From assembly GCA_964650645.1 (NCBI GenBank), contig CAZYUH010000001.1, positions 639,202 to 703,201 of the forward strand: 64,000 bases of DNA. Reading direction: 5' to 3'. This DNA comes from an uncultured Candidatus Saccharibacteria bacterium. GTDB lineage: Bacteria > Patescibacteriota > Minisyncoccia > Phycocordibacterales > SBAW01. The notes beneath the pieces are model-generated. The model did not search any database, was not told the DNA's origin, and worked only from the letters and a program-made list of their open reading frames with translations. The translations under genes were made by a program, and so were the position numbers. Shown here piece by piece: positions 1 to 64,000 of this stretch (positions are counted from its first letter, which is position 1; every line of letters starts with the position of its first letter).

Positions 1-190
1 CAACCGCCGCCGTGGTGCTTGCCGCGCCCTGCCCTTCAGTGAACGGCTGGGGCCATAGGGTCGCCAAAAGCGCGCCAAGAACAATGCCGCACACGAGGAG
101 TCCCGCATAGACGGGCGCGTGGGAGCGGGCCGCGCGCCTGCTGCTGGGGAATCCGAAATCGGGCTTGGATGCGGGGGCGTTTTCCTTCAT
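1..190 (-). CDS. Hypothetical membrane protein, N-terminal part only (gene runs off window start)
   Basis: ATG at 190-188 on minus strand gives MKENAPASKPDFGFPSS...LLVCGIVLGALLATLW with a hydrophobic helix; GC3-rich frame; not in ORF track because truncated. Confidence 0.3.
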   Translation of the reverse strand, partial: MKENAPASKPDFGFPSSRRAARSHAPVYAGLLVCGIVLGALLATLWPQPFTEGQGAASTTAAV

Positions 191-221
191 GGGCTCTTCA
201 GGGACGCTCGGCGTCCTGGCG

Positions 222-1079
222 CTATTTTACATTGCCCGTGCCGCCGCACAAGGCGCCGGCTTCTTCCAGCGCGGCATCGGCCTTCGAGCCCGACACCCCC
301 GCTTCTTCCAGCACGTTGGGAGAGCGCACGAGGTCGCTGCACAGCACCACCTTCCTTTCAAGCAAAAGGGCCTTCTCGCGGCGCCCGAGCGCCGTCAGCG
401 CGGTTACCGGGTAGAGGCCCGCGGCGTCGATGCGGTCGTGGAGCGTCGCGCCGCGCGGCTGTTCCCAGCTTAAGAGCTCGAGCCCGGTGCACGACGCGTA
501 GTGGCTTGCGTGGGACGTGAATTTCGTATTGGTGGCAAGCAAGCCGCGCACGACTGCCGCTTCTTCGCCGCCTTTGGGCTTTTTCGCGCCCCGCCCCGCC
601 CGTATGTCGTCCATGCGCGCCTTCACGTAGAGCGCGGTCTTGAGGTCGGTCTTGAAGCCCGGGCTGTTGTGGAACTTCGCCTCGACGTACATGAGCTCCC
701 CGCCCCTGCTCGCCACGACGTCCACCTCGTGCTCGACGCACGCGCCCGCGATGATGCGCCCCGTCGACGCCTCCCAACCCTCGGCGCGCAGGAGCGCGGC
801 CAGGTAGGTCTCGAAGGGAAAGCCTGAGGGCCCGAAGTCCCATACGGCGCGCTTGAGGCTGTAGCGCGCGGCCAGGCCGCGGCGCCGGTTTCGCAGGCGC
901 GCGAACGCGCGCCGGTAGAGCTCCTGCGTCGTCATGCCGTTGAACAGCTCCCCTTCGAGCTCGCGCGATATCTCGTAGGCGTCGGTGCGGTCGGCGCCAG
1001 CGCGCGCCAGCGAGCCCAGGAGCTTGTGCGCGTCGAACGCCTCGCGCGTGCCGTCGGCTTTGGTGATGAGAACCGCCAT
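222..1079 (-). CDS. ATP-cone domain plus Mrr-like restriction endonuclease domain protein
   Basis: N-terminus MAVLITKADGTREAFDAHKL...TQELYRRAFARL matches ATP-cone (NrdR-like); C-terminal half has Mrr_cat-like core (VVASRGGELMYVEAKFH); start taken at internal Met 17 of the 301-aa ORF. Confidence 0.6.
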   Translation of the reverse strand: MAVLITKADGTREAFDAHKLLGSLARAGADRTDAYEISRELEGELFNGMTTQELYRRAFARLRNRRRGLAARYSLKRAVWDFGPSGFPFETYLAALLRAEGWEASTGRIIAGACVEHEVDVVASRGGELMYVEAKFHNSPGFKTDLKTALYVKARMDDIRAGRGAKKPKGGEEAAVVRGLLATNTKFTSHASHYASCTGLELLSWEQPRGATLHDRIDAAGLYPVTALTALGRREKALLLERKVVLCSDLVRSPNVLEEAGVSGSKADAALEEAGALCGGTGNVK

Positions 1080-1084
1080 TACCC

Positions 1085-2143
1085 TCAGTATACGCGCACT
1101 TCCCGGATGACTCCCCCGCCCAGGCACCTGCCGTGTTTATAAGCGACAAGCGACTGCCCCGGCGGCGCGTAGTGCGGCTCCGTGAGCGTGACGGTTCCCG
1201 CTTGCGCGTCGAGCTCCGCTCCAATGAGCTCCTGGCGGTAGCGGTACCGCGCGAGGCAGGGCCCGTTTTCAACAGGCCCTATCCAGTTGGCGTCGCTCAA
1301 AACCAGCTCCGTGCGCGCGGCGCCGGCCGGGAACCTGCGTTCCGAGACCGTGATGGTGTTCGCGCGCGCGTCCTTGCCTATGACATAGAGGGGCGTGGCG
1401 CTCGGTCCCTGCGCCTTGAGGGAAAAGCCGTGGCGCTGGCCCATGGTGTAGAGCGCCGCGCCTTGGTGCGCGCCGATAACCTCTCCTGCCTCGTTCAGCA
1501 CCGCGCCTGGCGCCGGATGCAGCTCCTTCTTAAGCATGTCGCTAATCGACACGGATCCCAAAAAGCACAGGCCCTGGCTGTCTTTCCGCGCCGCATTCGG
1601 CAGCCCGAGCTTTCGCGCCAGCGCCCGCACCCGCGGCTTCTGCATGCCCCCTACGGGAAAGAGCGTGCGCGCTAGCGCCTCCTGCGGCACGGCCCATAAA
1701 AAGTACGACTGGTCCTTGCCGTGGTCGGCGCCCGCATACAGCAGGCCGTCCTTTGTCTGAGCGTAGTGGCCCGTCGCCACGACGTCGGCGCCCTGCGCGA
1801 GCGCCCACTCGAAAAAAAGCCCGAACTTTATCTCGCGGTTGCATAGCGCGTCGGGGTTGGGCGTGCGCCCCTCGCTGAATTCCCGCATCGACTCGGCGAA
1901 CACGCGCTCGCGGTACTCCCGCGAGAGGTCCACTTCCCTGAACGGAATGCCCAGGTGCGCGGCGGCGCGCATGGCATCGATGCGGTCCTGCCCGGCGGTG
2001 CACGGGTATCCCTCCAGCGATATCCGGATGAACGCGCCGACCACGCGGTACCCCTGCCGCGCAAGAAGGGCCGCGGATACGGCGGAGTCCACCCCGCCCG
2101 AGAGCCCTACATATGCGGTGCGCGCGCCTTTGGTGCCTTGCAT
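1085..2143 (-). CDS. mnmA: tRNA-specific 2-thiouridylase MnmA
   Basis: PP-loop SGGVDSAV, full-length similarity to MnmA/TrmU including C-terminal domain. Confidence 0.9.
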   Translation of the reverse strand: MQGTKGARTAYVGLSGGVDSAVSAALLARQGYRVVGAFIRISLEGYPCTAGQDRIDAMRAAAHLGIPFREVDLSREYRERVFAESMREFSEGRTPNPDALCNREIKFGLFFEWALAQGADVVATGHYAQTKDGLLYAGADHGKDQSYFLWAVPQEALARTLFPVGGMQKPRVRALARKLGLPNAARKDSQGLCFLGSVSISDMLKKELHPAPGAVLNEAGEVIGAHQGAALYTMGQRHGFSLKAQGPSATPLYVIGKDARANTITVSERRFPAGAARTELVLSDANWIGPVENGPCLARYRYRQELIGAELDAQAGTVTLTEPHYAPPGQSLVAYKHGRCLGGGVIREVRVY

Positions 2144-2161
2144 GCCCCTGTTATAGCCCGT

Positions 2162-3211
2162 TTAGAAGTACGGGTCGAGGTACTTCTTCTTGTTGGCCAT
2201 GTGCGCCTCGTAATTCGTCGCGAAGTGGAAGTTGCCGTCGAGGTCCGAGAGGAAGAAGACGTACGAGCTTTCAATCGGGTTGAGCGCAGCGGTTATCGAA
2301 TCGAGGCCCGGGTTGTTTATGGGGCCCGGCGGCAAACCCTTGTACTTGTAGGTGTTGTACGGCGAGTCTATCTTGAGGTCGTCGAGCGTCACCTCGAACG
2401 TATTCTTGTTTATTATGTACGGGAAGACCGCGTCCACCTGCAGCGGCATGCCTATGTCGATGCGGTGCCACAGCACGCCCGCAATCTTCTGCCGGTCGGA
2501 GGTCTTGCTCGCCTCCTTCTCGAGTATCGACGCCATGGTCAGGATCTCGAGCTCGCTGTGGCCCGAGGCTTCTATCTGCTTCTGGAGCTTCGCGATGCGC
2601 GTGTGGTACGCGTTGTTGAAGACCGAGAGTATGGCCTCGGTGCTGTCCGACGGCATGAAGAAGTACGTGTCGGGGAACAGGTAGCCCTCCTTGCTCTCGG
2701 TCGCCTGGAGGAACGCGCGCCGGTCGAAATCAGGCAATTTCTCAAAGAGGATGCGCGCGATGTCGCGGGTGGTGGAGCCTTCGGGCACGAGCACGCGCAC
2801 CGGCGTGGTCTCGAAGGCCCCGGTTACCACGCGCATGGCGACCTGGAGGATGTTCTGCTCGCGCCCGAAGTAGTACACGCCGGCGGGCACGGCGCGGTCA
2901 TTGCCCATGAGCCGCGCCGCCTGCCTGAACGTCCACGCGTTGCGGACGATGCCGCGCGACTCGAATATCTCCCCCACTTCCTTGAGCGTGCTCCCTTCCG
3001 GGACCGTGACGTACGAGCCCGAGGGGAAGTACGAGACCGGCGCGAGCATGAGCGCGTACGCGCCCCACAGCAGGAGCAGCAGGAATCCTGCCGTAACGAG
3101 GATGTGCTCGACGATGCGCAGGCCGCGGTACCAGCTCCAGCCGCGGATGCCCCAATGCATGAACGTCGGGAAATGGAAATGGAGCTTTGCTACGTGGTGG
3201 GGCTTGAGCAT
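2162..3211 (-). CDS. mltG: Endolytic murein transglycosylase MltG (YceG-like)
   Basis: N-terminal TM helix followed by YceG-like domain (LQVDAVFPYI, NTYKYKGLPPGPINNPG motifs). Confidence 0.85.
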   Translation of the reverse strand: MLKPHHVAKLHFHFPTFMHWGIRGWSWYRGLRIVEHILVTAGFLLLLLWGAYALMLAPVSYFPSGSYVTVPEGSTLKEVGEIFESRGIVRNAWTFRQAARLMGNDRAVPAGVYYFGREQNILQVAMRVVTGAFETTPVRVLVPEGSTTRDIARILFEKLPDFDRRAFLQATESKEGYLFPDTYFFMPSDSTEAILSVFNNAYHTRIAKLQKQIEASGHSELEILTMASILEKEASKTSDRQKIAGVLWHRIDIGMPLQVDAVFPYIINKNTFEVTLDDLKIDSPYNTYKYKGLPPGPINNPGLDSITAALNPIESSYVFFLSDLDGNFHFATNYEAHMANKKKYLDPYF

Positions 3212-3220
3212 GCGTGGATA

Positions 3221-4660
3221 TTAAACGGGTAAATTAATGGGCGCGTCGGAGCGGCGCGAAGGCACGCGGTCGAGCGCCGGGGTCTGCACCGCCGAGCTCG
3301 GGAAGTGCCATATCGTCGCGAGCTCTTCGGTGTTGAGGAGCGTCGGAACCTGGTCGTACGGCACGTTGAAGTACGCGCGGTGCTTGTAGCGGAAGAGCAG
3401 GTTGCGGCGCACGCGGTTCTCGCGGATGCCGTTGTAGTCCTGCCACGGGTAGTCGAAGTCGCTGTTGCCGCGCGTGGGCATGATGCCGTTGTAATTCGGC
3501 TGGTTGTATGCGTCGAAGAACTTGACCACGCTGCCTATGTTGGTGCCGTTGAAGCTCCCGTCGTTGCGGCCTATGTACAGGACGCGTATGCCGCACTCGA
3601 AGTACAGCTTGGTAAGCGAGCGCTCTATGGCCTCCACTTGCAGCTTCTCGCCGCCGGAGAGAAGCGTCGAGCCGCGGGCGCCCACCCTCTTCTTCTCCGC
3701 ATCGTCGGTGACGAACGATTGGGCGCGCTTGATAGCCTGCTCGGTTATCTTGCCTATTTTCTTCTTCGCGCCGTCCTTCCACGGGTTGCCGGGCGCCGGG
3801 AACCCGTACCACCAATTGGTGCCGCCGAGGCTGTTGCTCTTGGGGGCCCTCATGATTATCTGCATCCACAAGTGCTCCCCTTGCCCTATCTGGCCCAAAA
3901 ACTCGACCAGGTTCGAGATGGGGTCGACCTGTATCTCGGGCTTGTCGGGGCTCTTGTCGAGCCCGTAGTCTATGTAGGTCTTTATGGGTAGGGCGTCGGC
4001 GTCAGCCGTTTTCTTGAACTCGGCGCCCCACAGCCCGTAGTCCTGCGCGTTGTACGGGATGCTGTCGGCATAATCGGCGACCTCCGTGATGCGCGCTTCG
4101 GGGAACTGCCCGTAGAGCTTCGCTTCGAGGATATTCTTCCAGCCCTTGCGGCAATGGAGGTAGAACTTGACCTGGCCCTCGTGGCTCGCGATTTCGAGCG
4201 TGAATATGGCGCGGGTCTTCCCTTCCCATATGCGCGCGATGAACGTGCTCTCGCCGCCCGAGTTGTACATGGCGGAAAGGAACAGCTCCATCGAAAGCGG
4301 CGACTTGGTCACTTCCGGCGGCAGCTGGATCTCGAGGAGGACGTGCTCCTGCTTGAACCAGAACATGTACTGGATGTAGTGTATCCACGTTATCCAGAAA
4401 AATATGGCGAGCCCCACGGGGAGCCACACCGGCGAGAGCGCGATGACCATGGCGAGCGTGCCTGAAACGGCGGCCGGGTCGGTGCCGCCCGCGACAATGA
4501 GCAGGACCACGAGCGCCGCCGGCATCACGACCAGCGCCTCGAATCCCCAGCCGCCTATCCATTCTTCAACCGCTGCCGCGCCGTCGTGCGTCCAGAACAA
4601 GAACGCCTTCTTGTACCAGGGCTGTTCTGAAAAAGGTACGCCGCCCGCGCCTTGTGCCAT
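3221..4660 (-). CDS. Hypothetical membrane protein (N-terminal TM helices + ~350-aa soluble domain)
   Basis: ORF track 3221..5119 trimmed to the ATG at 4660-4658 (MAQGAGGVPFSEQPWYKK) because the upstream part overlaps a divergent plus-strand gene; no family recognised. Confidence 0.5.
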   Translation of the reverse strand: MAQGAGGVPFSEQPWYKKAFLFWTHDGAAAVEEWIGGWGFEALVVMPAALVVLLIVAGGTDPAAVSGTLAMVIALSPVWLPVGLAIFFWITWIHYIQYMFWFKQEHVLLEIQLPPEVTKSPLSMELFLSAMYNSGGESTFIARIWEGKTRAIFTLEIASHEGQVKFYLHCRKGWKNILEAKLYGQFPEARITEVADYADSIPYNAQDYGLWGAEFKKTADADALPIKTYIDYGLDKSPDKPEIQVDPISNLVEFLGQIGQGEHLWMQIIMRAPKSNSLGGTNWWYGFPAPGNPWKDGAKKKIGKITEQAIKRAQSFVTDDAEKKRVGARGSTLLSGGEKLQVEAIERSLTKLYFECGIRVLYIGRNDGSFNGTNIGSVVKFFDAYNQPNYNGIMPTRGNSDFDYPWQDYNGIRENRVRRNLLFRYKHRAYFNVPYDQVPTLLNTEELATIWHFPSSAVQTPALDRVPSRRSDAPINLPV

Positions 4661-4684
4661 GCTACTATTATACCTGAACATAGC

Positions 4685-5023
4685 ATGGAGCCGAACTCCT
4701 TGAACAATTTCGACACGCTCAACCGCAACGTGGACGCCTTCAATGCCGCCGTGGGCCAGGGATTCTGGGACGTCGTATTCGCTCACCCGACGCTCTACCT
4801 CGGCTACGCGTTCGCGTTCCTGGCCGCGCTCGCCTTCCTGAAGTTCTTCAGGGGGTTCGCCGCGGGCCTGCCCAAGGTGTTCACTATCGACTGGAACGAG
4901 GAGCACCAGGCGCACCACAGGCTGCGCGTGACGCAGGGCTTCTTCATGCTCCTGTACCTCTTCATCGCTTGGGAGCTCGCGCGGTGGGTGCTGGGCGGCC
5001 TGCTTGGGCTGTTCGGATACTAA
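4685..5023 (+). CDS. Small membrane protein (2 predicted TM helices), hypothetical
   Basis: Internal Met of ORF 4652..5023 (MEPNSLNNFDTL...); GC3-rich codons; followed by a rho-independent terminator; divergent from the 3221..4660 gene. Confidence 0.45.
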   Translation: MEPNSLNNFDTLNRNVDAFNAAVGQGFWDVVFAHPTLYLGYAFAFLAALAFLKFFRGFAAGLPKVFTIDWNEEHQAHHRLRVTQGFFMLLYLFIAWELARWVLGGLLGLFGY

Positions 5024-5025
5024 AA

Positions 5026-5050
5026 ATCCCTCCATAAGGGAGGGTTTTCG
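5026..5050 (+). terminator. Rho-independent terminator
   Basis: CCCTCC-ATAA-GGGAGGG hairpin followed by TTTTCGG directly after the TAA at 5021-5023. Confidence 0.6.
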
Positions 5051-5226
5051 GTGCGGAGGAAAGCAAGGTTGGCGGAGTGTCGCGAGGGTGACGGCCCGTA
5101 GCGTATGTAGGCATATCATCTTCGGTCGCTCGGAATCAAAAGCAAAGCTTTTGTTCTCTCGCTCGCTCGATGATAGGAATTTTCCTCAGAAAATATCCGC
5201 ACTCCGGCGGCCTTGCTTTCCGGAGC

Positions 5227-6270
5227 TTATTTTACCAGCGAGAACGCGCCGTCCTTGCCGCGCTTGAAATACTTCTGGTTCTGCAGGTTGACCACTATGG
5301 TGCCCGGCTTCACGTGGCGCTCCTTGAGCACCGCGGCGATTATCTGGTCCTTGGTCATGGGGCCGCTCTTGCGCAGGGCCTCGCGGATGACGTCGCGCAC
5401 GACGCCAGTGGTGTAGCCCCACTCCTTGAGGGCGTACATGCCGCGGCCCACCAAGACGAAGCGGTCGTCCTTTATGAGCTCGTTGTGGGTGGTGGCCACG
5501 TGCGCCGCGCGGTTGAACATCTTCTCGATGAGGTTCGATACCTCGCGGAAATGGAGCGGCGAGCCGTGCTTCTTGACGGCGAGGTACGCGTAGTCGCGCA
5601 CGCCCTTGGTCTTCACGTTGGACGACGATGCCGGACCCCACTCGCCCAGCGGGTTCTTGCCGATGCCCTTGGAAATGGACAGCCAGCGGCGCAAGACCTC
5701 CTCGTTGCGGTGCTTGTCGTTGATGCTCTGGAGCTCCTTGAGGAAGCGGTCTATCATCTCGCCCTCAGGGATGAGGTCCTCGTCGGAGAGGCCGGCGTAG
5801 AGGTCCTTGAGCGCGTTCTCGACCTTCTGGGCGAGCTCGGGGTCCACGTACCAGCAGCGGTTGACCTCGTCGTCCTCCTTGCGGAACTTGAACGGGTCGC
5901 CGAGTACCAAAAGGAAGTAGATATGGTTCTGCATCGACTTGTCCTTGGTCATGAAATTGAGCAGGTCGTCCTCGCAGACGATGCCGCCCAGGCCGTCGAT
6001 GATGCGCTGGAGCTCCTCGAACGCCTCCTGCGCCGCCGCGAAGCCCGGGGACTTCTTGAGGCTCGCCAGCGCGTGGTTCTCTATCTGGCGGACGCGCTCG
6101 CGGGTGATGCCGTAGCGCTTGCCTATGGCCTCGAGCGTGACGCGCTCGGAGGAGGCGCCCAGGCCGAAGCGCGCCTCGAGCACGGTGCGGGAGCGCTCGG
6201 GAAGCGCCTGGAGGAGCTTCTTCACTATCGCCTTGGGCTTGAAGCCCGTTTTGTCCGCGGTAGATGCCAT
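5227..6270 (-). CDS. Putative transcription factor: sigma-70 region-4 HTH plus tandem HARE-HTH-like winged-helix domains
   Basis: N-terminus LEAIGKRYGITRERVRQIENHALASLKK is a sigma-70 region 4 signature; C-terminal DDRFVLVGRGMYALKEWGY and KDGAFSLVK resemble HARE-HTH (RNAP delta N-domain-like) motifs. Confidence 0.55.
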   Translation of the reverse strand: MASTADKTGFKPKAIVKKLLQALPERSRTVLEARFGLGASSERVTLEAIGKRYGITRERVRQIENHALASLKKSPGFAAAQEAFEELQRIIDGLGGIVCEDDLLNFMTKDKSMQNHIYFLLVLGDPFKFRKEDDEVNRCWYVDPELAQKVENALKDLYAGLSDEDLIPEGEMIDRFLKELQSINDKHRNEEVLRRWLSISKGIGKNPLGEWGPASSSNVKTKGVRDYAYLAVKKHGSPLHFREVSNLIEKMFNRAAHVATTHNELIKDDRFVLVGRGMYALKEWGYTTGVVRDVIREALRKSGPMTKDQIIAAVLKERHVKPGTIVVNLQNQKYFKRGKDGAFSLVK

Positions 6271-6288
6271 GGAATGTTTATGTGTTCT

Positions 6289-6317
6289 AATATATCACAG
6301 TCTAATAATGTGGTCAA
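6289..6317 (-). promoter_or_regulatory. Sigma70-like promoter for the 5227..6270 gene
   Basis: Minus strand reads TTGACC-17 nt-TATATT, about 18 nt upstream of the ATG at 6270. Confidence 0.45.
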
Positions 6318-6363
6318 ACCCTGTCAAACTTGAAAAAATGTTGCAAAGCTTGCTTTCGCGCCT

Positions 6364-9195
6364 CTACGCTACCACAAGCGCGGCTATTTTGCCCGGCACG
6401 TAGAGCGCCTTCTTTTCCTCCTTTCCGTCGAGCCATTTGGACGCGGCGGCGCGGGCGGCGGCAAGCGCCTCCGCTTCGGTCGCATCGGGCGCTATGGAGA
6501 TAGTGGCGCGCACTTTGCCGTTCACCTGCACGGCAATAGTGACGCTTTCCTGCGCCAGCTTCGACGCGTCGGCCTCGGGCCACAGTGCTGTGTGCACCGA
6601 GCCCTCGAACCCTGCCGTGCTCCACAGCTCTTCCGTTATATGCGGCGCGAACGGCGCCAAGAGCTTTAAAAACGCCTCCCACTGCCCGCGGCCTATCGCT
6701 TTGGCGCTCTCCGCGGCATTGAGGAATATCATCATCGCGCTCACCGCCGTGTTGAATTTGAACGAGGCGATGTCGCCGCCCACCTTGGCAACGGTCCTAT
6801 GGAGCTCCGCCTCAAGCGCCTCGACCGGCGCGTCCCGCACCAAGCTCTCCAGTTTCCATACGCGCTCTATGAAGCGGCGCGAGCCGGTCAGGTTCTCGGT
6901 GCTCCAGCGGATCGTGTTCTCGAACGGGCCCATGAACATCTCGTAGATGCGGAACGCGTCGGCGCCGTGCTCGGCCACCACGTCGTCCGGGTTTATGACA
7001 TTTCCGTAGCGCTTGCTCATCTTGCGGCCGTCCTCCGCGAGGATGAAGCCCAGGAACTCGAGCCGCGCGAAGGGTTCAATGGTCGAGACCGCGCCAATGT
7101 CGTAGAGGAATTTGTGCCAGAAGCGCGCGTATATGAGGTGGCGCACCGCGTGGTCGCCGCCCACGTACACGTCGACGGGCGCCCAATACTTCTCCTTGTC
7201 GGGCGCCACGAGCGCAGATGCATTATGCGGGTCCATGAAGCGCAGGTAATACCACGAGGAGCCCGCCCATTGCGGCATGGTGTTGGTCTCGCGCCGGGCG
7301 GGACCGCCGCATTCGGGGCACGTCGTATTGACCCACGACTCTATGGCCGCCAAGGGCGATTCGCCGGTGCCGGAGGGCTCGTAGCTCTCGACTTCGGGCA
7401 AAAGGACCGGCAATTGGTCCTCAGGAACGGCTACGGCGCCGTCCTTGGGGCAATGGATGATCGGGATGGGCTCGCCCCAGTAGCGCTGGCGGCTGAAGAC
7501 CCAATCCTTGAGCTTGTAATTGGTCGTCATTTTCCCGCCCACGGCCTCGGTAATCGCGCGCCTGGCTTCCGCACTCTCCATGCCGTCGAATGCGCCGGAA
7601 TTGATGAGGTAGCCCTGCCCGGCAATCGCCTCGTCGCGGTGCAGCAGGCGCCACACGAGCTTTTGGTGCTCAGGGGTGAGGCGCGACGCGACTTCGGCCT
7701 CATCGGCCCATGCGAGCGTGTGGAGCGCCTGCTCGCGTTCGGATATGCTGCCCTGCCCCTCAAGGCCGTCGACTTCGGCGAGGAGAGCCCATGCGTGCGC
7801 GCAGCGGTTCTCGTTCTTGTGCGAGGCGAAATAGCGGGCTGCGGTAATCCAGGGCGCCAATTTTATTATCTTCACGCCCTCCAGCGCGGCTTCTTCCTTA
7901 ATTTCCGCAAGAGCGGCCTGCTCGGGCGTCTGGCCCGGCTCTATGCCGCCCATAATGGCGGTCGTAAGCCCTTCAAGCGAGCCGTGCCAATCCAAAAGGG
8001 CGAATTTGCCGGTGTGCTTGTCGCGCAGGTGGACTATTACCGTGTCGCGCTTCACTTCTTCCAGGCCCGGCTCGGGCGGATTGTCCGCGTCCGCCTCGCA
8101 GGGCACGACGACTTGCCTGACAGGCAGGCCGAACTTCCGGGCGAACTCAAAGTCGCGCTCGTCATGCGCAGGCACGGCCATGATGGCGCCTGTGCCGTAC
8201 TGACCAAGCACGTAATCGGCGATAAATACGGGAATCTCCTCGTTGTTCGCCGGATTGACGGCCTTGATTCCCTTCAATTCCACGCCGGTCTTCTCTTTTG
8301 CCGCGCCGCGCTCAATTTCGGTCTTTTGCTCGGCCGCTTTCGCATAGGAAAGCGCTTCATCCCGGTTTTCCACCCTGTCTGCCAGCTTTTTTACAAGCGG
8401 ATGCTCGGGCGCCAGCACCATGTACGTGGCGCCAAAGAGCGTGTCGGCGCGCGTCGTAAACACGCGCACCTTCTCGTTAGAATCCTTGAGCGCGAAGTCT
8501 ATCTCGGAGCCTTCCGAGCGGCCTATCCAGTTCCTTTGGGCCTCCTTTATGTGCTCGGGCCACTGGAGCTGGTCGAGGTCGGCGAGCATGCGGTCGGCGT
8601 AGTCGGTTATTTTGAGCACCCACTGCGGCAGGCGCTTCTTCTCCACCTTGGTGCCGCACCGCTCGCATTCGTCGCCGTCGAGGTCCTCGTTGGCGAGCCC
8701 CGTCATGCATGACGGGCACCAGTTGATGGGCTCATCGCTCTGGTACGCCAGCCCCTTCTTGAACATCTGCAGGAATATCCATTGCGTCCACTTGTAGAAC
8801 TCCGGATCGGTCGTGTTTATCTCGCGGCTCCAGTCGTAATCGAAGCCGATATTGGCCAATTGCTCCTTGAACGTGGCGATGTTCTTTTGGACCGCCGCGC
8901 GCGGGTGCACCTTGTGCTTTATCGCGAAATTCTCCGCCGGAAGGCCGAACGCGTCCCAGCCCATGGGGTGGAGCACGTTGTGCCCGCGCATGCGCATGTG
9001 GCGGCTGTAGATGTCGGTGGCGATGTAGCCTTTGGGGTGGCCTACGTGGAGCCCTTCGCCCGAGGGGTACGGGAACATGTCGAGCACGAACGTCTTGGGC
9101 TTCTGCGAGCCGTCCTCCGCCCTGTAAATGCCGCTTGCGGCCCAGGCATCCTGCCACTTCTTCTCTACCGTACGGTGGTCGTATGGCCCCTTCAT
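6364..9195 (-). CDS. leuS: Leucine--tRNA ligase
   Basis: HIGH-type motif region (PYPSGEGLHVGHPKGY), KMSKS, full-length class I LeuS similarity; 943 aa. Confidence 0.95.
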   Translation of the reverse strand: MKGPYDHRTVEKKWQDAWAASGIYRAEDGSQKPKTFVLDMFPYPSGEGLHVGHPKGYIATDIYSRHMRMRGHNVLHPMGWDAFGLPAENFAIKHKVHPRAAVQKNIATFKEQLANIGFDYDWSREINTTDPEFYKWTQWIFLQMFKKGLAYQSDEPINWCPSCMTGLANEDLDGDECERCGTKVEKKRLPQWVLKITDYADRMLADLDQLQWPEHIKEAQRNWIGRSEGSEIDFALKDSNEKVRVFTTRADTLFGATYMVLAPEHPLVKKLADRVENRDEALSYAKAAEQKTEIERGAAKEKTGVELKGIKAVNPANNEEIPVFIADYVLGQYGTGAIMAVPAHDERDFEFARKFGLPVRQVVVPCEADADNPPEPGLEEVKRDTVIVHLRDKHTGKFALLDWHGSLEGLTTAIMGGIEPGQTPEQAALAEIKEEAALEGVKIIKLAPWITAARYFASHKNENRCAHAWALLAEVDGLEGQGSISEREQALHTLAWADEAEVASRLTPEHQKLVWRLLHRDEAIAGQGYLINSGAFDGMESAEARRAITEAVGGKMTTNYKLKDWVFSRQRYWGEPIPIIHCPKDGAVAVPEDQLPVLLPEVESYEPSGTGESPLAAIESWVNTTCPECGGPARRETNTMPQWAGSSWYYLRFMDPHNASALVAPDKEKYWAPVDVYVGGDHAVRHLIYARFWHKFLYDIGAVSTIEPFARLEFLGFILAEDGRKMSKRYGNVINPDDVVAEHGADAFRIYEMFMGPFENTIRWSTENLTGSRRFIERVWKLESLVRDAPVEALEAELHRTVAKVGGDIASFKFNTAVSAMMIFLNAAESAKAIGRGQWEAFLKLLAPFAPHITEELWSTAGFEGSVHTALWPEADASKLAQESVTIAVQVNGKVRATISIAPDATEAEALAAARAAASKWLDGKEEKKALYVPGKIAALVVA

Positions 9196-9214
9196 TGCTA
9201 CTCAAAATACCACA

Positions 9215-9258
9215 CGAAGCAAAAAAGAACACCGCCGGCGACAAGCCGGCGGTGTTCT
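9215..9258. terminator. Bidirectional rho-independent terminator
   Basis: GAACACCGCCGGC-GACAA-GCCGGCGGTGTTC perfect 13-bp stem flanked by AAAAAA and TTTTTT. Confidence 0.7.
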
Positions 9259-9268
9259 TTTTTACCAA

Positions 9269-10234
9269 CTAGAAGGGCTGCGGGACCGGCTTCAGTCCCG
9301 TGTTCGCGTTCGGCGGGTAGCGCTCGGGGTCTATCGCGCGCTCAAAGCACGTCTCGCCCGCGTCGTGCGCCCAGTCGCCGTCAAGCGAGCCGAACGCGCG
9401 CGAGGGCATGGGCTCGCCGCGGCCCCAATCGGCGCCGCCGGCCGAGGCAAAGGTCGCGCACAGCGCGAACGACGTGCCCTGGCCCGGGCGGTACGCATAC
9501 GGCTCGCCCGTCTCCGGGTCGCGCGGGCTGCTGTAGCCCGAAATAGGGTCCTCCAAGTCCGCGAGGGACGCGGGCATCCTCTGCTTCTGCTGCCAGTAGT
9601 TCACCACTTCCCACTGGATGCTCATGAGGTCCTGCACGCGCTGGGCGTCGAGGCGCTGCTGCCTGGCTTGGCCCGGCGTGCCGATGATAAGGAAGCCCGC
9701 GAGGATGGAAACGGCGACCAGCGCCGCGACCGCCCAGGTGACCGACTTGGCGTAGCCCGGGTTGCGGGTCCAGTAGCCGCGCAGGTCGGCCATGAAGTGC
9801 AGGAAGCCGGCGCCTGCCACCAAGAGCACGACCAGCACCTTAAGTAGGAACGCCGTAGTGAGCGATTCACCATTGAGGAAGCTGGTCAGTAGGATAATGA
9901 GGTCTATGGCGATAGTCGCGCCCGCGATGAACAGGGTCAGGAACAGCGCCCAGCGGCGCACCCAGATAGTGGCGCGCGAGGGGTCGCGCGCTATCTCCCG
10001 GCGGATAAGCCTCATCAGGAGTAAGCACAAGGGCGCGAGCACGATGAGGCTGGCCATCTCGTAGGCTACGCTGCCCTGGTAGGGGTTGCCGTAGTAGTAC
10101 GCAAGCGCGTCAGGAAAAGCGTAGTTGATGTAGTCGAATATGAGGCCTAAAAACGCCACGACCGCGCCGTAGAGCGCTATCATCGCCCCGGCCCACATGA
10201 AGAAATCCTTCGGCGTTGCTTTTGAGTGCTCCAT
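9269..10234 (-). CDS. DUF5671-like polytopic membrane protein with Pro/Gly-rich C-terminal tail
   Basis: Multiple TM helices; architecture common in CPR genomes; no enzymatic motif. Confidence 0.45.
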   Translation of the reverse strand: MEHSKATPKDFFMWAGAMIALYGAVVAFLGLIFDYINYAFPDALAYYYGNPYQGSVAYEMASLIVLAPLCLLLMRLIRREIARDPSRATIWVRRWALFLTLFIAGATIAIDLIILLTSFLNGESLTTAFLLKVLVVLLVAGAGFLHFMADLRGYWTRNPGYAKSVTWAVAALVAVSILAGFLIIGTPGQARQQRLDAQRVQDLMSIQWEVVNYWQQKQRMPASLADLEDPISGYSSPRDPETGEPYAYRPGQGTSFALCATFASAGGADWGRGEPMPSRAFGSLDGDWAHDAGETCFERAIDPERYPPNANTGLKPVPQPF

Positions 10235-10358
10235 ATATATTTAAAGACGCGCGGTTACTGTTACGCTTACTATAGTACCACCCCTAGATGCCTGGCCCCA
10301 TCCTTTTACATGAAGCGCGCGGCTTGCGCTTTAGAATCCATACTATACTTAAAGGCAT

Positions 10359-13202
10359 ATGAAGATTAGTTATAAATCCGCAGGCATCGCCCTGTTATTA
10401 GCGTTCCCGTTCCTCGGTTCCGCAGCCACTACCAGCGATATCCCCCTTACCTTCAACGACGCCGTGTTCAGCGGCGTTACGAATTCAGGTTCGGTGAATC
10501 TGCCTAACGGCGGGATGCTCTCCAATAAGAGCATCACCGTTGACGGCCCCGCCGCCTCGGTCCTCTGCCAGGGCTCCTGCGTCCTGGAGCGCGTGCGCGT
10601 CGACTCCGCCGAAGCCGTCCGCGTCGGCGGCAGCGGCACGGTAATGATTAACAACTCGTACCTCGAGGCTACCGGCTCGGGCGACGACCACGCGGACACC
10701 ATCCAGGCCTACGCGCCGGGCGACCGCGGCACTATCAGCATCTCCAACACGTCCATAGTCGCGCACAACACCGCCGCGACCGCGGGCCTCTTCGTGGCCG
10801 ACAACTGGACCGGCACCATCAATCTCAACAACGTGGTCTTTAACGGCGGCCCGTTCGGCCTGCGCCTCCACCCCGACACGGGCGGCGACAACATCATATA
10901 CGCCAAGGATGTCTACTTCGTGGGACCCTTCGGCTATAACCCGATCCTCATGAGCGACTACGGCGGCCATAAGAACATCATCAAGCAGTGGGAGAACGTG
11001 CGCCATGCGACGATCGTGAACGGCAAGCTCGTCCCCGGCGATCTCATCCCCTGCCCGGTTTCAAGCTGCGGCAATGAGTCGTCTCCGACCACCCCCACTA
11101 CCCCGACTACGCCCACGACGCCGACTGCTCCGGCTTCGACTAAGTTCTCGACCGGCAGCCGCGTGCAGGTAGTGAACGGCCCGCTCAACGTGCGCACGGC
11201 CGCCACCACGGCCGCCACCCTGCTGGGCTCCCAGACAAACGGTTCCGCCGGCACCGTCGTGGGCGGCCCCACGGCTCAGGGCGGCTACATTTGGTGGAAC
11301 ATCAACTACGACTCGGGCGTCGACGGCTGGAGCGTAGAGAACTACCTTGCGGCCTACACCGCGCCTACGACGCCGACTACTCCCACCACTCCAACGACCC
11401 CCACCACTCCGGAGGTCAAGGATATTGAAAAGCCCACGACGCCGTCCGGCCTTACCGCGACCGCGGATTCCTCTTCCCAGATCAGCCTCTCGTGGGAGGC
11501 GTCCAGCGACGACGTGGGCGTCACCGGCTACGAGGTGTTCCGCAACCGCAGGTATGTCGCCACGGCGGCGGGCACGACCTACGCCGATACGGGACTCTCC
11601 GACTCGACCACCTACAGGTACCAAGTGAGGGCCCTGGATGCCGCGAACAGGCACTCGTCCAAGTCCAAGGCCGCGAAGGCGAGGACCCTTGAGGACGGTT
11701 CGGCTCCCGCGACGCCGACGGAACCGACCGCTCCGACAGCCCCGTCCACGCCCACCTCAAGCACGGGAATCCCCCTCAGCTTCAACGACGCCATGTTCAG
11801 CGGCGCCGAGAATTCGGACGCGGTCAGGCTCTCTAACGGCGGATCCGTGAGCAACAAGAGCATTACCGACACCGGCGATACCGCATCGGTCGTCTGCACG
11901 GGCGCGTGCACCGTCGACCGCGTCCGCATCAGTTCGCGCGAGGGCGTCCGCGTCGGCGGCAGCGGCACCGTCAGCATCAATAATACGTATATGGAGGTCA
12001 ACGGCACCGGCGACGACCATGCGGACGGCATCCAGGCCTACGCGCCGGGCGACCGCGGCACCATAAAGATGCGCAATTCCACTATTGCCATGGGCACCAC
12101 GGCCGTTAACTCCGCGTTCTTCGTCGCAGACAACTGGACCGGCACTATCGACCTCGAGAACGTCGTCATCAAGGGCGGCCTGTACGGGTTCCGCGTCCAC
12201 CCCGACACGGGCGGCGACAACACTATCTCGATGAAGGACGTGTACTTCGTCGGGCCGTTCCAGTACGGCCAGATCCTCATGACCGACGTTGCGGGCCACA
12301 AGAACAACATCGTCAAGTGGGAGAACGTCCGCAATGCGACGATCGTGGACGGCAAGCTCGTCCCCGGCGCGCTTATCCCCTGCCCGGCTTCCAACTGCGG
12401 CAGCACGTCTTCAAGCGAGCCGGAAGACCCTGAGCCGGCCCCGGCGACTCCTGAAGAGCCCGCTCCTTCGCAGCCGTCCGCTCCCGCTCCTTCAAGCGGC
12501 AGCGTCTCCTCGCTCTGGAGCGCCTCCGATACTCCCGTAACCGCAAGCGATCCGGATACGAACGCGGTCGAGCTGGGCATGAAGTTCTCGACCAACGTCG
12601 CGGGCAAGGTAACGGGCGTGCGCTTCTACAAGGGCTCCCAGAACACCGGCACGCACACCGGCAGCCTGTGGTCCTCTTCGGGCAGCCTCCTTGCGACCGG
12701 CACGTTCACTAACGAGAGCGCTTCGGGCTGGCAGACGCTTACCTTCTCGTCTCCCGTCAGCATCTCGGCGAACACGACCTACGTGGTCTCCTACCACACC
12801 AGCGTAGGCAGGTACGCGGGCGACAAGGACTACTTCGGCAGCGCGCGCACCAGCGGCCCCATTACGGCGCCCAGGAACGCGGGCGTGTACAAGTACGGCG
12901 CGGGCGGCTTCCCCACCCAGTCGTACGAATCGAGCAACTACTGGGTAGACGTGCTGTTCGTGCCGGAGGGCGTAGTCGCGGGCGCATCCTACTCTCCGCT
13001 GGCTATCGGCGACACGGTCAAGACCAAGGCGAACCTCAACGTGCGCTCGGCGCCGGGCGGCGCGGTCGTGGGCGTAGCGTCCCTTGGCTCTGCCGGAGTG
13101 GTGCAATCCGCGCCGCAGTCCGCGGGCGGCATCACGTGGCTGCGCGTCACGTACCAGAACGGGCTCAGCGGCTGGAGCTCCGCCGGGTACCTGACCCGCT
13201 AG
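10359..13202 (+). CDS. Large secreted multi-domain surface protein: 2x pectate-lyase-like beta-helix domain, PT-rich linkers, SH3b, fibronectin-III, DUF4082, C-terminal SH3b
   Basis: Signal peptide MKISYKSAGIALLLAFPFLGSAAT; two ~215-aa paralogous domains (IPLTFNDAVFSG... and IPLSFNDAMFSG...); TPTTP repeats; FN3 (ISLSWEASSDDVGVTGYEVFRN); DUF4082 signature (VELGMKFSTNVAGKVTGVRFYKG...NYWVDVLF). Confidence 0.7.
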   Translation: MKISYKSAGIALLLAFPFLGSAATTSDIPLTFNDAVFSGVTNSGSVNLPNGGMLSNKSITVDGPAASVLCQGSCVLERVRVDSAEAVRVGGSGTVMINNSYLEATGSGDDHADTIQAYAPGDRGTISISNTSIVAHNTAATAGLFVADNWTGTINLNNVVFNGGPFGLRLHPDTGGDNIIYAKDVYFVGPFGYNPILMSDYGGHKNIIKQWENVRHATIVNGKLVPGDLIPCPVSSCGNESSPTTPTTPTTPTTPTAPASTKFSTGSRVQVVNGPLNVRTAATTAATLLGSQTNGSAGTVVGGPTAQGGYIWWNINYDSGVDGWSVENYLAAYTAPTTPTTPTTPTTPTTPEVKDIEKPTTPSGLTATADSSSQISLSWEASSDDVGVTGYEVFRNRRYVATAAGTTYADTGLSDSTTYRYQVRALDAANRHSSKSKAAKARTLEDGSAPATPTEPTAPTAPSTPTSSTGIPLSFNDAMFSGAENSDAVRLSNGGSVSNKSITDTGDTASVVCTGACTVDRVRISSREGVRVGGSGTVSINNTYMEVNGTGDDHADGIQAYAPGDRGTIKMRNSTIAMGTTAVNSAFFVADNWTGTIDLENVVIKGGLYGFRVHPDTGGDNTISMKDVYFVGPFQYGQILMTDVAGHKNNIVKWENVRNATIVDGKLVPGALIPCPASNCGSTSSSEPEDPEPAPATPEEPAPSQPSAPAPSSGSVSSLWSASDTPVTASDPDTNAVELGMKFSTNVAGKVTGVRFYKGSQNTGTHTGSLWSSSGSLLATGTFTNESASGWQTLTFSSPVSISANTTYVVSYHTSVGRYAGDKDYFGSARTSGPITAPRNAGVYKYGAGGFPTQSYESSNYWVDVLFVPEGVVAGASYSPLAIGDTVKTKANLNVRSAPGGAVVGVASLGSAGVVQSAPQSAGGITWLRVTYQNGLSGWSSAGYLTR

Positions 13203-13215
13203 ATTCGCCCAACAG

Positions 13216-13245
13216 CAGCAATAAAGGCCCGCCGTACGGCGGGCC
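13216..13245. terminator. Bidirectional terminator between convergent genes
   Basis: AAAGGCCCGCC-GTAC-GGCGGGCCTTT perfect hairpin. Confidence 0.65.
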
Positions 13246-13251
13246 TTTGCA

Positions 13252-13749
13252 TTACCTCAGGGAATGGTGCGTCCAGAGCTCTCCGTGCGCGTCCCTCGCC
13301 TCCTCTAAAAGCGGCGGGTCCGAATCGGGGTGGAGCCTGAATATCCTGTCTCCCGACCTGAACGTGATGGCGTAATGCCACGGGGCTATCTCGGTAACGT
13401 ATTCGAGGCCCAGGTAGGCCTCGCAATCCTCTTTCTTGTCCTTGAACGGAATCGCTATACCGCGCGCGCCCGGGTCGAGCGCGAGCTTGAGCTTGGCCGC
13501 GATGTGCGCGAGGAGCGCAAGCCCCAGGTCGCGCTCCTGGGCGCTCTGCATCGCGCGTATGGTCGCCTGCATCCCCGCTATCGCCCGCGAGGGGTATTCG
13601 GGGAGCGGGCAGAACGGCGCCACCTCGTGCTCGTACTGCGGATGGATAATCTCATCCACCAGCCGGCACACGTGCGCCCCGCCGCTGTAGTACGCGCGGT
13701 TCGCGCACTCCCTGCATGAACGGGTCATCCCGGTAATCCTCTGAACCAT
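13252..13749 (-). CDS. Hypothetical protein with CxxC pair
   Basis: 165-aa ORF; N-terminal SCRECANRAY...CRLV, possible zinc ribbon; no family recognised. Confidence 0.4.
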   Translation of the reverse strand: MVQRITGMTRSCRECANRAYYSGGAHVCRLVDEIIHPQYEHEVAPFCPLPEYPSRAIAGMQATIRAMQSAQERDLGLALLAHIAAKLKLALDPGARGIAIPFKDKKEDCEAYLGLEYVTEIAPWHYAITFRSGDRIFRLHPDSDPPLLEEARDAHGELWTHHSLR

Positions 13750-13791
13750 CCCTGTCTCCTTGTCCGGTCTGGCAGGGACTATAGCACGGCG

Positions 13792-14778
13792 CTAGCCGTG
13801 GAGGAACTCTATCGTATCCCCCTCCTGCACCACGTATTCCTTCCCTTCGGTGCGTATCCAGCCCTTCTCGCGCGCGCCGGCGCGGCTGCCGGCCTCTATG
13901 AGCTTCTGCCAGTTGATGACCTCGGCGCGGATGAACTTGTCCCTGAAATCGCTGTGTATCGCGGCGCCCGCTTCAGGGGCCGTAGAGCCCCTTTTAACCG
14001 TCCAAGCGCGGCTCTCGGCCTCCCCGGTGGTAAAGAAGCTCATGAGCCCCAAAAGCTCGTAGCCCTTGCGTATGAGGTCGTTTATGCCGTCCTCGAACAC
14101 GCCGTACTCCTGGCGGAACGACTGCTTGTCCTCGCCATGCAGGTCCTTCAGCTCGTGTTCTACATTGGCGTCCACCACCACCCACGTCTTGTCGGCCAGG
14201 AACTCCATGAGCCGCTGCCAGCGCGGGTCGGCCTGCATCTCGTCCAGATTATGCCCGCCCGATTCCTTGTTAAGCACGTATAAGACGGGCTTCGCGCTAA
14301 GCAGGCCCGCAAGCGGCTCCTCGCTTGCCCCCTTGCCCTTCTTGGCCTGGCGCTTCTCCTCGCGCTCCTGGTCGGCAAGCGCGAGCTCGGTGTGTATGAG
14401 CTCTATGTCGGCCAGGGGGTCGATACCTTCCTGCGTGTTGGTGATATTGGGGTTCTCGAATATGCGCACCACGTGGGCTATGGCGTCCACCTCGCGGATA
14501 TGCTGCAAAAACTGGTTGCCAAGGCCCTCGCCCTCGCTGGCGCCCTTCACCAGGCCCGCGATGTCCACGAACTCGACCGCCGCAGGCACCTTGCTCTTCG
14601 ATTTGGAGAATTCGGCGAGCCTGTCGAGCCGCTCGTCGGGCACGGCCACCACGCCTACCGACGGGTCTATGGTGGCAAACGGGTAATTTGCGATGAGCAC
14701 GCTCTTTTTCGTGAGTGCATTAAAGAGCGTGGACTTCCCCACGTTGGGCAGGCCGACTATGCCGATACTGAGCGCCAT
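13792..14778 (-). CDS. ychF: Ribosome-binding ATPase YchF (Obg-like ATPase)
   Basis: G1 motif GIVGLPNVGKSTLFNAL, TGS-like C-terminus (YVVQEGDTIEF). Confidence 0.9.
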   Translation of the reverse strand: MALSIGIVGLPNVGKSTLFNALTKKSVLIANYPFATIDPSVGVVAVPDERLDRLAEFSKSKSKVPAAVEFVDIAGLVKGASEGEGLGNQFLQHIREVDAIAHVVRIFENPNITNTQEGIDPLADIELIHTELALADQEREEKRQAKKGKGASEEPLAGLLSAKPVLYVLNKESGGHNLDEMQADPRWQRLMEFLADKTWVVVDANVEHELKDLHGEDKQSFRQEYGVFEDGINDLIRKGYELLGLMSFFTTGEAESRAWTVKRGSTAPEAGAAIHSDFRDKFIRAEVINWQKLIEAGSRAGAREKGWIRTEGKEYVVQEGDTIEFLHG

Positions 14779-14835
14779 TTAGTGGTATGTATACCTCATT
14801 TTGCGGGTTTTGTCCTCTTTATCGCGCGGGCGCGC

Positions 14836-14866
14836 CTCCACGCAAAAAGGCCGAGAAGCGCTCGGC
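14836..14866 (-). terminator. Rho-independent terminator for the small secreted peptide gene
   Basis: Minus strand AAGGCCGAGCGCTTCTCGGCCTTTTTGCG. Confidence 0.6.
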
Positions 14867-14881
14867 CTTGCGTGCGGGGCC

Positions 14882-15127
14882 CTAGAAGCTGAACGGGAAT
14901 CCGTTCGGGAACGACGGGAAATTGATGGTCGGAATGCGGATGTCCGGGATGCGGATAGGCGGGAACTTTATTTCCGGGAAGCGTATCACCGGGAAATGTA
15001 TGGGCGGGATGTTCGGGAACCCGCCGCCTCCGCCGTAGCCGAAGTCGGCGGACGCCGCTGACGGCGCGAGCAGCACGACGGCGAATGCAGCCGAGGCCGC
15101 GTACGTCGCAAGTTTTCTAGTGGTCAT
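14882..15127 (-). CDS. Small secreted peptide with tandem Phe/Pro/Ile repeats (FPxIRxP x7)
   Basis: Signal peptide ...LLAPSAASA then GYGGGGGFP NIPPIHFP VIRFP EIKFP PIRIP DIRIP TINFP SFPNGFPFSF; DNA has ~15-bp cgggaa-containing tandem repeats. Confidence 0.5.
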   Translation of the reverse strand: MTTRKLATYAASAAFAVVLLAPSAASADFGYGGGGGFPNIPPIHFPVIRFPEIKFPPIRIPDIRIPTINFPSFPNGFPFSF

Positions 15128-15203
15128 AATGAAGAAGGTCAGATATCTGATAGTTAAGGCCAGCTCAAATGCCGCAGGTTTCCCGTCCTGCCTTATTTCC
15201 AGG

Positions 15204-16919
15204 CTAATCCGCTACGCGATACAAGTCAACACTGGGGGTGCTGATAACTTTCTCAAGCGCCGCAGAGCCCAAAAAGGGATACGAATAGGGGTCGTCATGG
15301 GCCTCGTCGGGGGTGTATATCACGTACCTGATCCCGAGGCCCGCTAATAATCTCAGTGTTTCGTCCGGATCGGCGTCATTGTCGGTAATGGCCGCCGAAA
15401 GGCGCGCGTACCCGGGGAGGCGCGACTGCTGTCCGCCGTCGCCTACTTCCCCTATTTCGGCACTCGCACCCTGATAAATGGTACAGTCGAAATATGAAGA
15501 TGAGGTGTTGGCCGTTAATAGACGGTTGTTGAAAACCGGCGTGTAGTACAGGTGCCAAGGGAGAAATACCGCCGCACAAGCATCATCCCGCTTCAATGTA
15601 TCGTTCACCGTTGCCCACCCGTCCGGGTACCACACGGGCCGTAATTGGCCCGCCAGGCCGAAGAGCGTGGTGGGCGTATACAAGAGCGGGATGCAGCACA
15701 GCGCGGCCATAGCCAAGCGCGGGCGCTTGAAGCGGCTGGCAATGTAACCTGCGCCCAATCCTCCTACAAGCGCGTACGCGAGCACCAACACGGCGCTCCA
15801 CTTCTGCGTATCCCTGAAGCCGCTCCAGAACGGCACATGATTGAACATCCATGCGTTGGCGTTTTGGAATATGCCCGGCCCGATGCCGGAGGAGAACACG
15901 AGCGCCAGCGCGCCTGCGCCGCACAGCCACAGCACGATAAAGCGGTTGCCCCGCCTGCGCAGGCCCGCGACAACTCCCGCGCACACAACGCCCGCAAGGG
16001 CGATGCCTGACAGCGCCCAGAGCAGGCCGCTCTCTTTAGGCCAGGCAAAGTACGTGATCCAGCGCTCGTGCTCGCCCCAAAAGCCGTACAGCGCCGCTAC
16101 GTTCCCTGCCGTGCCCAGTACCGGGTCGCTGGCGGTATAAAAGGCCCGCACGTCGCCCGCGCCGAAGTCGCTCAGCGCCGTTGCGGGCGCCGCAAAGGCC
16201 GGCACGAGCCAGTACAGGCTCGCAAGCGCAAATAGCAGACCGCAGGCGCATAAGCGGCCCAGGAGCGCCCGCGCCATGCGGTACTCCCCCGCGCACAGCA
16301 TGCGCGTTACGGAGGCCAGCGCGAATACGGCAAGCAGGACGCATCCCATGACCATAATGTGGAGCGAGAACATGCCCATGCATAGGAGCCACGCGCAGGC
16401 GTGCAGGGCGTGCCGCCACGCAAGGGTCCTGTACAGGCGCGTCAGCGAGCACGCGAGGGGGAACAGGAAGGCGTACGCCATGAGCACGCCCCACTGCCCC
16501 GCCAACATCCGCTCGTATACGAACGGGTTAACGGCGAACAGCGCCGATGCGAAATAGCGCCCAGCCCGATGGTCCTCGAACGGATAGAAGCGCAGAGGCA
16601 GGTAAAAAAGCAAATAGAACAGCCCGAACAGGATGCCCTTCTGGATGACCCAGACGGGCATCCAAAAATGCAGGAGGTATATAAGGTACCTGTACGGAAA
16701 CGCCGCCGCCGAAAGCCCCTCGTATGAAGGGAACGCCGCGTGTGGCCCGAAGACCATGTCGAGCGTGAGCACATAGCCCGGTAACAGCATCTGCCAGAGC
16801 ACTACCACGGCGCCCAGCGCCGCGATAAGCGCATGCTTGTAGTACAGCGCCGCAGCGCCTGCGCACGCCTTTAATGCCAGCGCCTTTGCCGCCCACGCGT
16901 TTGCCAATAGCCTTTTCAT
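15204..16919 (-). CDS. Polytopic membrane protein, putative GT-C-fold glycosyltransferase
   Basis: ~12 TM helices followed by ~130-aa C-terminal soluble domain; start taken at MKRLLANAW (ATG 16919-16917), directly abutting a palindromic operator. Confidence 0.45.
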   Translation of the reverse strand: MKRLLANAWAAKALALKACAGAAALYYKHALIAALGAVVVLWQMLLPGYVLTLDMVFGPHAAFPSYEGLSAAAFPYRYLIYLLHFWMPVWVIQKGILFGLFYLLFYLPLRFYPFEDHRAGRYFASALFAVNPFVYERMLAGQWGVLMAYAFLFPLACSLTRLYRTLAWRHALHACAWLLCMGMFSLHIMVMGCVLLAVFALASVTRMLCAGEYRMARALLGRLCACGLLFALASLYWLVPAFAAPATALSDFGAGDVRAFYTASDPVLGTAGNVAALYGFWGEHERWITYFAWPKESGLLWALSGIALAGVVCAGVVAGLRRRGNRFIVLWLCGAGALALVFSSGIGPGIFQNANAWMFNHVPFWSGFRDTQKWSAVLVLAYALVGGLGAGYIASRFKRPRLAMAALCCIPLLYTPTTLFGLAGQLRPVWYPDGWATVNDTLKRDDACAAVFLPWHLYYTPVFNNRLLTANTSSSYFDCTIYQGASAEIGEVGDGGQQSRLPGYARLSAAITDNDADPDETLRLLAGLGIRYVIYTPDEAHDDPYSYPFLGSAALEKVISTPSVDLYRVAD

Positions 16920-17236
16920 TCTAGTTTTTTGCAAAAAGCTAGAATGGCGTGGGCGCGTGGTGTCAGCTTATGGCGCACGTTCACGCTGTCGCTGCGCTTG
17001 GCCACAAGGCCCGCCATGGCCATCTTACGCAGGTGGTCGGACGCGTTCATGTACCCTATCGAGAGCCTCTGGGAGATTTCGTCGATAGACAGCTCGGGCT
17101 CGCGCTTAAGCAGGTCCAGTATGTGCAGCCGGCGGTGGTTCGCAAAGCCCTTTACCACGCGCTCAAGCCTCCGGTACTGCGCCCCTCCCTTTTGCCCCGC
17201 TTTTCCCTCTGTTTTGCGGCCCCTCGTTTGCATCAT
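16916..17236 (-). CDS. ArsR/SmtB-family HTH transcriptional regulator
   Basis: HRRLHILDLLKREPELSIDEISQRLSIGYMNASDHLRKMAMAGLV is a typical ArsR wHTH; 106 aa. Confidence 0.7.
   Translation of the reverse strand: MMQTRGRKTEGKAGQKGGAQYRRLERVVKGFANHRRLHILDLLKREPELSIDEISQRLSIGYMNASDHLRKMAMAGLVAKRSDSVNVRHKLTPRAHAILAFCKKLE
16922..16945. promoter_or_regulatory. Palindromic operator copy 1 (TAGTTTTTTGCAAAAAGCTAGAAT), overlaps arsR 3' end and the start of the downstream membrane-protein gene
   Basis: 24-bp exact repeat of the element at 17258-17281; core TTTTTGCAAAAA is a perfect palindrome flanked by CTAG..CTAG. Confidence 0.55.
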
Positions 17237-17257
17237 GCGGATATACTATACAGTTTT

Positions 17258-17281
17258 TAGTTTTTTGCAAAAAGCTAGAAT
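17258..17281. promoter_or_regulatory. Palindromic operator copy 2, overlapping the -35 region of the arsR promoter
   Basis: Identical 24-mer; on the minus strand it is followed by TATAGT 8 nt before the arsR ATG. Confidence 0.55.
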
Positions 17282-17379
17282 AAACCGGGAGGATGGAATG
17301 GATTGGGAGGGTGGTCGGGAAGGCTGGGCGCGCCAGGACATGCCAGTGCGCGCGTACTTGGGCGCCCTTGTTACCCTGC

Positions 17380-17748
17380 TCAGTCGCCGGCTTCGGTTCC
17401 CTTTTCGCGCCAGAGCTCTATGAGCTGGAGGGCCACCGTCATGCACAGGAAGAAGAACGCGAACACGGCCATGTACTCGGCAAACGCGTCCTGGTTAAGC
17501 GCGAGCAGGATTGGGCATGTTACCAGGCACAAAATGGCCAGTACGCCCACGATGCGGTTGTCCAGCCGGTACAGCGCGAACGAGAAGAACATGGCCCACA
17601 GCAAGCTCGAAATGACATCGGTCGCGTAGCCAATACCAATGAACGCGGCCACGATGAACGCCGCCTTCCATTTGCGCGCGGTTATATCGCTCCAGGCTTC
17701 CTTCAGCTCCTTTGTAAACTGCCTCCATACGATGCGTAGCGTGTGCAT
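17380..17748 (-). CDS. Small membrane protein, hypothetical
   Basis: 122 aa, 3 predicted TM helices. Confidence 0.4.
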   Translation of the reverse strand: MHTLRIVWRQFTKELKEAWSDITARKWKAAFIVAAFIGIGYATDVISSLLWAMFFSFALYRLDNRIVGVLAILCLVTCPILLALNQDAFAEYMAVFAFFFLCMTVALQLIELWREKGTEAGD

Positions 17749-17751
17749 ATA

Positions 17752-20595
17752 TTAGTGTGCGCGTGAGCGATACTTGCGGCGGACATGCCCTACCCCGGCG
17801 TAGCCCAGGTAGCCCAGACACCCGGCCAGCGTCAGCCCCGATACAATGAGCCCGAGGTAAAACCAGCGCTGGGGCCAGAATTCTATCACCATTTCAATGT
17901 CATAGCTCCCGCCGGGGTTTTGGGTACAGCCCGCCAGTTTTTGGACTTCGCACAGCTCTGTCGTGTCTACGTACCACCCGTTTAGGAAGCCATTGAGCTT
18001 GTAATGGTACTCGTCTCCTACCCTGTCGGGCTTGGCAAACGGCCACCAGCTATCCAATCGCCCTTGCACTTTGGCATTGTTGAGCTCTAAGTACCACTTG
18101 TCGTGATAACTCTCGCTCATGCCCAGGAAGAACGGCGTTGTTGCACCCCTTATGTACACCAGCTTCTTGGTCGGGCTTATAAGATCAAAGGTGGTGGATG
18201 CGGGTTGCACAAGCTGAGCATCCGGCTCGCTTACTAGATAATAAGAGCTGGATATATCCGGAATCTCGACAAGTTTGAAATTATCGTAACGGTTGATATT
18301 ATTAGTTTTTACGTCCGTCTCTTTTGCATATACATACAAACTGAGAGTTGTAGCCCCTGCAGGGACTTTTATGGTACGGGTTAAAGTATGCCAGGCAGTA
18401 TCGGTTAGCGGCAGATTCTCACTATCAGATGTCTTAACTGGGTCGTTAAAGCCAATGTAATAGGAAGCGGATTTTGCATTAGAACTTTGATAGTCGAAGC
18501 TCAATAAATATGTGCTAGTTGCATTAATAGGGAGTTCTATAGAGATGCAAGCAGTATGTCGAGTTGCCTCAAGTTGTAGAGATTGAACGCCGTCTGTCTT
18601 GTTATGGGCATCCAATTTCATTCCTAAAATAGGCTTTTGGTCATAATTATGACAATCCCCAACTGCTTGCTGCCAAAAACCTCTCTCAAAAGACCCATTG
18701 GTAATTAAATTTTTAAATGTGTAATTTTTATTTGTATAAGTAAATTGGTTATCGATACCATTTAATAAAGTAGTGCTCGAATATATGGGTTCATTATCAA
18801 TAGATAGTTTGTCGAAATTATTTAATGCGTAAAGTATATTTTTATTGGCAGAGTATATGGTTGTAGTAGCAGTAATACTCGAACTTGCGGTTGATATATT
18901 TTGAAAATTGACATTCTCAAATAACTGGTCAACATATGTTGCTGAAGAGGTGGCATTAGCTTTATTGAATAAGTAGAAATAAAAACCATTATGCAGTTGA
19001 TTGTTAACAAAATTATACTTTTCATCTAGATTATTTTTAGATTCAAAAGAATACAAATAATCAAATGTAAATATATTTCGTATCGATCTTATGTTTTTAA
19101 AAATAAACAAATTTGGATCTAGATACATATTGTTGACACGTGTCCAGTTACTATCTTTTGTGAGAGCGTTTATCTGATTCTCTGATACAGGAGTTGATAT
19201 ACAGGTTATTACGTAACCGGCACTATTTAGCAACGATAACGCATCTTGAATATTATCTTCTGATATATGTTTAACTTCTATATCTTTTGAAAGAAAATGC
19301 TGATTTAAAGTAAAAAATTTTATTTGATCAAGTTCATTACATATGCCGCCATCAACCCAAATAACCATGCTGTGGTTAGGTATATTGTTTAGTGATTGAA
19401 CTAGATCAGTATCAGGTAATTTGGGTATAAGTAATTTATTATAAATTTCAGTAAGCATGAATCCACACCAACCAAAAATTATTATAGTAAGAAAAGATAA
19501 TGATATAAATTTCAACGTTCTTGACATTCTCGAAATTCCCAAACCTAGAATTATTACTGCAAGTATGGGGATATATAATTGCCACTTAAGAGGTGATCTA
19601 AAGGCCCATCCACCCGGAAGATTATTTAGAATTGATAATATTATGTTTGAACCAAAGTTATTTAATGCCAACCAATATAAAAGTAGTAATATTCCTAGAA
19701 ATAATCTTGAAAAGAAACCTTCTATATTTTTATTATTAGAGTAAAAAAATGCAATTATAAGTAAAATCTGAAAAGAAAAACCAAAAATAACAAAAATAAT
19801 CTTATACCCTGAATTATAGTAATCATAATCAGTGAGAACATCTCTAGACCAAGTAAATGTATTAACCAAACTACCCGAGTTTGCAAACCCAATAAATGAA
19901 TCAGTATTTGAAGAGTTTGCATTTATCGTAGATACTATGGAAGCTTTATTTAAAGCTTGTGTTGAATAAATGCTCAATATAAGAAAGGCACTCAACATTC
20001 CACAAATTACTAATGCTTTTATGGCACTTATTATTAGTTCTTTTCTAAAAGGATTGCTGTAGAGCCGTGTTACAAAGAAAATTGTCGCTATAAAAGTATT
20101 TACGATGAAAGTAAACGGATGAATTAATGAAACGATTAATCCAAAATAAGCTAAAATAAAGTAACGAGGGCTTTTTGTCTGAATATATTTTTTTAAAAGT
20201 ATTATTACAAAAGGCAACATTGAGGCGCCTAAAATTAATCCTATTTTCGAAATATTTGCTAGAAATATCGGGTTAATAACATAAAATAAACTCAACAAAA
20301 AACGTGTATGAATATCTATTTTTTTAAAAAAAGATAATGCAAAATATGCAGAACATGCCGCAATCACAAGCGCTAGAAATAAGTATAAATAAGATACACC
20401 AAGGTTTCCAAGAATTGGATAAAATATAAGCAAAAAAAGCCTTATTGGTAGTCGAAAAACGCCATCCAAATTAATAGCTCCATTTTGGGAAGACCAAAGA
20501 TAGAATGTTTTTAGAAAATATATCCATGCTTCAAATGGAAACCCAAAATCACCGTTAGCTAGAAATCCTAAATTAAATATATTACCGAAGTACAT
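17752..20595 (-). CDS. Large polytopic membrane protein (YfhO/GT-C-like N-terminal 13 TM region + ~450-aa extracytoplasmic domain + C-terminal TM anchor), mosaic composition
   Basis: 947 aa; N-terminal 2/3 encoded by AT-rich DNA, C-terminal third by GC-rich DNA; C-terminal domain looks like a carbohydrate-binding/jelly-roll domain. Confidence 0.5.
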   Translation of the reverse strand: MYFGNIFNLGFLANGDFGFPFEAWIYFLKTFYLWSSQNGAINLDGVFRLPIRLFLLIFYPILGNLGVSYLYLFLALVIAACSAYFALSFFKKIDIHTRFLLSLFYVINPIFLANISKIGLILGASMLPFVIILLKKYIQTKSPRYFILAYFGLIVSLIHPFTFIVNTFIATIFFVTRLYSNPFRKELIISAIKALVICGMLSAFLILSIYSTQALNKASIVSTINANSSNTDSFIGFANSGSLVNTFTWSRDVLTDYDYYNSGYKIIFVIFGFSFQILLIIAFFYSNNKNIEGFFSRLFLGILLLLYWLALNNFGSNIILSILNNLPGGWAFRSPLKWQLYIPILAVIILGLGISRMSRTLKFISLSFLTIIIFGWCGFMLTEIYNKLLIPKLPDTDLVQSLNNIPNHSMVIWVDGGICNELDQIKFFTLNQHFLSKDIEVKHISEDNIQDALSLLNSAGYVITCISTPVSENQINALTKDSNWTRVNNMYLDPNLFIFKNIRSIRNIFTFDYLYSFESKNNLDEKYNFVNNQLHNGFYFYLFNKANATSSATYVDQLFENVNFQNISTASSSITATTTIYSANKNILYALNNFDKLSIDNEPIYSSTTLLNGIDNQFTYTNKNYTFKNLITNGSFERGFWQQAVGDCHNYDQKPILGMKLDAHNKTDGVQSLQLEATRHTACISIELPINATSTYLLSFDYQSSNAKSASYYIGFNDPVKTSDSENLPLTDTAWHTLTRTIKVPAGATTLSLYVYAKETDVKTNNINRYDNFKLVEIPDISSSYYLVSEPDAQLVQPASTTFDLISPTKKLVYIRGATTPFFLGMSESYHDKWYLELNNAKVQGRLDSWWPFAKPDRVGDEYHYKLNGFLNGWYVDTTELCEVQKLAGCTQNPGGSYDIEMVIEFWPQRWFYLGLIVSGLTLAGCLGYLGYAGVGHVRRKYRSRAH

Positions 20596-20597
20596 AC

Positions 20598-21665
20598 CTA
20601 TTTATTGTTAAAAGATATGAGGTTCTGAATATAAATTTTAGATATATCTAGGATCGCCTCATCCTTTTGACCCAGAGATTTCAAAAGCTGTGTACATTTA
20701 TTATCATAAGAAATAGGGATATATTTGACACCACTTAAGGCAGCTAGGAGCATCCCATGATACTGAGGCAAGATACAAACAAGACTTTCCTTATTGTTTC
20801 GTAAAAATAAATAAAAACTAATTGGATTGCCGCTAAAATTTTTTATTATAATTCGATCAGTATTTAATAAGTTTGCGTGTAATTTTTGGAACTCAAGCAC
20901 ATCTGAATACATACTATTTTTAAAACTTGGATGCAGAGCTAGAAGTAAAAAATTATCAGTGCTTTTATATTGAATAAACTTTTCAATTACTGCAACGTAA
21001 TTAGAAATTTCAGTTGTACTATTACCTCGATAACTAACAATATAATTAATTTGTTTAGGATCTATTGGAAACAGTGATTTAGCCTCGACCTTATAAGCTT
21101 CGAGGTTCAAATTATTTAACAAAAAGGCAATATCTTGAGTTAGAACAACTTTCCGTTTAAAACCTAAACCAGAAAATGAATAGTATGTTTCTTCATCTCT
21201 TGCATAAATTTTATTTGACGCAAGTCCAGAAATAAATGCACCGAAGTGGCCAATCATTCCTGTCGACTTATAATATCCAACGCCAATAAGATACACTTCT
21301 TTTCTAAGCACGAATCGCGCTGCAAGTAATAAAAAGGAAAGTATTAAAACTTTTAAATTGAAATCCAGCCCCCAGAGTCCACCTCCTCCGATTATAGTTC
21401 TTTTGCTTACAAATAAAGCCTTTAGGACTCCCATTATCGAAGGCTTAATCAAACGAGCTTCTTCAAACGAATGGTGAGAATCGGAATAAATTTCACTATT
21501 TAAATAAATAAATTGTGTATTTTTTATATTTCTTGATTTGAAATAATTTAGCAAAACTTCTAGAATTAGCTCATCTCCCATATTTCCACCACCATAAAAA
21601 CCAAACAAAAAAGAATTGGAAAAATCAAGCTTATCTAATTCTAATTTTAATTTTCTTGTTTCCAT
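20598..21665 (-). CDS. Polysaccharide pyruvyl transferase family protein
   Basis: FYGGGNMGDELILEVLL ... IIGGGGLW motifs typical of PF04230 (CsaB/WcaK-like). Confidence 0.7.
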   Translation of the reverse strand: METRKLKLELDKLDFSNSFLFGFYGGGNMGDELILEVLLNYFKSRNIKNTQFIYLNSEIYSDSHHSFEEARLIKPSIMGVLKALFVSKRTIIGGGGLWGLDFNLKVLILSFLLLAARFVLRKEVYLIGVGYYKSTGMIGHFGAFISGLASNKIYARDEETYYSFSGLGFKRKVVLTQDIAFLLNNLNLEAYKVEAKSLFPIDPKQINYIVSYRGNSTTEISNYVAVIEKFIQYKSTDNFLLLALHPSFKNSMYSDVLEFQKLHANLLNTDRIIIKNFSGNPISFYLFLRNNKESLVCILPQYHGMLLAALSGVKYIPISYDNKCTQLLKSLGQKDEAILDISKIYIQNLISFNNK

Positions 21666-21666
21666 A

Positions 21667-22518
21667 TTAACAACTTACTCTTGCCCACAGTTTCGTTTTT
21701 TTTATAAAATTAAAAAAATAATTTTTTTGTTCCGCATTAATAAAACTGTCTAGTAAAAAAGAAAGCAAAGTATATGCATACATTCCAATCTTGTTGGGCG
21801 GCGAGTATTTTCTTAAATACTCCATCCGTGACTGAAACATTAATTTTGTTTTGATTTTAAAATACTGATCCGTACTATTTTTATGTTTTCTGTATTTATA
21901 TAAATATTCAGGCAAATTGGCTCCTTGTTTACCAGCCATTATAAATCTTAAAAACATATCTACATCTTCAATGTAATCTTTGTCATCACGATACGCTCCG
22001 ATTTCAAGAACATCACTTTTTCTAAACATTATTGTTGGATGAAGAAAAGGGTAATGAAAAAAATATAACTTAGATATAACATGTGGTTCAATTGGAAACT
22101 CAATGGAAGCAAGCTCTATATTGCTTTCATTAATAATAATCGCAAAAGTGCCAACAAGGGATAAGGCAGGATTCTTGGATAAATATAGATATTGTTTTTC
22201 GAGTCTGTCAGGTGTCGAGATATCGTCCCCATCCATACGCGCAATTATTTCACCCCTAGCTATACTTAGCCCTTTATTTAAATTTTTTGCGATTCCTATA
22301 CGTTCAGTATTTTTTATATATATAATTCGCGGGTCAAATAAATAACGTTTTATAATTTTTTCAGACTCATCAGTGGATGCATCATCAATAATAATGAATT
22401 CAAAATCAGAGTACGATTGATTCAAAATACTTTCAATTGATTCACGTAAAAAAGCCTCGGCATTTCTAAAAGGCATTACTACAGATATTTTAGGTTGTTT
22501 AGTCATATGATTTTGCAA
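21667..22518 (-). CDS. Glycosyltransferase family 2
   Basis: ISVVMPFRN...IIIDDASTDES...MDGDDIS (DxD) GT-A signature; true start may be the Met at 22506. Confidence 0.75.
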   Translation of the reverse strand: MQNHMTKQPKISVVMPFRNAEAFLRESIESILNQSYSDFEFIIIDDASTDESEKIIKRYLFDPRIIYIKNTERIGIAKNLNKGLSIARGEIIARMDGDDISTPDRLEKQYLYLSKNPALSLVGTFAIIINESNIELASIEFPIEPHVISKLYFFHYPFLHPTIMFRKSDVLEIGAYRDDKDYIEDVDMFLRFIMAGKQGANLPEYLYKYRKHKNSTDQYFKIKTKLMFQSRMEYLRKYSPPNKIGMYAYTLLSFLLDSFINAEQKNYFFNFIKKTKLWARVSC

Positions 22519-23326
22519 CTAGTATACCTATTCCACCAACTCCAAACTCACAAGTTTTCATAAAAAGCATGCCGACTCCAATGAAAAGATTTTTAAAAAG
22601 TTTAATCGGGCGCGAGAAGAAAAGGATGTAACGGTTAAAAATCCCCGCCGTTCTCTTGCTGGAATTGATAGCACCTTTGGAGTGGCAGAGATACGCCTTT
22701 GCCTGCTTGGCGTAATAATACTTTTTCTTAAGGGTTTTGCCGAGACTTATCTTCCCTTCGTTGTGATAAATTGCGTCGCTGATTCGCGCGATCTTCCCTA
22801 GCGCCTCTGCCCTGTCAGACAAGTCCCAGTCTTCGCCGGAAATCAGGGCTTCGTTATATCCCCCGACCTTATCAAAAGTTGCCTTGCTAAAGAATCGAGC
22901 GGCTTCAATGGCGTCTACCCCGACATAAAAGCTCCGCTCAAGCTTTTTGCACTGCGCCCAGAACCCCTCGCCAAACGACTCTTCGGGGATGATAATACCC
23001 GCCGCGTCCGCGCTTGAGGCCATTACCCGCACGCAGCTTCCGATAACGCTCTTGGAAACCACCATGTCGCTGTCAATAAACACGACATGCTCCCCTGACG
23101 CCTGCGCCGCGCCAAAATTGCGCTGTGCGCTGCGCTCTGGGCCTTTGGTGAATACCTTGTCCGTAAAGCGCCGCGCGATTGCCTGGGTGTCGTCGGCACT
23201 GCTGTTGTCTACCACGATTAGCTCGATGTTCTTGTATGACTGCTCCTTAATCGAGCGCAAGCACGCCTCTAAAAACTCCGCAGAGTTCTTTGTGGGCACG
23301 ATGACTGATACGAGCGGGTTAGGCAT
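22499..23326 (-). CDS. Glycosyltransferase family 2
   Basis: VSVIVPTKNSAEFL...LIVVDNSSADDT...IDSDM; start at MPNPLVSV (internal Met of ORF 22499..23398); overlaps downstream GT2 by 20 nt. Confidence 0.75.
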   Translation of the reverse strand: MPNPLVSVIVPTKNSAEFLEACLRSIKEQSYKNIELIVVDNSSADDTQAIARRFTDKVFTKGPERSAQRNFGAAQASGEHVVFIDSDMVVSKSVIGSCVRVMASSADAAGIIIPEESFGEGFWAQCKKLERSFYVGVDAIEAARFFSKATFDKVGGYNEALISGEDWDLSDRAEALGKIARISDAIYHNEGKISLGKTLKKKYYYAKQAKAYLCHSKGAINSSKRTAGIFNRYILFFSRPIKLFKNLFIGVGMLFMKTCEFGVGGIGILVAKSYD

Positions 23327-24425
23327 GGGCAAGAATGTCTTTGAACTGCGCGTAGCTTTTCTCGAAAGTAATGCCCTTGCTCCACTCCCAGGCGGCATGG
23401 CGCATGTGCTCGTAGCGCGGCTGGTCTTGTAGGAGCGCGGCCATGGACTCTGCCAGCGCCTCGGGGGTGTTTTTGGCGGTTACAAGCCCCGTGACGCCGT
23501 TTTGCACGCTGTCGCGCAGGCCGTCGCAATTATACACAACCGCCGGGGTGCCCTGGCTGTTTGCTTCGGTCACGACAAGCCCCCACCCTTCCTTGACTGA
23601 CGCGACCGGCAAGATATGCGACTTTTGGAGCAATTCTACTTTTTTATCTCCGCTTACCTTCCCCAGGCACTCGATGCTGTCTTTGTAGGGCGATTGCTGT
23701 ATGTGCCGGGCGACGCGCGCGGCGTATGCGCCGTCGCCTGCGCCCGCGATAATGAGCCTTGCAGTAGGCACCGAGCGCTTGAGCATCTCGAAGGCCCGCA
23801 CGATATGCGCGGTGCGCTTCATGGGCCGTATCGCGCCCAGCGCGAGGATGGTCGGGTGGGGATACTTTTGTATGCTAAGGCTTGCGACCGGCGTGAGCTC
23901 TATCCCTTCGCTTATGATGCTGATGTGCTCGGGCTTAAAGCCGTGGCGCATGAGGTCTTTTTTGGTGCTTTCTGATACGGTAACGACTTCCTGCCCGCCG
24001 AGCGCCAGCACGCGCAGGTAGAGGGGCTCCAGCAGGTAGCCAACAAGCGACGCCGGAGCCCATAGCTGATAGAACCATATTTCCCTGCATAATTGATGAA
24101 CGAACAGAATAACCCTTTGTTTTGCGTATAGTTTGGCGAAAAACGGGATGGTGTTTACCTCGTCTATGACGACATCGGGCCAGCCCTGCAGGTGCTTTTT
24201 GTAGTAGCGGTACGCCCGCCAGTACACGCTGTAGCGCCCGCCGAGCCTGATTATAGTGAAGCCGTTGCGCTCTTCCCTTTCAGCGCTGCCCTCGAATCCG
24301 CCCACTATGAAGCGCACCTCGTGGCTGTCTTTGGCAAGGCGCTTTGCCAGCTCCTCGTTGACCACCTCGGCGCCGCCCGCCAGTGGATGGCGCATGTCTT
24401 TCCATGTCAGCCAGAGTATCTTCAT
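23319..24425 (-). CDS. Glycosyltransferase family 4 (GT-B)
   Basis: MKILWLTW...GGAEV N-terminus and C-terminal EGWGLVVTEANSQGTPAVV motif; ATGA overlap with upstream gene at 24422-24425. Confidence 0.75.
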   Translation of the reverse strand: MKILWLTWKDMRHPLAGGAEVVNEELAKRLAKDSHEVRFIVGGFEGSAEREERNGFTIIRLGGRYSVYWRAYRYYKKHLQGWPDVVIDEVNTIPFFAKLYAKQRVILFVHQLCREIWFYQLWAPASLVGYLLEPLYLRVLALGGQEVVTVSESTKKDLMRHGFKPEHISIISEGIELTPVASLSIQKYPHPTILALGAIRPMKRTAHIVRAFEMLKRSVPTARLIIAGAGDGAYAARVARHIQQSPYKDSIECLGKVSGDKKVELLQKSHILPVASVKEGWGLVVTEANSQGTPAVVYNCDGLRDSVQNGVTGLVTAKNTPEALAESMAALLQDQPRYEHMRHAAWEWSKGITFEKSYAQFKDILAHA

Positions 24426-25372
24426 GAGTCGCGCTTGATGGTGCGGCGCACGATGTAGAGCGGCCGGGCGGCCACCTCGGTGCGTATAGAGCCCACGTAG
24501 AGGCCTATGATGCCCTGCGCGGCGAGCACGATGCCCACCAAGAATACGATGAGCACCGCGAGCTGGGCCGAGCCCGAAACGTGCCAATTGAGCGCGTCGT
24601 TGAGCATGTACCGCTCGACCAGTATGACCGCCCCAAGGACGCCGCTGAGCGCGCTTATGGTAACGCCCAGGTACCCGGCAAGCCTAAGCGGCAGGAGCGT
24701 GTGCGACAGCAGGGAGCTTATGGCGAGGCGCACCAGCTTTATGGCGGAGTACTGCGCCTGGCCGCGCGCGCGGGCGGGCGCCACGAACGGCACCGACGCG
24801 CGTCGGAAGCCCAGCCAGTTGATGAGCGAGCGCGTCATGCGCTCGCGCTCGTGGAAGGCGCAGTAGGCCCGCACCACCGCGCGGTCGAGCAGGCGGAAAT
24901 CGGTGTCGCCGTGGCTGAAGTCGGTGTCCGATATGCGCGCCATAAGGCGGTAAAACAGCAAGGAGCCCCACTTCTTTATGAAGCCCTCGCCCGTGTTGCC
25001 CGTGCGGGTGCCCACGACGACCTCGGCGCCCTTTTCCCACTCGCGCACCATGCCCGGGATGAGCTGCGGCGGATGCTGGAGGTCGGCGTCCATGAGGATG
25101 ACCGCGTCGCCTTTTGCGGCGCACAGCCCGGCGGTGGTGGCCATTTCCTTGCCGAAGTTGCGGCTGAACTCGATGCAGGACACCGCGGGGTCGCTCTGCA
25201 CGAGGCGCTCTATGGCGGCCACCGTGGCATCGGTACTGCCGTCGTCTATAAAGATGACGGAGCGGGCGTAGCCCGCGAGCTCTTTCTCCCACACGGCGCA
25301 CAGCGCGGCGTGCACCAGCGGGACGTTCTCTTCTTCGTTATGGACGGGTATTAGTACGGTGAGTGCCTTCAT
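24422..25372 (-). CDS. Polyprenol-phosphate glycosyltransferase (GT2, GtrB/ArnC/DPM1-like) with two C-terminal TM helices
   Basis: LTVLIPVHNEEENV...FIDDGSTDAT...MDADLQHPP; C-terminal hydrophobic pair. Confidence 0.75.
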   Translation of the reverse strand: MKALTVLIPVHNEEENVPLVHAALCAVWEKELAGYARSVIFIDDGSTDATVAAIERLVQSDPAVSCIEFSRNFGKEMATTAGLCAAKGDAVILMDADLQHPPQLIPGMVREWEKGAEVVVGTRTGNTGEGFIKKWGSLLFYRLMARISDTDFSHGDTDFRLLDRAVVRAYCAFHERERMTRSLINWLGFRRASVPFVAPARARGQAQYSAIKLVRLAISSLLSHTLLPLRLAGYLGVTISALSGVLGAVILVERYMLNDALNWHVSGSAQLAVLIVFLVGIVLAAQGIIGLYVGSIRTEVAARPLYIVRRTIKRDS

Positions 25373-26682
25373 GTCAGTGCGGCGGGCGCTGGAGCGGGAG
25401 CCGTGCGGCAAAACAGCAGGTAATTGAGCGCCATGAGCGCCAGGAGCAGCGCCGAGGACGCCGCGAGCATGCCCGTGACGGCCCCGAGCGTCGCGTGATT
25501 GAGCGCGATGAGCCCGACTTCCGCGGCGATGCCCGCCGCGAGGAAGTACAGGAAGGAAGTATTGCGCGCCGCAACGAAATAATTGATGAAGGCGGTCGAG
25601 AGCGCTATGCAGCCCATGGCAATCCCGAACAGTCCCAGGTGCGGGGCCACCCCCAGGTAGCGCGCCCCGAAGAGCGCCGAGAGCACGAGCCCGGGTACCA
25701 GCGAGAACAGCCCGACTGCGGCGGCAGAGGCGGCAAGGATAGCCGCGAGCGAGAGGCCCAAAATGCGCCGCCCGCCGCCCTTTGCGCCCGCCTCGGCGGC
25801 CGACGCCAGCGGGAGCAGGACGGTGATGAACGCGCCCACGCCGTAGACGAGGATCTTGCCGATGGTCGAGAGCGCGCCGTACTCGCCAGCCGCCTCGGCA
25901 GAGAGGTAGTGCTTGGCCAGCAGTACGTCAATGTTGGAAAGGAGCGCCATGAGGAGCGTGGTGGCGAGAATGGTCATGAACAGGGCCTTAAGCGGGCCGA
26001 GCGCGAAGGGCTCCGCCTGCGGCGCGGCGTGCCTTTTGAATATCTTGCGCGTCGCCAGGTAGCCGTAGCCCCACGAGGCAAGCGAGGCCGCCACCAGCCC
26101 CAGCATGACGCCCGCAACCGAGAACCCGGCGTACACGAGCGCCACCGAGAGCGCGAGCTTTAATACGGCGCTGAGCGCGTTCTGCTTGGCGAGCAGGAAG
26201 AACTCCTGCAGCCCCTGCAGGGTGCCCGACTGGAGCGAGCTTGCGAGCGCGACCGGGATGAGCAGGCTGAATATGATGAGCGGGACGACTTCGAGCCGCA
26301 GGAAGCCCGCGAGCGCGGGCACGAGGCACACGAACGCCGCCCACAGCGCGAGCGAGGCGGCAAGCGCGTTCTTCCTTAGGTGCACGAACAGCGCGCGCAC
26401 CGCGCCCGGGCCTTCCGCCCCGCGAAAGGCGGCCTCGCGGGTCATGAGCATGGTAAGCGCCGTTGCCGGCACCGAAACAATAAGCATGAGGCTGAAGAGC
26501 GCGGTCACCTCGCCGAACTCTGCCACGCCCAGCATGCGGCTTATGACGATGGTGAAGACGTAGTTGAGCGCGTTAACCACGAACGAGCCCGCGAAGATTA
26601 CCGAGCTTGAGAAGAAGAACCCGGTATCGGCATAGTGCCGCGCAAGCGCAAGGAGCCTCGCCTTTGAAGGGTTCGCGCCCAT
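25369..26682 (-). CDS. Polysaccharide flippase (Wzx / MOP superfamily)
   Basis: 437 aa, ~12-14 TM helices, position at head of glycosyltransferase cluster. Confidence 0.65.
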   Translation of the reverse strand: MGANPSKARLLALARHYADTGFFFSSSVIFAGSFVVNALNYVFTIVISRMLGVAEFGEVTALFSLMLIVSVPATALTMLMTREAAFRGAEGPGAVRALFVHLRKNALAASLALWAAFVCLVPALAGFLRLEVVPLIIFSLLIPVALASSLQSGTLQGLQEFFLLAKQNALSAVLKLALSVALVYAGFSVAGVMLGLVAASLASWGYGYLATRKIFKRHAAPQAEPFALGPLKALFMTILATTLLMALLSNIDVLLAKHYLSAEAAGEYGALSTIGKILVYGVGAFITVLLPLASAAEAGAKGGGRRILGLSLAAILAASAAAVGLFSLVPGLVLSALFGARYLGVAPHLGLFGIAMGCIALSTAFINYFVAARNTSFLYFLAAGIAAEVGLIALNHATLGAVTGMLAASSALLLALMALNYLLFCRTAPAPAPAALT

Positions 26683-26812
26683 GTGGGGCTAATTTTCGCA
26701 CAGGTTGGCCTGTTGTGCCATGCCCCGCCCGGGCGGCAGATACGGGCCCTTCCGTGCGAAAGGGCCCGCGCAAGATGCGCGCCGAGGCGTCAGGAAACGG
26801 CCTGAAATAAGG

Positions 26813-27427
26813 CTATTCCCCGAGCTTGCCGAGCCAAGCGGCCTTGCGGCGCCACTCGTTCTTCTTCCATTCGGGGGCCTGGTCGGTGGGGCCCATGTGC
26901 GAGAGGCGCACCTTGAACCCCGCAAACCAGAGGATGGCGCGCTTTATCTCGTTGGTGTAGTCGCCGAACGCGAGCCTGACGAGGTACGGATGCGTGCCCG
27001 ACACGACGATGACGCGGGCGGTCTTGCCCTTGAGCCGCTTGTACCAGCCCGTGGCGGGCGTCCCCTGCGCGGTCTTCCTCATGTTGAATGCGAAGCCCGG
27101 CAGCCACACGCGGTCGAAGAGCCCCTTGAGGAGCGCGGGCATGGAGGACCACCACAGCGGGTACACGATGAGGAAATGGTCGCACCAGCGGACGTTCTCC
27201 TGGAACTTCAAGAGGTCGGGCTCGAGCGCCTGTATTTCCTTGTAGCCCTTGTGGAGGATGGGGTCGAACCTCACCTCGCCGAGGTTCATGCGGCGCACCT
27301 CGTGGCCGGCTTCCTTGGCAGCCGTCTCGTACAGGAGTGCGAGCTCGCCCGAGAGCGTGTGCGACGTGTCGGGGTGGCCCAGAAGTATGAATATCTTCTT
27401 GTGCGGATGGTCTGAAAAGAATCCCAT
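26813..27427 (-). CDS. NAD(P)H-dependent quinone oxidoreductase (flavodoxin-like fold, NQO1/MdaB-type)
   Basis: KIFILLGHPDTSHTLSGELALLYE...LIVYPLWWSSMPALLKGLFDRV matches Flavodoxin_2 family. Confidence 0.7.
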   Translation of the reverse strand: MGFFSDHPHKKIFILLGHPDTSHTLSGELALLYETAAKEAGHEVRRMNLGEVRFDPILHKGYKEIQALEPDLLKFQENVRWCDHFLIVYPLWWSSMPALLKGLFDRVWLPGFAFNMRKTAQGTPATGWYKRLKGKTARVIVVSGTHPYLVRLAFGDYTNEIKRAILWFAGFKVRLSHMGPTDQAPEWKKNEWRRKAAWLGKLGE

Positions 27428-27452
27428 GTCTCTTTATTATCAGTATATACCG

Positions 27453-28478
27453 TTATTCCTCGCCCATCTTCACGACCGGCCCGCGCCTGGACGACTGAAT
27501 GTCCTCGGGACGCTTGGGCATGACATGCAGGGCCGGCAGATCGGCCGCGTCGAGGTTCGGCATGGGCACGGACGATTTTTCCGGGGATTCGGGCACCAGC
27601 TCGACTGGCGCGGCGGGCTTTTGCGGTTGCGCCGGGGGCGGCGTTGCGGGAGCCGGCGCAGGGTGCGGCTTCGGGGGCTGGGGTGCGGATTCGGGTGCAG
27701 GCAGATTCAGCTCGGCTACCATAGGCAAAAGGCTGTGGTTGGGGTGGATGTCTACCCTTGATAGGGGTACAGGCATTTTTTGCGAGGGTACAGGTACCCC
27801 CGGAAGGGGCACAGGCGTATTTTTCTGCGCCGCAGGAGCCGGCGGCACTGCGGGCGCGGGCGTTGGCGCCGCGGGAGGAAAGGGGTTCGGCGACAGGTGC
27901 GCCGGCACGGGCCTGAGGCCCGCAAGCGCAGGAACCGACGCGGGCCAGGCGGCCGCCTTCCCTGCGGGCGCGTCGTGGCGGCGCATTATCCACACGAACG
28001 CGGCCCACACGGCCCCGAAGGCGGCCAGCCACCCGGAATAGATCCCGAACAGGAGCCCCCACCCCACGGCGGGCGCCATGGCGTGGACTATGAAGAGCGC
28101 GTACCAGTTGGCGCCCTCGAAGCCTTCGACCGCGTCGCGCTTTATGCCGGTAACGTCAAGCTCGACGAAATGGAAGGCCGCGAGGAGCGCGATGAGCAGC
28201 CACTTGAAGAGGAACGCGGGCGCCGCGAGCACTCCCGGCGTCCCGCTCTGGAAGTGCACGAGTATGGCCGCGCCGCCCGAGACGATGATGGCCGCAAGCG
28301 CGACGGCCCGTATGGAGCGCGCGGCGCGCACGAAGCCGAATACCGTCTCGCTCTTGTGCGCGTGCAGGGAAAGCAGGTGGCCGACCAGCGTGACGGTAAG
28401 CGCCCCTACCCCCGCGATAATGCCCCACTCTTGCGTTAAAGACGCCAAAAGCGATAGGAGTTCCCCCGCCAATACCAT
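27453..28478 (-). CDS. Membrane protein with Pro/Ala-rich C-terminal tail, hypothetical
   Basis: N-terminal 6 TM helices then PAPAVPPAPAAQ...PPKPHPAPAPATPPPAQPQKP. Confidence 0.4.
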   Translation of the reverse strand: MVLAGELLSLLASLTQEWGIIAGVGALTVTLVGHLLSLHAHKSETVFGFVRAARSIRAVALAAIIVSGGAAILVHFQSGTPGVLAAPAFLFKWLLIALLAAFHFVELDVTGIKRDAVEGFEGANWYALFIVHAMAPAVGWGLLFGIYSGWLAAFGAVWAAFVWIMRRHDAPAGKAAAWPASVPALAGLRPVPAHLSPNPFPPAAPTPAPAVPPAPAAQKNTPVPLPGVPVPSQKMPVPLSRVDIHPNHSLLPMVAELNLPAPESAPQPPKPHPAPAPATPPPAQPQKPAAPVELVPESPEKSSVPMPNLDAADLPALHVMPKRPEDIQSSRRGPVVKMGEE

Positions 28479-28479
28479 G

Positions 28480-28721
28480 CCCTTAGCGTAGCATGGGTTT
28501 TAGGCAGGTTGCCCGCCGGCCCGGCATTGCTGCGGCCGTCCACCAGTACGAAAAAACCTGCCTCAAGGCAGTCTTTCGTGTCTTTGTGGTCACAGATACT
28601 CCAGTCGCCGCCGCGACCGGATTTCCGCGCCCCCGACTCGCTCCCGCGCCTGCTGGCGCGGGGCCCGCTCCGTCTTCCACAAACGCGAAAGTGCATGCCC
28701 CGGCATGCACTTCTCGTCGCT
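28480..28721. repeat. tRNA-linked hairpin-array element, locus D (partial family member)
   Basis: Contains the family motifs ccgtccaccagtacgaaaaaacctgcctcaaggcag and ttgtggtcac plus nested hairpins (gcatgccccggcatgc); lies immediately 3' of tRNA-Ala(GGC). Confidence 0.5.
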
Positions 28722-28723
28722 TG

Positions 28724-28796
28724 TGGACCCTACCGGGATCGAACCGGTCACCTCTTCCATGCCATGGAAGCGCTCTACCAAATGAGCTAAGGGCCC
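28724..28796 (-). tRNA. tRNA-Ala (anticodon GGC)
   Basis: Minus strand GGGCCCTTAGCTCATTTGGTAGAGCGCTTCCATGGCATGGAAGAGGTGACCGGTTCGATCCCGGTAGGGTCCA; G3:U70, anticodon loop AT-GGC-AT; CCA not encoded. Confidence 0.85.
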
Positions 28797-28829
28797 AAGA
28801 CCTCTACTGTAGCAAATAGAAGAGGATTT

Positions 28830-29066
28830 TTAAAGAATCACCGTCGCGCCCTCGAAGCGGATTTCCAGCACGCCTCCGTCTATGGGAAACACCTTCGGCT
28901 CCTCGCCGGGCGCCAGGCGCACGCGCAGATCGCCTTTCTTGAGCGTCGTGATGAGCGGCTCGTGGTGCGTCAGCACGGTCATGTCGCCGGCGGCGCCGGG
29001 CGCGTTCAGGCTGTACGCATCGCCCTCGAAGAGGGTCTCGTTTACTTTCGCGATTATCAGGCGCAT
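28830..29066 (-). CDS. atpC: ATP synthase F1 epsilon subunit (short form)
   Basis: 78 aa beta-sandwich part only; position after atpD. Confidence 0.8.
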   Translation of the reverse strand: MRLIIAKVNETLFEGDAYSLNAPGAAGDMTVLTHHEPLITTLKKGDLRVRLAPGEEPKVFPIDGGVLEIRFEGATVIL

Positions 29067-29071
29067 GGGTC

Positions 29072-31374
<2,303 letters not shown>

Positions 31375-31388
<14 letters not shown>

Positions 31389-32928
31389 GGGTTTTCTTGA
31401 ACGAGTCGAGCTGCAGCTTGAGCTCCTCCTCGGTCTGCGAGGCGATATCGCGCGACTTCGCGATGCTCGCGAGCACCTCGGGACGCTCTGCGTCGAGGTA
31501 CGCGAGGAACTTCTCCTCGAACTCGGGAACCTTGTCGAGCGGGACGGAGGCGAGGTAGCCGTTGACGGACGCGTATATGGCGACCGCCTGGCGCTCGAAC
31601 GGGAGCGGCCGGCCGTTCTTCTGGCGCAGGGTCGCCATCATGCGCTGGCCGGCGTCGATGCGCCGCTTGGTGTCCTGGTCGAGGTCCTGCGAGAACTGCA
31701 TGAAGGCCTCGAGCTCGCGGAACTGCGCCAGCTCGAGCTTGATGCGGCCCGATACCTTCTTCATGGCCTTGGTCTGCGCGGCGGAGCCCACGCGCGACAC
31801 CGAGTTGCCGGCGTTTATGGCCGGGCGGACGCCCTTGTTGAAGAGGTCCGTTTCGAGGAATATCTGGCCGTCGGTGATGGAAATGACGTTGGTCGGCACG
31901 TAGGCGGAGATGTCGTTCTCCTGCGTCTCGATGATGGGGAGCGCGGTGAGCGAGCCGCCGCCGAGCCTGTCGGAGAGCTTCGCGGCGCGCTCAAGCAGGC
32001 GCGAGTGCAGGTAGAAGATGTCGCCCGGGTACGCCTCGCGGCCCGGCGGGCGGCGCAGGAGGAGCGAGAGCTGGCGGTACGCCACCGCGTGCTTGGAAAG
32101 ATCGTCGTACACGACGAGCGCGTCCTTCCCTTTCTGCATGAAATGCTCGCCTATCGCCGCGCCCGCGAAGGGCGCCAGGTACTGCATGGCGGCCGGCGCC
32201 GAGGCGCCCGCGTCTACGATTATGGTGTAGCCGAGCGCGCCGCGCTCGCGCAGGCGCTGGACGAGGCGCGAAGTCTTCGATTCCTTCTGGCCGATGGATA
32301 CGTAGATGCAGACGGGACGGGTCTCTTCGGGCTCGCTCTTCTGGTTGAGGATGGCGTCTATCGCGAGCGTCGTCTTGCCGGTGCCGCGGTCGCCAATGAT
32401 GAGCTCGCGCTGGCCGCGGCCTATCGGAATCATGGAGTCGACGGCCTTGGTGCCGGTGTGCAGCGGCACGTTGACCGACTGGCGGTCGATGACGCCGTAG
32501 GCCTCGCGCTCTATAGGGCCGCGCGAGGAAGCCTTGACGGGGCCCTGGCCGTCGAGCGGCTCGCCCAGGGGCGAGACGACGCGGCCCAGAAGCTCCTCGC
32601 CCACCGGCAAAGACAGCATCTCGCCGGTGGCGTACACGTCCATTCCCTCGCGCACCAAGCCCGTGTCGCCCAAAATGATGACGCGCGCGGACTCCTCCTC
32701 GAGGTTGAGCACCACGCCGTACACCTTGGCCTTCGAGCTAACGGCGCCCTGGAGCGACTTGCCGTGGGCGTCGTCGAACCGGACCATTTCCGACATGCGC
32801 ACGCCCGGAAGGCCCTCGACTTGCGCCACGCCGTCGCCGACGCGGATTACGGAGCCGGCATCGCCCTGGCGCGGCGACGGCTCGAACTTCTCCAGCTTCT
32901 CCTTGAACTGTCCTATGAATTCGTTCAT
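31375..32928 (-). CDS. atpA: ATP synthase F1 alpha subunit
   Basis: Walker A GDRGTGKT, full-length AtpA similarity. Confidence 0.95.
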
Positions 32929-33485
32929 GCGGTGAGTGTCCGATAGAGCTCTAGCAATATGCGCGTCTGGGCCTGGTGCGGGCTTTCCTCTTTATGCTGG
33001 GCGGTCTTGGCGTCGCGCTCGACGAGCCTCTCGTACTCGGCGATGATGCGTGGCAGGGACTTCTCCATGCCGAGCACGATGAGCTTGGCGACATCCTCGC
33101 GCGTTTCCGCGACGGCCTTCGCCTTCTCCTCGCGCGCCTGCGCCTCCGCCTGCGCGATGATGAACTCGGCGCGCTTGCCGGCCTCGTCTACCAGCTCGCG
33201 CTCGCGCTCGGCCGCGCGGGCGCGGGCGCGCGCGAGCAGCTCATCGACCTCCTGCGCCGCCTTGGCGAGCATGGCCTCGCGCTCGCCCTCCACTTCGCGG
33301 CGCACGCGCGCGGCCTCCTCGGCGTCCTCCACCCCCTGCTGGACCTTCAGCCTGCGCTCCTCGAGCATGCCCGTGAGCGGCCCGTACAAAAAGTAGTACA
33401 GGACGGCCAGAAGCACCCCGAAGTTGACCAGGTTTATGACAAGCAGTCGCCAGTCGATACCAAAGGCTGAAAACAGTTGTCCCAT
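32925..33485 (-). CDS. atpF: ATP synthase Fo b subunit
   Basis: N-terminal TM helix then long charged coiled-coil (AEEAARVRREVEGEREAMLAKAAQEVDELLARARARAAE). Confidence 0.7.
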   Translation of the reverse strand: MGQLFSAFGIDWRLLVINLVNFGVLLAVLYYFLYGPLTGMLEERRLKVQQGVEDAEEAARVRREVEGEREAMLAKAAQEVDELLARARARAAERERELVDEAGKRAEFIIAQAEAQAREEKAKAVAETREDVAKLIVLGMEKSLPRIIAEYERLVERDAKTAQHKEESPHQAQTRILLELYRTLTA

Positions 33486-33503
33486 AGGAGGGGCGGAAAG
33501 CGG

Positions 33504-33731
33504 TTAAACGAAGCGGATAATAAACGACACGACCAGGGCCAATATGCCGAGCGCCTCGGTAAAGACGATGCCCAGGATCATGTTGGACGATATCTTGTCG
33601 GACGCGTCAGGATTGCGGCCGAGTGCGTCCATGGCGCGGCTCGCGATGATGCCGATGCCGATGCTGGGCCCGAGTACGCCGATAGCTGCTGCTATGGCCA
33701 TAGCGATAAGACGTGCGGATTCAAGTTCCAT
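33504..33731 (-). CDS. atpE: ATP synthase Fo c subunit
   Basis: 75-aa hairpin proteolipid with GPSIGIGI and conserved carboxylate helix. Confidence 0.8.
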   Translation of the reverse strand: MELESARLIAMAIAAAIGVLGPSIGIGIIASRAMDALGRNPDASDKISSNMILGIVFTEALGILALVVSFIIRFV

Positions 33732-33804
33732 GCTAAAAAATTTAACGATTAATGCCCGTTTGCGCCCACTATACCACCCATGCGCCCGTTTGGCACGCTA
33801 CGGC

Positions 33805-34605
33805 CTAGTGCGCGCGGGCGGGCGCGTGCTCCAAGGCGTGCTCGCCGTGCGGCATGGCGACCGCCAGCTTGATGAACACGAGGGTTAGCATGGCGAAGAC
33901 CGCCGCCTGCACGAAGCCCACGAAGAGCTCGAAGACCATGAGCGGCACGGGCGCGATGTAGGGCATGAAGAGCGCGACGACCGACAGGAGCACCTCGCCG
34001 GCGAAGATGTTGCCGAAGAGGCGGAACGAGAACGAGATGAAGCGCGAGAGCTCGGACACGAACTCGACGAGCCCGACGAAGAACTTGAGCGGCGACTTGA
34101 GGTTGAAGAACTTCCCCGCGTAGCGCCATACGCCGAGCGCCAAAATGCCCGCGATTTGCGTGGAAAGCACCGCGACGATGGACAGCGCGAGCGTGGCGTT
34201 GAGGTCCGTGTTGACGGCGTGGAAGAGCGGGATGAACTCGTCGCCGTGGTGGATGCCCACGCTGCCGAAGAAAGGCAGGAAGTCGAAGAGGTTGGAGGTG
34301 AAGATGAAGAGGAAGATGGTCACGATGAGCGGGAAATACTGCACCGCCAGCTTGCGGCTGCCCAGCGTCTGCTCCATGAAATCGAGGACGAAATCGAACA
34401 GCATTTCGAACACGTTCTGGAGGCCGCGCGGCACCATCTGCGGCTTGCGCCCCACTATGAAGGCGACAACGCCCAGCACCACGACGACCATCCACGCGGC
34501 CATGAGCGTATTGGGAATGGGAATGCCCCATAGGGTAAAGAGGCGTTCCGAGGCGAACGAGATATGCAGGCCCTCTTCCATAGTTGCGCTTATTTTAGCA
34601 CGCAT
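33805..34605 (-). CDS. atpB: ATP synthase Fo a subunit
   Basis: 5-6 TM helices, conserved Arg region (LSELSRFISFSFRLFGNIFAGE). Confidence 0.8.
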   Translation of the reverse strand: MRAKISATMEEGLHISFASERLFTLWGIPIPNTLMAAWMVVVVLGVVAFIVGRKPQMVPRGLQNVFEMLFDFVLDFMEQTLGSRKLAVQYFPLIVTIFLFIFTSNLFDFLPFFGSVGIHHGDEFIPLFHAVNTDLNATLALSIVAVLSTQIAGILALGVWRYAGKFFNLKSPLKFFVGLVEFVSELSRFISFSFRLFGNIFAGEVLLSVVALFMPYIAPVPLMVFELFVGFVQAAVFAMLTLVFIKLAVAMPHGEHALEHAPARAH

Positions 34606-34620
34606 TCGCGGAAAAAATAA

Positions 34621-34646
34621 GGGGCCGGCAGCGTTCGCTGCCGGCC
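34621..34646 (-). terminator. Rho-independent terminator
   Basis: GGGCCGGCAGCG-TTC-GCTGCCGGCCC perfect 12-bp stem, followed on the minus strand by CTTATTTTTTCC. Confidence 0.65.
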
Positions 34647-34659
34647 CTTCCCCTTTCCG

Positions 34660-35007
34660 CTACCTCGCGCCGCTCCCTTCTTCCAGCGCACGCGAATGCT
34701 CCAGGAATTCCTCCCACTCGCGCGTCAGGAGCGCCCATCCGCCCACTGCCGGCTCGCGCTCATCGCTTAGCTGGACCTTCTTCACATCCCAGAACACGAT
34801 CTTGGTCCCTTCCCGGGGCGCATCGTGCGGCTTGGCCTTCGAGAGCGCAGGCGGCTGTTTCGGCCCTTTGGAAAAATCCGCCTCGTGGTACTGGTTTACG
34901 TGGAAGAAGTAACGCTTGCCATTATCGCCGATGCAGAAGCCGAACTCTTTTTTAGGATTGAAGCTCGTGACATAAGCGGAATTGAACGTTTCAAACACGG
35001 AACCCAT
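34660..35007 (-). CDS. Cold-shock-domain-like protein
   Basis: MGSVFETFNSAYVTSFNPKKEFGFCIGDNGKRYFFHVNQ resembles the CspA RNP1 region (GFGFI); start uncertain, alternative Met at 35097. Confidence 0.4.
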   Translation of the reverse strand: MGSVFETFNSAYVTSFNPKKEFGFCIGDNGKRYFFHVNQYHEADFSKGPKQPPALSKAKPHDAPREGTKIVFWDVKKVQLSDEREPAVGGWALLTREWEEFLEHSRALEEGSGAR

Positions 35008-35235
35008 ACACTCAACACCCTTGTGTGCGAATACCCCGCCTGGACGATCCTTTGAGCCCGGCACTGCGCCAAGCGCCGGCGGTACTCTGCCGCTCATTAC
35101 ACACGAATAATTATAAAGCGTCAATTTGCGCGAAAAGCGGCGTATACTTAAGTGCGGTAAGCGGGGCCGTGCCGTGTCGTCTTCACTGTAGGCAGTACAT
35201 GGACGCATTAGCAATCAAGAATATAACACAATATT

Positions 35236-35790
35236 ATGCCATTTATAGCAATAGCCATCGCGGCAGTGCTCGCCATAGGCGGCGGCGCATCCGTGGCGGC
35301 AAACAGCAGCCTCCCGGGCGATGCGCTGTACGGGTTCAAGATCGGCGTGAACGAGAAGGTGGAGAGCGCCCTCTCGTTCTCCGATGAGGCCCGCGCCGAG
35401 GAGAACCTGGAAGCCATAGCGGAGCGCCGCTCCGAGGCCGAGAAGCTCAGGGCTGAGGGCAAGCTCGACGCGAAGGCAGAGGCGAGCCTTAACGCCAACA
35501 TCGACGCGCACGCCGCGGCGTTCGCCAACGCGCTCGCGAAGGTGAAGGCGAACGGCAGCGCCCAAGCGGTCGCGAACCTCGAAGCGAAGCTCCAGGCGGC
35601 GCTCGACGCGGCGGTCTCCGCCAATGCATCCGCAGGCGCGAACGCCAATGCGAACATGAACTCCAATTCGCAGGGTTCCGCGACCGGCACCGCCAACTCG
35701 TCCAGCGCATCAAGCCAGGACGATGACGGCACCCCCGACCAGGGCCACGGCGACGCGGAGTCGCACGGCGGCATCAAGGTCGACCTCTAA
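35236..35790 (+). CDS. Secreted DUF5667-like protein with Ala/Asn-rich low-complexity region
   Basis: Signal/TM N-terminus then SLPGDALYGFKIGVNEK motif typical of DUF5667. Confidence 0.5.
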   Translation: MPFIAIAIAAVLAIGGGASVAANSSLPGDALYGFKIGVNEKVESALSFSDEARAEENLEAIAERRSEAEKLRAEGKLDAKAEASLNANIDAHAAAFANALAKVKANGSAQAVANLEAKLQAALDAAVSANASAGANANANMNSNSQGSATGTANSSSASSQDDDGTPDQGHGDAESHGGIKVDL

Positions 35791-35817
35791 TAATTTGCCG
35801 CAATAAGCGCTATGGCG

Positions 35818-35845
35818 AAAGCCGCCCGCACGGGCGGCTTTGTCA
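35818..35845 (+). terminator. Rho-independent terminator (probably bidirectional with uppS)
   Basis: GCCGCCCG-CAC-GGGCGGC followed by TTTGTC. Confidence 0.55.
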
Positions 35846-36523
35846 TGTGCCCATGCGCCGCTCACGCGCGGCGTACTCCTCCAGCACCGCCTCCAGGTCC
35901 TTTTTTGAAAAATCGGGCCAGAGCTTGTCTAAAAAGAACAGCTCGCTGTAGGCGCCCTGCCACAGGAGGAAGTTCGACAGCCGCTTCTCTCCGCCCGTGC
36001 GAATGATAATGTCAGGGTCCGGCATCTGCGCGCTCCAGAAACGCGCGCGCAATGAGTCCTCGGTTATCTCCTTCCCTTCGGCGGCGAGCGCGCGGGCCGC
36101 CTCGGCTATCTCGGCGCGCCCGCCGTAGGACAGGCAGCACCAGAGCGTCATCTGCGTGTTATGCGCGGTCGCGCGCTCGGCATCAGCCATTCCCTTTTGA
36201 AGCTCGTCGCCGAAGCGCTCCCGCTGGCCGGCGAACCTGATTCGGATACCCTCGCCGCCCATGTCAGCCGCGTGCTTCTGCATGTTTTCCCTGAACAGCT
36301 CCAGCAGGTAGGCGATTTCGGCCGGCTCGCGGCTCCAGTTCTCCGTCGAGAGCATGAATGCGGCAAGATGGCGGATGCCGAGATCCCGCGCATCAAGGGC
36401 CGCCTGGCGCAGCGTATCCTGCAGGCCGGCGCGGTGCCCTTCGAGCGAGGGCAGGCCTTTCTCCTTCGCCCAGCGGCGGTTGCCGTCGAGTATGATGCCC
36501 ACGCATGCCGGTATACGCTCCAT
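35843..36523 (-). CDS. uppS: Ditrans,polycis-undecaprenyl-diphosphate synthase
   Basis: GIILDGNRRWAKEKGL, ENWSR, RTGGEKRLSNFLLWQ motifs. Confidence 0.85.
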   Translation of the reverse strand: MERIPACVGIILDGNRRWAKEKGLPSLEGHRAGLQDTLRQAALDARDLGIRHLAAFMLSTENWSREPAEIAYLLELFRENMQKHAADMGGEGIRIRFAGQRERFGDELQKGMADAERATAHNTQMTLWCCLSYGGRAEIAEAARALAAEGKEITEDSLRARFWSAQMPDPDIIIRTGGEKRLSNFLLWQGAYSELFFLDKLWPDFSKKDLEAVLEEYAARERRMGT

Positions 36524-36537
36524 ACGCGGATATAACG

Positions 36538-36810
36538 CTACCAGGCTATGCGGAAGTCACCGTACGCCTGCCCGGGCTCGCGCCACGAGGCGTCTACCGC
36601 GTCGACACGCGACAGGAAGGAGCCTTTGCGCAGGCGCGCGAGCAGGGCTTCAAGCTTATCCTGCGGCCCCTGGGCCAGCACCTCGACCGTGCCGTCTTTC
36701 AGGTTCTTGGCATACCCCGCAAGCCCGAGGCGGCGCGCGTTGCGCGCAACAAAGTCGCGGTACATGACCATTTGCACCCTTCCGCGCACGATGCAGTGCA
36801 GTTCCTTCAT
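36538..36810 (-). CDS. acyP: Acylphosphatase
   Basis: 90 aa; IVRGRVQMVMYRDFV...GYAKNLKDGTVEV matches the acylphosphatase fold signature. Confidence 0.75.
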   Translation of the reverse strand: MKELHCIVRGRVQMVMYRDFVARNARRLGLAGYAKNLKDGTVEVLAQGPQDKLEALLARLRKGSFLSRVDAVDASWREPGQAYGDFRIAW

Positions 36811-36825
36811 ACTGGGACAGTATAG

Positions 36826-37103
36826 CGCAATGCCTTGCAGGGTGGCATTGCTCCGGCCGTCCAGTTTTGTCGTATGTGGTCACAAGTTCGTTTGCGCCGT
36901 CGCGCAAACGCCTCGCGACCCCGGCTCGCCGTCCCGCAAGTGCGGGACATGGCTGCGCCTTCCACTTTGTGGTCAGGGATATTTTCAGCGCCGTCGCGCT
37001 GAAAATTCCACGACCCTGGCTCGGCTGTTTTGCCTGCTGGCAAAACATGCCTCCGCCTTCCACCAGTACGAAAAAATCTGCCTCAAGGCAGATTATTTTC
37101 GTC
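36826..37103. repeat. tRNA-linked hairpin-array element, locus A
   Basis: Series of perfect tetraloop hairpins (GTTTGCGC-CGTC-GCGCAAAC; GTCCCGC-AAGT-GCGGGAC; TTTTCAGCGC-CGTC-GCGCTGAAAA; GTTTTGCC-TGCT-GGCAAAAC) separated by ccactttgtggtca-type flanks, ending in terminator ctgcctcaaggcag+T-tract abutting the tRNA 3' end. Confidence 0.6.
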
Positions 37104-37177
37104 TGGTGGACCCTGCGAGAATCGAACTCGCGCCTGTGCAATGCGAATGCACCGTTTTACCACTTAACTAAGGGCCC
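37104..37177 (-). tRNA. tRNA-Ala (anticodon CGC), CCA encoded
   Basis: Minus strand GGGCCCTTAGTTAAGTGGTAAAACGGTGCATTCGCATTGCACAGGCGCGAGTTCGATTCTCGCAGGGTCCACCA; G3:U70; D-arm atypical. Confidence 0.7.
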
Positions 37178-37178
37178 C

Positions 37179-37267
37179 GGTCGGGATGCCGAGAATCGAA
37201 CTTGCCTCCGGATACACGCACCCGGCGGCAGACCGGATACGCACCCTGCCATATTCGTTCGGAAGCT
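37179..37267 (-). pseudogene. tRNA-like fragment: duplicated tRNA-Pro 3' end (23-bp exact copy of T-arm/acceptor) plus degenerate body
   Basis: ggtcgggatgccgagaatcgaac at 37179-37201 is identical to 37269-37291; no complementary 5' acceptor strand and the T-stem is broken. Confidence 0.35.
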
Positions 37268-37341
37268 TGGTCGGGATGCCGAGAATCGAACTCGGATTAT
37301 ACGCACCCGAAGCGTACGTAATACCATTATACCACATCCCG
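37268..37341 (-). tRNA. tRNA-Pro (anticodon CGG), CCA encoded
   Basis: Minus strand CGGGATGTGGTATAATGGTATTACGTACGCTTCGGGTGCGTATAATCCGAGTTCGATTCTCGGCATCCCGACCA. Confidence 0.75.
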
Positions 37342-37482
37342 ACCAAGCTTCCGACCGGGGCGTACGGCGCCAAGCTACCGCACCCCGATGTGCGAGAACC
37401 TACAAAATATAGCGCAAAAAATGACTTTGCGCACTTGCGCAGGCAAGAAAAAAACCGCCGGCCAAAAGGCCGGCGGCTGTGT

Positions 37483-38361
37483 TCACGCCCCCGCGCGCTC
37501 GACGATGTCCTCGATGAAGCGCGGGAGGGCGAACGCCGCACACTGGACCCGCGGGGTCCAGTACTTGGTCTTGAACCTGCCCGCGAGCGTGTAGCGCCCG
37601 TCGAGCATGTCGGCCGACACCGCCGGAATGAACCGGTCGCTCGCCCACCCTATCGCCATGTGCCCGCCGACGTACGTCGGAATGGCGGCGACATAGCATC
37701 CGGAATGCCCGAACAGGCGGCTGAAATGCCCGAGCGACGACGCCAGCTCCTTCTCCTGGAAGAAGGGAACCCCGTTCTGGGTTACGAGGATGCCGCCGCG
37801 CTTAAGGGCGCGCAGGCACGCTCCGTAGAACTCAAAGGAAAACAGCACCTCGCCCGGCCCCTGCGGATCGGTCGAGTCGACGAGTATGACGTCGAATTCC
37901 TCCGAGTGCGCTTTCGACAAGTACTCCATGCCGTCCATGATGACCGGCTCGAAGCGCGGGTCCGCGAACGCCGGCCCGGCGAACTCCGGGAAGTGCTCCC
38001 GTGAGAATTCGACGACGCGCCGGTCAATTTCGACCTGCACGATGCGCCGCACGTTGCGATGCCTGATTGCCTCCTTGGCGATGCCGCAGTCGCCGCCGCC
38101 GATAATGAGCACGTCCGTCGGATTGTCGTGCGCCATGAGCGGCACATGGGACATCATTTCGTGGTAGACGAACTCGTCGCCCGAAGTTACCTGCACCGCG
38201 CCGTCGAGCATGAGCATCTTGCCGTAGTGCGGATGCTCGAACAGGGCAAGGTGCTGGTGCCCGGTATGCTCTTCGTGAAGCATCCGAAACGCCTTGTAGA
38301 ACGTCTGCACGCCCTTGTCGTTGTGCAGGGTTTCGCTTATCCAGTCGCACTGTCCGCTCAC
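37483..38361 (-). CDS. speE: Polyamine aminopropyltransferase (spermidine synthase)
   Basis: VLIIGGGDCGIAKEAIRH...VDSTDPQGP motifs; GTG start. Confidence 0.85.
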   Translation of the reverse strand: MSGQCDWISETLHNDKGVQTFYKAFRMLHEEHTGHQHLALFEHPHYGKMLMLDGAVQVTSGDEFVYHEMMSHVPLMAHDNPTDVLIIGGGDCGIAKEAIRHRNVRRIVQVEIDRRVVEFSREHFPEFAGPAFADPRFEPVIMDGMEYLSKAHSEEFDVILVDSTDPQGPGEVLFSFEFYGACLRALKRGGILVTQNGVPFFQEKELASSLGHFSRLFGHSGCYVAAIPTYVGGHMAIGWASDRFIPAVSADMLDGRYTLAGRFKTKYWTPRVQCAAFALPRFIEDIVERAGA

Positions 38362-38394
38362 TCGTCTCTCCTTTTGTATGGGCTCTGGAATAGG

Positions 38395-38616
38395 AATACT
38401 TTATTTTTTAAGGATTGTCAAGATTTATTTTGCCGTCCCGCCAGTGCGGGACATGGCTGCGCCCTGCACATGTTATTTGTGGTCAGGGATATTTTCAGCG
38501 CCGTCGCGCTGAAAATTCCACGACCCTGGCTCGGCTGTTTTACCTGCTGGCAAAACATGCCTCCGCCCTGCACATGTACGAAAAAACACCCAGCAGTGGG
38601 TGTTTGTTTCGTCATG
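38395..38616. repeat. tRNA-linked hairpin-array element, locus B (shares ~130 nt near-identical block with locus A)
   Basis: ccgtcccgccagtgcgggacatggctgcgcc...tttgtggtcagggatattttcagcgccgtcgcgctgaaaattccacgaccctggctcggctgtttt(a/g)cctgctggcaaaacatgcctccgcc; differs from locus A by 2 substitutions. Confidence 0.6.
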
Positions 38617-38690
38617 TGCACCCTTCAGGATTCGAACCTGAGGCCTCACCCGTGTGAAGGGTGCGCTCTAACCAACTGAGCTAAGGGTGC
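38617..38690 (-). tRNA. tRNA-Val (anticodon CAC)
   Basis: Minus strand GCACCCTTAGCTCAGTTGGTTAGAGCGCACCCTTCACACGGGTGAGGCCTCAGGTTCGAATCCTGAAGGGTGCA. Confidence 0.8.
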
Positions 38691-38768
38691 GTCCGTTCAT
38701 GATACGCAAAAGGCGGCAAAAGAAAAAGCGCCGGCCCAGGGGGCCGGCGCTTCGGCGGCGCGAGGGGG

Positions 38769-39134
38769 CTACACGCCCTTGCCGCGCAGCTGCTCGCTTA
38801 TGACGGCGCGCGACGCCTTGAACGCATCCCGCAGTATGGGGATGCAGGCCTCGGGAGCGGTGTTGCCGCACATGAACACGTCGAGCGCGGCAAAGCCGCT
38901 CTCGGGCCAGGTATGGATGGAGATATGGCTCTCCGCCAGGACCGCAACGCCCGATATCCCGCCGTTCTCCTCGAACTCGTGCGTGTGGATATGCAGGAGC
39001 GTCGCGCCGGACGCCTCAACGCACCGGCGGAACGCCTCTTCTATAAGCGCGCTGTCGCGCAGGCTGGCCGGGTCCGCGCCGTGCAGGTCCAGGAGGATAT
39101 GGGCCCCCGCGCACCGCACGCCGTCGCGCACCAT
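38769..39134 (-). CDS. speH: S-adenosylmethionine decarboxylase proenzyme (SpeH-type, class 1A)
   Basis: ESHISIHTWPE self-processing motif; start chosen at MVRDGVRCAGAHILLDLHG (ORF track starts at 39200). Confidence 0.75.
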   Translation of the reverse strand: MVRDGVRCAGAHILLDLHGADPASLRDSALIEEAFRRCVEASGATLLHIHTHEFEENGGISGVAVLAESHISIHTWPESGFAALDVFMCGNTAPEACIPILRDAFKASRAVISEQLRGKGV

Positions 39135-39312
39135 GTAGTACTCCCTGCGCTCTTCGTTTAGAGGCAAAGAGGATGAGGCCAGTGCTCCCACATGCATCAT
39201 GCGTTCCTTTTCTGGTTGCTGGTGAACGAACTACTTATAATAGTATACAACTTAAATCAAAAAATCGCAATATGCCCTGCGGAGCGCCGTTGGCGTCTGG
39301 TACCATAGGCCC

Positions 39313-39840
39313 ATGGGTCCCGCATCGCTCCCCGGCACCATAGTGCTCGCAATCGCCGCGCTGGCGGTGTTCCTCTGCTACCTTGTCGTTTTAAAGTACT
39401 CGGAGCCGGACAACTTCCGGCGCACGCGGCTTTCGATGACCGCGTTCTTCTTCTTCATCGTCGCCACGCTCAGCCTGTCGTTCTGGAAGTACGCGCTCGC
39501 GACGCTCCCCTACGCCGCCCCCGCGTTCGCCGCCGGGCTGTGCCTGGGCTACCTGGTGGGCGTGCGCGGCGCCGAGGAAAGGCTCAGGAAGGAGGGGCGC
39601 GCTCACTACCGCGAGCACTTCGCCCACGTGCACGCGCGAGGGCTTGCAGAGCTGTCGTGGTGGACTTTCGTCAACTTCTACACCATAGGGGGCGCCTTGG
39701 TGCTCATAAACCTCGTGGGCTTCAGCACTGTGCTGGTGCCGAGCGAAGGCTTGGCTATAGCCACCAGCGCGGTGGGCGCGCTCCTGTTAGGAAGCATTGC
39801 GCCCTATCTCATGCACCTGTGGAGCCTCAGCCGGCGCTAG
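39313..39840 (+). CDS. Membrane protein, hypothetical (5 TM helices)
   Basis: 175 aa; GC3-rich; divergent from speH. Confidence 0.4.
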   Translation: MGPASLPGTIVLAIAALAVFLCYLVVLKYSEPDNFRRTRLSMTAFFFFIVATLSLSFWKYALATLPYAAPAFAAGLCLGYLVGVRGAEERLRKEGRAHYREHFAHVHARGLAELSWWTFVNFYTIGGALVLINLVGFSTVLVPSEGLAIATSAVGALLLGSIAPYLMHLWSLSRR

Positions 39841-39858
39841 CGCGCCCGTTCTGCGCGA

Positions 39859-40218
39859 TCAGTCGTTGGATTGCTGAGGCGTTATGACGCCGCCGATGAA
39901 CGGGACTTGCGGCCCGTGCTTCATGTGCGAGAGGTCGTGCATGACCCAGAGCGTCCCGCCCGCGACGATGCACACCACCAAAAGCGCGAAGCACAGCGCC
40001 ACCAGGTTGAAGCGGGGGCGCTCCTCCTCGTCCATGTGCAGGAAGAACGAAAGCTGGACGCAGAGCTGGATAAGCGCGAACAGCACGAACGCCGCGTACA
40101 GCATCGCGGGCGAAAGGGGCGCGCTTCCCTCGTCGCGCATCCACAACGCCACTAAAGGCAGTACGGTGAGCGCCACCGAAAGCACGAACCCTGTTGCGTA
40201 TGCGGCGAGCTTTTTCAT
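39859..40218 (-). CDS. cyoD: Cytochrome o ubiquinol oxidase subunit IV
   Basis: 119 aa from [12 protein letters not shown], 3 TM helices; last gene of cyo operon; ATGA overlap with cyoC. Confidence 0.7.
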   Translation of the reverse strand: MKKLAAYATGFVLSVALTVLPLVALWMRDEGSAPLSPAMLYAAFVLFALIQLCVQLSFFLHMDEEERPRFNLVALCFALLVVCIVAGGTLWVMHDLSHMKHGPQVPFIGGVITPQQSND

Positions 40219-40790
40219 ACGGAGCCGAAGAGGTAGACGAAGGTGAATATGAATATCCAGATGATGTCGAGGAAGTGCCAGAAGAGCCCGAGGCACGCGA
40301 GCTTGCGCACTGTCCCCTCCTGAAGGCCCCGCAGGGCGACGTGCGCCATGGCGACAAGCATCCACACGCTCCCCGCCGCCACGTGCAGGCCGTGCGTTCC
40401 CAGAAGCGCGAAGAAAGAAGAGAGGAAGGCGCTGCGGTCGGGGCCGTGGCCCTCGGCAATGAGCTTGGCGAACTCGGCGGACTCCATGCCGAGGAACCCG
40501 AGTCCGAGGCACAGCGTCGCCGCGAGCGCCAGGAGCGTAAGGCCTTTTCTGCCCGCATGCGCGGCCAAAAGCGCCAGCCCCATCGCGAAGCTCGACGTTA
40601 GGAGGAGCATCGTCTCGGCGAGCGCGTACGGCAGGTCGACGATGTCTCCCAGCGAGGGGGCGCCGAAGGTCTCCGCGCGCAGGACCGCGAAGGTCGCGAA
40701 CAGCGCCGCGAACAGCACGCAGTCGCTCATGAGGTACACCCAGAAGCCGAACGTGGCCTTGTCAGTCATGTGCGCGTCGTGCCGTGTCAT
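40215..40790 (-). CDS. cyoC: Cytochrome o ubiquinol oxidase subunit III
   Basis: [27 protein letters not shown] matches the CyoC N-terminal region; ATGA overlap with cyoB stop. Confidence 0.85.
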
Positions 40791-42703
40791 ATGCGTATGC
40801 GGTGCTCTATGCGGGTACTGAATGAGCGCGCGGCGAGGCAGGCGATGATTCCGGCGAGCGAGAGCGCCGCGAGCCACCACATGTGCCACACCATCCCGAA
40901 GCCCAGCGCCCCGGCGCATACCGCTATCGCGAGCCCCATGGGCGTCGGCGCCGGCATCTCTATCTCCCTATGCGGCTCGGGCACCGTCATGCCGCCCTTG
41001 TCCTTCTTGAACTCCCAGTACGGGTCGCGCGCATGCACGAGGGGGATGGAGTCGAAGTTGTGCGCGGGCGGCGGGCTTGATACGGACCATTCGAGCGTGC
41101 GGCCGTCCTTCCACGGATCGTTGCCGGCCGGGTTCTTCTTGCGGTCGCGGACGCTCACGTACAGCTGCACGGCCTGCATGAGCACGCCAACCACGGTAAT
41201 GGACAGCCCGATGCCCGCCACGATAAGCAGCGGCTGCCAGGCGGGCTCGACGACGCTGAGCCTGCGCGTCGCGCCCATGAGGCCGAGCAGATACAGCGGC
41301 ACGAACGTCACGAAGAACCCGACCAGCCAGCACCAGAAGGCGCGCCTTCCCCACTTCTCGTCGAGCATGAAGCCGAAGAGCTTGGGGAACCAGTACGAGA
41401 ACGCCGCCAAGTACCCGAAGAGCACGCCGCCTATTATCATGTTGTGGAAGTGCGCCACCAAAAACAGCGAGTTGTGGAACTGGAAGTCTATGCCCGGTAT
41501 GGCAAGCAAAACGCCGGTCATGCCGCCGAGAATGAACGTGGAGAGGAACCCCATGAACCACAGCATCGGGGTCTTGAACGTGATGCGGCCCCGGAACATC
41601 GTGAAGAGCCAGTTGAACACCTTCACGCCGGTGGGGATGGAGATAACCATGGTCATGATGCCGAAGAAGGCGTTGACGTTCGCGCCCGCGCCCATGGTGA
41701 AGAAGTGGTGCACCCACACGATGAACGAGAGGAAGGTGATGGCCATGGTCGCCAGCACCATGGAGGTGTAGCCGAAGAGCCGCTTGCGGGCGAACACCGG
41801 CACCAGCTCCGAGAACACGCCGAACGCCGGCAGGATGAGTATGTAGACCTCGGGGTGCCCCCACGCCCATATGAGGTTGACGTAGAGCATCGCGTTGCCG
41901 CCCAGGTCGGTCGTGAAGAAGTGCATTCCGAATATGCGGTCGAGCGAGAGGAGCGCGAGCGTGGCGGTGAGTATCGGGAACGCGAATATGACGAGGATCA
42001 TCGAGGCGAGCGTCGTCCAGGCGAACACGGGCATGCGCATGAGCGTCATGCCGGGCGCGCGCATTTTGAGAATAGTCACCAGGAAGTTCACGGCCGCCAG
42101 GAGCGTGCCCGCGCCCGCTATCTGGAGCGCCCATATGTAGTAGTCGACGCCCACCCCGGGACTGAACTGGAGCTCCGAGAGCGGCGGGTACGCCAGCCAC
42201 CCGGTAGCGGCGAACTCGCCCACCACCAAAGACAGGTTGATGAGCATCGCGGCGGCGGCCGTGAGCCAGAACGACACCGAGTTGAGGAACGGGAACGCCA
42301 CGTCGCGCGCGCCGATGAGGAGCGGTATCGCCAGGTTGATGAGCGCGAACATGAACGGCATGGCGACGAAGAAGATCATGATGACGCCGTGCGCGGTGAA
42401 TATCTGCGCGAAATGGTCGGGGCTCAGGTAGCCCTCGCTGCCGGGCACCGAGACGGCCTGCTGGGCGCGCATCATGATAGCGTCGGCAAGCCCGCGCAGG
42501 CCCATGACGGCGGCAAGGATGAAATACATGACCGCGATTCTCTTGTGGTCGACGGTCGTGAGCCACTCGCGGTAGAGCCACTTCCAGCGCTTGAAGTACG
42601 TAATCGCCGCGACGACGGCCGCTCCCCCGAGCACCACCATGAGCTGGGGCACCGTCTCTACCGGGCCGTGCAGGAAATCCTTTAGCGTGAGTATGCCGAA
42701 CAT
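40787..42703 (-). CDS. cyoB: Cytochrome o ubiquinol oxidase subunit I
   Basis: Near-collinear with E. coli CyoB ([25 protein letters not shown], heme-copper His ligands). Confidence 0.95.
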
Positions 42704-42705
42704 GG

Positions 42706-43548
42706 TTAATGGTGGTGCTCCTTCATGCCCGCGTCCATAGCATGGGCATTCTGCCCGCCCGCGTGCATGCGCGCGTCCATAAACTGCATCATAACAGCAT
42801 TAAACAGATCGGGCTCTACCGCGGCGAACGACGCCTCCGGCGCCGACGCGCCCGGCTTGGCAAGCTCCTTGTACGCGCTAAACGAGAGCGTGCTCGACGC
42901 GGCCCTCGTGCGGGCGACCCAGTCATCGAACTCCGCCTCGGGGACGGCGCGCGCGGCGAACTTCATCGAAGAGAAGCCGTCGCCGCTGTAGTTGGCCGAA
43001 ACGCCCGCGTACGTGCCGGGCTCGTTTGCCACCAAATTGAGCTCGGTGGCCATGCCGGTCATGGCGTATATCTGGCCGCCCAGCTGGGGTATCCAGAACG
43101 AGTTCATCGGCGCGTCCGCGGTAATGCTGAACTCAACCGGCCTGTCGACCGGCATCATGACGTAGTTCACCGTCGCCACCTCCTGCTCCGGATAAATGAA
43201 GAGCCATTTCCAGTCGAGCGCGACGACCTGCACTTGGAGCGCCGGGCCGCCCTCGAGCGCGCGGGTCGGGTCGAGCCGGTGCGTACTGCCCCACGTGAGC
43301 GCGCCCAGGACGAGTATTATTTCAAGCGGTATCACCCACCACACCAGTTCTTCGAGCCTGCCGTGCTCCCACTCGGGCGTGTATTCCGCCTTCTTGTTGG
43401 AAGCGCGGTACCTGTACGCGAAGAAGAACAGGAGGAAGTAGACCGGCACCGCCACTATGAGCATGAACTCGACCGCGTGGATCATGAGCGCGCGCTCGGC
43501 CACGCCGATGGCGCCCTTGGGATCGAGGACGGTGAACAGGCTCCACAT
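42706..43548 (-). CDS. cyoA: Cytochrome o ubiquinol oxidase subunit II
   Basis: LDPKG...[18 protein letters not shown]...[10 protein letters not shown] matches CyoA; lacks the CuA ligands as expected for quinol oxidases. Confidence 0.85.
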
Positions 43549-43627
43549 GGGTACATAATACCCTTGAATTTGAGCATTTCCCGGGGCTATTTATCAGACC
43601 ACAAATGTTTTATTAAGGAATTACTTT

Positions 43628-44068
43628 CTATTGCTCTTCGGGGCTTCTTGGCGCCTTACCTGTAAATATATAAGCTAACGCAACGCCAGCCAGCGGGATT
43701 GCACCCGCAATCAAACCTGCGCCGTCCTTTCCTTGCGCAATCAAATTAGCACCTTGCCATATACCAAAAAGTACAATAACCACAGCGGCAATTTGACCTG
43801 AAAGTCTATTAAAGCCATCGAACCACAGCAATCGACTCTCCATCCTCTGTCTGTGATTAGATTGGCCTACTGCCATTTCAACTATTGTTCTCCCACACCC
43901 AGGAGAAACTCTATCGTACTCGGCAAGCATCTCAGGAGGAGGTAAGGGGCCTTGGAAAATATTTCCAACTACCCTGGGGGCATGAGAAGGTATTGGCTGC
44001 CCTTCAACTGAAACCCGGTCGTCTTTTTTAGAGACGTCCTTATTTGCCCCGCTGGTGTCCTTCGCCAT
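43628..44068 (-). CDS. DUF2335-family membrane protein
   Basis: PPPEMLAEYDRVSPGCGRTIVEMAVGQSNHRQRMESR then two TM helices; encoded in a locally AT-rich islet. Confidence 0.55.
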   Translation of the reverse strand: MAKDTSGANKDVSKKDDRVSVEGQPIPSHAPRVVGNIFQGPLPPPEMLAEYDRVSPGCGRTIVEMAVGQSNHRQRMESRLLWFDGFNRLSGQIAAVVIVLFGIWQGANLIAQGKDGAGLIAGAIPLAGVALAYIFTGKAPRSPEEQ

Positions 44069-44384
44069 AACACTTCATCATATTAATAAGATCATCGCCA
44101 ACAGTTTGCCAGTCATTAAGAATAGCTAAAGTGTCTATGATATCGTCATCCTCCTTACCATACAGCTCGAAGTTATCCGATACTGGTCTGAAATTGAGGA
44201 GACTTCCGACCCCTTCTCTAAAAGAGGGTGCTTGATTTACAAAACGAAAGGTGCCCTCAAACCCAAATTTTCGGTCTGAGCTAACCTTAGCGTTATGGCG
44301 ACACCATACCACATCGTGGCTGCTAAACGCCGAAAAAACGCGGTTCTGCCCTCGTTGCATGAGGCCAATCATCCCATTCATCAC
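44040..44384 (-). CDS. Hypothetical protein (114 aa), 29-nt overlap with the downstream DUF2335 gene
   Basis: ORF in AT-rich islet; no recognised family; overlap suggests translational coupling. Confidence 0.35.
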   Translation of the reverse strand: MMNGMIGLMQRGQNRVFSAFSSHDVVWCRHNAKVSSDRKFGFEGTFRFVNQAPSFREGVGSLLNFRPVSDNFELYGKEDDDIIDTLAILNDWQTVGDDLINMMKCYGEGHQRGK

Positions 44385-44544
44385 ATTAAGTATAACTGAA
44401 GCACAAGCGGAAGTATACCCACAGGAAGAGCTTAAGAAATCGGAGTCAGGCCCCTCAAAATATCGAAAAAATGGTTCCTGGACGTATGAAGCAGTCCACC
44501 AAAGCGGATTTTAGATCGGTGGATCAGGGATTGGGCCATGCTTG

Positions 44545-45969
44545 TTAGAAAGCCAGTTTTACGACTTCCGAGTAAGCAAACAAAACGAGCCTGCTTGTAC
44601 CGCTGACGGAATAAGACGCGAGCATTCCCAGCATAAGAAGGAGCGACAGCATCTGCGAGGCGATGACGCCGCTGAACTTGTGCAGGAGATGCGCATGCCG
44701 GTAATCATCAGGCTTGTCCTGCCTGGCGAACAAGACGGCAAACCTGCGGTACGCAAAGACCGCGAAAGCCGTTATGCGGCCTACGAAATTGAAAATCCCG
44801 TATAGGGGGAATGCGAGCACGACCCAGTACGGCTCCTTCCTTTTCAGGGCAAGGTACGGGATGGACTCCAGGAAGACATACGTCGCGTATATCACAAGGG
44901 CTATGGCGGGATTGAAAATAAGCACGGGGAGCGCTACCACCCTCAGCGGATCAGTCAGGGTTACGAGCACAGCATTGTAAAAGGCATCGTATTTCAGCGT
45001 CCAGGGAATATTCTTCCTGATCAGGAGTCTTAGATAGTTCAGGAAGTTGCTGTACATGCCCGGGTTCCATCCGTACACCCTCTGCTTAAATAGGGACGGC
45101 AGGGTGTCGGGCACCTCGGTCTCCACGAGGGAATCCACGATCACCACCCCCCTGTTGTCCGCGGCAAGATGGATAAGCAGGGTGCGCTGCAGGTCTTCAC
45201 CGCAGAATTCGCCGGTATGGATCTCTATCTGGCGCTTGAGCTCCCCCGTCTTGAACAGGCCGATTGCGCCGGATATGTTCTGGACGGTGGCCCTTGCGTT
45301 ATGGAACACCTTCCCGATATCCATGCTCTTCCTGTACTCATGCGCCTGGATGAGCGTCACCCAATTGGTTGTCTTCGGAAGGACCCTGAAAGCGATCCCG
45401 CCGTATACCTCTCCCAGCGGATCGGTCGGGAAGGTCGCGCTGCCGATCAGGACGTCATCGTCCATGATCAGGCAGTACGGCGTGGCTACCTCCGCCAAGG
45501 CGACGTTTATCGCGGACACCTTGCCGATCGGCTCCTTGCTTTCGATAAGGCGCACACCCTCGTACCGGCGCACCAGACCGCACGTATCGTCCGTGGATCC
45601 GTTCGACGAAACGATTATCTGCTCCGGATTGAACCGCCTGAGCAGGCCATCGAGCGTGGCGGGAAGCACGCCCGCTCCGTTATAGGTCGGTATAACGATA
45701 GTTATCTTTTCCAGCTCCTCTTTTCCCGTATAAAAATCATCCCTCAGGAAGGTCTCGAGCGCCATCTTGAACGCGTCCACGCAGAACAGGGGCACAAGCA
45801 CGAACAGGGCCGAATACCCGAAGCGCAGGCTCTCGAATCCATTGGCGATAAACACCCCGTATGAAACGACCCACGCAAAAAGACCGAGCAGGGTAAGCTG
45901 TATTACAACCCGCTCGTTTATATAGCCCTGGAGGCCTGCATGGATGAATTCTCTGGACCGTTTAAGCAT
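44545..45969 (-). CDS. Membrane-embedded processive family-2 glycosyltransferase (cellulose/PNAG/hyaluronan-synthase-like)
   Basis: 2 N-terminal TM, IVIPTYNG, MDDDVL (DxD), QRVYGW (QxxRW variant), 4 C-terminal TM; start moved to second Met (45969) because a TTGACA-16-TAAAAT promoter overlaps the first ATG at 45999. Confidence 0.65.
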   Translation of the reverse strand: MLKRSREFIHAGLQGYINERVVIQLTLLGLFAWVVSYGVFIANGFESLRFGYSALFVLVPLFCVDAFKMALETFLRDDFYTGKEELEKITIVIPTYNGAGVLPATLDGLLRRFNPEQIIVSSNGSTDDTCGLVRRYEGVRLIESKEPIGKVSAINVALAEVATPYCLIMDDDVLIGSATFPTDPLGEVYGGIAFRVLPKTTNWVTLIQAHEYRKSMDIGKVFHNARATVQNISGAIGLFKTGELKRQIEIHTGEFCGEDLQRTLLIHLAADNRGVVIVDSLVETEVPDTLPSLFKQRVYGWNPGMYSNFLNYLRLLIRKNIPWTLKYDAFYNAVLVTLTDPLRVVALPVLIFNPAIALVIYATYVFLESIPYLALKRKEPYWVVLAFPLYGIFNFVGRITAFAVFAYRRFAVLFARQDKPDDYRHAHLLHKFSGVIASQMLSLLLMLGMLASYSVSGTSRLVLFAYSEVVKLAF

Positions 45970-46023
45970 TGATTCGCCCTCTACTGAAGAGGGGCGCATT
46001 TTAACTTATTTTTATAAATTGTC

Positions 46024-46051
46024 AACACAAAAGAAATCCGCCGAAGCGGAT
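46024..46051 (-). terminator. Rho-independent terminator for the upstream hypothetical gene
   Basis: Minus strand AATCCGC-TTCG-GCGGATT followed by TCTTTTGTG. Confidence 0.5.
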
Positions 46052-46081
46052 TCCCGTTCGGCGGATGCTGCTGGACGCGCC

Positions 46082-46450
46082 CTAGTGCCAAAAGAGAATT
46101 ACCTCCACATCGTTCGGCAGCTGGTGGATATAGGCCATGGCGGCCCTGTTCACGAAGTTCGTGTCGCTGGTAACGCGCACTTTCTTAAGGTCTTTCGCGT
46201 ACGCCCACGCCATTTCCCCCGCCGCGTCTTCGCGCTCGAAGACCACATCGCCCTCGACGTCTACAGCACCCACTCCCAAGCCCTCCGGGAGCGGGTAGGG
46301 CTCGAACGCGGGCTTCATTGCCATTTCGCCGTGCCGCTCCCTGAAGCCGGGAATCTGCCTGAAAATGTGCTCATCCCACGTAAGCATGAGATGGGTCTGC
46401 GAATACAGCTTCCTCCTTGCGGTCGCAAGGCTCTCGCCGAAGTCCGGAAT
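46082..46450 (-). CDS. Hypothetical protein
   Basis: C-terminal ~120 aa of ORF 46082..46756; upstream part of that ORF runs through the hairpin-array repeat and is discounted; exact start unresolved (ATG at 46387 or non-ATG). Confidence 0.35.
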   Translation of the reverse strand: MPDFGESLATARRKLYSQTHLMLTWDEHIFRQIPGFRERHGEMAMKPAFEPYPLPEGLGVGAVDVEGDVVFEREDAAGEMAWAYAKDLKKVRVTSDTNFVNRAAMAYIHQLPNDVEVILFWH

Positions 46451-46555
46451 GAGCGGTATCAGCTCCAGTGTCAGTATGCCCACGCTTGGTCCTTTCCAGT
46501 TGAAATAGCTGCTGGGTGGGATAATGGGGCTTAATTTTGCGGGTGTCAATGCGGA

Positions 46556-46892
46556 CGCGCGCCTATCTGGATATACAGCCGTCCACTTTATGGTCACAAG
46601 TTCGTTTGCGCCGCCACGCAAACGCCGCGTCCACCTAGCGCCTGCCGCAAAGCGGCATCGGCGCTTGCCTCCGGCACCGGATGAAAGGCAAAGCAGTTTG
46701 CCTTTCATCCCCGCCTCGCGGTTTTGCAAGTGCAAAACATCGCTGCGGCCGTCCACTTTGTGGTCACAAGTCGAATTTTTTCGTCAAAAAATTCGCTCGC
46801 GACCCCGGCTCGCCGTCCCGCCAGTGCGGGACATGGCTGCGCCTTCCACAAAACCAGAAAACCTGCCTCAAGGCAGGTATTTCTGTGTTTTG
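46556..46892. repeat. tRNA-linked hairpin-array element, locus C (longest copy)
   Basis: Two ccgtccacttt(g/a)tggtcacaag units each followed by a hairpin, plus a GGATGAAAGGCAAA-GCAG-TTTGCCTTTCATCC perfect 14-bp stem, a gtttgcgccgccacgcaaac hairpin and a GAATTTTTT-CGTC-AAAAAATTC hairpin; shares cgcgaccccggctcgccgtcccgccagtgcgggacatggctgcgccttccac with locus A; terminal cctgcctcaaggcagg+T-tract. Confidence 0.6.
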
Positions 46893-46965
46893 TGGACCCT
46901 ACCGGGATCGAACCGGTCACCTCCTCATTGCAAATGAGGCGCTCTACCAGATGAGCTAAGGGCCC
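46893..46965 (-). tRNA. tRNA-Ala (anticodon TGC)
   Basis: Minus strand GGGCCCTTAGCTCATCTGGTAGAGCGCCTCATTTGCAATGAGGAGGTGACCGGTTCGATCCCGGTAGGGTCCA; G3:U70. Confidence 0.85.
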
Positions 46966-47083
46966 TCGGAAGACACAATACCCTATTTGCCACCTTTTTG
47001 CACCACGCCTTCATTGTTCCTTTAGGGTCGCCTGCTACACTTCCCCTTTAGGGACGGCGCAAACGGGCAGGGAGAATAGCAGC

Positions 47084-47170
47084 ATGACGATATGCAGCAG
47101 CAGGATGTGCGTGCTCGCCGCCTATTGCGCGATAGCCTTCTTGGGAGCTATCGTGCTGGGCGTAGTATAA
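47084..47170 (+). CDS. Candidate 28-aa hydrophobic Cys-containing small protein (MTICSSRMCVLAAYCAIAFLGAIVLGVV)
   Basis: GGAG 9 nt upstream of the ATG, single TM helix, followed directly by a bidirectional terminator; below the ORF-track size cutoff. Confidence 0.25.
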   Translation: MTICSSRMCVLAAYCAIAFLGAIVLGVV

Positions 47171-47184
47171 AAAGAGACTTACAG

Positions 47185-47213
47185 CGGCCGCCGTCATGGG
47201 CGGTCGTTTTGTT
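47185..47213. terminator. Bidirectional terminator (small ORF / phhB)
   Basis: CGGCCGCC-GTCATG-GGCGGTCG hairpin (1 mismatch) then TTTTGTT. Confidence 0.5.
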
Positions 47214-47217
47214 CCGC

Positions 47218-47559
47218 CTACTTTTGAAGCTCGTCTATTTTCGCCGCCAAAATGAAATCGTTCTCGCTCAGGCCGCCTATCGCGTGGGTGCTCAGCTCGA
47301 CGCCCAAGGTGCTGTAGGACACGCTGAGATCCGGGTGGTGCTGCTCCTCTTCGGCAAGCGCCGCTATCTTATTGACGAACGCCATCGTCTCGACGAAGTC
47401 GCGGAAGGCGTACGTGTTGGCGAGGATGCGCCCGCCGTCTATGAGCATCCACGAGGGGCTCAGCTGCTTGAGCAGCTCCCTTGCCGCCTCAGCGGAGAGC
47501 GGCGGGACGCCGCCCTCGCAGGGCGCGCATTTCCTCTTAGCGAGCTTTTCGTCCGGCAT
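47218..47559 (-). CDS. phhB: Pterin-4-alpha-carbinolamine dehydratase
   Basis: CxxC...W...FxDF...EEEQHHPD...STH...GLSENDFILAAKID matches PCD/DCoH family. Confidence 0.8.
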   Translation of the reverse strand: MPDEKLAKRKCAPCEGGVPPLSAEAARELLKQLSPSWMLIDGGRILANTYAFRDFVETMAFVNKIAALAEEEQHHPDLSVSYSTLGVELSTHAIGGLSENDFILAAKIDELQK

Positions 47560-48517
47560 GCGCCAATGCTACCACATGGTCCAAAAATGCGGATAATGAC
47601 GTCCCGACAGCCTTGAGCGCCCGGGGAAGGAGCGACTCCCCTATGAGCCCCGGCAGGGTGTTCACCTCCAAGAAAAAGATGCCGCGCTTCGAGACGATGA
47701 AGTCCGAGCGCGAGTAATGCGAAAGGCCCAGGCCTTCGTGCACCGCGCGGGCGACGCGCTCGAGCTCGGCCTTCTGCTCTTCGGAAAAGCGGCTGGGCAC
47801 ATGCTCCCTGGTCTGGCCGCCGTATTTCGCCTCGTACGTGAAGAACGGATGGTGCGCCGGCGGCACTATCTCGACCGGCATCAGCGCGTACGCGCGCTCA
47901 TTGCGGAAGTCGTCGAGCACGCCTACGGTCGCCTCGCGCCCGGCGATGTATTCTTCCACGAGCACTTTGGGCGAATGCGCAGCGGCGTCGCGCAGGGCGT
48001 GCTCCAGCCCGTGGTACGTATGCGCGACATGCGTCCCGACCGACGAGCCGCCCGATACGGGCTTTATAACCGCCGGATGCGGGAACGTGCGGAAAATTTT
48101 GCGCGCGAGCTCCTCGATTTCGCCCTCGCGGGCAGGCTCGAGCACGATGCCGTGCGGCACCTTAACGCCGAGCTTCCTCGCGGCCTCCTTCGCGTGCTGC
48201 TTATTGAACGCGATGGCCGAGGAGAACGCGTCCGAGCCCGTGTAGGGCACGCCGAGCGAGTCGAGCTGGCGCTGGATGCGGCCGTCCTCGCCGTATTCGC
48301 CGTGCAGGGCGTTGAAGGCCACGTCGACGCCCTTGAGCGCGCGCTCGGGGCTCTGCGCCACGCCGTGCATGTGCCACTCGCCCGCGCGGTCTATGAAGAT
48401 GTCGCGCGGCTCGTACTTCTCGCGGTCGAGCGCCTCAAGCACCGAGGCGCCCGTCCTGAGCGACACCTCGTACTCGCGGCTGGGACCCCCGCGCAGGACG
48501 CCGACGACCTTTCTCAT
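47537..48517 (-). CDS. ddl: D-alanine--D-alanine ligase
   Basis: ATP-grasp; VGVLRGGPSREYEVSL, EVNTLPGL motifs. Confidence 0.9.
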   Translation of the reverse strand: MRKVVGVLRGGPSREYEVSLRTGASVLEALDREKYEPRDIFIDRAGEWHMHGVAQSPERALKGVDVAFNALHGEYGEDGRIQRQLDSLGVPYTGSDAFSSAIAFNKQHAKEAARKLGVKVPHGIVLEPAREGEIEELARKIFRTFPHPAVIKPVSGGSSVGTHVAHTYHGLEHALRDAAAHSPKVLVEEYIAGREATVGVLDDFRNERAYALMPVEIVPPAHHPFFTYEAKYGGQTREHVPSRFSEEQKAELERVARAVHEGLGLSHYSRSDFIVSKRGIFFLEVNTLPGLIGESLLPRALKAVGTSLSAFLDHVVALAHAGRKAR

Positions 48518-48593
48518 GCTTTCCAGTATAGCGTATTTTTGCTACCGTAATACGCGGAACCACACCCAGCACACAAACAGGAGCACACGCGCG

Positions 48594-48899
48594 ATGCCCG
48601 ACCCGAAAGAATGCGACGACGCGGCCCGGCGGTATTTCGAGCAGATGACGCCGGAGCGGCACAGAGAGGCGTACGCGCAGCTCTTCCATACCTACCTCGA
48701 TAATTTCGAGGACGGCCGCGTCCGGCGGGTCGAGGAAGGCCGCGACCAAATGTCGTGCCTCCTCACGTTCGGCAAGATATCCGACGCCGACAGGCGCGCC
48801 ATAGAGGCGAAGACCTACCGCCTCCGGGCGGAACTCCGAAGCATGAAGAGCGGGCCCGGCGCGGCCAGCGAAGAACAGCTCCCCACCACCCTGCATTAG
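48594..48899 (+). CDS. Hypothetical protein (101 aa)
   Basis: Internal Met of ORF 48276..48899 (upstream part is antisense to ddl); GC3-rich. Confidence 0.4.
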   Translation: MPDPKECDDAARRYFEQMTPERHREAYAQLFHTYLDNFEDGRVRRVEEGRDQMSCLLTFGKISDADRRAIEAKTYRLRAELRSMKSGPGAASEEQLPTTLH

Positions 48900-48909
48900 C
48901 GCAGGCGCC

Positions 48910-48927
48910 GCCGGCCCAAGGGCCGGC
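48910..48927. terminator. Bidirectional terminator hairpin
   Basis: GCCGGCCC-AA-GGGCCGGC between convergent genes. Confidence 0.5.
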
Positions 48928-48933
48928 GTTCTG

Positions 48934-50271
48934 CTATCCGAGCAGGCTCTTGCGCGTCTTCTTCCGATTGAACGAAATAGCAAAGCGGTGCGCCTCGGCG
49001 TTGGCAAGGAGTATGTCGCGCTCGCGGTCCTTTATTGCGTCGCGGTCGCCTGCGATGCTGCGCGGTCGGTGCTTCTCGTCCTTCACCACCCCGACGACCG
49101 GAATCTTCACGCCGTAGCGCGCCAGCACGCGCTCGGCGGCGTTCATCTGCGCCTTGTGGCCGTCCACCACGATAAGCTTCGGCATCGGCCACTCGTCGTG
49201 CCCCAGCCGGCGCGACAGCACTTCGCGCAAAGACCCCGGATCATCCCCTCCTTTCGCCTCTTTTATATTGAATTTGCGGTATTCCAACTTGTTTGCCAGG
49301 CCGCCCTCGACGACGGTCATGACGCCAACGTGGCCCGTGCCGGCCAGATGCGCGATATCGTACGCCTCGATGCGGCTCGCCTGCGCCGGATTGCTCCCCC
49401 GGTACTCCTCTTTTATGAGCGACACGTCCTGTATGTGCGTCAATCCGAACAGCTGCTCGCGCAGGCGCGCGGCTTCCTCGAACCGCTCTTCCTTTGCGGC
49501 CGCCTTCATCTGCCGCTCCATCGAGGCGACAAGCTGCTTTTTTTTGCCCTGGAACAGGAGCGCTATGTGGCGCACGATGCGGCGGTACTCGGCCTTCCCC
49601 ATCGCGCCCGAGCACACGCCCGGGCACAAGCCAATGGACGCGTCGAAGCACGGCTTGCACGCCTTCCCGCGCTTTTCCTGCTCCTCGCACGGAGCGCATT
49701 TCGTGCGGTACGGGAAAATCTTGCGGATGAGCTTCATCGCCTGCCCAAGCTGCATCCCGTGCGGGAACGGCCCGAACACATGGCTGTACTCCGGCGCAGG
49801 GAAAGAGCTTTCTGAGGAGCTCCGCAGGCGACCGCCGAGGATTTGGCGATTTTCCCCGGAAAATCGCGCACCCGAAGAAAGCTGCTTTCCCTGCGCCAGC
49901 TCCTTACCCCTGACAACGAGCACGCGAGGATAGTCCTCCTTCGTTATCACGACGTGGTTGAAGCTCTTATCGTCCTTGAGGTCGGTGTTGTAATCGGGCC
50001 GGTGCGTGCGTATGAGCGACGCCTCCAAGAGGAGCGCTTCCAGCACCGAATCGGTCTCGCGGAAGTCGATGCTTTGCGCCTTATCGAGCATCTCGACCAA
50101 CAGCGGCCCGCGGGTATCCATGAGGTCTTTCGCGAAGTAGCTGCGCACGCGGTCGCGCAGGCTCGTGGCCTTGCCGATGTACAGGAGCTTCTTGTTCTTC
50201 CCCAAGAAGAAGTACACGCCCGGCGCATCGGGAAGCTTGGACTTTTTTTTATTGAATTGCTCCAGGTGCAT
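48934..50271 (-). CDS. uvrC: Excinuclease ABC subunit C, short form lacking C-terminal (HhH)2 domain
   Basis: GIY-YIG N-terminus (GVYFFLGKNKKLLYIGKA), UvrBC-like and RNase-H-like endonuclease domains; 445 aa from MHLEQF. Confidence 0.8.
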   Translation of the reverse strand: MHLEQFNKKKSKLPDAPGVYFFLGKNKKLLYIGKATSLRDRVRSYFAKDLMDTRGPLLVEMLDKAQSIDFRETDSVLEALLLEASLIRTHRPDYNTDLKDDKSFNHVVITKEDYPRVLVVRGKELAQGKQLSSGARFSGENRQILGGRLRSSSESSFPAPEYSHVFGPFPHGMQLGQAMKLIRKIFPYRTKCAPCEEQEKRGKACKPCFDASIGLCPGVCSGAMGKAEYRRIVRHIALLFQGKKKQLVASMERQMKAAAKEERFEEAARLREQLFGLTHIQDVSLIKEEYRGSNPAQASRIEAYDIAHLAGTGHVGVMTVVEGGLANKLEYRKFNIKEAKGGDDPGSLREVLSRRLGHDEWPMPKLIVVDGHKAQMNAAERVLARYGVKIPVVGVVKDEKHRPRSIAGDRDAIKDRERDILLANAEAHRFAISFNRKKTRKSLLG

Positions 50272-50336
50272 GTTGACAACAGTATACCACGATGTTATAA
50301 AAAGCACAGTACAGTAGTGCGTAAAAGGAGTACGGG

Positions 50337-50666
50337 ATGAAGATTGTCAGTACGTACTTGGAAATTGATTTCAAGGACGAAGTGCTTGAGTCGCTCCCGA
50401 GAACGACGAGAATAGACGGCATCGAGGTGCTGAAAAGGGTGAGGGCGTCGCTCGGCTTGAAGATACGGAAGACGGCCGAGCGTAAAAGCCGGGAACTGCT
50501 CGAAAATAATCCTGACACAATCTCAATCGAGCATGCGGTCGAGTACGTGAACAAGACCGCCCTGACCTACGATAACGTGATAGCGATGCTCATCTTCCTG
50601 CTGCAGCAAGGGAAAGTGGCCGCAGCCTACGCCGGGCCCTTGCCGGTGTTCCAGCGCATCGACTGA
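50337..50666 (+). CDS. Hypothetical protein (109 aa)
   Basis: GC-typical codon usage, own terminator downstream. Confidence 0.4.
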   Translation: MKIVSTYLEIDFKDEVLESLPRTTRIDGIEVLKRVRASLGLKIRKTAERKSRELLENNPDTISIEHAVEYVNKTALTYDNVIAMLIFLLQQGKVAAAYAGPLPVFQRID

Positions 50667-50668
50667 AT

Positions 50669-50696
50669 GCCCCGCCTCGAAAGAGGCGGGTTTTCC
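50669..50696 (+). terminator. Rho-independent terminator
   Basis: GCCCCGCCTC-GAAA-GAGGCGGG followed by TTTTCC. Confidence 0.6.
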
Positions 50697-53330
<2,634 letters not shown>

Positions 53331-53461
53331 CATGCGGGTAGTGCGATACACAACTCCTATACAGACGCGACAAGACCCACGGATGATCCGGGGGTAAGCC
53401 TATGTGTATGCATGCGTACTATACCACAAAGCGCCCGATTAAGGCAGGCGGAAAAATAAAA

Positions 53462-53505
53462 GGCCCTCGCTGCGACCGTCTCAAAAAGGGACGGGAGCGA
53501 GGGCC
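53462..53505 (-). terminator. Rho-independent terminator between uvrB and uvrA
   Basis: GGCCCTCGCT...AGCGAGGGCC 10-bp stem followed on the minus strand by TTTTATTTTT. Confidence 0.65.
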
Positions 53506-53674
53506 TTCGTCGTGCCGCCGCGGATTGGAAACGCGCGGCACGGATTCGAAGACTCGGAATTTCTCAAAAAGAACGGGGCGGACGCCGAGGCCGGGTGGGG
53601 GCCCTTCCTCCACGAATGGGGGCGGCTTCTGCAGAAGCCATGTTCGTTGGAGGATGCCCCGACGTCCATATATA

Positions 53675-53703
53675 ATAATACACCCTTTAGATACACATGT
53701 CAA
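53675..53703 (-). promoter_or_regulatory. Consensus-like sigma70 promoter (TTGACA-17-TATTAT) 28 nt downstream of the uvrB stop
   Basis: Minus strand TTGACAtgtgtatctaaagggtgTATTAT; points toward the terminator at 53505-53462 and uvrA. Confidence 0.45.
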
Positions 53704-53730
53704 CTGCACGCTCCCGCCCCGCAAAAACGC

Positions 53731-55836
53731 TTATGCCTTGCGCTTTTTCGCCTTCTCTTTGGAGTCGCGCTGCGCGCGCTTTACCTTTCCCGCGTCCGCG
53801 CCGCGCAGGGCCGAGCGCTTGGGCGGCGCGCCGTTCGTAATAGCATACATCTCGTCGCGCAGTATGGCCGCGGTCTCGAAGTCGAGGTTCTGCACCGCGT
53901 CGGCCATGGCCGCGCGCTTTTCCGCGATGAATTTCTTCGGGTCCTTCTCGTACAGGCTCTTGTCCACGTCCAAGAGCTGCTGGACCGCGCGGCCGTGCTC
54001 GGAGCGCAACTCCTCGGTAATGTCCCTTATCGCCTTCTTGATGGTGGTAGGCGTGATGCCGTGCTCCTTGTTGTAGGCCATCTGTATGGCGCGGCGGCGG
54101 GCGGTCTCGCCCATCGCCTTCTTCAGCGACTCGGTCTCCTGGTCGGCGTACAGGATGACGCGGCCGCCCACGTTGCGCGCGGCGCGGCCGATGGTCTGTA
54201 TGAGCGAGGTTTCGGAGCGCAGGAAGCCCTCCTTGTCGGCGTCGAGTATCGCCACCAGCTCGACCTCGGGCAAATCGAGACCTTCGCGCAGGAGGTTGAC
54301 GCCCACCAGCACGTCGTACTCGCCTTTCCTGAGGTCGGTCAGTATCGTGATGCGGTCGAGCGTCTCGATGTCGGAATGGAGGTACGCCGCCTTGTAGCCG
54401 CGCTCTTTCAGGTATTCGGACAAATCCTCGGCCATCTTCTTGGTGAGCGTCGTTATGAGCACGCGCGCGCCGCGGTCTATGACGGCCGTCGCTTCTTCCA
54501 GCACGTCCTGCACCTGGCCCTTGGCGCCGGCCGTGCCGGTCACGGGACGCACGATAATGTCCGGATCGACAAGGCCGGTGGGGCGGATGATCTGCTCGAC
54601 GATGTTCCTGCCCGACTTTTCCCGCTCGTACGCCCCAGGCGTCGCCGACGTGTAAATGACCTGCCCCACGCGCTCCTCGAACTCCTCGAACTTGAGCGGG
54701 CGGTTGTCTATGGCTGACGGAAGGCGGAAGCCGTAGTCTATGAGGTTGACCTTGCGGGCGCGGTCGCCCTCGTACATGCCGCCAATCTGCGAGACGGTCA
54801 CGTGGCTCTCGTCTATTATGGTGAGGAAGTCCGGCGTGCCGTCCGGCTTGTGCGGGAAGTACGCCAGCAGCGAGTAAGGCGGCTCGCCGGGCTTGCGGCC
54901 GTCGAAGTGGCGCGAGTAGTTCTCGATGCCGTTGCAGTAGCCCATCTCGCGGATGCGCGCCAAATCGTAGTTCGTGCGGCGCTTGAGCCGCTCGGCCTCG
55001 AGCGTCTTGCCGGCGGCCTCGAGCCTGGCCAGCTGCTCCTTCAGCTCGTTCCTTATCTTCTCTATCGCGCGCAGGCGCTCGTCCTCGGGCGTCACGTAGT
55101 GCTTAGCCGGGAACAGGAACAGCGACGCGCCCGAGCTTACCTGCGCGCGCGTCGTTGCGTCTATGACGCGCACATCGCCGATTTTCTCGCCCGCAAAGTC
55201 CACCTTGTATATGACGCGCTCGCCTGTCGGCATTATCTCTACGCTGTTTCCCAGGGCGCGGAACTTGCCCGGCTCCAAATCGGCGGTCGTGCGCTCGAAG
55301 TAGATGTCGATGAGCTCGCGGATGAGCTCGGCGCGGCTCTTTGTGAGCCCCGCGCCGATTTCCAAATGCACCTTGCGGTACTCTTCAGGCGAGCCGAGCG
55401 CGTAAATGCACGACACTGACGCGACGATGATGACGTCCTTGCGCGTAAGCAGGGCCTGGGTCGAGGCGTGGCGCAGGCGGTCAATTTCCTGGTTTATCTG
55501 CGCCTCCTTCTCTATATACGTGTCGGAGGTCGGGATGTAGGCCTCCGGCTGGTAGTAGTCGTAATAGGATACGAAGTAGTGCACCGCCGCGTCGGGAAAT
55601 AAGTCGCGATACTCCTGCGCCAACTGGGCGGCCAGCGTCTTGTTGTGGGCTATAACCAGGGTCGGCTTGCCTATTTGCGCGATAACGTTAGCGCCGGTGA
55701 ACGTCTTGCCCGAGCCGGTAACGCCCAGAAGGGTCTGGTGGCGCTCGCCGGCCTTGATGCCCTTAACGAGCGCTTCTATGGCGCGGGGCTGGTCGCCAGC
55801 CGGGGCGTGGGCAGATTTAATGGTGAAAGTCGCCAT
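53731..55836 (-). CDS. uvrB: Excinuclease ABC subunit B
   Basis: [17 protein letters not shown] Walker A, helicase motifs, C-terminal UVR domain. Confidence 0.95.
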
Positions 55837-55865
55837 GCACGCCTACTATAGCAAACGTAAAAGAA

Positions 55866-55892
55866 AAAGACCGCCTTTTTTAAGGGCGGCCA
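55866..55892 (-). terminator. Rho-independent terminator for tgt
   Basis: Minus strand GCCGCCCTTAAAAAAGGCGGTC then TTTTTCTTTT. Confidence 0.5.
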
Positions 55893-55954
55893 CGCTCCTC
55901 AATTACCTTGCATGGTTGGGACACCAGTAACATCAGATGCGCCCAGCTAGTATA

Positions 55955-57175
<1,221 letters not shown>

Positions 57176-57237
57176 TCAAGCCCACTATACAAGAAAACGG
57201 CCCGCGCGCGAGGCGCAGGCCGCTTCGCGCCCGGCCG

Positions 57238-57723
57238 TTACTGCTGGGGCGCGGGCGTAATGGAGACGAGTGATATCTCGAAGGTGAGCGTCGAGTTGCC
57301 GGGAATGGGGCCGTAATCGTTGGGGCCGTAGGCCAGCGACGGCGGAATGGTGATGACGCGCGCGCCGCCCGCCTGCATGCCGACAACGCCCTGCTCGAAC
57401 CCCGGGATGATCTGCCCGGCGCCCAGCGTGAACGTAAGGGGCTCCTTGCCTTCCGAGCTGTCGAACACGGTGCCGTCTGCGAGCCTGCCGGTGTAGTTGA
57501 CCGACACCGTGTCGCCCGCCTTCGCGGCCTCGCCGGTGCCCGCCGACTTCTCCTCGATGGAAATCTGCCCGCCGTCCTGCGGCGCCGCCTGGGCGCCCTG
57601 CTTGCCCGCCACGTTCTCGTCTATGGTGGAGGAACTGAACGGCACGCCGAGTATGAAGAATATGCCGACTACCAGCAGGGTTACCGTTACCGCGATGCCC
57701 GTATACAACGTTGATTTAGCCAT
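57238..57723 (-). CDS. FKBP-type peptidyl-prolyl cis-trans isomerase, membrane-anchored
   Basis: N-terminal TM helix; GDTVSVNYTGRLADGTVFDSS...IPGFEQGVVGMQAGG FKBP core. Confidence 0.8.
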   Translation of the reverse strand: MAKSTLYTGIAVTVTLLVVGIFFILGVPFSSSTIDENVAGKQGAQAAPQDGGQISIEEKSAGTGEAAKAGDTVSVNYTGRLADGTVFDSSEGKEPLTFTLGAGQIIPGFEQGVVGMQAGGARVITIPPSLAYGPNDYGPIPGNSTLTFEISLVSITPAPQQ

Positions 57724-57777
57724 ACCCCAAGCGTACTCCCCCGCCAGCGCGCGGGCAAGAACGCCGTGGGGATACCG

Positions 57778-58905
57778 CTACAGGGAAGGTTCGGCGATGG
57801 GCGCCTCCCGGGGAGGGGTCGCGCGCTCGGTGGAGATGCCGCCGGCTATGTCGCCCGGCGAAAAATTCGCCACGCTCGCGCTCTGCGATGCGCCGGGAAG
57901 GAGCGTTGCGTTCGCCGCGATGAACGTCAGCGCAATGAGCGCGACCGCGAGCCCCGGCAGGAGAAGATCGGTCGGCTGTACCTGGATGCGCACGAAGAAC
58001 GTAAGCGCTATGACGAGCGCGAGCAGCGCCGCGACGCCAGCCAGCACCCACGGGGCGCCGGATCCGAGCGCGTCGGCTATGCGCTCCGCGCGCTCGGCGG
58101 TCGAATCTGCGGGGGCGGAATGCGGTTGGAGCCGGGGTTCAGGAGCCGCATCAGGCTGAGCCTGCACGGGCGCGGGCGCGGGCGGCTCTTCCGCTGCCGC
58201 AAGCGTCTGCGTTTCCGCTCCCGCCACCGCTGAAGGGGCAGGCGCCGGAGCCTCGCTTGCCGGCGTTTCAGGCGCCGCGCCGCTTGCGTCAGCCGCTTGC
58301 GCCTCGCTTGGCTCGGGCGATGCCGCGGCAGCCCGAGCCGGCGAGCCGAAGTACTGCACGACGAACGTGGCCGGGCCGCCCTTATACGTGCCTTCCGCGA
58401 TTCCGACGCCGATTTCGCGGTACTGCGGCTTTACAATGTTGGCGCGGTGCGCGGGCGACGCCATCCATGCGTCCACCACGTCCTTCGAGTCTTCGAAGCG
58501 CACGGCGAGATTCTCGCCCGCGTACGCGTACTCGTAGCCCGCGCGCTCCAGCCACTCCCACGGCTCCTCGCCGCCGGGTCCCACGTGGCTGAAATAACCC
58601 TTCGCGGCCATATCCTCGGCTTTCGCCTGGGCCGCCGCATCCAAAGCGTCGTTCTCGACAAGCGCGCCGCCGCCCCCTTCGCTAGCGCGCGCTTCCTCTG
58701 TGTAAAGAATGACGTCGCTCCTAAGCACCGCCGCTAGGAATACGTCGGGACCCGGCGCGAGCGTATGGCCCAGGATGACGCCCTCGCTCGCGAGCGCGAG
58801 CGCCAGGAAGGCCATGAGCCACCCGCGGCGCAGGATATGCGGCCGGTGCGTGTTCCCGCGCCACGGAAAAAGATGGTTTTTAACGGACCTCCACAGCCTC
58901 ATCAC
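57778..58905 (-). CDS. CAP (SCP/PR-1-like) domain protein with N- and C-terminal TM segments and Ala/Pro-rich linker
   Basis: AAAQAKAEDMAAKGYFSHV...AGENLAVRFEDSKDVVDAWMASPAHRANI matches CAP/YkwD-like domain. Confidence 0.55.
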   Translation of the reverse strand: MMRLWRSVKNHLFPWRGNTHRPHILRRGWLMAFLALALASEGVILGHTLAPGPDVFLAAVLRSDVILYTEEARASEGGGGALVENDALDAAAQAKAEDMAAKGYFSHVGPGGEEPWEWLERAGYEYAYAGENLAVRFEDSKDVVDAWMASPAHRANIVKPQYREIGVGIAEGTYKGGPATFVVQYFGSPARAAAASPEPSEAQAADASGAAPETPASEAPAPAPSAVAGAETQTLAAAEEPPAPAPVQAQPDAAPEPRLQPHSAPADSTAERAERIADALGSGAPWVLAGVAALLALVIALTFFVRIQVQPTDLLLPGLAVALIALTFIAANATLLPGASQSASVANFSPGDIAGGISTERATPPREAPIAEPSL

Positions 58906-59411
58906 CTCCTATCATATACGACAAAAGCCCGGGAAGGGCTTTTTGCGAACGCAGAGGAGTGAATTGCGCATCAAAAAGGCGCGTATCGATATTTCCAGTG
59001 CCGCCGCTTCGCGCCACAAGAGAAAGAACTTGACATTTTTTATAAAATTGCCGTATATTCCATACTTGGTATGCAGTTTTTCGTTCCTGCCTCATCCTAT
59101 ACAGACTGCCAACCCGCGAGGTAAAGCTAATGGAAGAACCCACTCTGCCCAGGGGGGCCGGAAGAGTATCCCCTTCGAGCGAGCTTGCGTGGCCGAAAAA
59201 GCGATCTCTCGACGACAGGCTGTTCTCCAGAACAGAGCACCTGCGCCAGAAGCCCCCTTCAGGGCGCGATCCGCAGGAAGTGCGGCATTCCTCAGGAGTA
59301 GACGCAACACGCGCGGATTCCTGACAAGGAGCCGTGCGCGAAGACGGCGGCGCCAGGTATGGTGCCGCCTTTTCTTATGCGTTCTTCGCTCGCAGCGCGC
59401 GGAAAGCTTCT

Positions 59412-59942
59412 TTAGGAAAACCAGGAAAAGAAGCCGGCAACAAGACTGCGCAGGGAATTCAATATAAGCGCCGCTATTCCCGTCCCCTCCTGGCCTGGCG
59501 CAGGCTCGCTTGGGGCTGGCGGCTCCGCGAACTCCGCCTGCGCGCTCGCGCTCGCTTTGTCATTATCCCCGTCACGGACCGCGTCGGCCTCGGCGGGAAT
59601 GACCTTTTTTACGACAGGCGCGGCGCCCTGCTTCGTTTCAATAACCGTTTCCTTCGGCGTGGACTGCACCGACACGCTCACGTCGCCTGAAGCCGAATCG
59701 TAAGACTCCTCGTGCACGGCGCCGTTCGCGTTGGTCTTTATGTAGACGCTTGAAGTCGAGGTGCCGTGCGCGTTGGTTGTCGAGACCGAAGCGGACGCGC
59801 CGCCCGTCCTTACGACGCCGCCCGGACCGGCCGTATTGCCGCCCGTGTTGGAGCTGGCGCTGGTATGGCTGTATATTTCGGCGCGTGCCATGGCGGGAAT
59901 AAAGGCTACAAGCGCGAGACTGATAAGGAGTGCGTACGGCAT
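59412..59942 (-). CDS. Secreted Ser/Thr/Ala-rich protein, hypothetical
   Basis: Signal peptide MPYALLISLALVAFIPAMARA; no family. Confidence 0.4.
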   Translation of the reverse strand: MPYALLISLALVAFIPAMARAEIYSHTSASSNTGGNTAGPGGVVRTGGASASVSTTNAHGTSTSSVYIKTNANGAVHEESYDSASGDVSVSVQSTPKETVIETKQGAAPVVKKVIPAEADAVRDGDNDKASASAQAEFAEPPAPSEPAPGQEGTGIAALILNSLRSLVAGFFSWFS

Positions 59943-59975
59943 ACGGCTACTGTAGCACGCGGCATCTGTAGATTC

Positions 59976-62822
59976 TTAGAGCGTGGGTGCCACGGGCTCG
60001 GTGCAGGCAAGGTCGCGGATCTTGCGTATGGTCATGCCGGCAACCGTGCCCGTGGGGCGCGTCAGGCCCAGCGGCGCCAGGATGTCGGCGGCATACCTGC
60101 TTTGGAACGCGCTCACGGCTGCGAAGGTCTGCGGCCCGAAGAAGTTCGTGCCCGGAAGCGACGCGCCCTGGGTGTTGAGGAACCGCTGGAGCTTGGCGAC
60201 CTCGGGGCTCACCATGCCGCGGTAGAGGTTCTGCGTGACCGCGAGCGAGCAGTCGGTCGCGGCGCCCAGCACCGCGCCGCCCGTTCCTATATTGACCGTA
60301 CCCATCCCGAAGGCGGGCAGCATGGGCTCGCCGCTGCCCTGCCTGAACTTTGCGCCCGTAACAGTCGCGAAGTTGCGGTACGTTCCCGCCGTGCTTGAGG
60401 CTGCGAACTCGACCGAGTACGTGAGCGTTATCTGGTCGCCGGAAGCGAGGTCCTGGAGGTCCCACGAGCGGTGGTACATGATACCGCCCTCGGGAGTGAA
60501 GAGCGTATCGGCGAGCGTAGCGCCGTACAAGGGCCCTGCGTCCTTTGCGTTGGTCACGACCACTTTGTAGTCGACCACCTTGGGCGTCGTCGTGCTGATG
60601 CGCACCACCGTCTTCTCGACCGTGACGCGCGGCTCGTCGTTGGAGCTTGCGGGCACCGGCGGCGTGTTGTCGGGCTTGGCGACCGTCTTGGGGCGGGAAT
60701 CGCCGCCGCCTCCGCCGCCTCCCCCGCCGCCGCGACTGCCGCCGGACGAGGGCGGATTGACGACGTCGAGCAGGGCGACCGTGAACGACGCCTGGGCGCT
60801 GGAGGTATCGCCGTCGCTGAGCGCCGACACCGAGATGGGCACGGGCACGGACGTGCCCTGCGGGATGGAGCCCACGCGCGCCGTGTAGGTGAAGGTGCGC
60901 GACTCGCCGCGGCCCACGGTCGGAATATGCCACTCGCGGCCCTCGTCCGTGCGCACGCCGTCGGTATCGGTAAAGCTCAGCTGGTTATGGTCGAAGCCGG
61001 CCTTGAGCGTGATGTCGTCGGCGTCGCGGTCGCCGTTGTTAGTGATGGTGAAATCGTACGCGACGTCCGTGCCTGGGGTGACCGTGGCCGCCGTCGTCCT
61101 CGCCTCGAGCTCGAGGTCGGACCGGCCGAACGTGATGTCGCCGTTCCATTCGCCCAGCACGTTGAAGAGCGCGAATATCCAGTTGCGGCCGACGATGTTG
61201 GTGTTGATGAGATTGATGACGTTCGCGACGGCGTACGCGTCGCCTGTTATGACGTGCGCGACGCCATCCTCGGTGTAGGCATTGTTGTGTCCCGTATTCG
61301 CGGTGACGTCCACGTTGTTCTCTACCGCAGCCGCATTGGTCGAGGATGCGACGAAGGTCGATGAATTGAAGCAGTTGTTGACCGGCTCATCCTCGGGGTG
61401 GTCCGAACGGGGCTCCTTGCAGTTGGCACCTGCCGCGCCCTCGGGGTTCTGCGCGCCGCTCTGGTCGCCTACCGGCACATTATCCTCATCCACCTCCTCG
61501 TTAGTAACGAGCACCAGGGTCGAGGTCGAGGTGATGCCGTCGCGGGTGGCGGCATCGTACACGCGCTTAACATGCAGCGCGCCGGGCAAGCTCTTGACGT
61601 CGCCCCTCCACTCGCCCGCAACGCGGAACATGAAGAGCGCCGACGTGCCGCCCACGTAGTTGTTGTTGGCGTTGGTGTAGGTGGTGGCCTTGCTGTAGGC
61701 GTCGCCGGTCGAGACGATGCCGCTTCCCTCGCCCGTAGTCGAAGCGGTGTTAGAGCCGGTATCCGCGCCCGCGGTCGTGGTGCCGGTCAGCGCGAGCTGA
61801 TTCTCGTTGTAGACGCTGTAGGAGCTTGAATTCATCTCCGGCGCCGAGCCCTCGTGCGCGAAGAGCCGCCTGAAGAAGTCGTCGCCCGGCAGGGTGATGT
61901 CGCCGTTGAGGTCGCCGAAGCTGTTGAACGCCGCCAGGAGATAGCTTGAGTTGACTATATTGGTGTTGACCAGGTTGACCACGTTGGCGGCCGCGTACGC
62001 GTCGCCCGACGTTACGGACGCGTCGCCGGTATCGGTCGTGGAGGCCGTGTTGCCGCCCGCGTCGGCGCGGACGATGACGCTGTTGGTGACCGTCGCGGTG
62101 TTGCCGCTGAGCACGTTGATGTTGCTGGAGGTCGGGCAGGTCAGGAGCGTGCACTGCGCCTCGCCCGTCTCCTCGTTGACCGTCGGGGAATTGCCCGCCT
62201 GGCCCTCGAAGAAGTAGCCGAGGTCGTAATCGCGCAGGTCGAGCCCGGCCGGGAACAGCTGGTTGAGGAACAGCAGGAGGCCCTGCGAGTTGAATATGTT
62301 GGTGTTGATGAGGTTGAGCACGTTAGCGAACGCGAAGGCGCCGCCGGTCACGATAGTAGCCGTGCCCTGCCCGCCATCGGCGACGTTGGCGCCGGTAGAG
62401 GCGGTCGATGTGGAGAAATTGTTCACGAGCGCCTCGTTGGTCGAGGTTGCGGTGAATCCGGATGAGTTGAGGCAGCCGCCGTTCTCTGCCACCTGCTCGG
62501 CCGAGCAGGCGCTGTCGACATTGCTCGCGTCGTTCTTGTTGACGGAGTTCTCCACGGACGTGGAGGCGCTGGCGGCGCCCGTATCTATCGTGCCGCCCAC
62601 GTCGTGCTGGCCGCCCGTGCCGTCGCTCGAGGTGGTCGCGACGACCTGGCCCGCGTTGGCGCCAGGCGCGCCGTCGGTCGAGGTGGCGTTCTCGTTATCG
62701 GCGCGCACGGGCGCGGCGAGCGCAAGCGTCGCGGCGACAAGCAGGAGCGCCGCGAAAGAGCTGACAAGTACGGATCGCCTGAATGGTAGGTACGTCATGT
62801 AGGAATTAAAGTAAGCTGTCAA
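59976..62822 (-). CDS. Large secreted surface protein: four ~60-aa 'TGDAY...VNL(I/V)NTNI' repeats, DUF11-like domain, poly-Gly tract, C-terminal peptidoglycan-binding (PG_binding_1) domain
   Basis: Signal peptide; repeats at four positions; GGSRGGGGGGGGGGD run; C-terminus VAKLQRFLNTQGASLPGTNFFGPQTFAAVSAFQ matches PGBD. Confidence 0.6.
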   Translation of the reverse strand: MTAYFNSYMTYLPFRRSVLVSSFAALLLVAATLALAAPVRADNENATSTDGAPGANAGQVVATTSSDGTGGQHDVGGTIDTGAASASTSVENSVNKNDASNVDSACSAEQVAENGGCLNSSGFTATSTNEALVNNFSTSTASTGANVADGGQGTATIVTGGAFAFANVLNLINTNIFNSQGLLLFLNQLFPAGLDLRDYDLGYFFEGQAGNSPTVNEETGEAQCTLLTCPTSSNINVLSGNTATVTNSVIVRADAGGNTASTTDTGDASVTSGDAYAAANVVNLVNTNIVNSSYLLAAFNSFGDLNGDITLPGDDFFRRLFAHEGSAPEMNSSSYSVYNENQLALTGTTTAGADTGSNTASTTGEGSGIVSTGDAYSKATTYTNANNNYVGGTSALFMFRVAGEWRGDVKSLPGALHVKRVYDAATRDGITSTSTLVLVTNEEVDEDNVPVGDQSGAQNPEGAAGANCKEPRSDHPEDEPVNNCFNSSTFVASSTNAAAVENNVDVTANTGHNNAYTEDGVAHVITGDAYAVANVINLINTNIVGRNWIFALFNVLGEWNGDITFGRSDLELEARTTAATVTPGTDVAYDFTITNNGDRDADDITLKAGFDHNQLSFTDTDGVRTDEGREWHIPTVGRGESRTFTYTARVGSIPQGTSVPVPISVSALSDGDTSSAQASFTVALLDVVNPPSSGGSRGGGGGGGGGGDSRPKTVAKPDNTPPVPASSNDEPRVTVEKTVVRISTTTPKVVDYKVVVTNAKDAGPLYGATLADTLFTPEGGIMYHRSWDLQDLASGDQITLTYSVEFAASSTAGTYRNFATVTGAKFRQGSGEPMLPAFGMGTVNIGTGGAVLGAATDCSLAVTQNLYRGMVSPEVAKLQRFLNTQGASLPGTNFFGPQTFAAVSAFQSRYAADILAPLGLTRPTGTVAGMTIRKIRDLACTEPVAPTL

Positions 62823-62913
62823 CCCTCTCTGGGACCTTCTTTGCGGCTCAGTTGTACCGCAAAGCAGGCCTCATGAGAAGGGGGGAGCCTTGCTCCCCTT
62901 CTTCTCGAAGGAA

Positions 62914-63600
62914 CTAGATGCGAACGCGGAGGAAGTTCGTGTTGAGCACGTTGACCGCGCCGGAGCGGGAGGTCGAGTCGCCGGTGCGTACCGTGCCGCC
63001 CAAGCCGCCTGCGCCGCCATGGCCGCCTGCGCCGCCGGAGCCGGAGGTCGAGTCGCCCTGGTTGCCGGTCTTGTTGGCCGTGCCGGAGTTGCCGCCGTTG
63101 TCGCCCGAGCCGCCAGTGGAGCCGGCCGCCGCGTTGAGGCCGGTCGACGCGAGAGCGTTCGTGGTCTCATCGATGTCGCCGGTATTCTTCTGGCTCGCGG
63201 TTGCCGACGAGCTATTGAGGCCGCCGCGGATGCTTACGCGGGTGTCGTTGCTGTTGGCCTGGTTGACCGCGCCAGCCTCGGACATCGCAGCGCCCGTCTC
63301 TACCAAGCCGCCTTCGCCGCCGTTGCCGCCGTTGCCGCCAGAGCCGGCATTGCCGCTCTTGGCGTTGCCGTTGTCGCCGCCCTGGGAAGCATTGCCGGAG
63401 TTGCCGCCGTTGCTGCCGTTGCCGCCGGTCGAACCGTCCGCGAAGTTGAGGCCGGTGTTCGATACGGCGTTAGTGTTGCTCGTAACCGTGCCCGAGTTCG
63501 TGTTGCTGATCTTGATCGAGCTGCTATTGACCGCTGCGAAGGCAGGGGTCGCGGTTGCGAGCATGCCGAGCGCAGTAAGTGCTGCAAGAGTCTTTTTCAT
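62914..63600 (-). CDS. Secreted Gly/Asn/Ser-rich protein with two copies of the same 'NTN' repeat motif as the adjacent large protein
   Basis: Signal peptide MKKTLAALTALGMLATATPAFA; AVNQANSNDTRV and AVNVLNTNFLRV motifs after G/N/S-rich stretches. Confidence 0.5.
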   Translation of the reverse strand: MKKTLAALTALGMLATATPAFAAVNSSSIKISNTNSGTVTSNTNAVSNTGLNFADGSTGGNGSNGGNSGNASQGGDNGNAKSGNAGSGGNGGNGGEGGLVETGAAMSEAGAVNQANSNDTRVSIRGGLNSSSATASQKNTGDIDETTNALASTGLNAAAGSTGGSGDNGGNSGTANKTGNQGDSTSGSGGAGGHGGAGGLGGTVRTGDSTSRSGAVNVLNTNFLRVRI

Positions 63601-64000
63601 ATAATTCTTTACAGATTAATTAATGCTTGTAAACCCGGCTTCCTGCTCCCGTACGGCAAGCATGATGCGCGGGGCATCGACCTTGCGCGCGGACTGCGCG
63701 ATCCTGGTGATCGTGAAGCCCACGGCACAACCTGCACTATGTTGACGGTTGTGCCCTGAACTCCACATGAACTTTATGAACTCTTTAGACAAGAACTTCG
63801 GGAACAAAAAACGCGAAGCCCGCATGCGCGAGTTTCGCTTGATTACACGCTCGTTGGAGAGAGTGACGGCATATATTCCTGCCGCTGGTTTCCCTGCGTG
63901 GCAAATTGTATGAATCCGCCACGCACATGAATTATCCTATCCCCTTCATTAAGGGTCAATGAAGAAAAGCCTGTATTGCGCACTGGAGCATATCTCGCGT

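Follow-up and report, generated by a model that had tools for sequence, protein, structure and literature searches.

Integrative elements that target tRNA genes include cis-mobilizable elements, and their tRNA integration sites have sublocations at the T-loop and at the 3' end. Tycheposons of Prochlorococcus are integrase-less derivatives of tRNA/tmRNA-targeting elements (bioRxiv 10.1101/2020.12.28.424599). The repeat units described here share the classic target set of integrative elements, same-strand tRNA and tmRNA 3' ends, and likewise have a partial copy of the tRNA as a flanking repeat, bounded on one side by the T-loop or the extreme 3' end and on the other by the tRNA end. Further likenesses are tandem stacking with older inserts outward, remnants, strain-level variation and, at one metagenome locus (L061), a large serine recombinase. 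Unlike these elements, almost all of the units are gene-free and ~100-200 bp long, and no integrase is tied to the small copies. They also contain a covarying junction whose closing helix uses the tRNA-derived repeat, which is undescribed for tRNA-targeting integrative elements.

Integron attC sites and the forked hairpin of CTX-phi attP are folded single-strand recombination sites. The units resemble them in their strand-specific fold, fixed unpaired or bulged bases, free stems, promoter-less cassette arrays and proposed trans-acting enzyme. Unlike attC or dif-like sites, which they match in neither sequence nor architecture, the units target the tRNA end and not attI or dif; the R and L boxes of attC (RYYYAAC/GTTRRRY) are absent from the unit alignment, and no integrase gene is found among the window ORFs examined. 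RtT repeats (RF00391) are 178-nt repeats at one locus of enterobacteria, downstream of E. coli tyrT, without a conserved three-way junction, and are co-transcribed and released by tRNA processing. Our units also lie in tandem directly 3' of a tRNA and carry a copy of its 3' end, but they occur at many tRNAs per genome, across a superphylum and without an Rfam match.

Pneumococcal BOX, REP/BIME and MITE elements are scattered, conserved in sequence rather than covarying, and not tRNA-linked; REP elements, imperfect palindromes of about 35 nt, are tied to RAYT. The units are similarly short, non-coding, multi-copy and modular; they too can form hairpins and differ in how many modules they contain. 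MITEs have terminal inverted repeats and a target-site duplication of fixed length. In the units, X' and X'' (defined below) are inverted repeats and X and X'' direct repeats, of a variable length (5-28 nt) that tracks tRNA boundaries, at tRNA ends and not at dispersed sites. Group IIC introns insert just after intrinsic terminators and have a six-domain structure with a GUGYG start. Units of the window type also start right after a terminator hairpin and U-tract and have an internal strand complementary to upstream sequence; unlike the introns, they are 85-110 nt long, lack the six domains, GUGYG and a reverse transcriptase, and leave Rfam intron models unmatched. Plant tRNA-snoRNA dicistronic genes are processed by RNase Z, according to a passage in PMC12045711. 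The units share with such genes, and with mascRNA-type processing, the placement of a structured RNA after or between tRNAs from which tRNA enzymes could release it; the small RNAs of dicistronic tRNA genes are of established functional classes and occur in single copy, whereas unit copies are dynamic. TIGR arrays of CPR bacteria and phages consist of 36-nt or box C/D stem units with two loop spacers and an adjacent gene for Tas, a Nop-domain protein (PMC12045711). Judged by that description, we rejected a TIGR assignment: the present arrays have 4-nt loops, no C/D boxes, paired variable stems and no adjacent Tas-like gene.

The window (the whole 64,000-nt stretch of DNA analysed) contains five tRNA genes, all on the minus strand according to ARAGORN and Rfam. 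Four of them, tRNA-Pro being the exception, carry the repeats in the spacer 3' of the gene (Table 1). The ~100-base element with its tRNA-tail copy is present there in one to two full copies plus fragments, a load of 150-330 bp per locus. An earlier note on this DNA had described four tRNA-linked, co-oriented loci, and all four lie on the tRNA-sense strand and match our covariance model. The model has no other matches in the window and none on the plus strand; E-values at the window loci range from about 1e-12 to 1e-22, and the predicted folds of single units are much more stable than those of shuffled sequences (z -4.3 to -7.3). One alpha-type unit (36868-36970) is suppressed in the cmsearch output by its overlap with a better-scoring match. 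The hairpins with 4-nt loops that the note quoted are all present, as is its CTGCCTCAAGGCAG plus T-tract terminator, which lies inside a CCACCAG...CTGGTGG stem directly next to the tRNA; this stem pairs with the tRNA 3' end. The hairpins do not form a string of independent elements, however, but are arms of one three-way-junction unit.

Table 1. tRNA genes, terminator modules and repeat units in the window.
Feature	Position	Strand	Basis
tRNA-Ala(GGC), locus 1 anchor	28723..28796	-	ARAGORN, Rfam
Locus 1 trailer hairpin	28677..28725	-	sequence, spacer survey
Locus 1 full three-way-junction unit, divergent, outside model seed	28578..28685	-	cmsearch 54 bits; fold z -4.3
Locus 1 terminator module	28540..28589	-	terminator scan (28558-28571, both strands)
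Locus 1 distal 5'-partial unit, X' - ACG - GCC - GCAG - P2 only	28503..28546	-	sequence
tRNA-Ala(CGC), locus 2 anchor	37104..37177	-	ARAGORN, Rfam
Locus 2 terminator module	37060..37109	-	sequence, terminator scan
Locus 2 unit 1, beta type	36961..37068	-	cmsearch 83 bits; fold z -6.3
Locus 2 unit 2, alpha type	36868..36970	-	model seed member; fold z -6.1
Locus 2 distal 5'-partial unit	36827..36864	-	sequence
tRNA-Pro	37268-37341	-	ARAGORN, Rfam
tRNA-Val(CAC), locus 3 anchor	38616..38690	-	ARAGORN, Rfam
Locus 3 terminator module	38570..38619	-	sequence, spacer survey
Locus 3 full unit, beta type	38471..38578	-	cmsearch 85 bits; fold z -7.3
Locus 3 distal 5'-partial alpha-type unit	38432..38472	-	sequence
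tRNA-Ala(TGC), locus 4 anchor	46892..46965	-	ARAGORN, Rfam
Locus 4 terminator module	46846..46895	-	sequence, terminator scan
Locus 4 full unit, alpha type, P3 distal stem GAAUUUUUU	46752..46854	-	cmsearch 90 bits, E 1e-22; fold z -4.9
Locus 4 degenerate unit	46586..46756	-	cmsearch 15 bits over 46582-46675
Locus 4 distal 5'-partial unit, GTGGACGGC...	46569..46586	-	sequence

The module between the tRNA and the first unit has the GC-rich hairpin, U-tract and upstream A-tract of a bidirectional intrinsic terminator, and a terminator scan called 28558-28571, 37075-37094 and 46861-46878 on both strands. The trailer hairpin of locus 1 pairs CGTTTGTGG with the tRNA 3' end CCACAAGCG and encloses a GTGCATGCC/GGCATGCAC hairpin; the terminator module of this locus runs CCACAAAG, A-tract, CTGCCTTGAGGCAG, U-tract, CTGGTGG. 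CTGGTGG pairs with the tRNA end CCACCAG at locus 2, and GTTTTGTGG with CCACAAAAC at locus 4, each enclosing the terminator called there. The locus 3 stem pairs GCACATG with CATGTGC and so covaries with the Val-specific tRNA end. A repeat search of the window recovered the terminator module at all four loci (block D7), a block present in four copies (D5) and a 111-nt block with 95% identity between 36966-37076 and 38476-38586 (D6).

Unit 1 of locus 2 has the P3 loop GACG, the P3 distal stem UUUUCAGCGC and the P2 stem UUUUGCC; the full unit of locus 3 is 95% identical to it and has a G.U pair in P2 that would become A.C on the plus strand. Unit 2 of locus 2 combines the P3 distal stem GUUUGCGC with the P2 stem UCCCGC, and the degenerate unit of locus 4 has a decayed core and an additional inserted hairpin, AUGAAAGGCAAACUGCUUUGCCUUUCAU. 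At locus 2 the distal partial unit runs into the -10-like TATACT of an acylphosphatase gene; the one at locus 3 precedes a TTGACA in the promoter region of speE, and the one at locus 4 a TTGACA-N17-CATTAT promoter at 46549-46521.

Each unit is a three-way junction of 85-110 nt with a closing helix, P1, and two arms. One arm is formed by Pa-[GGA/GA loop]-P2, and the other by P3, in which one G.U pair and one bulged A are invariant. In P1, the 5' strand (X') faces a 3' strand (X'') that copies the 3' end of the tRNA. The covariance model rests on 74 distinct units, of which 3 come from the window and 71 from other genomes. We measured covariation on a MAFFT alignment (A1) that was not fitted to the structure. 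In this alignment 87.1% of cells are paired (36-43% in slid controls), 516 cells are changed on both sides (80-189) and the covariation score is 0.441 (0.065-0.122); none of 500 shuffles reached the observed values. Compensatory changes so far above controls are the generic mark of a conserved structured RNA. They uphold the earlier claim of compensatory stems with conserved flanks, with the refinement that the junction sequence, too, is strongly conserved. Unit length, conserved junctions and self-complementary variable stems also agree with the note's view that this is not a CRISPR array, in which identical direct repeats of 24-48 nt alternate with unique spacers of similar length.

The conserved core has several features typical of RNA, including a GNRA-like joining strand, tandem G.A pairs and the invariant G.U. 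Alignment columns 54, 61 and 96 covary three ways. The internal loop has the form 5'-C-G(G/C)A-G / 5'-C-GA-G, with GA invariant on its 3' side and GGA (44 units), GCA (23 units) or ACA (7 units) on its 5' side. This layout would fit the tandem G.A pairs of a kink-turn, with a bulge of 1 nt compared with the 3-nt bulge of kink-turns. P3 contains 111 G.U pairs versus ~1 A.C, and folding is 5-11 kcal/mol more favourable for the sense strand than for the opposite strand. The structure is formed on the tRNA-sense strand only.

This strand specificity bears on the view that the repeats work as DNA, either as palindromes bound by a protein or of the REP/BIME kind (with a RAYT or IS200-type transposase) or as cruciform spacers. 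Perfect intergenic palindromes in modular mosaics do recall BIME and BOX elements. However, the invariant G.U and 32 further G.U pairs of P3 would be A.C on the other strand, and freely varying stems with fixed loops and junctions are the opposite of a sequence-specific duplex binding site. Unlike REP/BIME elements, the units also have tRNA-linked sites and lack a conserved GTAG-type 5' tetranucleotide, and no Y1/RAYT domain is encoded by the window ORFs examined. We regard a DNA-level role as highly improbable.

Comparisons with described RNA families returned no counterpart. Rfam 15 at gathering thresholds finds the five tRNAs and nothing else in the whole window; at relaxed thresholds (E<=10 for the region of the finding, E<=5 for nine further loci), no family matches a unit position on the unit strand. 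Literature searches on tRNA-linked structured RNAs of Patescibacteria/CPR and on motifs downstream of tRNAs returned no description of the element, in line with the note, which did not recognise it as a described family. We also rejected three specific candidates. A tRNA-like cloverleaf lacks an upstream acceptor-type partner (by eye, L062 and L140) and is not matched by the tRNA model. An analogy to group II domains 5/6 rests on the similar layout of P3; the sizes and the bulge differ, and the supposed 'AGC' covaries. An intron in a DUF2075-like ATPase gene (L049, L132) has differing insertion points and no downstream exon that continues the protein.

A pattern scan of metagenomes identified at least 120 loci, and the covariance model found 149 further copies beyond the window, a total of 155 with the six window copies. 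Same-strand tRNA genes adjoin 118 of the 155 copies, and three copies lie just after a tmRNA, so that tRNA adjacency is strong without being universal. The element is found next to tRNA or tmRNA genes in more than 100 environmental contigs, and about half of the tRNAs in carrier contigs bear it. The core is common to contigs of GC 0.33-0.74 and to at least two Parcubacteria lineages. The window genome itself is Patescibacteria (Paceibacteria-like), and a second carrier comes from a different Parcubacteria lineage. The family is widespread in candidate-phyla-radiation bacteria and not private to the window genome. Some copies follow protein genes, and some lie within defence islands. A U-tract is present in 38 of 92 distinct tRNA-to-unit spacers across all loci. 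The order tRNA-Lys(CTT) - unit - tRNA-Leu(TAG), without a terminator, recurs in at least six diverged lineages. The three outcomes that the note had named as contrary to its proposal (scattered copies without tRNA linkage, no compensatory covariation, or a known REP/BIME/MITE family with its transposase) were none of them observed. What the note had not recognised is that the arms form one junction, that the family has a wide CPR spread and a tmRNA linkage, and that each unit is followed by a tRNA 3'-end copy.

This copy is specific to the neighbouring tRNA. Of 90 distinct units next to a tRNA, 21 have an exact repeat of 10 nt or more of the upstream tRNA 3' end after GUGAC, compared with 0.3% in cross-locus controls. 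One class of units (class A) has a repeat of 19-28 exact nt, from T-loop C56 to within a few bases of the tRNA end. The window class has a repeat of 5-11 nt (C72-A73-C plus 3-8 trailer bases), given as only 4-7 nt for the copies of the window. A direct repeat of part of the tRNA thus flanks the insert, as in an att identity block, and the tRNA genes upstream have the scores of intact genes. X' is complementary to the repeat and differs from tRNA to tRNA. Among the roles listed in the note (a processed RNA, protein-binding decoys, insulators or a mobile element), a unit that ends in a tRNA 3'-end copy favours the mobile element targeting tRNA 3' ends.

A complementary strand that changes along with its target segment also raises the idea of a mobile RNA, in which the unit would be a small ribozyme that cleaves or ligates at GUGAC-C, or X' would guide a trans-acting enzyme to the tRNA T-loop or 3' end. 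The tRNA-repeat junction does lie exactly at the foot of P3/P1 beside invariant bases, and the compact junction has RNA-tertiary-like features. In its general layout (8 bp, then a bulge, a helix and a tetraloop, and CGC with a G.U), P3 resembles a group II domain 5 or U6 stem. However, Rfam 15 ribozyme and guide-RNA families show no similarity at E up to 5-10, an associated reverse transcriptase or nuclease was not found, and ordinary compensatory evolution of P1 explains the complementarity of X' equally well. We judge a self-acting or guide-bearing RNA very improbable. It is quite improbable that the unit is the cis-acting RNA or folded single-stranded DNA of a guide-directed insertion class, in which X' would select the insertion point by pairing with the T-loop or 3' end of a tRNA or tmRNA, and the junction would recruit a trans-acting recombinase or itself catalyse cleavage and joining at GUGAC-C. 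If true, this would be a programmable cassette system free of protein genes, with arrays at the tRNA genes of the smallest bacterial genomes.

The element looks like either an undescribed miniature insertion cassette or a tRNA-operon RNA. Our tentative preference, at a probability of about 0.45, is that the repeats are cargo-less insertion cassettes stacked at tRNA 3' ends, which bring their own terminators and use the junction as a cis-acting fold. A cassette would comprise a hairpin, usually a bidirectional intrinsic terminator, whose outer stem X' pairs with X (the last tRNA bases and first trailer bases); the conserved core with its two arms, Pa-[GGA/GA]-P2 and P3; and the tRNA 3'-end repeat X'', which can close the core as P1 by pairing with X'. 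It may enter by recombination within a short tRNA-identical segment; in one class this segment would reach from the T-loop as far as the 3' end, and in the window class it would be confined to the extreme 3' end. As the cassette supplies a tRNA tail and a new terminator, the tRNA gene would be kept intact. Older cassettes would be shifted distally, and the arrays then reshuffled by recombination between copies. A factor encoded elsewhere would read the junction fold in single-stranded RNA or DNA; none of the cassettes encodes a protein.

Several observations support insertion of cassettes. First, the direct repeats are tRNA-specific, with a complementary P1 strand, and the targets are same-strand tRNA and tmRNA 3' ends. 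Second, inserts with genes lie between the tRNA and the unit with its repeat at two loci: L061 has the order tRNA-Val, large serine recombinase gene, ~5 kb, hairpin and unit, exact 19-nt tRNA-Val repeat, and L099 the order tRNA-Asp, 3.6 kb cargo, unit, 17-nt repeat. Finally, arrays turn over between strains and decay distally, and the fold is confined to the tRNA-sense strand. A strain with 99% speE identity has other units in another order at tRNA-Ala(CGC), a relative at 72% speE identity has none, and L027 (75% speE amino-acid identity) has one unit ~97% identical in nucleotides to unit 2 of locus 2. Degenerate and 5'-partial units occupy the distal ends of arrays.

The same data hold points against cassettes. 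No recombinase or transposase was found for the small, cargo-less copies. As the earlier note had stated for RAYT and transposase genes, transposase, recombinase and RAYT genes are absent from the ~29 largest ORFs of the 64-kb window. Homologues of the L061 serine recombinase lie near units in L054 and L093/L147; L061 is the one clear locus for this recombinase as the general enzyme. Another reading of L061 is that an island came to lie between the tRNA and a unit that was there before it. Distal truncation points are imprecise, with a spread of ~30 nt that is unlike clean site-specific recombination; L035 has a nearly exact duplicate of an ~80-nt block, the expected product of a plain tandem duplication; and the repeats in the window are only 4-7 nt long. 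The RNA-typical core motifs are not obviously needed by a recombination site, and the recurring tRNA-Lys(CTT)/tRNA-Leu(TAG) arrangement is more in keeping with a conserved host RNA than with repeated insertion.

A structured RNA of tRNA transcription units that benefits the host, co-transcribed and released by RNase Z and RNase P, is a possible but rather doubtful alternative. It could be a stable small RNA, a protein-binding scaffold or a cis-acting device for 3' processing, termination or insulation; the P3 helix, together with the invariant UGACCA, would imitate the acceptor end of a tRNA, and the tRNA-tail repeat would come from local duplication or gene conversion and be retained because P1 needs it. 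The strong junction covariation, the invariant junction bases, G.U and bulged A, the 54/61/96 triple and the retention of the core across the GC range and Parcubacteria lineages given above all speak for such an RNA. In the six or more lineages in which the unit lies between co-oriented tRNAs without a terminator, it must be transcribed. At L061, the 19-nt repeat is exact and the neighbouring pseudo-tRNA piece decayed, which suggests selection on the repeat. However, the repeat is specific to the adjacent tRNA and bounded by C56 and the tRNA end, like attL/attR pairs. Near-identical strains differ in the number, order and type of their units, truncation or decay affects many copies, and copies also follow protein genes or sit in defence islands. 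With a strong terminator before the first unit at most window loci, little RNA would be made there. Under the cassette reading, units between co-oriented tRNAs without a terminator are probably also transcribed and excised by RNase Z and RNase P, and the excised unit would be a by-product or part of the cassette life cycle.

Candidate-phyla-radiation genomes are smaller than 1 Mb, yet the element occupies four of the five tRNA loci in the window. A mobile cassette class would account for the continued shuffling of DNA at tRNA hot-spots in streamlined, symbiotic genomes; the other likely meaning is an unrecognised RNA partner of tRNA maturation. Because the repeats break short-read assemblies, tRNA neighbourhoods of carriers are systematically under-assembled.

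A search of genome contigs for the junction motif TGACCAYAAAGTGGAMGGC returned 21 single matches in unrelated taxa, and those sampled are coding and lack other unit motifs. About 17 matches are expected by chance from the information content of the pattern and the size of the collection, which suggests that the window species and its close relatives lie outside this collection or do not have that exact junction. Logan contigs terminate within an array. Viral contigs gave one match, in what appears to be the same 34,711 bp contig as metagenome locus L047.

We aligned 74 distinct units with MAFFT, 71 of them from other genomes, and folded the alignment; the consensus is a three-way junction. Its closing helix, P1, pairs X' with X'', where X is the tRNA 3' end with the first trailer bases, X' its complementary strand downstream and X'' a repeat of X after the unit core. 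The 3-nt joining strand after P1 is, with the preceding G, usually GNRA-like (GCGA, GGAA, GAAA or GCAA). Helix Pa (GSC/GSC; CG 39, GC 33) is separated from P2 by an internal loop whose 3' strand is always GA and whose 5' strand is GGA, GCA or ACA. P2 (GSC/GSC; GC 42, CG 32) carries a variable hairpin and is joined by RGG to P3, whose base (GUCGYG.../...CRUGAC) contains an invariant G.U pair and an invariant bulged A. The variable distal hairpin of P3 is the CGTC-loop hairpin of the earlier note (GACG in the RNA sense). That note described a string of separate hairpins; the hairpins are present, but as arms of a single unit.

Structural support for the three-way junction is strong. In this alignment, which was not fitted to the structure, 87.1% of cells are paired (36-43% with slid partners), 516 cells are changed on both sides (80-189 slid), and the covariation score is 0.441 (0.065-0.122 slid); none of 500 shuffles reaches the observed value of any of these measures. 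The compensatory stem changes proposed earlier are thus borne out, and a covariance model was built. Alignment columns 54, 61 and 96 covary strictly as a set of three (G/C/G in 58 units, A/U/C in 15) and correspond, in the unit at 46752-46854, to the R of GCCRGGG, the Y of UCGYG and the base before UGACC. With A/U/C, P3 has a U.C mismatch and CAGGG can pair instead with CCCUG. This triple covariation points to either a base triple or a conformational switch.

The fold is a property of the tRNA-sense strand. Read in that sense, P3 in the alignment has 111 G.U pairs versus about one A.C, and three imperfect window stems have G.U in the tRNA sense and A.C in the opposite sense. The sense strand folds into the junction in RNAfold (z -4.3 to -7.3), with an advantage of 5-11 kcal/mol in stability over the antisense strand. 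A DNA-level palindrome or REP-like element is therefore highly improbable, as that reading fails on a strand-specific fold.

In the window, the tRNA-linked repeat is real: ARAGORN and Rfam place the tRNA genes, a repeat search recovered blocks common to the loci, and the matches of the covariance model are confined to four loci. All five window tRNA genes lie on the minus strand, and four, tRNA-Pro excepted, are followed in the tRNA sense by arrays with a common grammar. X pairs with X' about 35 nt further downstream (CCACCAG/CTGGTGG, GCACATG/CATGTGC and CCACAAAAC/GTTTTGTGG), and the enclosed hairpin scores as a bidirectional intrinsic terminator in three loci. One or two units of ~105 nt follow, ending ...GUGACCAC AAAG. 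Distal to the arrays are promoter-like sites and then the next gene. Genes around the arrays are housekeeping (atp operon, uppS, acylphosphatase, speE/speH, cytochrome oxidase, leuS, uvrABC, tgt); consistent with the earlier note, no transposase or integrase was seen among the window genes examined (~29 largest ORFs).

Features of the window arrays and their tRNA genes
Feature	Position	Strand	Evidence or remark
tRNA-Ala(GGC)	28723-28796	minus	ARAGORN + Rfam
tRNA-Ala(CGC)	37104-37177	minus	ARAGORN + Rfam
tRNA-Pro(CGG)	37268-37341	minus	ARAGORN + Rfam
tRNA-Val(CAC)	38616-38690	minus	ARAGORN + Rfam
tRNA-Ala(TGC)	46892-46965	minus	ARAGORN + Rfam
Bidirectional intrinsic terminator	28558-28571	both	3' of first unit behind tRNA-Ala(GGC)
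Bidirectional intrinsic terminator	37075-37094	both	terminator scan
Bidirectional intrinsic terminator	46861-46878	both	terminator scan
CUGC/ACUGCU-loop example	38589-38600		by eye
Promoter-like site TTGACA-N17-CATTAT	46549-46521		distal to array
tRNA-Pro(CGG) 3' 23 nt, GTTCGATTCTCGGCATCCCGACC	37269-37291	minus	T-loop to end
Exact repeat of the 23-nt tail	37179-37201	minus	67 nt downstream, between tRNA-Pro and tRNA-Ala(CGC)

Adjacency to tRNA genes was confirmed, but not as a universal rule. Among 155 units (149 metagenome copies among the matches listed and six in the window), 118 have a same-strand tRNA beside them, usually ending 25-50 nt upstream; in ~20 cases a tRNA starts within ~25 nt downstream. 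In a pattern-match survey (120 matches listed), where a tRNA lies within 400 nt of the match, it is on the opposite strand in only 5 cases. Three tRNA-less units lie 54-84 nt after tmRNA. Conversely, 104 of 223 tRNAs of carrier loci have a unit at most 120 nt downstream, often for Lys (22/24), Arg (18/23), Ile (7/8) and Ala (13/19) and rarely or never for Cys (0/13), Pro (1/13), Thr (0/6) and Tyr (0/4). The tRNA-to-unit spacer always forms a hairpin pairing into the tRNA 3' end, with a U-tract in 38 of 92 distinct spacers. By eye, terminator-like spacer hairpins very frequently have the loop CUGC or ACUGCU regardless of stem sequence (e.g. in contig loci L046, L052, L067, L092 and L149).

Many diverged contigs share the order tRNA-Lys(CTT), short hairpin, unit, tRNA-Leu(TAG). 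The U-tract is lacking in at least six, so the unit is probably transcribed there. This conserved operon and the RNA-like tertiary features of the unit favour the main rival to the reading we prefer, a host RNA of tRNA operons, which we consider somewhat unlikely.

Units also carry a copy of the tRNA tail. In class A units, defined by the P1 3' strand CAAnUCC and also preceded by CUGC/ACUGCU-loop hairpins, the bases after GUGAC reproduce exactly the stretch of the upstream tRNA that starts at T-loop C56 and runs to the 3' end (28 nt in L035, 26 in L086, 21 in L102, L059 and L129, 17-20 in six more loci), with the right-hand boundary at most a few bases from the tRNA end. In class B, the window type, C72-A73-C is copied together with 3-8 bases of the trailer (CACAAAG), to a maximum of 11 nt in L133; in units following tmRNA the repeat is present but degenerate. 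The 5' strand of P1 complements the copy, varying with the tRNA. At least 10 exact nucleotides are common to unit and own tRNA tail in 21 of 90 distinct units, versus 0.3% of cross-locus pairs. Among window tRNA genes, tRNA-Ala(CGC) alone encodes CCA; the others, like most carrier-contig tRNAs, have C74 then A/U (e.g. ...CCAC AAAA). Conservation therefore extends to the first bases of the trailer (CAAAG), and these are identical to those after the unit's UGACCA.

At two loci, kilobases separate the tRNA from the unit and repeat. L099 has tRNA-Asp, 3.6 kb of ordinary genes, a unit and a 17-nt repeat. In L061, tRNA-Val abuts a large serine recombinase gene and is followed after ~5 kb by a decayed pseudo-tRNA-Val piece, a hairpin, a unit and an exact 19-nt repeat. 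That the repeat is exact beside a decayed piece suggests selective maintenance, which favours the host-RNA rival. Serine-recombinase homologues also occur near units in L054 and L093/L147. The tRNA-Pro tail repeat in the window has no three-way-junction unit and resembles an att-scar-like partial tRNA; the same arrangement, degenerate, in L028 (6950-6978; a 72%-identity relative) indicates that it is old. In L129 (~270-560, minus), a second copy of the tRNA-Met tail with its whole terminator follows the unit; between the two terminators the loop is inverted (GTG vs CAC), a footprint of template switching or cruciform processing.

We favour, at a probability of roughly 0.45, the reading that units are cargo-less insertion cassettes at tRNA genes, because the partial-tRNA repeat, tRNA and tmRNA targets, stacking, remnants and strain differences form an integrative-element signature. 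Such signatures at tRNA genes have been described for e.g. tycheposons (bioRxiv 10.1101/2020.12.28.424599); units are likewise flanked by a partial-tRNA repeat, from the T-loop (or extreme 3' end) to the tRNA end. A cassette, inserted by a putative enzyme, would restore the tRNA tail and bring a terminator. The three-way junction would be its cis-acting structure, acting as RNA or possibly as single-stranded DNA, and presumed recombination between copies would scramble arrays further. More radically, the units might be guide-bearing or catalytic mobile RNA, which we judge quite improbable.

Related genomes differ at these loci. In L024 (a JGI contig; strain with 99% SpeE identity), the tRNA-Ala(CGC) locus differs from the window in terminator module, unit types and order, its proximal part resembling the window tRNA-Ala(TGC) locus; the Ala(TGC) locus likewise differs between these strains. 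In L027 (75% SpeE identity), tRNA-Ala and tRNA-Pro flank one unit, whose nucleotide identity to the window unit at 36868-36970 is ~97%; in L028 (72%), a plain terminator is all that is present. L027 also has, ~500 nt downstream of the unit (64-166) and directly upstream of cytochrome-oxidase genes, a gene for a 323-aa reverse transcriptase (RVT_1; 664-1635). This gene, absent at that place from the window strain, is probably of DGR or retron type and unrelated to the unit.

Each of the four window arrays closes with a unit reduced to its 5' part, as do those in L035, L038, L048, L053 and L076, with distal truncation points spread over ~30 nt. In L035, a block of ~80 nt (C56 to tRNA end, spacer and unit 5' part) is duplicated almost exactly, and in L092 a unit copy follows a protein gene. 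L049 (2699-2791, minus) and L132 (7251-7343, minus) have nearly identical units lying in frame within the 3' end of truncated genes for DUF2075-like P-loop ATPases; the position in the gene differs between the two, and GUGAGG plus a hairpin precedes each unit. Neighbours are an HNH endonuclease/HsdM gene and a DGQHR-domain gene (restriction/defence) in a GC-rich organism, and the flanks have diverged whereas the unit has not. These units may reflect mobility into defence islands of a GC-rich, possibly non-CPR organism.

The element is far broader than is visible from the window alone. A genome-contig collection scanned with the junction motif gave chance matches only. Metagenome contigs scanned with a core-plus-3'-end pattern gave at least 120 matches; ~110 of those listed are genuine and come from many different projects. 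The covariance model found 149 further copies in metagenome loci (among the matches listed), with GC contents from 0.33 to 0.74; viral contigs gave a single match. For the window AtpD, a protein from an NCBI contig of 754 kb is 100% identical, and the named relatives are Candidatus Adlerbacteria, Paceibacterota and Parcubacteria; RuvB of L035, another carrier, falls among Komeilibacteria, Falkowbacteria and Parcubacteria. The element therefore spans several candidate phyla radiation lineages. As the earlier note supposed, it matches no catalogued family: Rfam 15 at permissive thresholds gave no match to the unit, and no description was found in the literature searched. We read it as belonging to tRNA-targeting insertion elements or to tRNA-linked structured RNAs.

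Short-read contigs of this species, L001/L002 (Logan; 1-75) and L024 (1-160), begin or end inside arrays; unit repeats therefore break assemblies, and tRNA neighbourhoods of carrier genomes are likely under-represented in public assemblies. Elsewhere in the window, the repeat search located a 9-nt periodic GCCGCC-rich repeat (62973-63435), which read on the minus strand would give a Gly-rich repeat segment, directly 5' of and outside a 948-aa DUF11/PG-binding ORF (59976-62822, minus). A 947-aa fn3/DUF4082/SH3 surface-protein gene contains an internal duplication of ~380 nt (10440-10822 vs 11769-12151, 73-78% identity).

Follow-up and report, generated by a model that had tools for sequence, protein, structure and literature searches.

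The near-identical blocks that follow tRNA-Val(CAC) and tRNA-Ala(CGC) in the window (the whole 64,000-nt stretch of DNA analyzed here) consist of members of a tRNA-clamped hairpin repeat family that is widespread in Patescibacteria and apparently undescribed. Judging from comparison of the available sequences, the family is old and constrained, and its individual arrays turn over fast. In the interpretation favored here, to which an even chance can be given, the shared block represents a full and a truncated copy of such tRNA-3′-end units that would have been copied at the DNA level, in a manner resembling the REP/BIME repeats.

All relevant features are located on the minus strand, and four of the five tRNA genes in the window carry arrays (loci A-D, Table 1). 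In the tRNA sense, an array consists of the tRNA, a clamp hairpin (P1), one or more ~95-nt units, denoted X and formed by the hairpins P2 and P3, and a partial unit. A covariance model of the family detects five full and three degenerate units in the window, all on the minus strand and all 3′ of these four tRNAs. P1 is a long hairpin in which the 5′ arm comprises nucleotides N70-N71-C72-A73-C74 of the tRNA and an A-rich trailer, and the U-rich 3′ arm ends with GUGNN. The arm accordingly starts inside the tRNA (TGCAC in tRNA-Val, TCCAC in tRNA-Ala), and the 3′ arm closes with the exact complement (GUGCA and GUGGA, respectively); in locus B, where the 5′ arm is formed by tRNA nucleotides 70-74 and the trailer, the apex loop is CUGC and GUGCA is the terminal linker. 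P2 is built from an outer stem of 3 bp, the conserved internal loop G-S-A/G-A and a stem that varies, and P3 has an invariant GGUCG/UGACC base with one G.U pair, a bulged A and a variable top, followed by ACAA. P3 has a basal stem of 7 bp, after which comes A-C-A in the CAC/A context that is found in tRNA genes. Adjacent units are joined by a linker of 3-16 nt; because a unit terminates in GACC-AC-A, which is similar to the acceptor end of a tRNA, the following linker can clamp on it, which would allow tandem arrays to form. In locus C, a full second P1 follows unit C1.

Table 1. Positions in the window of the tRNA genes, clamp hairpins and X units of loci A-D.
Feature	Position	Strand	Support or remark
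tRNA-Val(CAC), locus B	38616-38690	-	ARAGORN; Rfam tRNA, 70.3 bits
P1 clamp hairpin, locus B	38569-38620	-	Inverted repeat; P1 pairs covary in 74 loci
Unit B1 (linker, P2, P3 and ACAA)	38477-38573	-	Covariance model, 97.5 bits, E=4e-18; near-copy of A1
Duplicated linker ACATGTGCAGGG and truncated unit B2 (P2 only)	38432-38473	-	Covariance model, 16.3 bits (P2 part)
tRNA-Ala(CGC), locus A	37104-37177	-	ARAGORN
P1 clamp hairpin, locus A (TCCACCA... / ...TGGTGGA)	37059-37110	-	Inverted repeat
Unit A1	36967-37063	-	Covariance model, 99.8 bits
Unit A2	36874-36965	-	Covariance model, 84.1 bits; subtype other than A1
A3, terminal partial unit (linker and P2-like hairpin)	36825-36864	-	Directly 5′ of TATACT box and acyP start
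Locus C, whole	28503-28796	-	
tRNA-Ala(GGC), locus C	28723-28796	-	
P1, locus C	28676-28727	-	
Unit C1	28584-28680	-	Covariance model, 68.7 bits
Second full P1, locus C	28539-28589	-	
Partial unit C2	28503-28538	-	
Locus D, whole	46569-46965	-	
tRNA-Ala(UGC), locus D	46892-46965	-	
P1, locus D	46845-46896	-	
Unit D1	46758-46849	-	Covariance model, 84.4 bits
D2, composite or degenerate	46588-46756	-	Covariance model, 37.7 and 16.9 bits
Partial unit D3	46569-46586	-	

The arrays of loci B and A run up to speE and acyP, respectively, with B2 abutting the speE promoter (TTGACA, 38412-38421). In loci A and B, a promoter scan of positions 36500-39000 found nothing promoter-like within P1 or X, so that a promoter inside P1 is unsupported. 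P1 itself has the GC-rich stem and the U tract of an intrinsic terminator, with a T-run of at least four in 64 of the 74 aligned loci, and many transcripts may therefore end ahead of X. P1 of locus A scores as terminator-like on both strands, and in two related loci (L097 and L005; relatives' loci were compared as 8-kb slices) there is no U tract and the stem runs on into the tRNA. Clamps without X also exist (L118 Ala-cgc, L094 Leu-gag, L078 Gly-tcc). In the composite D2, P2 and P3 are separated by an insert of ~80 nt that includes a P1-like hairpin (loop CUGC) and another P2-like start; the units here appear to be nested or fused, and the same composite is found in L002 (160-340).

Pairwise alignment of the A1 core (36967-37057) with the B1 core (38477-38567) yields 90 identical positions out of 91, and P2 of A2 (36928-36959) is identical to P2 of B2 (38432-38463) at 31 of 32 positions. 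The initial sequence-only reading of this DNA had described segments 38431-38560 and 36926-37060 as a near-identical block of ~130 nt with 2 substitutions. That count is correct for the two unit parts; it does not extend to the linker that divides them (10-16 nt), which contains two further substitutions and a 6-nt indel. The same follows from the repeat finder, in which the pairs 36966-37076/38476-38586 (111 nt, 95%) and 36928-36965/38432-38469 (38 nt, 92%) are spaced by 1510 and 1504 nt, respectively, so that a 6-nt indel separates the two matching blocks. On the minus strand, the linkers are GTGGAAGG and, at locus B, ACATGTGCAGGG, and each of them fits the local tRNA. The surroundings of the blocks are indeed unrelated, as originally proposed: the tRNAs differ, the genes downstream encode Spermine_synth and Acylphosphatase domains, respectively, and the flanks align poorly (in global alignments, 116 matches, 30 mismatches and 108 gap columns for 200 nt on the gene side, and 67 matches, 22 mismatches and 27 gap columns for ~100 nt on the tRNA side). 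Over the whole unit, A1 and B1 match at 94 of 97 positions, compared with only 65-80 for the remaining unit pairs within the window and a median identity of 64% between loci, and their similarity is thus far above chance. Among the loci compared, the top match of A1 or B1 in any other species shows 80% identity. The variable upper stem that A1 and B1 have in common occurs in no other genome compared, and a scan of metagenomes for the exact A1 upper stem gave no matches.

Comparison with close relatives points to rapid turnover of the arrays. In the sister strain L002, in which the speE DNA is 98.9% identical, locus B is the same save two substitutions, both inside B1. Locus A of this strain is identical up to the end of the tRNA and then continues with a different P1 and a D1-like unit, with a 100% identical A1 at the second array position; locus D also differs from that of the window. 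The number of copies per tRNA among close strains ranges from 0 to 3, and a near-identical subtype (96.8%) follows different tRNAs in L112 (Ile) and L086 (Lys). Empty orthologous spacers exist in the sense that, in L005 and L006 (SpeE 75% and 72% identical, respectively), the speD-speE spacer lacks tRNA-Val along with the array and consists only of a terminator and a TTGACA promoter, a promoter context shared with the window. The upper stem private to A1 and B1, the array differences in L002 and these empty spacers together support recent intragenomic copying of A1/B1, probably by gene conversion or tandem duplication. To this extent the proposal of recent copying survives, although near-identity alone would be weak evidence for it given that A2 is kept at 96% across species. 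Specifically, A2 and the unit following tRNA-Ala(CGC) in L005 are 95.7% identical, despite 75.9% identity of the speE DNA and only 58% of P1, which implies strong constraint or vertical conservation of A2; vertical conservation, the outcome that the sequence-only reading had opposed to mobility, is thus closely approached for this unit. Transposition is not supported by the direct repeats that flank the units (14 nt at B1, 10 nt at A1), which are of unequal length and amount to the duplicated linker. The linkers themselves were not copied and still match their own tRNAs, so either the converted tract would be limited to P2-P3 or selection maintains the clamp.

The constraint on the family is best seen in a structural alignment of 74 loci, with a consensus of 43 pairs. 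Paired cells amount to 95.1%, compared with 38-45% (about 43%) when the partners are slid, the covariation score is 0.65 (at most 0.13 when slid), and compensatory double changes are found in 34 of the 43 pairs; none of 500 shuffles reached the observed pairing and covariation values. The clamp covaries with the tRNA both at nucleotide 70 (CG31/UA23/GC11/AU7) and at nucleotide 71 (GC50/CG17/UA4/AU3). Across genomes that range from 29 to 62% GC, 25 positions are invariant. The single G.U pair in the base of P3 is present in all 74 loci, which assigns the structure to the tRNA-sense strand. Outside the two conserved columns, the helices are nearly all Watson-Crick, and G.U (50 cases) barely exceeds A.C (33 cases), so that the RNA-specific signature is weak, and DNA hairpins or palindrome correction fit equally well. 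Alignment columns 128, 135 and 170 (window positions 38525, 38518 and 38485 in B1) show perfect three-way covariation, G/C/G in 48 and A/U/C in 25, and define two unit types. In type 2 units, an alternative pairing of AGGG with YCCU could free the GACCAC tail. The loops of P1 (CUGC) and P2 (AGCA) do not covary, so that kissing between them is unsupported, and a coding reading (GGAG...AUG within P2) is ruled out by the compensatory variation of the downstream stem.

A two-part pattern derived from the unit core matched at least 118 stretches in a collection of species-representative genomes, of which at least 104 are Patescibacteria MAGs, or unclassified MAGs, bearing the X unit; among the matches listed, 14 are chance matches to high-GC coding DNA of other phyla in which the rest of the unit is absent. 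The named carriers include Nomura-, Kaiser-, Adler-, Zambryski- and Taylorbacteria, Paceibacterota and 'Saccharibacteria'. The GC content of the unit-bearing loci is 29-62%, and that of the window is 60%; UvrA encoded in the window is 73% identical to UvrA of one unit-bearing MAG. A tRNA gene on the same strand ends within 600 nt upstream, typically at 75-97 nt, in 89 of the 127 pattern matches listed, and according to an HMM of the unit, of the 146 units in the loci listed, 97 come after a tRNA and 13 after a preceding unit. The unit is carried by 91 of the 223 tRNA genes in these loci, which were sampled because they contain it. The tRNAs involved (Ala, Arg, Lys, Val, Ile, Glu and Leu) end with C72-A73-C74; X follows none of the 21 tRNA-Pro genes in the loci listed, which have G72, nor any of the 12 tRNA-Cys and 9 tRNA-Ser genes.

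The order tRNA-Val(CAC)-P1-X-tRNA-Pro-tRNA-Pro is found in five genomes (L026, L062, L084, L097 and L118), and at four of these sites X belongs to one subtype, with compensatory changes in P2. In these five genomes, a gap of 18-62 nt separates the end of X from the next tRNA, so that X is very likely part of the operon transcript, as far as gene arrangement can tell. Other placements occur as well. In four loci, P1 and X lie on the strand opposite to the tRNA and extend outward from its 5′ end (L102, ~635-800; L109, ~4049-4260; L126, ~3756-3967; L081, ~1500-1705), with the clamp pairing with the reverse complement of the tRNA 5′ end; in L093 (750-900), P1 and X follow the terminator of an ORF. 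Two units have a mere remnant of a tRNA 3′ end upstream.

No protein family recurs beside the units in a clustering of 885 neighboring ORFs, the largest cluster of which, from only 12 loci, resembles a housekeeping GTPase, and a scan of viral contigs for the unit pattern gave no matches. Searches of the window, 18 related loci and an AT-rich example against Rfam 15, at gathering and at permissive thresholds, returned only tRNAs, and over positions 36700-38800 nothing relevant was found at E<=10. The literature searched contains no description of such a tRNA-linked element.

Several observations concern the neighborhood of the arrays. The tRNA-Pro(CGG) gene (37256-37357, minus strand) has a leader (37335-37357) and a trailer (37256-37278) that are complementary over 23 nt (96%) and whose pairing lengthens the acceptor stem by ~16 bp; L006 repeats this design but not the sequence, which points to a processing stem. 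Between tRNA-Pro and tRNA-Ala (37179-37267, minus strand) there is a decayed tRNA-like segment, the last 24 nt of which are identical to the tRNA-Pro 3′ end. This copy (37179-37202) is not an insertion scar; it belongs to a decayed second tRNA-Pro gene, because an intact tRNA-Pro(GGG) occupies this place in L062, L084, L097 and L118. The window, which is Patescibacteria-like at 60% GC, also contains a cytochrome bo3-type oxidase operon (~39800-43700), with COX1 (40787-42703) 85% identical to that of L005; in L005 (664-1635), an RVT_1 reverse transcriptase gene adjoins the oxidase operon.

Many tRNAs in these genomes have flanks of a further kind, denoted type Y, as observed in L099 (2720-2980), L129 (3830-3960), L122 (6370-6585), L084 (5410-5620) and L062 (1820-1975). 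Here the 3′ arm of P1 continues as an antisense of tRNA nucleotides 54-70, in which GGAWTCGAAA is the antisense of the T-loop; X or another module comes next, and after it tRNA nucleotides 57/58-74 are present a second time in direct orientation, a copy with which the tRNA 5′ end pairs in the RNAfold prediction. A conserved second module that takes the slot of X in type Y flanks, Z (...ACCTTGAGTAT...hairpin...GAAAGGTGTAC...CCTGTAAGG...), is located 3′ of tRNAs in L069 (380-530), L072, L109, L119 and L020 and has no Rfam match.

Among the known systems, the closest resemblance is to the REP/BIME repeats of Enterobacteria and Pseudomonas, which are associated with RAYT transposases. Like X, these are short, imperfect extragenic palindromes located 3′ of genes in multiple, often tandem copies and, like X as interpreted here, they are transcribed with the upstream gene, act as terminators or stabilizers and are homogenized within a genome. 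However, X lacks the GTAG motif and has invariant 5′ positions GUG / AGSC instead, its unit combines two different hairpins with an invariant junction and is bound to tRNA ends via a covarying clamp, and its conservation extends over a whole class instead of a genus, with no RAYT known to accompany it. The ends of IS200/IS605 elements and class C group II introns share with X the position at the foot of a terminator-like hairpin, the strand specificity and a short base-pairing 'guide' beside the hairpin, and the GUG...AC boundary of X is reminiscent of the group II GUGYG...AY; X, in contrast, contains no transposase, reverse transcriptase or ORF. Relative to IS200/IS605, X has two hairpins and a fixed CAC context, and the exceptional placements described above, seen in the 8-kb slices, fit targeting at the DNA level. 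A group II intron can be dismissed: a unit of 95 nt is much too short for one, P2/P3 lack the geometry of domains V/VI, and the Rfam intron models (RF00029, D1-D4) do not match the unit even at E<=10. The 3′ external transcribed spacers of tRNAs (3′ETS-leuZ of E. coli) are likewise non-tRNA RNAs from the precursor 3′ of a tRNA, but RNAs of this type come from a single locus and are unstructured or simple, whereas X is modular, repeated, deeply conserved and paired with the acceptor end of its tRNA. Finally, the clamp resembles P1 and the internal guide of group I introns and the antiterminator bulge of T-boxes in that it pairs, and covaries, with the upstream exon or tRNA 3′ end; unlike these, it lacks a catalytic core, a specifier and the context of an aminoacyl-tRNA synthetase gene, and the window loci are devoid of a 3′ exon.

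Other candidates fail on their defining features. The R′′/L′′...L′/R′ boxes of integron attC sites, with GTTRRRY, are absent from the consensus. CRISPR arrays and type III antitoxin repeats do not agree with units that abut via a 3-16-nt linker and have speE, acyP and tRNAs as neighbors. ARAGORN and RF00005 detect no tRNA besides the five genuine ones, and the likeness of X to a tRNA, tmRNA or tRNA-like structure is limited to the base of P3 and the ACA tail. Inspection for H/ACA, C/D-box, K-turn, T-box and group I elements found their defining features missing. The group I introns described at anticodon position 35/36 (PMC13011429) are unrelated to X.

Based on the above, a REP/BIME-like history and function of the modules can be outlined. 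They would be transcribed together with the tRNA, as suggested by the relatives in which X precedes the next operon tRNA, and would be multiplied and homogenized at the DNA level by tandem duplication of linker plus unit and by gene conversion between arrays. The identity of A1 and B1 would then reflect a recent conversion, limited to P2-P3 because the linker must match the local tRNA. The modules would work in cis: P1 would act as a terminator/insulator, its duplex would also define the 3′ end of the tRNA, and the GACC-ACA end of the unit, by mimicking a tRNA end, would let the next clamp form. Truncated units and the variation between 0 and 3 copies per tRNA in close strains argue against an indispensable function in cis, and the four outward units, the one after an ORF terminator and the two at tRNA remnants are left unexplained by co-transcription with a tRNA.

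These irregular placements are among the observations that fit an unlikely alternative, namely that X, together with P1, forms a non-autonomous mobile element of DNA, comparable to REP/REPIN or IS200/IS605-derived palindromes. It would be moved in trans by a single-strand DNA transposase that is encoded elsewhere and recognizes hairpins, with the GUGNN linker as a guide selecting NNCAC, the end of a tRNA gene, and with its own CCAC end recreating the target and so giving rise to tandem arrays. Such an element would account for the multiple copies, including ones 99-100% identical at different tRNAs or array positions, for arrays that differ between strains otherwise 99% identical, for the truncated copies and for the subtype shared by tRNA-Ile and tRNA-Lys of different genomes. 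Watson-Crick-only stems with conserved irregularities, the fixed C72-A73-C74/GUG pairing together with the absence of X after the tRNA-Pro genes listed, and the lack of a protein encoded in cis also agree with it. However, no candidate transposase was identified among the neighboring ORFs of the 8-kb slices, the unequal direct repeats are accounted for by linker duplication, invariance of 25 positions across such a range of GC content is unusual among REP-like families, the unit is kept at the same tRNA across species with 96% identity, and the clamps without X imply that the clamp is not imported by X. A more distant relation to mobile DNA, in which the arrays are scars (att sites) of integrative elements, starts from the fact that phages and genomic islands integrate at tRNA 3′ ends, and the direct second copy of the tRNA end in type Y loci does look like an attL/attR pair. 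This origin is nevertheless very improbable: there is neither integrase nor cargo, the tRNA-end repeats in the window are inverted (the clamp) rather than direct, covariation shows the core structure to be conserved throughout a whole class, and type Y loci carry an antisense of tRNA nucleotides 54-70, which att sites do not.

The structural data invite readings at the RNA level. X could act in trans as a stable small RNA, or as the RNA component of an RNP, and exploit tRNA promoters and processing enzymes, a route of biogenesis for which tRNA-snoRNA dicistrons and MALAT1-mascRNA are precedents. RNase P/Z and the CCA-adding enzyme would free a P3 minihelix ending in ...GACC-ACCA, a mimic of the acceptor arm, and the copies would evolve in concert as a multigene family. 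The deep conservation of the core, with its invariant G.A-type internal loop, bulged A and G.U pair, the three-way covariation, which suggests a tertiary contact, the tRNA-like base of P3 and the location of the unit within tRNA operons all speak for such an RNA. It is made improbable by the tolerance of partial units, by variable stems that differ between subtypes and have no obvious target, by the very low usage of G.U, by the copies without a co-oriented tRNA, which remain outside this explanation, and by the lack of a recurrent partner protein among the neighboring ORFs. Somewhat broader, and rather doubtful on present evidence, is the idea that clamp and X form a novel nucleic-acid-guided tRNA-end module. 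It could be a cis-acting 'anti-acceptor' RNA switch that sequesters tRNA nucleotides 70-74 (at most 54-74, in type Y loci) and releases an acceptor-mimicking minihelix to be matured by tRNA-processing enzymes, or else a mobile hairpin element that encodes no protein in cis and whose short guide is rewritten to suit each tRNA end. If true, either version would amount to a Patescibacteria-wide system without a described counterpart.

The ultra-small Patescibacteria (CPR bacteria) possess tiny, streamlined genomes and comprise a third of bacterial diversity. Despite this streamlining, 91 of the 223 tRNA genes in the sampled, unit-containing stretches bear a conserved, structured, acceptor-pairing appendage of 150-300 nt. 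The arrays explain the rearrangement of tRNA flanks between strains, by which assembly, binning and synteny analysis can be misled. If the modules are an RNA device, they would point to an unknown step in the maturation or quality control of tRNAs throughout this share of the bacteria; if they are a mobile element, they would represent a new, base-pairing route to targeting tRNA genes. Either way, covariation supports them as a candidate for a new family of RNAs or repeats.

Follow-up and report, generated by a model that had tools for sequence, protein, structure and literature searches.

The low-GC islet beside the cyo operon very probably holds a conserved two-gene module, of which the copy in the window is foreign in origin. 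The window is the whole stretch of 64,000 nucleotides that was analysed, and the islet occupies about 1 kb of it, beginning at the base that precedes the cyoA start codon and ending a little beyond the stop codon of a GT2 glycosyltransferase gene (Table 1). By analogy with known systems, the cassette most resembles a toxin-antitoxin or phage-exclusion module. The reading preferred here is a tentative one, with a rough probability of 0.38: the pair may act like a toxin-antitoxin or abortive-infection module, in which a membrane effector with two transmembrane (TM) helices is checked by an acidic partner. Thousands of genomes and phages, STEC prophages among them, carry an annotated DUF2335. What is new is that it is near-obligately paired with a small upstream partner whose family is uncurated in databases, and an anonymous DUF becomes a defined two-component system. 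As a candidate for a new toxin-antitoxin or phage-moron family the cassette is well delimited, although it is not field-changing.

Table 1. Features of the islet and of the adjoining cyoA gene, in window coordinates.
Feature	Position	Strand	Basis
cyoA, 280 aa, abuts islet	42706..43548	-	Pfam COX_ARM, COX2
Low-GC islet, core foreign segment	43549..44560	.	GC steps
AT-rich spacer from ORF-B stop to cyoA start, 79 nt	43549..43627	-	terminator listing
ORF-B, 146 aa, DUF2335 membrane protein	43628..44068	-	Pfam, PHROG
ORF-B two-helix TM hairpin, about aa 92-112 and 116-138	43655..43795	-	Kyte-Doolittle
DUF2335 Pfam domain, aa 43-83: PPPEMLAEYDRVSPGCGRTIVEMAVGQSNHRQRMESRLLWF	43820..43942	-	Pfam, alignment
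ORF-A, 114 aa, GTG start	44040..44384	-	ORF list; family HMM
Overlap of ORF-A 3' end and ORF-B 5' end, 29 nt	44040..44068	-	ORF coordinates
ORF-A conserved core, aa 45-114: FRFVNQAPSFREGVGSLLNF ... DTLAILNDWQTVGDDLINMMKCY	44043..44252	-	family alignments
ORF-A N-terminal extension, aa 1-44	44253..44384	-	alignment, AF2
Hairpin between GT2 stop codon and ORF-A	44489..44524	-	direct-repeat family D1

Base composition separates the cassette from the surrounding DNA. GC content over 43550-44600 is 0.44-0.48, compared to 0.63-0.67 on both sides (300-nt windows), with sharp steps at 43550 and at about 44560-44600. The cassette has a GC content of 0.472 against 0.633±0.032 for backbone windows of equal length (z=-5.0), and GC3 is 0.41 in ORF-B and 0.47 in ORF-A against a backbone mean of 0.834±0.070. 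The initial annotation had described a compositionally foreign islet with a tightly coupled two-gene accessory module between the cyo operon and a GT2 gene, and had named the GC deviation as a check. The deviation is significant, Pfam identifies cyoA and cyoB (GC3 0.86-0.91) on one side and the GT2 gene on the other, and the low GC, the low GC3 and the 29-nt overlap support the description. The GT2 gene and the next ORF (224 aa) have GC3 values of 0.70-0.77, a mild lowering that stays within some 1-2 SD of the backbone, and only the two-gene cassette stands out as clearly foreign. For this reason a single island spanning 43.5-47 kb was rejected.

The islet does not have the form of a classical tRNA-linked genomic island. 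An Rfam scan of the region found one RNA only, tRNA-Ala(TGC) at 46892-46965, which is 2.3 kb from the islet. The 3' end of this tRNA is not repeated at the far islet boundary, no convincing terminal repeats flank the cassette, and no integrase is found near the islet among the ORFs of the window (Pfam). A tRNA-linked origin was rejected on these three grounds. A 12-nt near-repeat at 43553 and 46973 is probably due to chance. Direct-repeat family D1 pairs the hairpin that precedes ORF-A with a terminator-like hairpin at 46031-46066, and the hairpin near ORF-A is probably the terminator of the GT2 transcript and the upstream limit of the cassette.

ORF-B belongs to the DUF2335 family and has the predicted architecture of an N-terminal domain followed by two TM helices, as first proposed. 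It matches PF10097 with an E-value of 7e-11 (42.3 bits against a cutoff of 25) and phrog_3996 with an E-value of 1.5e-25 over aa 33-144, and it keeps the family-invariant residues P43, I62, H72, R73, and E77. The Pfam domain is presumably cytoplasmic. The two hydrophobic segments, with Kyte-Doolittle 19-residue peaks at residues 85-95 and 115-120, are joined by a short QGKDGAG loop. The two-helix arrangement is kept in all of the aligned homologues, and from it we infer an N-in/C-in topology. Literature searches on DUF2335 (PF10097, COG5346, phrog_3996) gave nothing on function, and mentions of the family are incidental. To judge by Tle1, the "DUF2335 phospholipase" of some T6SS and T4SS papers is almost certainly an error for DUF2235, and those papers are therefore irrelevant here.

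ORF-A is an acidic, soluble protein that belongs to a large uncurated family, the "DW-x2-VG-x-D" partner family of DUF2335. It had at first been assigned to no recognisable family, and this view has to be revised. A profile HMM built from 65 partners that were found solely by their adjacency to DUF2335 recovers ORF-A with an E-value of 2.7e-11 (38.6 bits) and recovers no other among the 797 ORFs of the window. Other searches gave little: ORF-A has no match among the Pfam, NCBIfam, and PADLOC models, a word-index protein search returned only ORF-A itself, and an exhaustive phmmer search found 11 small and distant homologues. In all four of the distant homologues whose context was looked up, the gene is directly upstream of a DUF2335 gene and overlaps it. 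The family is defined here by a core of about 65 aa with the motifs PSFxxG...LD and D..A(L/I)..DWxxVGxD(L/I)xxA, and it has at least 934 proteins. There is no Pfam or NCBIfam model for it, and none of 78 members matches a model in either collection. ORF-A carries the core motifs and lies on the same strand directly upstream of DUF2335. Its core, with a pI of 4.5, retains G58, D64, D84, D91, W92, G96, and D98, which are invariant or nearly so in the family. The N-terminal extension is common only to the CPR-type subfamily (P0004, P0005, and P0011), where it has the shared pattern N[RD][VI]FS ... WCx[EKR]H. Partner genes are often mis-started by gene callers, and ORF-A has an alternative start, an ATG at 44381 that would give 113 aa.

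Structure prediction for ORF-A, which had been suggested as a route to its identity, succeeded in part. The AF2 model has a pLDDT of 54.8 with 11 sequences and 61.9 with 78 sequences. It contains a helix at residues 55-63 and a long C-terminal helix at residues 80-112 (pLDDT 85-90), the C-terminal helix being the only confident one, and the N-terminal extension is disordered, with pLDDT below 50 for residues 1-23. Foldseek found no match to this model in the PDB, and profile searches of both families against PDB sequences gave nothing meaningful. A partner with a confident long helix but no compact fold is what would be expected of a protein that folds on binding.

The two families keep a fixed gene order as near-obligate neighbours, in many phyla as well as in temperate phages, and they co-evolve. 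Of 78 genome loci, about 70-77 have the partner gene directly ahead of the DUF2335 gene, with the two overlapping or abutting. Seeding on DUF2335 alone gave 80 loci, and in 67 of them the HMM detects a partner whose start can be called (70 matches at E<1e-3). Three further loci have weak partners and most of the remaining ones show the motif by eye, giving about 77 of 78 testable loci, and a weak DUF2335 match, P0003, has an upstream partner too. Among viral contigs in IMG/VR, 46 of 75 that were testable have an HMM-detectable partner, and motif-bearing ORFs are found upstream in most of the others. No third gene is conserved with the pair, since no neighbour cluster occurs in more than 7 of the 80 loci. 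The overlap between ORF-A and ORF-B was correctly described as 29 nt, and it is presumed to reflect translational coupling. The partners have a median pI of 4.6 (58 of 67 acidic) and the DUF2335 proteins a median pI of 9.7 (56 of 67 basic), a charge complementarity that hints at an interaction but may simply follow from the positive-inside rule for membrane proteins. A mirror-tree comparison of the families gave r=0.74, which was reached by none of 999 permutations; this signal may come from co-inheritance rather than from physical contact.

In the preferred explanation, the islet very probably arrived by horizontal transfer as a two-gene module that needs no further conserved gene, and its products would be made together, through co-transcription and translational coupling. 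ORF-A is a small cytoplasmic protein of acidic charge, and ORF-B is a basic protein whose conserved N-domain would lie in the cytoplasm, ahead of a membrane hairpin of two helices. The C-terminal helix of ORF-A (DW-x2-VG-x-D) would bind the DUF2335 N-domain (PLPPPE..L..YE...PG..RI...HR...E) and so stop the hairpin from oligomerising or permeabilising the membrane. If the labile partner were lost or titrated, for example during phage infection or after loss of the element, the effector would be freed. In prophages the cassette would be a moron that protects or stabilises the lysogen.

Several known systems share parts of this design. CptA/CptB (YgfX/SdhE), a type IV toxin-antitoxin system of E. 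coli, also has a small acidic soluble protein (SdhE, 88 aa) encoded upstream of an overlapping gene for a membrane protein, the overlap being 20 nt and the product, YgfX, a 135-aa inner-membrane protein with two TM helices. In CptAB the toxin is reported to be the membrane protein, which the soluble protein neutralises. However, SdhE has a housekeeping role in flavinylation, and YgfX carries its TM helices at the N-terminus, where DUF2335 has its conserved cytoplasmic domain, the DUF2335 hairpin being C-terminal. Alignment of the cassette families to YgfX and SdhE with hhalign gave a probability of 0.1% for each pair, indicating no homology. RexA/RexB of phage lambda is similar in being a prophage-borne, co-transcribed pair with a cytoplasmic protein upstream of a membrane effector. 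Expression of such modules comes from moron or immunity regions, and they abort infection by depolarising the membrane; gp30/gp31 of mycobacteriophage Sbash is an analogous prophage two-gene exclusion system. RexAB differs in that RexA has 279 aa, RexB has four TM helices, and the pair is prophage-borne, while many DUF2335 cassettes are outside prophages. The hhalign probabilities were 10.9% over 34 columns for DUF2335 with RexB and 0.1% for the partner with RexA, neither of which is significant.

Holins and type II toxin-antitoxin systems are the other points of comparison. Class II holins (two TM helices, N-in/C-in) with their antiholins share the two-helix hairpin and a lethal membrane activity that is restrained by a partner. 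The DUF2335 protein of phage MD8 matches Phage_holin_3_6 over the TM region with an E-value of 0.003 (18 bits, below the cutoff of 28.4), and this match probably reflects TM composition. In contrast to DUF2335, holins lack the conserved cytoplasmic N-domain of about 90 aa; in most phages the DUF2335 cassette is outside the lysis cassette, and it occurs in non-phage contexts as well. Like type II toxin-antitoxin systems, the cassette has small overlapping genes with an acidic upstream and a basic downstream product, a patchy distribution, GC below that of the flanks, carriage by phages and plasmids, and decay by frameshift in the putative toxin gene. It differs from them in that the downstream DUF2335 protein has no enzymatic toxin fold and the partner has no DNA-binding domain of the RHH, HTH, or AbrB type. 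No type II antitoxin DNA-binding domain was found in 78 members of the partner family with Pfam and NCBIfam, and AF2 gave helices only.

The 148 genes nearest to chromosomal cassettes have matches in 174 Pfam families and are overwhelmingly housekeeping genes, the commonest families being Hsp70, RpoA, response regulators, Fic, and DEAD helicases. Integrase, transposase, toxin-antitoxin, and restriction-modification families are absent from the 25 most frequent neighbour families. Enrichment in defence islands, which the initial annotation had raised, is not seen in these neighbours, and PADLOC-DB v2.0.0 has no match at E<=0.1 to ORF-A, ORF-B, GT2, or the 224-aa ORF. Anecdotal exceptions with defence-type neighbourhoods are loci L009 and L255-L259. 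In loci from three CPR classes (Parcubacteria, Kaiserbacteria, and Zambryskibacteria) the cassette is next to dnaK in conserved synteny, and in two CPR and two Acidobacteriaceae loci it directly follows rpoA-rplQ. Such synteny suggests that the cassette has been inherited vertically and stably, and a housekeeping or stress role would fit it as well. Matches to PF10712 ("NAD-GH") were considered as rRNA antisense, and this was rejected because their position is antisense to dnaK.

Such neighbourhoods are the basis for a different explanation, that the cassette is an accessory envelope-stress or proteostasis factor. The membrane-anchored protein would then work with a small cytoplasmic regulator or chaperone, would not be selfish, and would be vertically inherited in some lineages with occasional transfer. 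The conserved order with dnaK, the position after rpoA-rplQ, the mostly housekeeping neighbours, and the lack of PADLOC matches are all consistent with it, but other features of the distribution make it an unlikely explanation. The cassette is patchy within species, being found in 211 of 5426 E. coli genomes (3.9%), in every case in a prophage, and it is carried by phages. Cassette GC is systematically below that of the flanks (60 of 67 loci, by a mean of 5.8 points), and the compositionally foreign copy in the window is 15.6 points below. Finally, one abundant Acidobacteriaceae lineage has a frameshifted DUF2335 gene beside an intact partner gene, at a locus that adjoins ParD and HicAB and, in one variant, MmeI.

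Phages and prophages carry the same pairing, as in Pseudomonas phage MD8, the Streptococcus Javan phages, and Leptospira LE1. A phage association of DUF2335 had been noted from the start, and it is borne out by copies in phages, prophages, and plasmid-prophages and by the PHROG category of phrog_3996, "moron, auxiliary metabolic gene and host takeover". The phage and prophage examples have it in att-proximal or moron positions. The cassette lies beside the integrase in MD8 and in the potC prophage of E. coli, it follows holin and lysin at the prophage end in the Javan phages, and 24% of the copies on viral contigs are within 5% of a contig end, compared to 10% expected. Each of these positions, and the PHROG category, would suit a non-toxic prophage moron or superinfection-exclusion complex, in which DUF2335 blocks phage DNA entry or another envelope step, the partner is a cofactor or assembly factor, and the copy in the window is a stranded remnant. 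This explanation is given a rather small chance. Most genomic copies are outside recognisable prophages and are flanked by housekeeping genes, streamlined CPR genomes hold the cassette in conserved synteny, and no phage genes are found near the copy in the window (window ORFs, Pfam). The exclusion proteins known so far usually act alone and lack an obligate acidic cytoplasmic partner.

The least likely explanation, that the islet has no real genes and its ORFs are open by chance in AT-rich intergenic or promoter DNA ahead of cyoA, could appeal to its AT-rich position ahead of an operon and to the lack of a curated family for ORF-A, but it is refuted by homology and has a negligible probability: ORF-B fits the Pfam and PHROG models over its full length, ORF-A fits the independent family HMM, both keep all family-invariant residues, well over 100 loci repeat the gene order and overlap, and three independent run assemblies yielded identical proteins.

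The arrival of the cassette in this genome may have had consequences for the neighbouring operon, which encodes a cytochrome bo3-type oxidase. By sequence, the window's copy is most similar to copies from CPR (Patescibacteria): both genes have their closest relatives in CPR MAGs, where cassette GC is a similar 0.41-0.50. A conserved place beside cyo genes in related genomes would have spoken against acquisition. Among 80 loci of cyoA relatives, none has the cassette, GT2, or the 224-aa ORF within 8 kb, with the nearest CyoA 61% and the nearest CyoB 70% identical. In CyoA the conserved LDPKG motif is preceded by just 7 residues (MWSLFTV), which leaves no signal peptide or anchor of the kind that its homologues have. 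All 50 of the CyoA homologues that were scored have an N-terminal extension of at least 23 aa, and in-frame stop codons are found 17-18 codons upstream of cyoA. The truncation is deduced from relatives that are at most 61% identical, and no closely related genome with an empty site was among them. A 28-aa hydrophobic ORF at 47084-47170 on the plus strand, with a GGGAG Shine-Dalgarno sequence, was considered as the cyoA 5' end displaced by an inversion. An HMM of homologous signal anchors did not rank it above other small ORFs, and it is at most a speculative candidate.

The islet marks a recent, small horizontal transfer, which appears to have changed the 5' end of the cyo operon and its transcriptional context. 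Insertion of the cassette, or an accompanying rearrangement, would have removed the promoter and signal peptide of cyoA, and the operon may now be read through from the cassette. A more far-reaching version is doubtful. It holds that the cassette represents a new pan-bacterial two-component family of membrane-acting toxin-antitoxin or abortive-infection modules spread by temperate phages, that the donor was CPR-like (an epibiont), and that the insertion cut off the cyoA signal peptide and promoter, so that the oxidase operon would now depend on read-through from a selfish cassette. No minus-strand terminator-like site is listed for the spacer that leads from the ORF-B stop to the cyoA start, where the sole hairpin, at 43549-43563, is on the plus strand, so transcription could read through into cyoA.

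The two overlapping genes between cyoA and the gene for a GT2 glycosyltransferase form a foreign accessory module. The initial annotation placed ORF-A, a gene for a small acidic protein, and ORF-B, a DUF2335 membrane protein gene, exactly, including their 29-nt overlap, and the low-GC anomaly it described is real. In 300-nt windows the GC content is 0.44-0.48 over 43550-44600 and 0.63-0.67 outside, and the cassette of both genes has 0.472 compared with 0.633±0.032 in backbone windows of equal size (z=-5.0). GC3 is 0.41 in ORF-B and 0.47 in ORF-A, against 0.86-0.91 in cyoA and cyoB and 0.834±0.070 in 40 backbone ORFs. The steps are sharp and lie at 43550, one base past the cyoA start codon, and at about 44560-44600, at the GT2 stop codon. 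Since the GT2 gene (GC3 0.73) and the ORF next to it (0.70-0.77) deviate only mildly, the cassette itself, about 1 kb, is the one part that is clearly foreign. ORF-B matches Pfam DUF2335 (PF10097) at aa 43-83 (E=7e-11) and is covered almost entirely by phrog_3996 (E=1.5e-25), a PHROG of the category "moron, auxiliary metabolic gene and host takeover". Two hydrophobic helices follow, spanning about aa 92-112 and 116-138. ORF-A has no match in Pfam or NCBIfam, and PADLOC matches neither protein. Both keep every family-invariant residue and so, judged by sequence, look functional. A 13-nt repeat occurs at the ORF-A start and just upstream of the ORF-B start, with a further 18-nt similarity (D1) nearby; it may reflect chance or a common translation-initiation context.

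Positions of the features discussed (window coordinates unless a locus is named)
Feature	Position	Strand	Remarks
ORF-A	44040..44384	-	114 aa from GTG start, 113 aa from adjacent ATG
ORF-B	43628..44068	-	146 aa; DUF2335
cyoA	42706-43548	-	junction with islet at 43548/43549
Repeat TTAAT(R)TGATGAA	44074-44086 and 44377-44389	-	12/13 identical; direct-repeat family D3
Low-GC island	17752-23398	-	GC 0.28-0.39; GC3 0.23-0.32
Repeat/palindrome element	46578-46771		two copies of a 24-nt repeat
Perfect palindrome	46679-46710		14-nt arms
Small hydrophobic ORF	47084-47170	+	28 aa; GGGAG Shine-Dalgarno
Frameshifted DUF2335 locus	L255-L259, ~8226-8659 in L255		Acidobacteriaceae, P0096 lineage
Mis-started DUF2335	L260:8226-8672, L262		called from internal ATG; 92-95-aa products without Pfam match
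E. coli STEC310 cassette	L173:5670-6336		73-aa partner and 119-aa DUF2335

The sequence relationships of ORF-A indicate that it is not an orphan. A word-indexed protein search recovered nothing but the identical protein, which is present in three Logan run assemblies. When 1.84 billion representatives were searched exhaustively with phmmer, 11 small proteins of 72-123 aa emerged (E=2e-7 to 8e-4), with the common core PSFxxG..SLLD ... D..A(L/I)..DWxxVGxD(L/I)xxA..Y. All four homologues whose genomic context was looked up (P0004, P0005, P0010, and P0013) are encoded directly upstream of a DUF2335 gene, with overlaps of 17-38 nt. A small ORF with "DLKAIESDWKEVDNDL" also precedes P0003, the sole distant DUF2335 match of the indexed search, and overlapping 68-85-aa genes with the family motif precede DUF2335 in Pseudomonas phage MD8, Streptococcus prophage Javan433, and Leptospira phage LE1. 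Membership was assessed independently with an HMM of 65 partners picked by adjacency to DUF2335 alone, excluding ORF-A and its phmmer relatives. This HMM matches ORF-A with E=2.7e-11 and no other of the 797 window ORFs. In a collection of 5.8 billion proteins the partner profile found 934 members, typically of 72 aa, all of them "hypothetical" and none with a Pfam domain. The initial annotation had assigned the 114-aa protein to no family; its reading of a foreign two-gene module stands without that part. None of 78 members tested matches Pfam or NCBIfam, and no solved structure was found among the relatives. The 44-aa N-terminal extension of ORF-A, with the pattern WCx[EKR]H, is common only to a subgroup of the type found in CPR (Patescibacteria).

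DUF2335 genes are nearly always accompanied by a partner gene. A scan of 185,579 species-representative genomes, seeded on DUF2335 alone, gave 80 loci (27-54% identity) in Acidobacteriota, several CPR classes, Chloroflexota, Planctomycetota, Cyanobacteria, Firmicutes, Bacteroidota, and Proteobacteria. Directly upstream on the same strand, the ORF-A-family HMM has a match (E<1e-3) at about 70 of the 78 loci with upstream DNA and a weak match at three more. By inspection, the upstream ORF has a degenerate motif in all but one of the rest. Relative to the first possible start of DUF2335, the partner stop falls anywhere from 97 nt inside to 28 nt upstream. The main advance is that a large partner family, so far uncurated, has been identified; it makes DUF2335 one half of a two-component system.

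The two proteins of the pair have opposite charge and related histories. The partners are acidic (median pI 4.6; below 6 in 58/67) and the DUF2335 proteins basic (median pI 9.7; above 8 in 56/67). Pairwise identities within one family correlate with those within the other (matrix correlation r=0.74), a value reached in 0 of 999 permutations. In AF2 models of ORF-A, high confidence is confined to a long C-terminal helix (80-112, pLDDT 85-90), which bears the DW-VG-D motif, and a short helix (55-63). This fits a protein that would fold on its partner. Foldseek found no match to the ORF-A model in the PDB.

In its logic the cassette appears to resemble most closely the membrane-effector toxin-antitoxin or abortive-infection pairs. 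It combines a near-obligate small protein, acidic and soluble and encoded upstream, with a basic protein that ends in a two-TM hairpin; translational coupling is presumed, and there is neither an enzymatic domain nor a third component. Its distribution is patchy, phage-borne, and low in GC, and the membrane gene is sometimes inactivated while the partner is kept. On the strength of this likeness we propose, with a probability of about 0.35-0.4, that the C-terminal helix of the partner would bind the conserved cytoplasmic N-domain of DUF2335 and thereby restrain a membrane-perturbing hairpin. E. coli sdhE-ygfX (CptB/CptA) has the same layout, with an overlap of 20 nt, and lambda RexA/RexB is the classic prophage example of a membrane-effector pair; neither is homologous to the cassette. 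A rival explanation is a non-toxic exclusion or moron complex. A literature search on DUF2335 function found no account of it. The Tle1 family is DUF2235, so where some T6SS and T4SS papers speak of a "DUF2335 phospholipase", this appears to be a propagated slip for DUF2235 and not PF10097. These papers call a Tle1-like lipase domain "DUF2335" (bioRxiv 10.1101/2023.07.16.549128, PMC6267618, PMC13600407).

The chromosomal neighbourhoods are varied and include housekeeping operons. No conserved third gene was found by all-against-all ORF clustering within 6 kb, where no neighbour family occurs in more than seven of 80 loci. The 148 nearest neighbours fall into 174 Pfam families, led by Hsp70 (4), RpoA (3), response regulators (3), Fic (3), and DEAD helicases (3). 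The top 25 contain no integrase, transposase, toxin-antitoxin, or restriction-modification family; therefore the defence-island enrichment suggested in the initial annotation is not seen in chromosomes. In three CPR classes dnaK lies downstream of the cassette, and at two CPR and two Acidobacteriaceae loci (L073, L075) the cassette comes right after rpoA-rplQ. Such positions reflect either conserved synteny or an insertion site used repeatedly beside highly expressed housekeeping operons. The synteny with dnaK and the housekeeping neighbourhoods favor a second rival, that the cassette is an accessory envelope or proteostasis factor. At three CPR loci (L013, L015, L062) it lies between the end of the rpoA-rplQ (and rpsI) ribosomal operon and dnaK. 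A Fic_N+Fic gene lies 200-250 nt downstream at L050, L053, L087, and L088 (Chloroflexota) and L056 (Saccharibacteria), thus in two distant phyla.

The cassette is mobile. Its GC is below that of its flanks in 60/67 loci, by 5.8 points on average. The phage association proposed for DUF2335 is borne out by 98 IMG/VR viral contigs with a relative, where copies are enriched near contig ends (24% in the terminal 5%, 10% expected), and by phage MD8, an E. coli prophage, and Leptospira plasmid-prophages. An integrase adjoins the cassette in MD8 and in the E. coli prophage at potC. The latter cassette is present in O26, O103, and O121 STEC and in other strains, altogether 211 of 5426 complete genomes, and is a convenient experimental model. 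In E. coli STEC310 the N-terminus of the partner is hydrophobic and resembles a signal peptide, and the partner's motif is the degenerate "ALRQDAAAIRGDFQKAM".

In the P0096 lineage of Acidobacteriaceae, which is abundant (indexed in 445 blocks), all five contigs examined have the same 1-nt DUF2335 frameshift and an intact partner. The left flanks are of three kinds (flagellar genes, an outer-membrane protein, an MmeI-type restriction-modification enzyme), and ParD/HicAB lies to the right. In the related P0116 lineage DUF2335 is intact, but gene callers overlooked its GTG start, 6-9 nt past the partner stop, and the Pfam annotation was lost. Many DUF2335 genes in public records are probably shortened and left without annotation through such missed starts.

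The closest relatives of the window's copy are in CPR genomes. For ORF-B they are in MAGs of Parcubacteria (46%), Sungbacteria (42%), Kaiserbacteria, and Saccharibacteria, and for ORF-A they are the partners encoded at those Sungbacteria and Saccharibacteria loci (the L014 partner is identical to P0011, and that of L016 nearly identical to P0005). The cassettes of these relatives have a GC of 0.41-0.50, compared with 0.47 in the window. The islet edges have no integrase, att repeat, or terminal repeat; a tRNA-Ala(TGC) lies 2.3 kb away, with no obvious involvement. Cassette, GT2 gene, and the 224-aa ORF beyond it are absent within 8 kb at all of 80 metagenomic CyoA-relative loci (44-61% identical). 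This is consistent with acquisition and is weak evidence, because no close relative is among them.

The 5' end of cyoA appears to be affected. The GC drop sets in precisely at its start codon, and the reading frame is closed by stops 17-18 codons further upstream. Only seven residues precede the (L/F)(D/N)PKG motif, compared with at least 23 (median about 30) in all 50 homologues in which the motif could be located. In proteobacteria the residues before the motif form a lipoprotein signal peptide; in the closest relatives, such as L093 with MKRNYIAIAFLVITVVVAALFALLQNYTFQV-FDPKG, they form a signal anchor. We infer that the insertion, or an accompanying rearrangement, may have taken away the cyoA promoter and signal sequence. 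The window CyoA is about as long as mature E. coli CyoA, whose length is drawn partly from the lipobox cysteine in homologues and partly from the established processing of CyoA. The 79 AT-rich nt between the ORF-B stop and the cyoA start contain no terminator-like site on the minus strand, and therefore the cyo operon may be transcribed through the cassette. A small hydrophobic ORF, MTICSSRMCVLAAYCAIAFLGAIVLGVV, between tRNA-Ala and a pterin dehydratase gene resembles a signal anchor ("YCAIAFLG", compared with "YIAIAFLV" in L093 CyoA). It could be the displaced, inverted cyoA 5' end; this is speculative, because an HMM of homologous CyoA anchors gave it no higher rank than other small ORFs.

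The window has two other notable features. A much stronger low-GC island has genes for a 947-aa CBM_4_9 protein, a polysaccharide pyruvyl transferase, and two GT2 glycosyltransferases, and has no PADLOC match; it is probably a variable stretch of an exopolysaccharide or O-antigen cluster, exchanged by horizontal transfer. Just downstream of tRNA-Ala, a perfect palindrome lies between two copies of GCCGTCCACTTTRTGGTCACAAGT, which are 96% identical and 170 nt apart. This element has no Rfam match and may be REP- or MITE-like. All three Logan contigs of this region begin near it.

Follow-up and report, generated by a model that had tools for sequence, protein, structure and literature searches.

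Several described systems come close to the element reported here. In the tyrT operon of Escherichia coli, rtT RNA and 178-bp repeats lie distal to tRNA-Tyr: they are structured, non-coding and released from the tRNA transcript. Long duplexes also act as RNase III processing stalks, both in rRNA and tRNA operons and in phage early transcripts. Among mobile sequences, the IS200/IS605-derived PATEs and the REP/BIME (REPIN) elements are mobilised by Y1 transposases; IS200/IS605 elements orient by replication direction. The 3' ends of tRNA genes are also classic integration sites. To our knowledge, a helix with the last tRNA nucleotides and a sharp 5-nt boundary is absent from described tRNA-flank elements. 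The rtT RNA of the tyrT operon is mentioned in bioRxiv 10.1101/2024.07.17.603846. TIGR arrays, which belong to TIGR-Tas systems, are also present in CPR bacteria; their units of 36 nt have two alternating repeats of 8–12 nt and 9-nt spacers which are not self-complementary, and they are placed beside a Tas gene with a Nop domain (PMC12045711).

We describe here a hairpin array (locus C) in a window of 64,000 nt, which is the whole stretch of DNA analysed; all positions refer to it. The same module is present at three other tRNA loci of the window, and every array copy directly follows the 3' end of a tRNA gene, arrays and tRNAs all being on the minus strand, a link which the first-pass annotation had missed. 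The features of locus C, in the order in which they are read, and the three sister arrays are:

46893..46965, minus strand: tRNA-Ala(UGC), the gene trailed by the array (ARAGORN; Rfam tRNA model, 64.2 bits)
46845..46896, minus strand: long hairpin H0, 52 nt (minimum-energy fold; flagged as terminator-like)
46758..46849, minus strand: unit 1, intact, 92 nt (covariance model R1, 87.6 bits, E = 9e-18)
46675..46756, minus strand: unit 2, decayed (R1, 40.7 bits, E = 3e-7)
46588..46671, minus strand: unit 3, degenerate (R1, 21.1 bits, E = 0.007; sequence reading)
46556..46586, minus strand: stump of a fourth unit, recognisable by its head GUGGACGGC (46586-46578) only (direct reading)
46521..46549, minus strand: sigma-70-like promoter site of the next open reading frame, TTGACA-17-CATTAT, 10 of 12 consensus positions matched
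46082..46483, minus strand: real open reading frame of 133 aa with a GTG start at 46483 (homologue lengths; sister-strain call)
28507..28727, minus strand: sister array after tRNA-Ala(GGC) (R1, 74.6 bits)
36820..37110, minus strand: sister array after tRNA-Ala(CGC) (R1, 100.9 and 89.4 bits)
38415..38620, minus strand: sister array after tRNA-Val(CAC) (R1, 97.9 and 15.8 bits)

The hairpins of locus C are far beyond chance: the 337-nt region folds in the minus sense with −173.7 kcal/mol, compared with −124.5 ± 4.9 in shuffled sequences (z = −10.1). The tRNA-Ala(UGC) gene does not encode CCA and has C (46892) after the discriminator. The 5' side of H0 is formed by tRNA nucleotides 70–73 and the next base (UCCAC, 46896-46892), followed by the trailer; the 3' side is the downstream complement, which ends in GUGGA (46849-46845). 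The upper stem, ACCUGCC with loop UUGA and GGCAGGU, occupies 46878-46861 and precedes a U-run, so that this H0 has the look of a terminator. Unit 1 starts with the tRNA-matching head GUGGA, followed by P1 (GGC/GCC), an internal loop (GCA/GA), P2, P3 and the tail ACAA. P2 contains an A-U bulge and a variable hairpin, UCCCGC-ACUG-GCGGGA, while P3 is formed by GGUCGCGAG...CUUGUGACC; one A is bulged, the A/U stem is variable and the loop reads GACG. Unit 2 keeps the head GUGGA and the P1/P2 domain; its TGACCAC end is missing, and in place of P3 there is a perfect 14-bp hairpin with a CUGC loop (46679-46710). This is the hairpin which had been reported in plus-strand reading as GGATGAAAGGCAAA-GCAG-TTTGCCTTTCATCC, and in the sister strain L001 it is preserved by two compensatory double changes. 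In unit 3 the position of P2 is taken by the hairpin GCGCCGAUGCCGC-UUU-GCGGCAGGCGC (46638-46664), likewise noted before as GCGCCTGCCGC-AAA-GCGGCATCGGCGC; it is followed by a P3-like hairpin (46590-46635) with a UGACCAU end, and the conserved junction bases are gone. The two flank copies gtccacttt[a/g]tggtcacaag which had been described are also present, at about 46583 and 46751.

The other three arrays of the window are also closed by stumps. After tRNA-Ala(GGC) we find H0 at 28727-28676, an intact unit at 28584-28680 and a second hairpin at about 28540-28589 before the stump. After tRNA-Ala(CGC), H0 (37110-37059) includes an encoded CCA, which is also paired; units at 36967-37063 and 36874-36965 and the stump follow. 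The tRNA-Val(CAC) array has an H0 with a CUGC loop (38620-38569), a unit at 38477-38573 and a truncated one at 38415-38469; both units have the head GUGCA, which matches the UGCAC of tRNA-Val. A 26-nt copy of the 3' end of tRNA-Pro is found at 37178-37203.

We based a covariance model on 50 units; it recovers about 140 copies, spread over 93 loci which are either of Parcubacteria type or unclassified. It is well supported that the element is a conserved module which trails tRNA genes in CPR bacteria of the Parcubacteria/Paceibacteria type and is read on the tRNA-sense strand, and equally that it consists of H0, a hairpin of about 22 bp, and one or more two-domain units of about 95 nt. The whole module has about 140 nt. 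The conserved core of the unit, GGC-GSA...GA-GCC-R-GGGUCG...UGACC-AC, is common to Zambryski-, Nomura-, Kaiser-, Yonath-, Taylor-, Campbell- and Adlerbacteria, with conserved loops (GNCG and AGCA/AGUA) and conserved junction bases. The unit structure was recovered independently by RNAalifold. In the alignment of 50 sequences 93.9% of the cells are paired, compared with 74.4% in shuffles and 34–44% in slid controls, and 25 of 34 pairs have changes on both sides; with 117 sequences the count is 33 of 34, those of P1 among them. All four helices of the unit covary. Since G-U pairs (98) are far more numerous than A-C mismatches (10), the unit structure appears to be selected on the tRNA-sense strand. 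Tolerance of G-T is equally expected for single-stranded DNA.

The element is apparently undescribed so far: no description was found in the literature searched. Rfam 15 (4227 models), applied to the whole window at gathering scores, detects five tRNAs and nothing else, and in 46450-46900 at E ≤ 10 it gives noise of at most 17 bits, compared with cut-offs of 40–380 bits. It also finds nothing upstream of the arrays in L007, L041 and L119, where another, non-tRNA RNA was looked for. The model has no match in 25 loci from other phyla, nor among the 2.9 million viral contigs of IMG/VR. The units are called as tRNAs neither by ARAGORN nor by the Rfam tRNA model; only their final bases are tRNA-end-like. 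Known ribozymes, RtT, HEARO, tmRNA and similar RNAs were discarded, as the Rfam searches return tRNAs and noise only; HDV-like, hatchet, twister and pistol folds give no Rfam signal and their topology does not match by inspection. A K-turn in the P1/P2 internal loop is not compatible with the would-be sheared G-A positions, which covary as Watson-Crick (pairs 13-42 and 14-41). A pairing of the CUGC loop with the GCAG of the internal loop has no co-variation across the loci of the window, as judged by reading, and no consistent -35/-10 pair was found inside the unit. A TIGR or CRISPR array may also be set aside. TIGR arrays are similar as tandem RNA-encoding units of CPR genomes with conserved and variable parts, but here each unit has about 95 nt, and what varies are arms of hairpins which pair with each other. 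Beside the four annotated arrays of the window there is no Tas-type gene, and the neighbour genes are unrelated.

The association with tRNA genes is clearly apparent in the position of the units: of 124 model matches, 104 have a same-strand tRNA no more than 400 nt away on their 5' side, and for 78 this distance is at most 60 nt. When a tRNA is present within 150 nt, it is on the same strand in 107 cases (5' of the unit in 96, 3' in 11) and on the opposite strand in one. Seven loci have units on both strands, each behind its own tRNA. About half of the sampled tRNA genes are trailed by a module, often in multiple copies; of the other tRNAs in these loci, about one in two lacks a unit. The first five bases of the unit are the exact reverse complement of tRNA nucleotides 70–73 and the next base in 63 of 78 loci, compared with a mean of 14.4 and a maximum of 23 in 1000 permutations. 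This complementarity ends abruptly: the sixth position is paired in 2 of the 63. Among the later units of an array, 21 of 35 still have the head which matches the tRNA (permuted mean 13.1, maximum 20). The tRNAs which bear a module have A73 in 62 of 63 cases and C at +1 in all 63. The units themselves end in ...ACC-A-C-A-A, so that the helix GGUC/GACC followed by A, C and an A-rich sequence resembles the end of a tRNA (C72, A73, C, A-rich).

The H0 architecture is repeated at 73–78 other tRNA loci. Its stem has a median of 22 bp (range 16–30) and includes tRNA nucleotides 70–73, with a CUGC loop in 44 of 73 cases. Its pairs are 98% Watson-Crick (1541, with 27 G-U) and its stability is equal on both strands. 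Such a hairpin, nearly pure in Watson-Crick pairs and strand-symmetric, would suit a DNA palindrome also. Perfect hairpins with a CUGC loop are concentrated beside units or tRNAs of the same strand, with 50 cases; none is on the opposite strand, and one is elsewhere in 634 kb. In the minimum-energy fold of tRNA, H0 and unit together, H0 captures the 3' strand of the acceptor (z = −8.15). By a crude criterion 35 of 89 hairpins are terminator-like, 31 of the 74 at terminal and 4 of the 15 at internal positions. The unit is followed by a further tRNA at a distance of no more than 60 nt in 15 loci, in five of them after a gap of 7–12 nt; in one locus (L031) no promoter-like site is predicted between the unit and the next tRNA. 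These short gaps suggest that the unit is co-transcribed with its neighbouring tRNAs.

We consider, with a probability of about one half, that the module is a co-transcribed RNA trailer of the tRNA which acts on the processing of its 3' end. It would be transcribed with the tRNA, either by read-through of H0 where this hairpin is terminator-like or, inside tRNA operons, as a spacer. In the precursor, H0 would pull tRNA nucleotides 70–73 and the trailer into a long duplex ending exactly at the core of the unit, and the fixed register of this duplex would mark the 3' boundary of the tRNA for an endonucleolytic cut. The putative nuclease might be RNase III or another enzyme specific for double strands, or else a factor which binds the core. 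Once cut free, the tRNA would be ready for trimming and CCA addition; since the unit end copies the tRNA end, the same machinery could also cut the arrays into monomers. Extra and decayed copies would come from local duplication and turnover beside the tRNA. Several features weaken this interpretation. Where H0 terminates well, read-through RNA may be scarce, and the unit is missing behind about half of the other tRNAs of these loci, as mentioned above. Furthermore, copies of the element decay, duplicate and are swapped between near-identical strains, which is unusual for an indispensable processing signal. A more specific version is a long shot: the unit might be the RNA half of a guide-directed tRNA 3'-end maturation system peculiar to CPR bacteria. 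The head and the trailer complement would hold the 3' boundary in a fixed-register helix against a conserved catalytic or protein-recruiting core; this core, as a ribozyme or with a bound nuclease, would make the cut at the discriminator or one base further. Where the tRNA genes of an organism lack CCA, it would replace part of the usual RNase Z/RNase E route.

Processing in this way has some features in common with known systems. Like rtT and the tyrT repeats, the element is a repeated, structured and non-coding segment directly 3' of tRNA genes and, to judge from the 7–12-nt gaps, probably in the same transcription unit. However, the tyrT repeats open with the 3' end of the tRNA copied in direct orientation, whereas here a 5-nt inverted complement forms a helix with it. 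Besides, rtT has no sequence or structure match here (Rfam, E ≤ 10), and our element spans a whole bacterial class and many tRNA species. The RNase III stalks are also duplexes of about 20 bp or more between the flank of a stable RNA and a downstream complement, which mark the cut site of a precursor. As a predicted RNA duplex H0 is of this size and quality, with its median of 22 pairs, and it takes in tRNA 70–73. It differs in being local, in its invasion of four mature-tRNA nucleotides, in its conserved CUGC loop and in always adjoining a conserved structured unit of 95 nt; its cleavage is a prediction. The upper part of H0 is similar to an intrinsic (Rho-independent) terminator, a G+C-rich stem-loop with an A-run before and a U-run after. 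But the stem runs past the U-run into the tRNA, the conserved loop is specific to tRNA flanks, fewer than half of the hairpins (35/89) satisfy the simple criterion, and the units are not terminators. CPR/Patescibacteria have tiny genomes and few known regulatory RNAs, and here is a module conserved in sequence and structure over many Parcubacteria lineages: it is either an unrecognised step in the making of tRNA 3' ends in CPR or a new class of mobile hairpin which targets tRNA flanks.

The second of these is the main rival, which we think unlikely. It would be a selfish, non-autonomous hairpin element similar to the PATEs of IS200/IS605 or to REP/RAYT, inserted as single-stranded DNA 3' of the pentanucleotide at the tRNA end (xxCAC|). 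A 5-nt guide at the foot of the hairpin would pair with the target, and new copies would enter next to the tRNA while the older ones are pushed outward and decay. Both kinds of element are short, repeated, intergenic and rich in hairpins, act on one strand and have tandem and decayed copies; the PATE/REP group has hairpins at both ends, with a guide of 4–5 nt at a hairpin foot which pairs with the flanking target. Each junction here follows a CAC, whether at the end of a tRNA, at the end of a unit or at a serine-recombinase island in L001, and over its 5 nt the head is complementary to the flanking target. In arrays the heads match the tRNA and not the preceding unit, as if each unit had been inserted at the tRNA end. 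The proximal unit differs between strains with identical flanking genes, while the distal units are shared; copies at different loci of one genome are nearly identical (D8 repeat, 95%); decayed copies and stumps are common; and H0 is a near-perfect palindrome. On the other hand, a 5-nt target is expected about once per kb, yet the copies are placed at tRNA 3' ends in the proportion given above, and the guide would need re-tailoring for each tRNA. The pairing of the head is part of a long cis helix, and the only targets are tRNA ends. Orientation follows the tRNA and not replication, even when units on both strands lie within a few kb, as in the seven loci already mentioned. The multi-helix core is conserved in deep lineages, which is atypical of MITE/REP families, and the viral contigs contain no match. 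A tblastn search of about 0.9 Mb of flanks gave nothing below E = 0.8 for a Y1 transposase or RAYT, a weak result, as its two queries were approximate. It is very improbable that the units are leftover att sequences of integrative elements which entered and left a tRNA attachment site repeatedly. In favour of this are the serine-recombinase island of L001, found exactly at the tRNA-Val junction, and the tRNA-Pro copy at 37178-37203. However, att scars are direct copies of the 3' part of the tRNA, while here the complement is inverted and of 5 nt; the units are the same whatever the tRNA, with four covarying helices, and are conserved through a whole class of bacteria.

Two further explanations are based on the RNA itself. 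The units could form a family of free-standing small RNAs which borrow tRNA promoters and the tRNA processing machinery, for which the rtT RNA of the E. coli tyrT operon and the species 1 and 2 RNAs of phage T4 are precedents. Their conserved loops and core would serve to bind a protein, or to act in trans, as on tRNA 3' ends by way of the head. The strong covariation, the conserved loops and junction bases, the tRNA-like 3' end and the presence of units as spacers within tRNA operons are in favour of it. It is nevertheless quite doubtful: within H0 the head already has its partner in cis, decayed copies are numerous and half of the tRNAs in these loci have no unit. The first-pass annotation, whose interpretation of the region is partly supported, had suggested instead a structured 5' UTR which controls transcription or translation of the reading frame at 46082. 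The array is indeed upstream of this frame, on the same strand and very stable. But the leader idea is hardly credible. A riboswitch or 5' leader is placed between promoter and start codon and precedes a recurrent gene family; here the array comes first and the promoter-like site follows it, ahead of the start codon. Downstream of the four arrays are genes without relation to each other, for an acylphosphatase, a spermidine synthase and hypothetical proteins, and many arrays are followed by another tRNA, at the short distances already given. The constant partner is the tRNA upstream, not the gene downstream.

The promoter-like site is outside the element and marks the distal limit of the array; in L001 both hexamers are the same and the spacer is different. 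The reading frame which follows is not part of the element either, and it matches no Pfam family. It had been observed that a frame of 224 codons (46082..46756, minus strand) reads through the array and that its N-terminal extension was probably not real. This is the case: five of six homologues have 131–133 aa and cover the C-terminal 58–59% of the 224-aa frame, while the sixth has 179 aa, and the sister-strain gene is annotated with 133 aa. The frame truly starts at the GTG (46483), from which the homologues also begin. A covariance model of the element would purge such spurious extensions, together with mini-ORFs, from the annotation of CPR genomes. The mini-ORFs starting with MSRT... were also rightly considered as non-coding. 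The ATG inside GGAAGGCGCAGCCATG opens a short frame only, and the apparent AUG consists of the conserved A-U bulge of helix P2 and the G which closes this helix; 10 of the 50 copies have AUA here, with the partner base altered to match.

The studied array (46556–46892) is found on the minus strand, where the following features were identified:

46893–46965, minus strand: tRNA-Ala(UGC), found by ARAGORN and Rfam
46849–46758, minus strand: unit 1, 92 nt, after the hairpin H0
46756–46675, minus strand: unit 2, 40.7 bits with R1 (a covariance model of the unit), P1/P2 domain intact
46671–46588, minus strand: unit 3, degenerate, 21.1 bits with R1, ending in UGACCAU
46586–46578, minus strand: stump, GUGGACGGC
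Other arrays with the same sequences, minus strand (repeat search): after tRNA-Ala(GGC) 28723, tRNA-Ala(CGC) 37104 and tRNA-Val(CAC) 38616

The array therefore starts at the first base past the tRNA. Its 337 nt fold in the minus sense with −173.7 kcal/mol (z = −10.1 versus shuffles). The fifth tRNA of the window, a tRNA-Pro, lies just upstream of tRNA-Ala(CGC), so that all tRNA transcription units in the window terminate in such an array. The 3' end of tRNA-Pro(CGG) recurs as a 26-nt direct copy, AGTTCGATTCTCGGCATCCCGACC, at 37178–37203 (minus strand), about 60 nt past the real tRNA-Pro and adjoining the 5' end of tRNA-Ala(CGC); the copy resembles a relic att site or a piece of a tRNA.

On the tRNA-sense strand, H0 is a long hairpin directly after the tRNA. 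UCCA (tRNA positions 70–73), the adjacent base C and the trailer make up its 5' arm; the trailer's complement, with GUGGA as its last bases, makes up its 3' arm. At the top stands ACCUGCC-UUGA-GGCAGGU with a U-run behind it, flagged by the scan as terminator-like. Unit 1 has, in this order, the head GUGGA, P1 (GGC/GCC), an internal loop with GCA opposite GA, P2 (a 3-bp helix, an A-U bulge and a variable hairpin), R-G, P3 and the tail ACAA. P3 is a long, irregular hairpin whose base (GGUCG/UGACC) and bulged A are invariant; its distal stem varies, and its loop reads GNCG. In unit 2 the place of P3 is taken by a 14-bp hairpin with the CUGC loop also found in many H0 hairpins, in unit 3 that of P2 by a hairpin GCGCCGAUGCCGC-UUU-GCGGCAGGCGC. 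The first-pass annotation had described a perfect 14-bp hairpin (46679–46710), a GCGCC...GGCGC hairpin (46638–46664) and two copies of a 'flank', all of which are present. Since R1 resolves units 2 and 3, the 'exceptionally stable stems' of that annotation are pieces of decayed copies; the flank is the inter-unit junction ...UGACCA(C/U)-AAA-GUGGAC. Among the matches listed, the median H0 has 22 pairs; Watson-Crick pairs make up 98%, and the loop is CUGC in 44 of 73 cases. Across 634 kb, 50 perfect hairpins with this loop lie next to same-strand units or tRNAs, none lies next to opposite-strand ones and one lies elsewhere: H0 thus belongs specifically to the module and is not a generic terminator used by these genomes.

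A seed pattern based on the core (GAGCCRGGGTCGYGR, then TGACCAC after 18–48 nt) was scanned across one genome per GTDB species and gave at least 118 loci. R1 was built from 50 units and has 96 positions and 34 base pairs; its E-values are approximate, due to a shortened calibration. Among the matches listed it finds 117 + 27 copies in 93 loci, all of them from Zambryski-, Nomura-, Kaiser-, Yonath-, Taylor-, Campbell- and Adlerbacteria, Paceibacterota/Parcubacteria or unclassified MAGs. None of the 25 listed loci from other phyla has an R1 match, so that their pattern matches are due to chance. No copy was found in IMG/VR viral contigs. Among the matches listed, about half of the remaining tRNAs of the loci sampled carry no unit. 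A single seed pattern under-samples variant sub-families, such as the form with a GGAAUCGAA linker. Beside the main form of the unit we have observed a second sub-family with the linker GGA(A/U)UCGAA(A/G) between the long hairpin and P1 (for example L074 7328–7421, L094 6014–6108, L044 after tRNA-Ala(CGC), L054 after tRNA-Arg(CCG)); it mostly follows tRNA-Gly, Ser, Arg(CCG) and Ile and has low R1 scores, which indicates that the family is broader than the seed pattern reveals. We consider that the module belongs to a conserved family of structured elements in tRNA trailers, with a probability of about 0.9.

Among the matches listed, 78 of 124 copies begin no more than 60 nt beyond a tRNA 3' end on the same strand and 26 more within 400 nt; the remaining ones are mostly at locus edges or behind tRNAs undetected by ARAGORN. 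When a tRNA lies within 150 nt, it is on the same strand for 107 of the listed units (5' of the unit in 96, 3' in 11) and on the opposite strand for only one; seven listed loci have units on both strands, a few kb apart, each behind its own tRNA. In 63 of the 78 loci among the matches listed, the five opening bases of the unit match exactly the reverse complement of tRNA positions 70–73 and the base after them (1000 permutations: mean 14.4, maximum 23). The complementarity ends sharply, the sixth base being paired in 2 of these 63 loci. Heads include GUGGA for Ala, GUGCA for Val, GUGCG for Lys, Ile and Leu, GUGAC for Glu, GCGCG behind a tRNA with a G discriminator and UUGAC behind one whose next base is A. 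Later units of the listed arrays keep the tRNA-matched head in 21 of 35 cases (permuted mean 13.1, maximum 20); in the Val array of the window both units have GUGCA. The listed module-bearing tRNAs have A73 in 62 of 63 cases and C at the next position in all 63, and the unit ends as they do: a helix, then A and C, then a run rich in A. When tRNA, H0 and unit are folded together, H0 takes the acceptor 3' strand in the minimum-energy structure. The unit also serves as a spacer between tRNAs. Some arrays (L041 4570–4640, minus strand; L007 ~60–135; L119 ~7440–7500) stand behind a conserved stretch ...AAAAGGTTCGCGCAAATGCTAGAATAACACCAC| with no detectable tRNA, whose end pairs with the unit head as tRNA ends do. 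An Rfam search upstream of these arrays gave no family; the stretch may be where a different stable RNA, or a tRNA with an intron, ends.

The structure itself is under selection. RNAalifold, unguided, gives the same fold, with compensatory changes in 22 of 31 pairs. On a MAFFT alignment the 34-pair structure has 93.9% of its cells paired, compared with 74.4% in column shuffles and 34–44% in slid controls; the covariation score is 0.548 versus 0.187, matched by 0 of 500 shuffles. In 117 model-aligned copies, an alignment fitted to the model and so favourable to the structure, 33 of 34 pairs including P1 change on both sides; P1 pair 8–75 is GC in 87, CG in 15, AU in 8 and UA in 2 of them. The 14-bp hairpin shows two double changes between the sister strain L001 and the window, both of which preserve its pairing, and in a near-identical unit P1 has switched from G-C to C-G. 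G-U pairs outnumber A-C mismatches by 98 to 10, hence it is on the tRNA-sense strand that the structure counts, in RNA or, in principle, in single-stranded DNA with that sense. The module probably acts as RNA. At the base of P3, columns 48, 55 and 91 of the unit alignment (in unit 1 ~46802, 46795 and 46767) vary jointly, giving two types, A, U, C (GAGCCAGGGUCGUG...CCUGACC) and G, C, G (GAGCCGGGGUCGCG...UGUGACC), which may both occur within a single array. As plain pairing of 55 with 91 fails to account for this, a base triple or some other pairing nearby is suggested.

A specific role in 3'-end processing is a more tentative proposal. The module would form part of the tRNA precursor; the H0 duplex, long enough for a double-strand-specific nuclease, would set the 3' boundary of the tRNA against the conserved junction of the unit and fix the cut-off point, ahead of trimming and CCA addition. 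The tRNA-like unit end might let the same machinery split arrays into monomers. The tRNA-matched helix has a fixed 5-nt register and abuts the conserved core; we know of no precedent for such a tRNA-specific helix. Rfam 15 has no match to the module and we found no description of it in the papers searched; we file it with the 'tRNA-operon trailer RNA' kind. Functionally, the nearest analogues are RNase III processing stalks and the rtT repeats that lie distal to the E. coli tRNA-Tyr. The rtT RNA of the E. coli tyrT operon is mentioned in bioRxiv 10.1101/2024.07.17.603846. TIGR arrays also occur in CPR bacteria, but their 36-nt dual-repeat, dual-spacer design (PMC12045711) rules out this identity.

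At the DNA level the nearest formal analogues are PATE and REP elements, and the main rival explanation is a mobile repeat akin to IS200/IS605 or REP-RAYT elements. The 5-nt head, next to a hairpin foot and paired with the target at its flank, resembles the way guides and cleavage sites work in those elements, and CAC precedes every junction. Copies duplicate, decay and leave stumps; near-identical ones occur at different loci of one genome, and strains with identical Ddl and tRNA-Ala have a trailer and first unit unlike those of the window, while distal units are common to both. However, the location is almost exclusively at tRNAs, the orientation is set by the tRNA and not by one strand, and the core is deeply conserved. 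No Y1-like ORF was found by tblastn in ~0.9 Mb of flanks, a weak test with two query sequences. The processing and mobile readings are compatible: duplication and gene conversion could propagate a module that serves processing. In L001 15392–16650, the counterpart of window 38415–38620 with the same tRNA-Val(CAC), an island with a large serine recombinase (Resolvase / Recombinase / Zn_ribbon_recom) replaces hairpin and units after GGGTGCAC|; its break point is the same CAC| junction at which modules start.

The array had also been proposed as a 5' UTR leader of the ORF 46082..46756 (minus strand). This 224-codon frame does traverse the hairpins, and its N-terminal extension is unreal, as was suspected: five of six homologues have 131–133 aa and cover only the C-terminal 58–59% (the sixth has 179 aa), and the gene call in L001 is 133 aa. 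The leader role is rejected: a promoter-like TTGACA-17-CATTAT lies at 46549..46521, between the array and the GTG start at 46483, with both hexamers conserved in L001 and a diverged spacer. The four arrays are followed by unrelated genes (no Pfam family, acylphosphatase, spermidine synthase, no Pfam family), and in 15 of the loci listed another tRNA lies within 60 nt past the unit, at 7–12 nt in five. In L031 (tRNA-Arg, H0, unit, 9 nt, tRNA-Val) no promoter-like site was predicted between the tRNAs. The minus-strand mini-ORFs are noncoding, as had been thought: their 'AUG' consists of the A-U bulge and the G that closes P2, and in 10 of 50 copies it is AUA with a compensating U.

Other repeats are apparent in the window. 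Repeats of 59 nt occur inside a 948-aa ORF at 59976–62822 (minus strand) that has DUF11 and a peptidoglycan-binding domain; beside this ORF, at 62890–63450, there are GCC-rich repeats with a 9-nt period, which on the minus strand would encode a Gly-rich protein. Two adjacent segments at 10440–12151, spaced by 1329 nt and with 73–78% identity, look like tandem paralogous genes.
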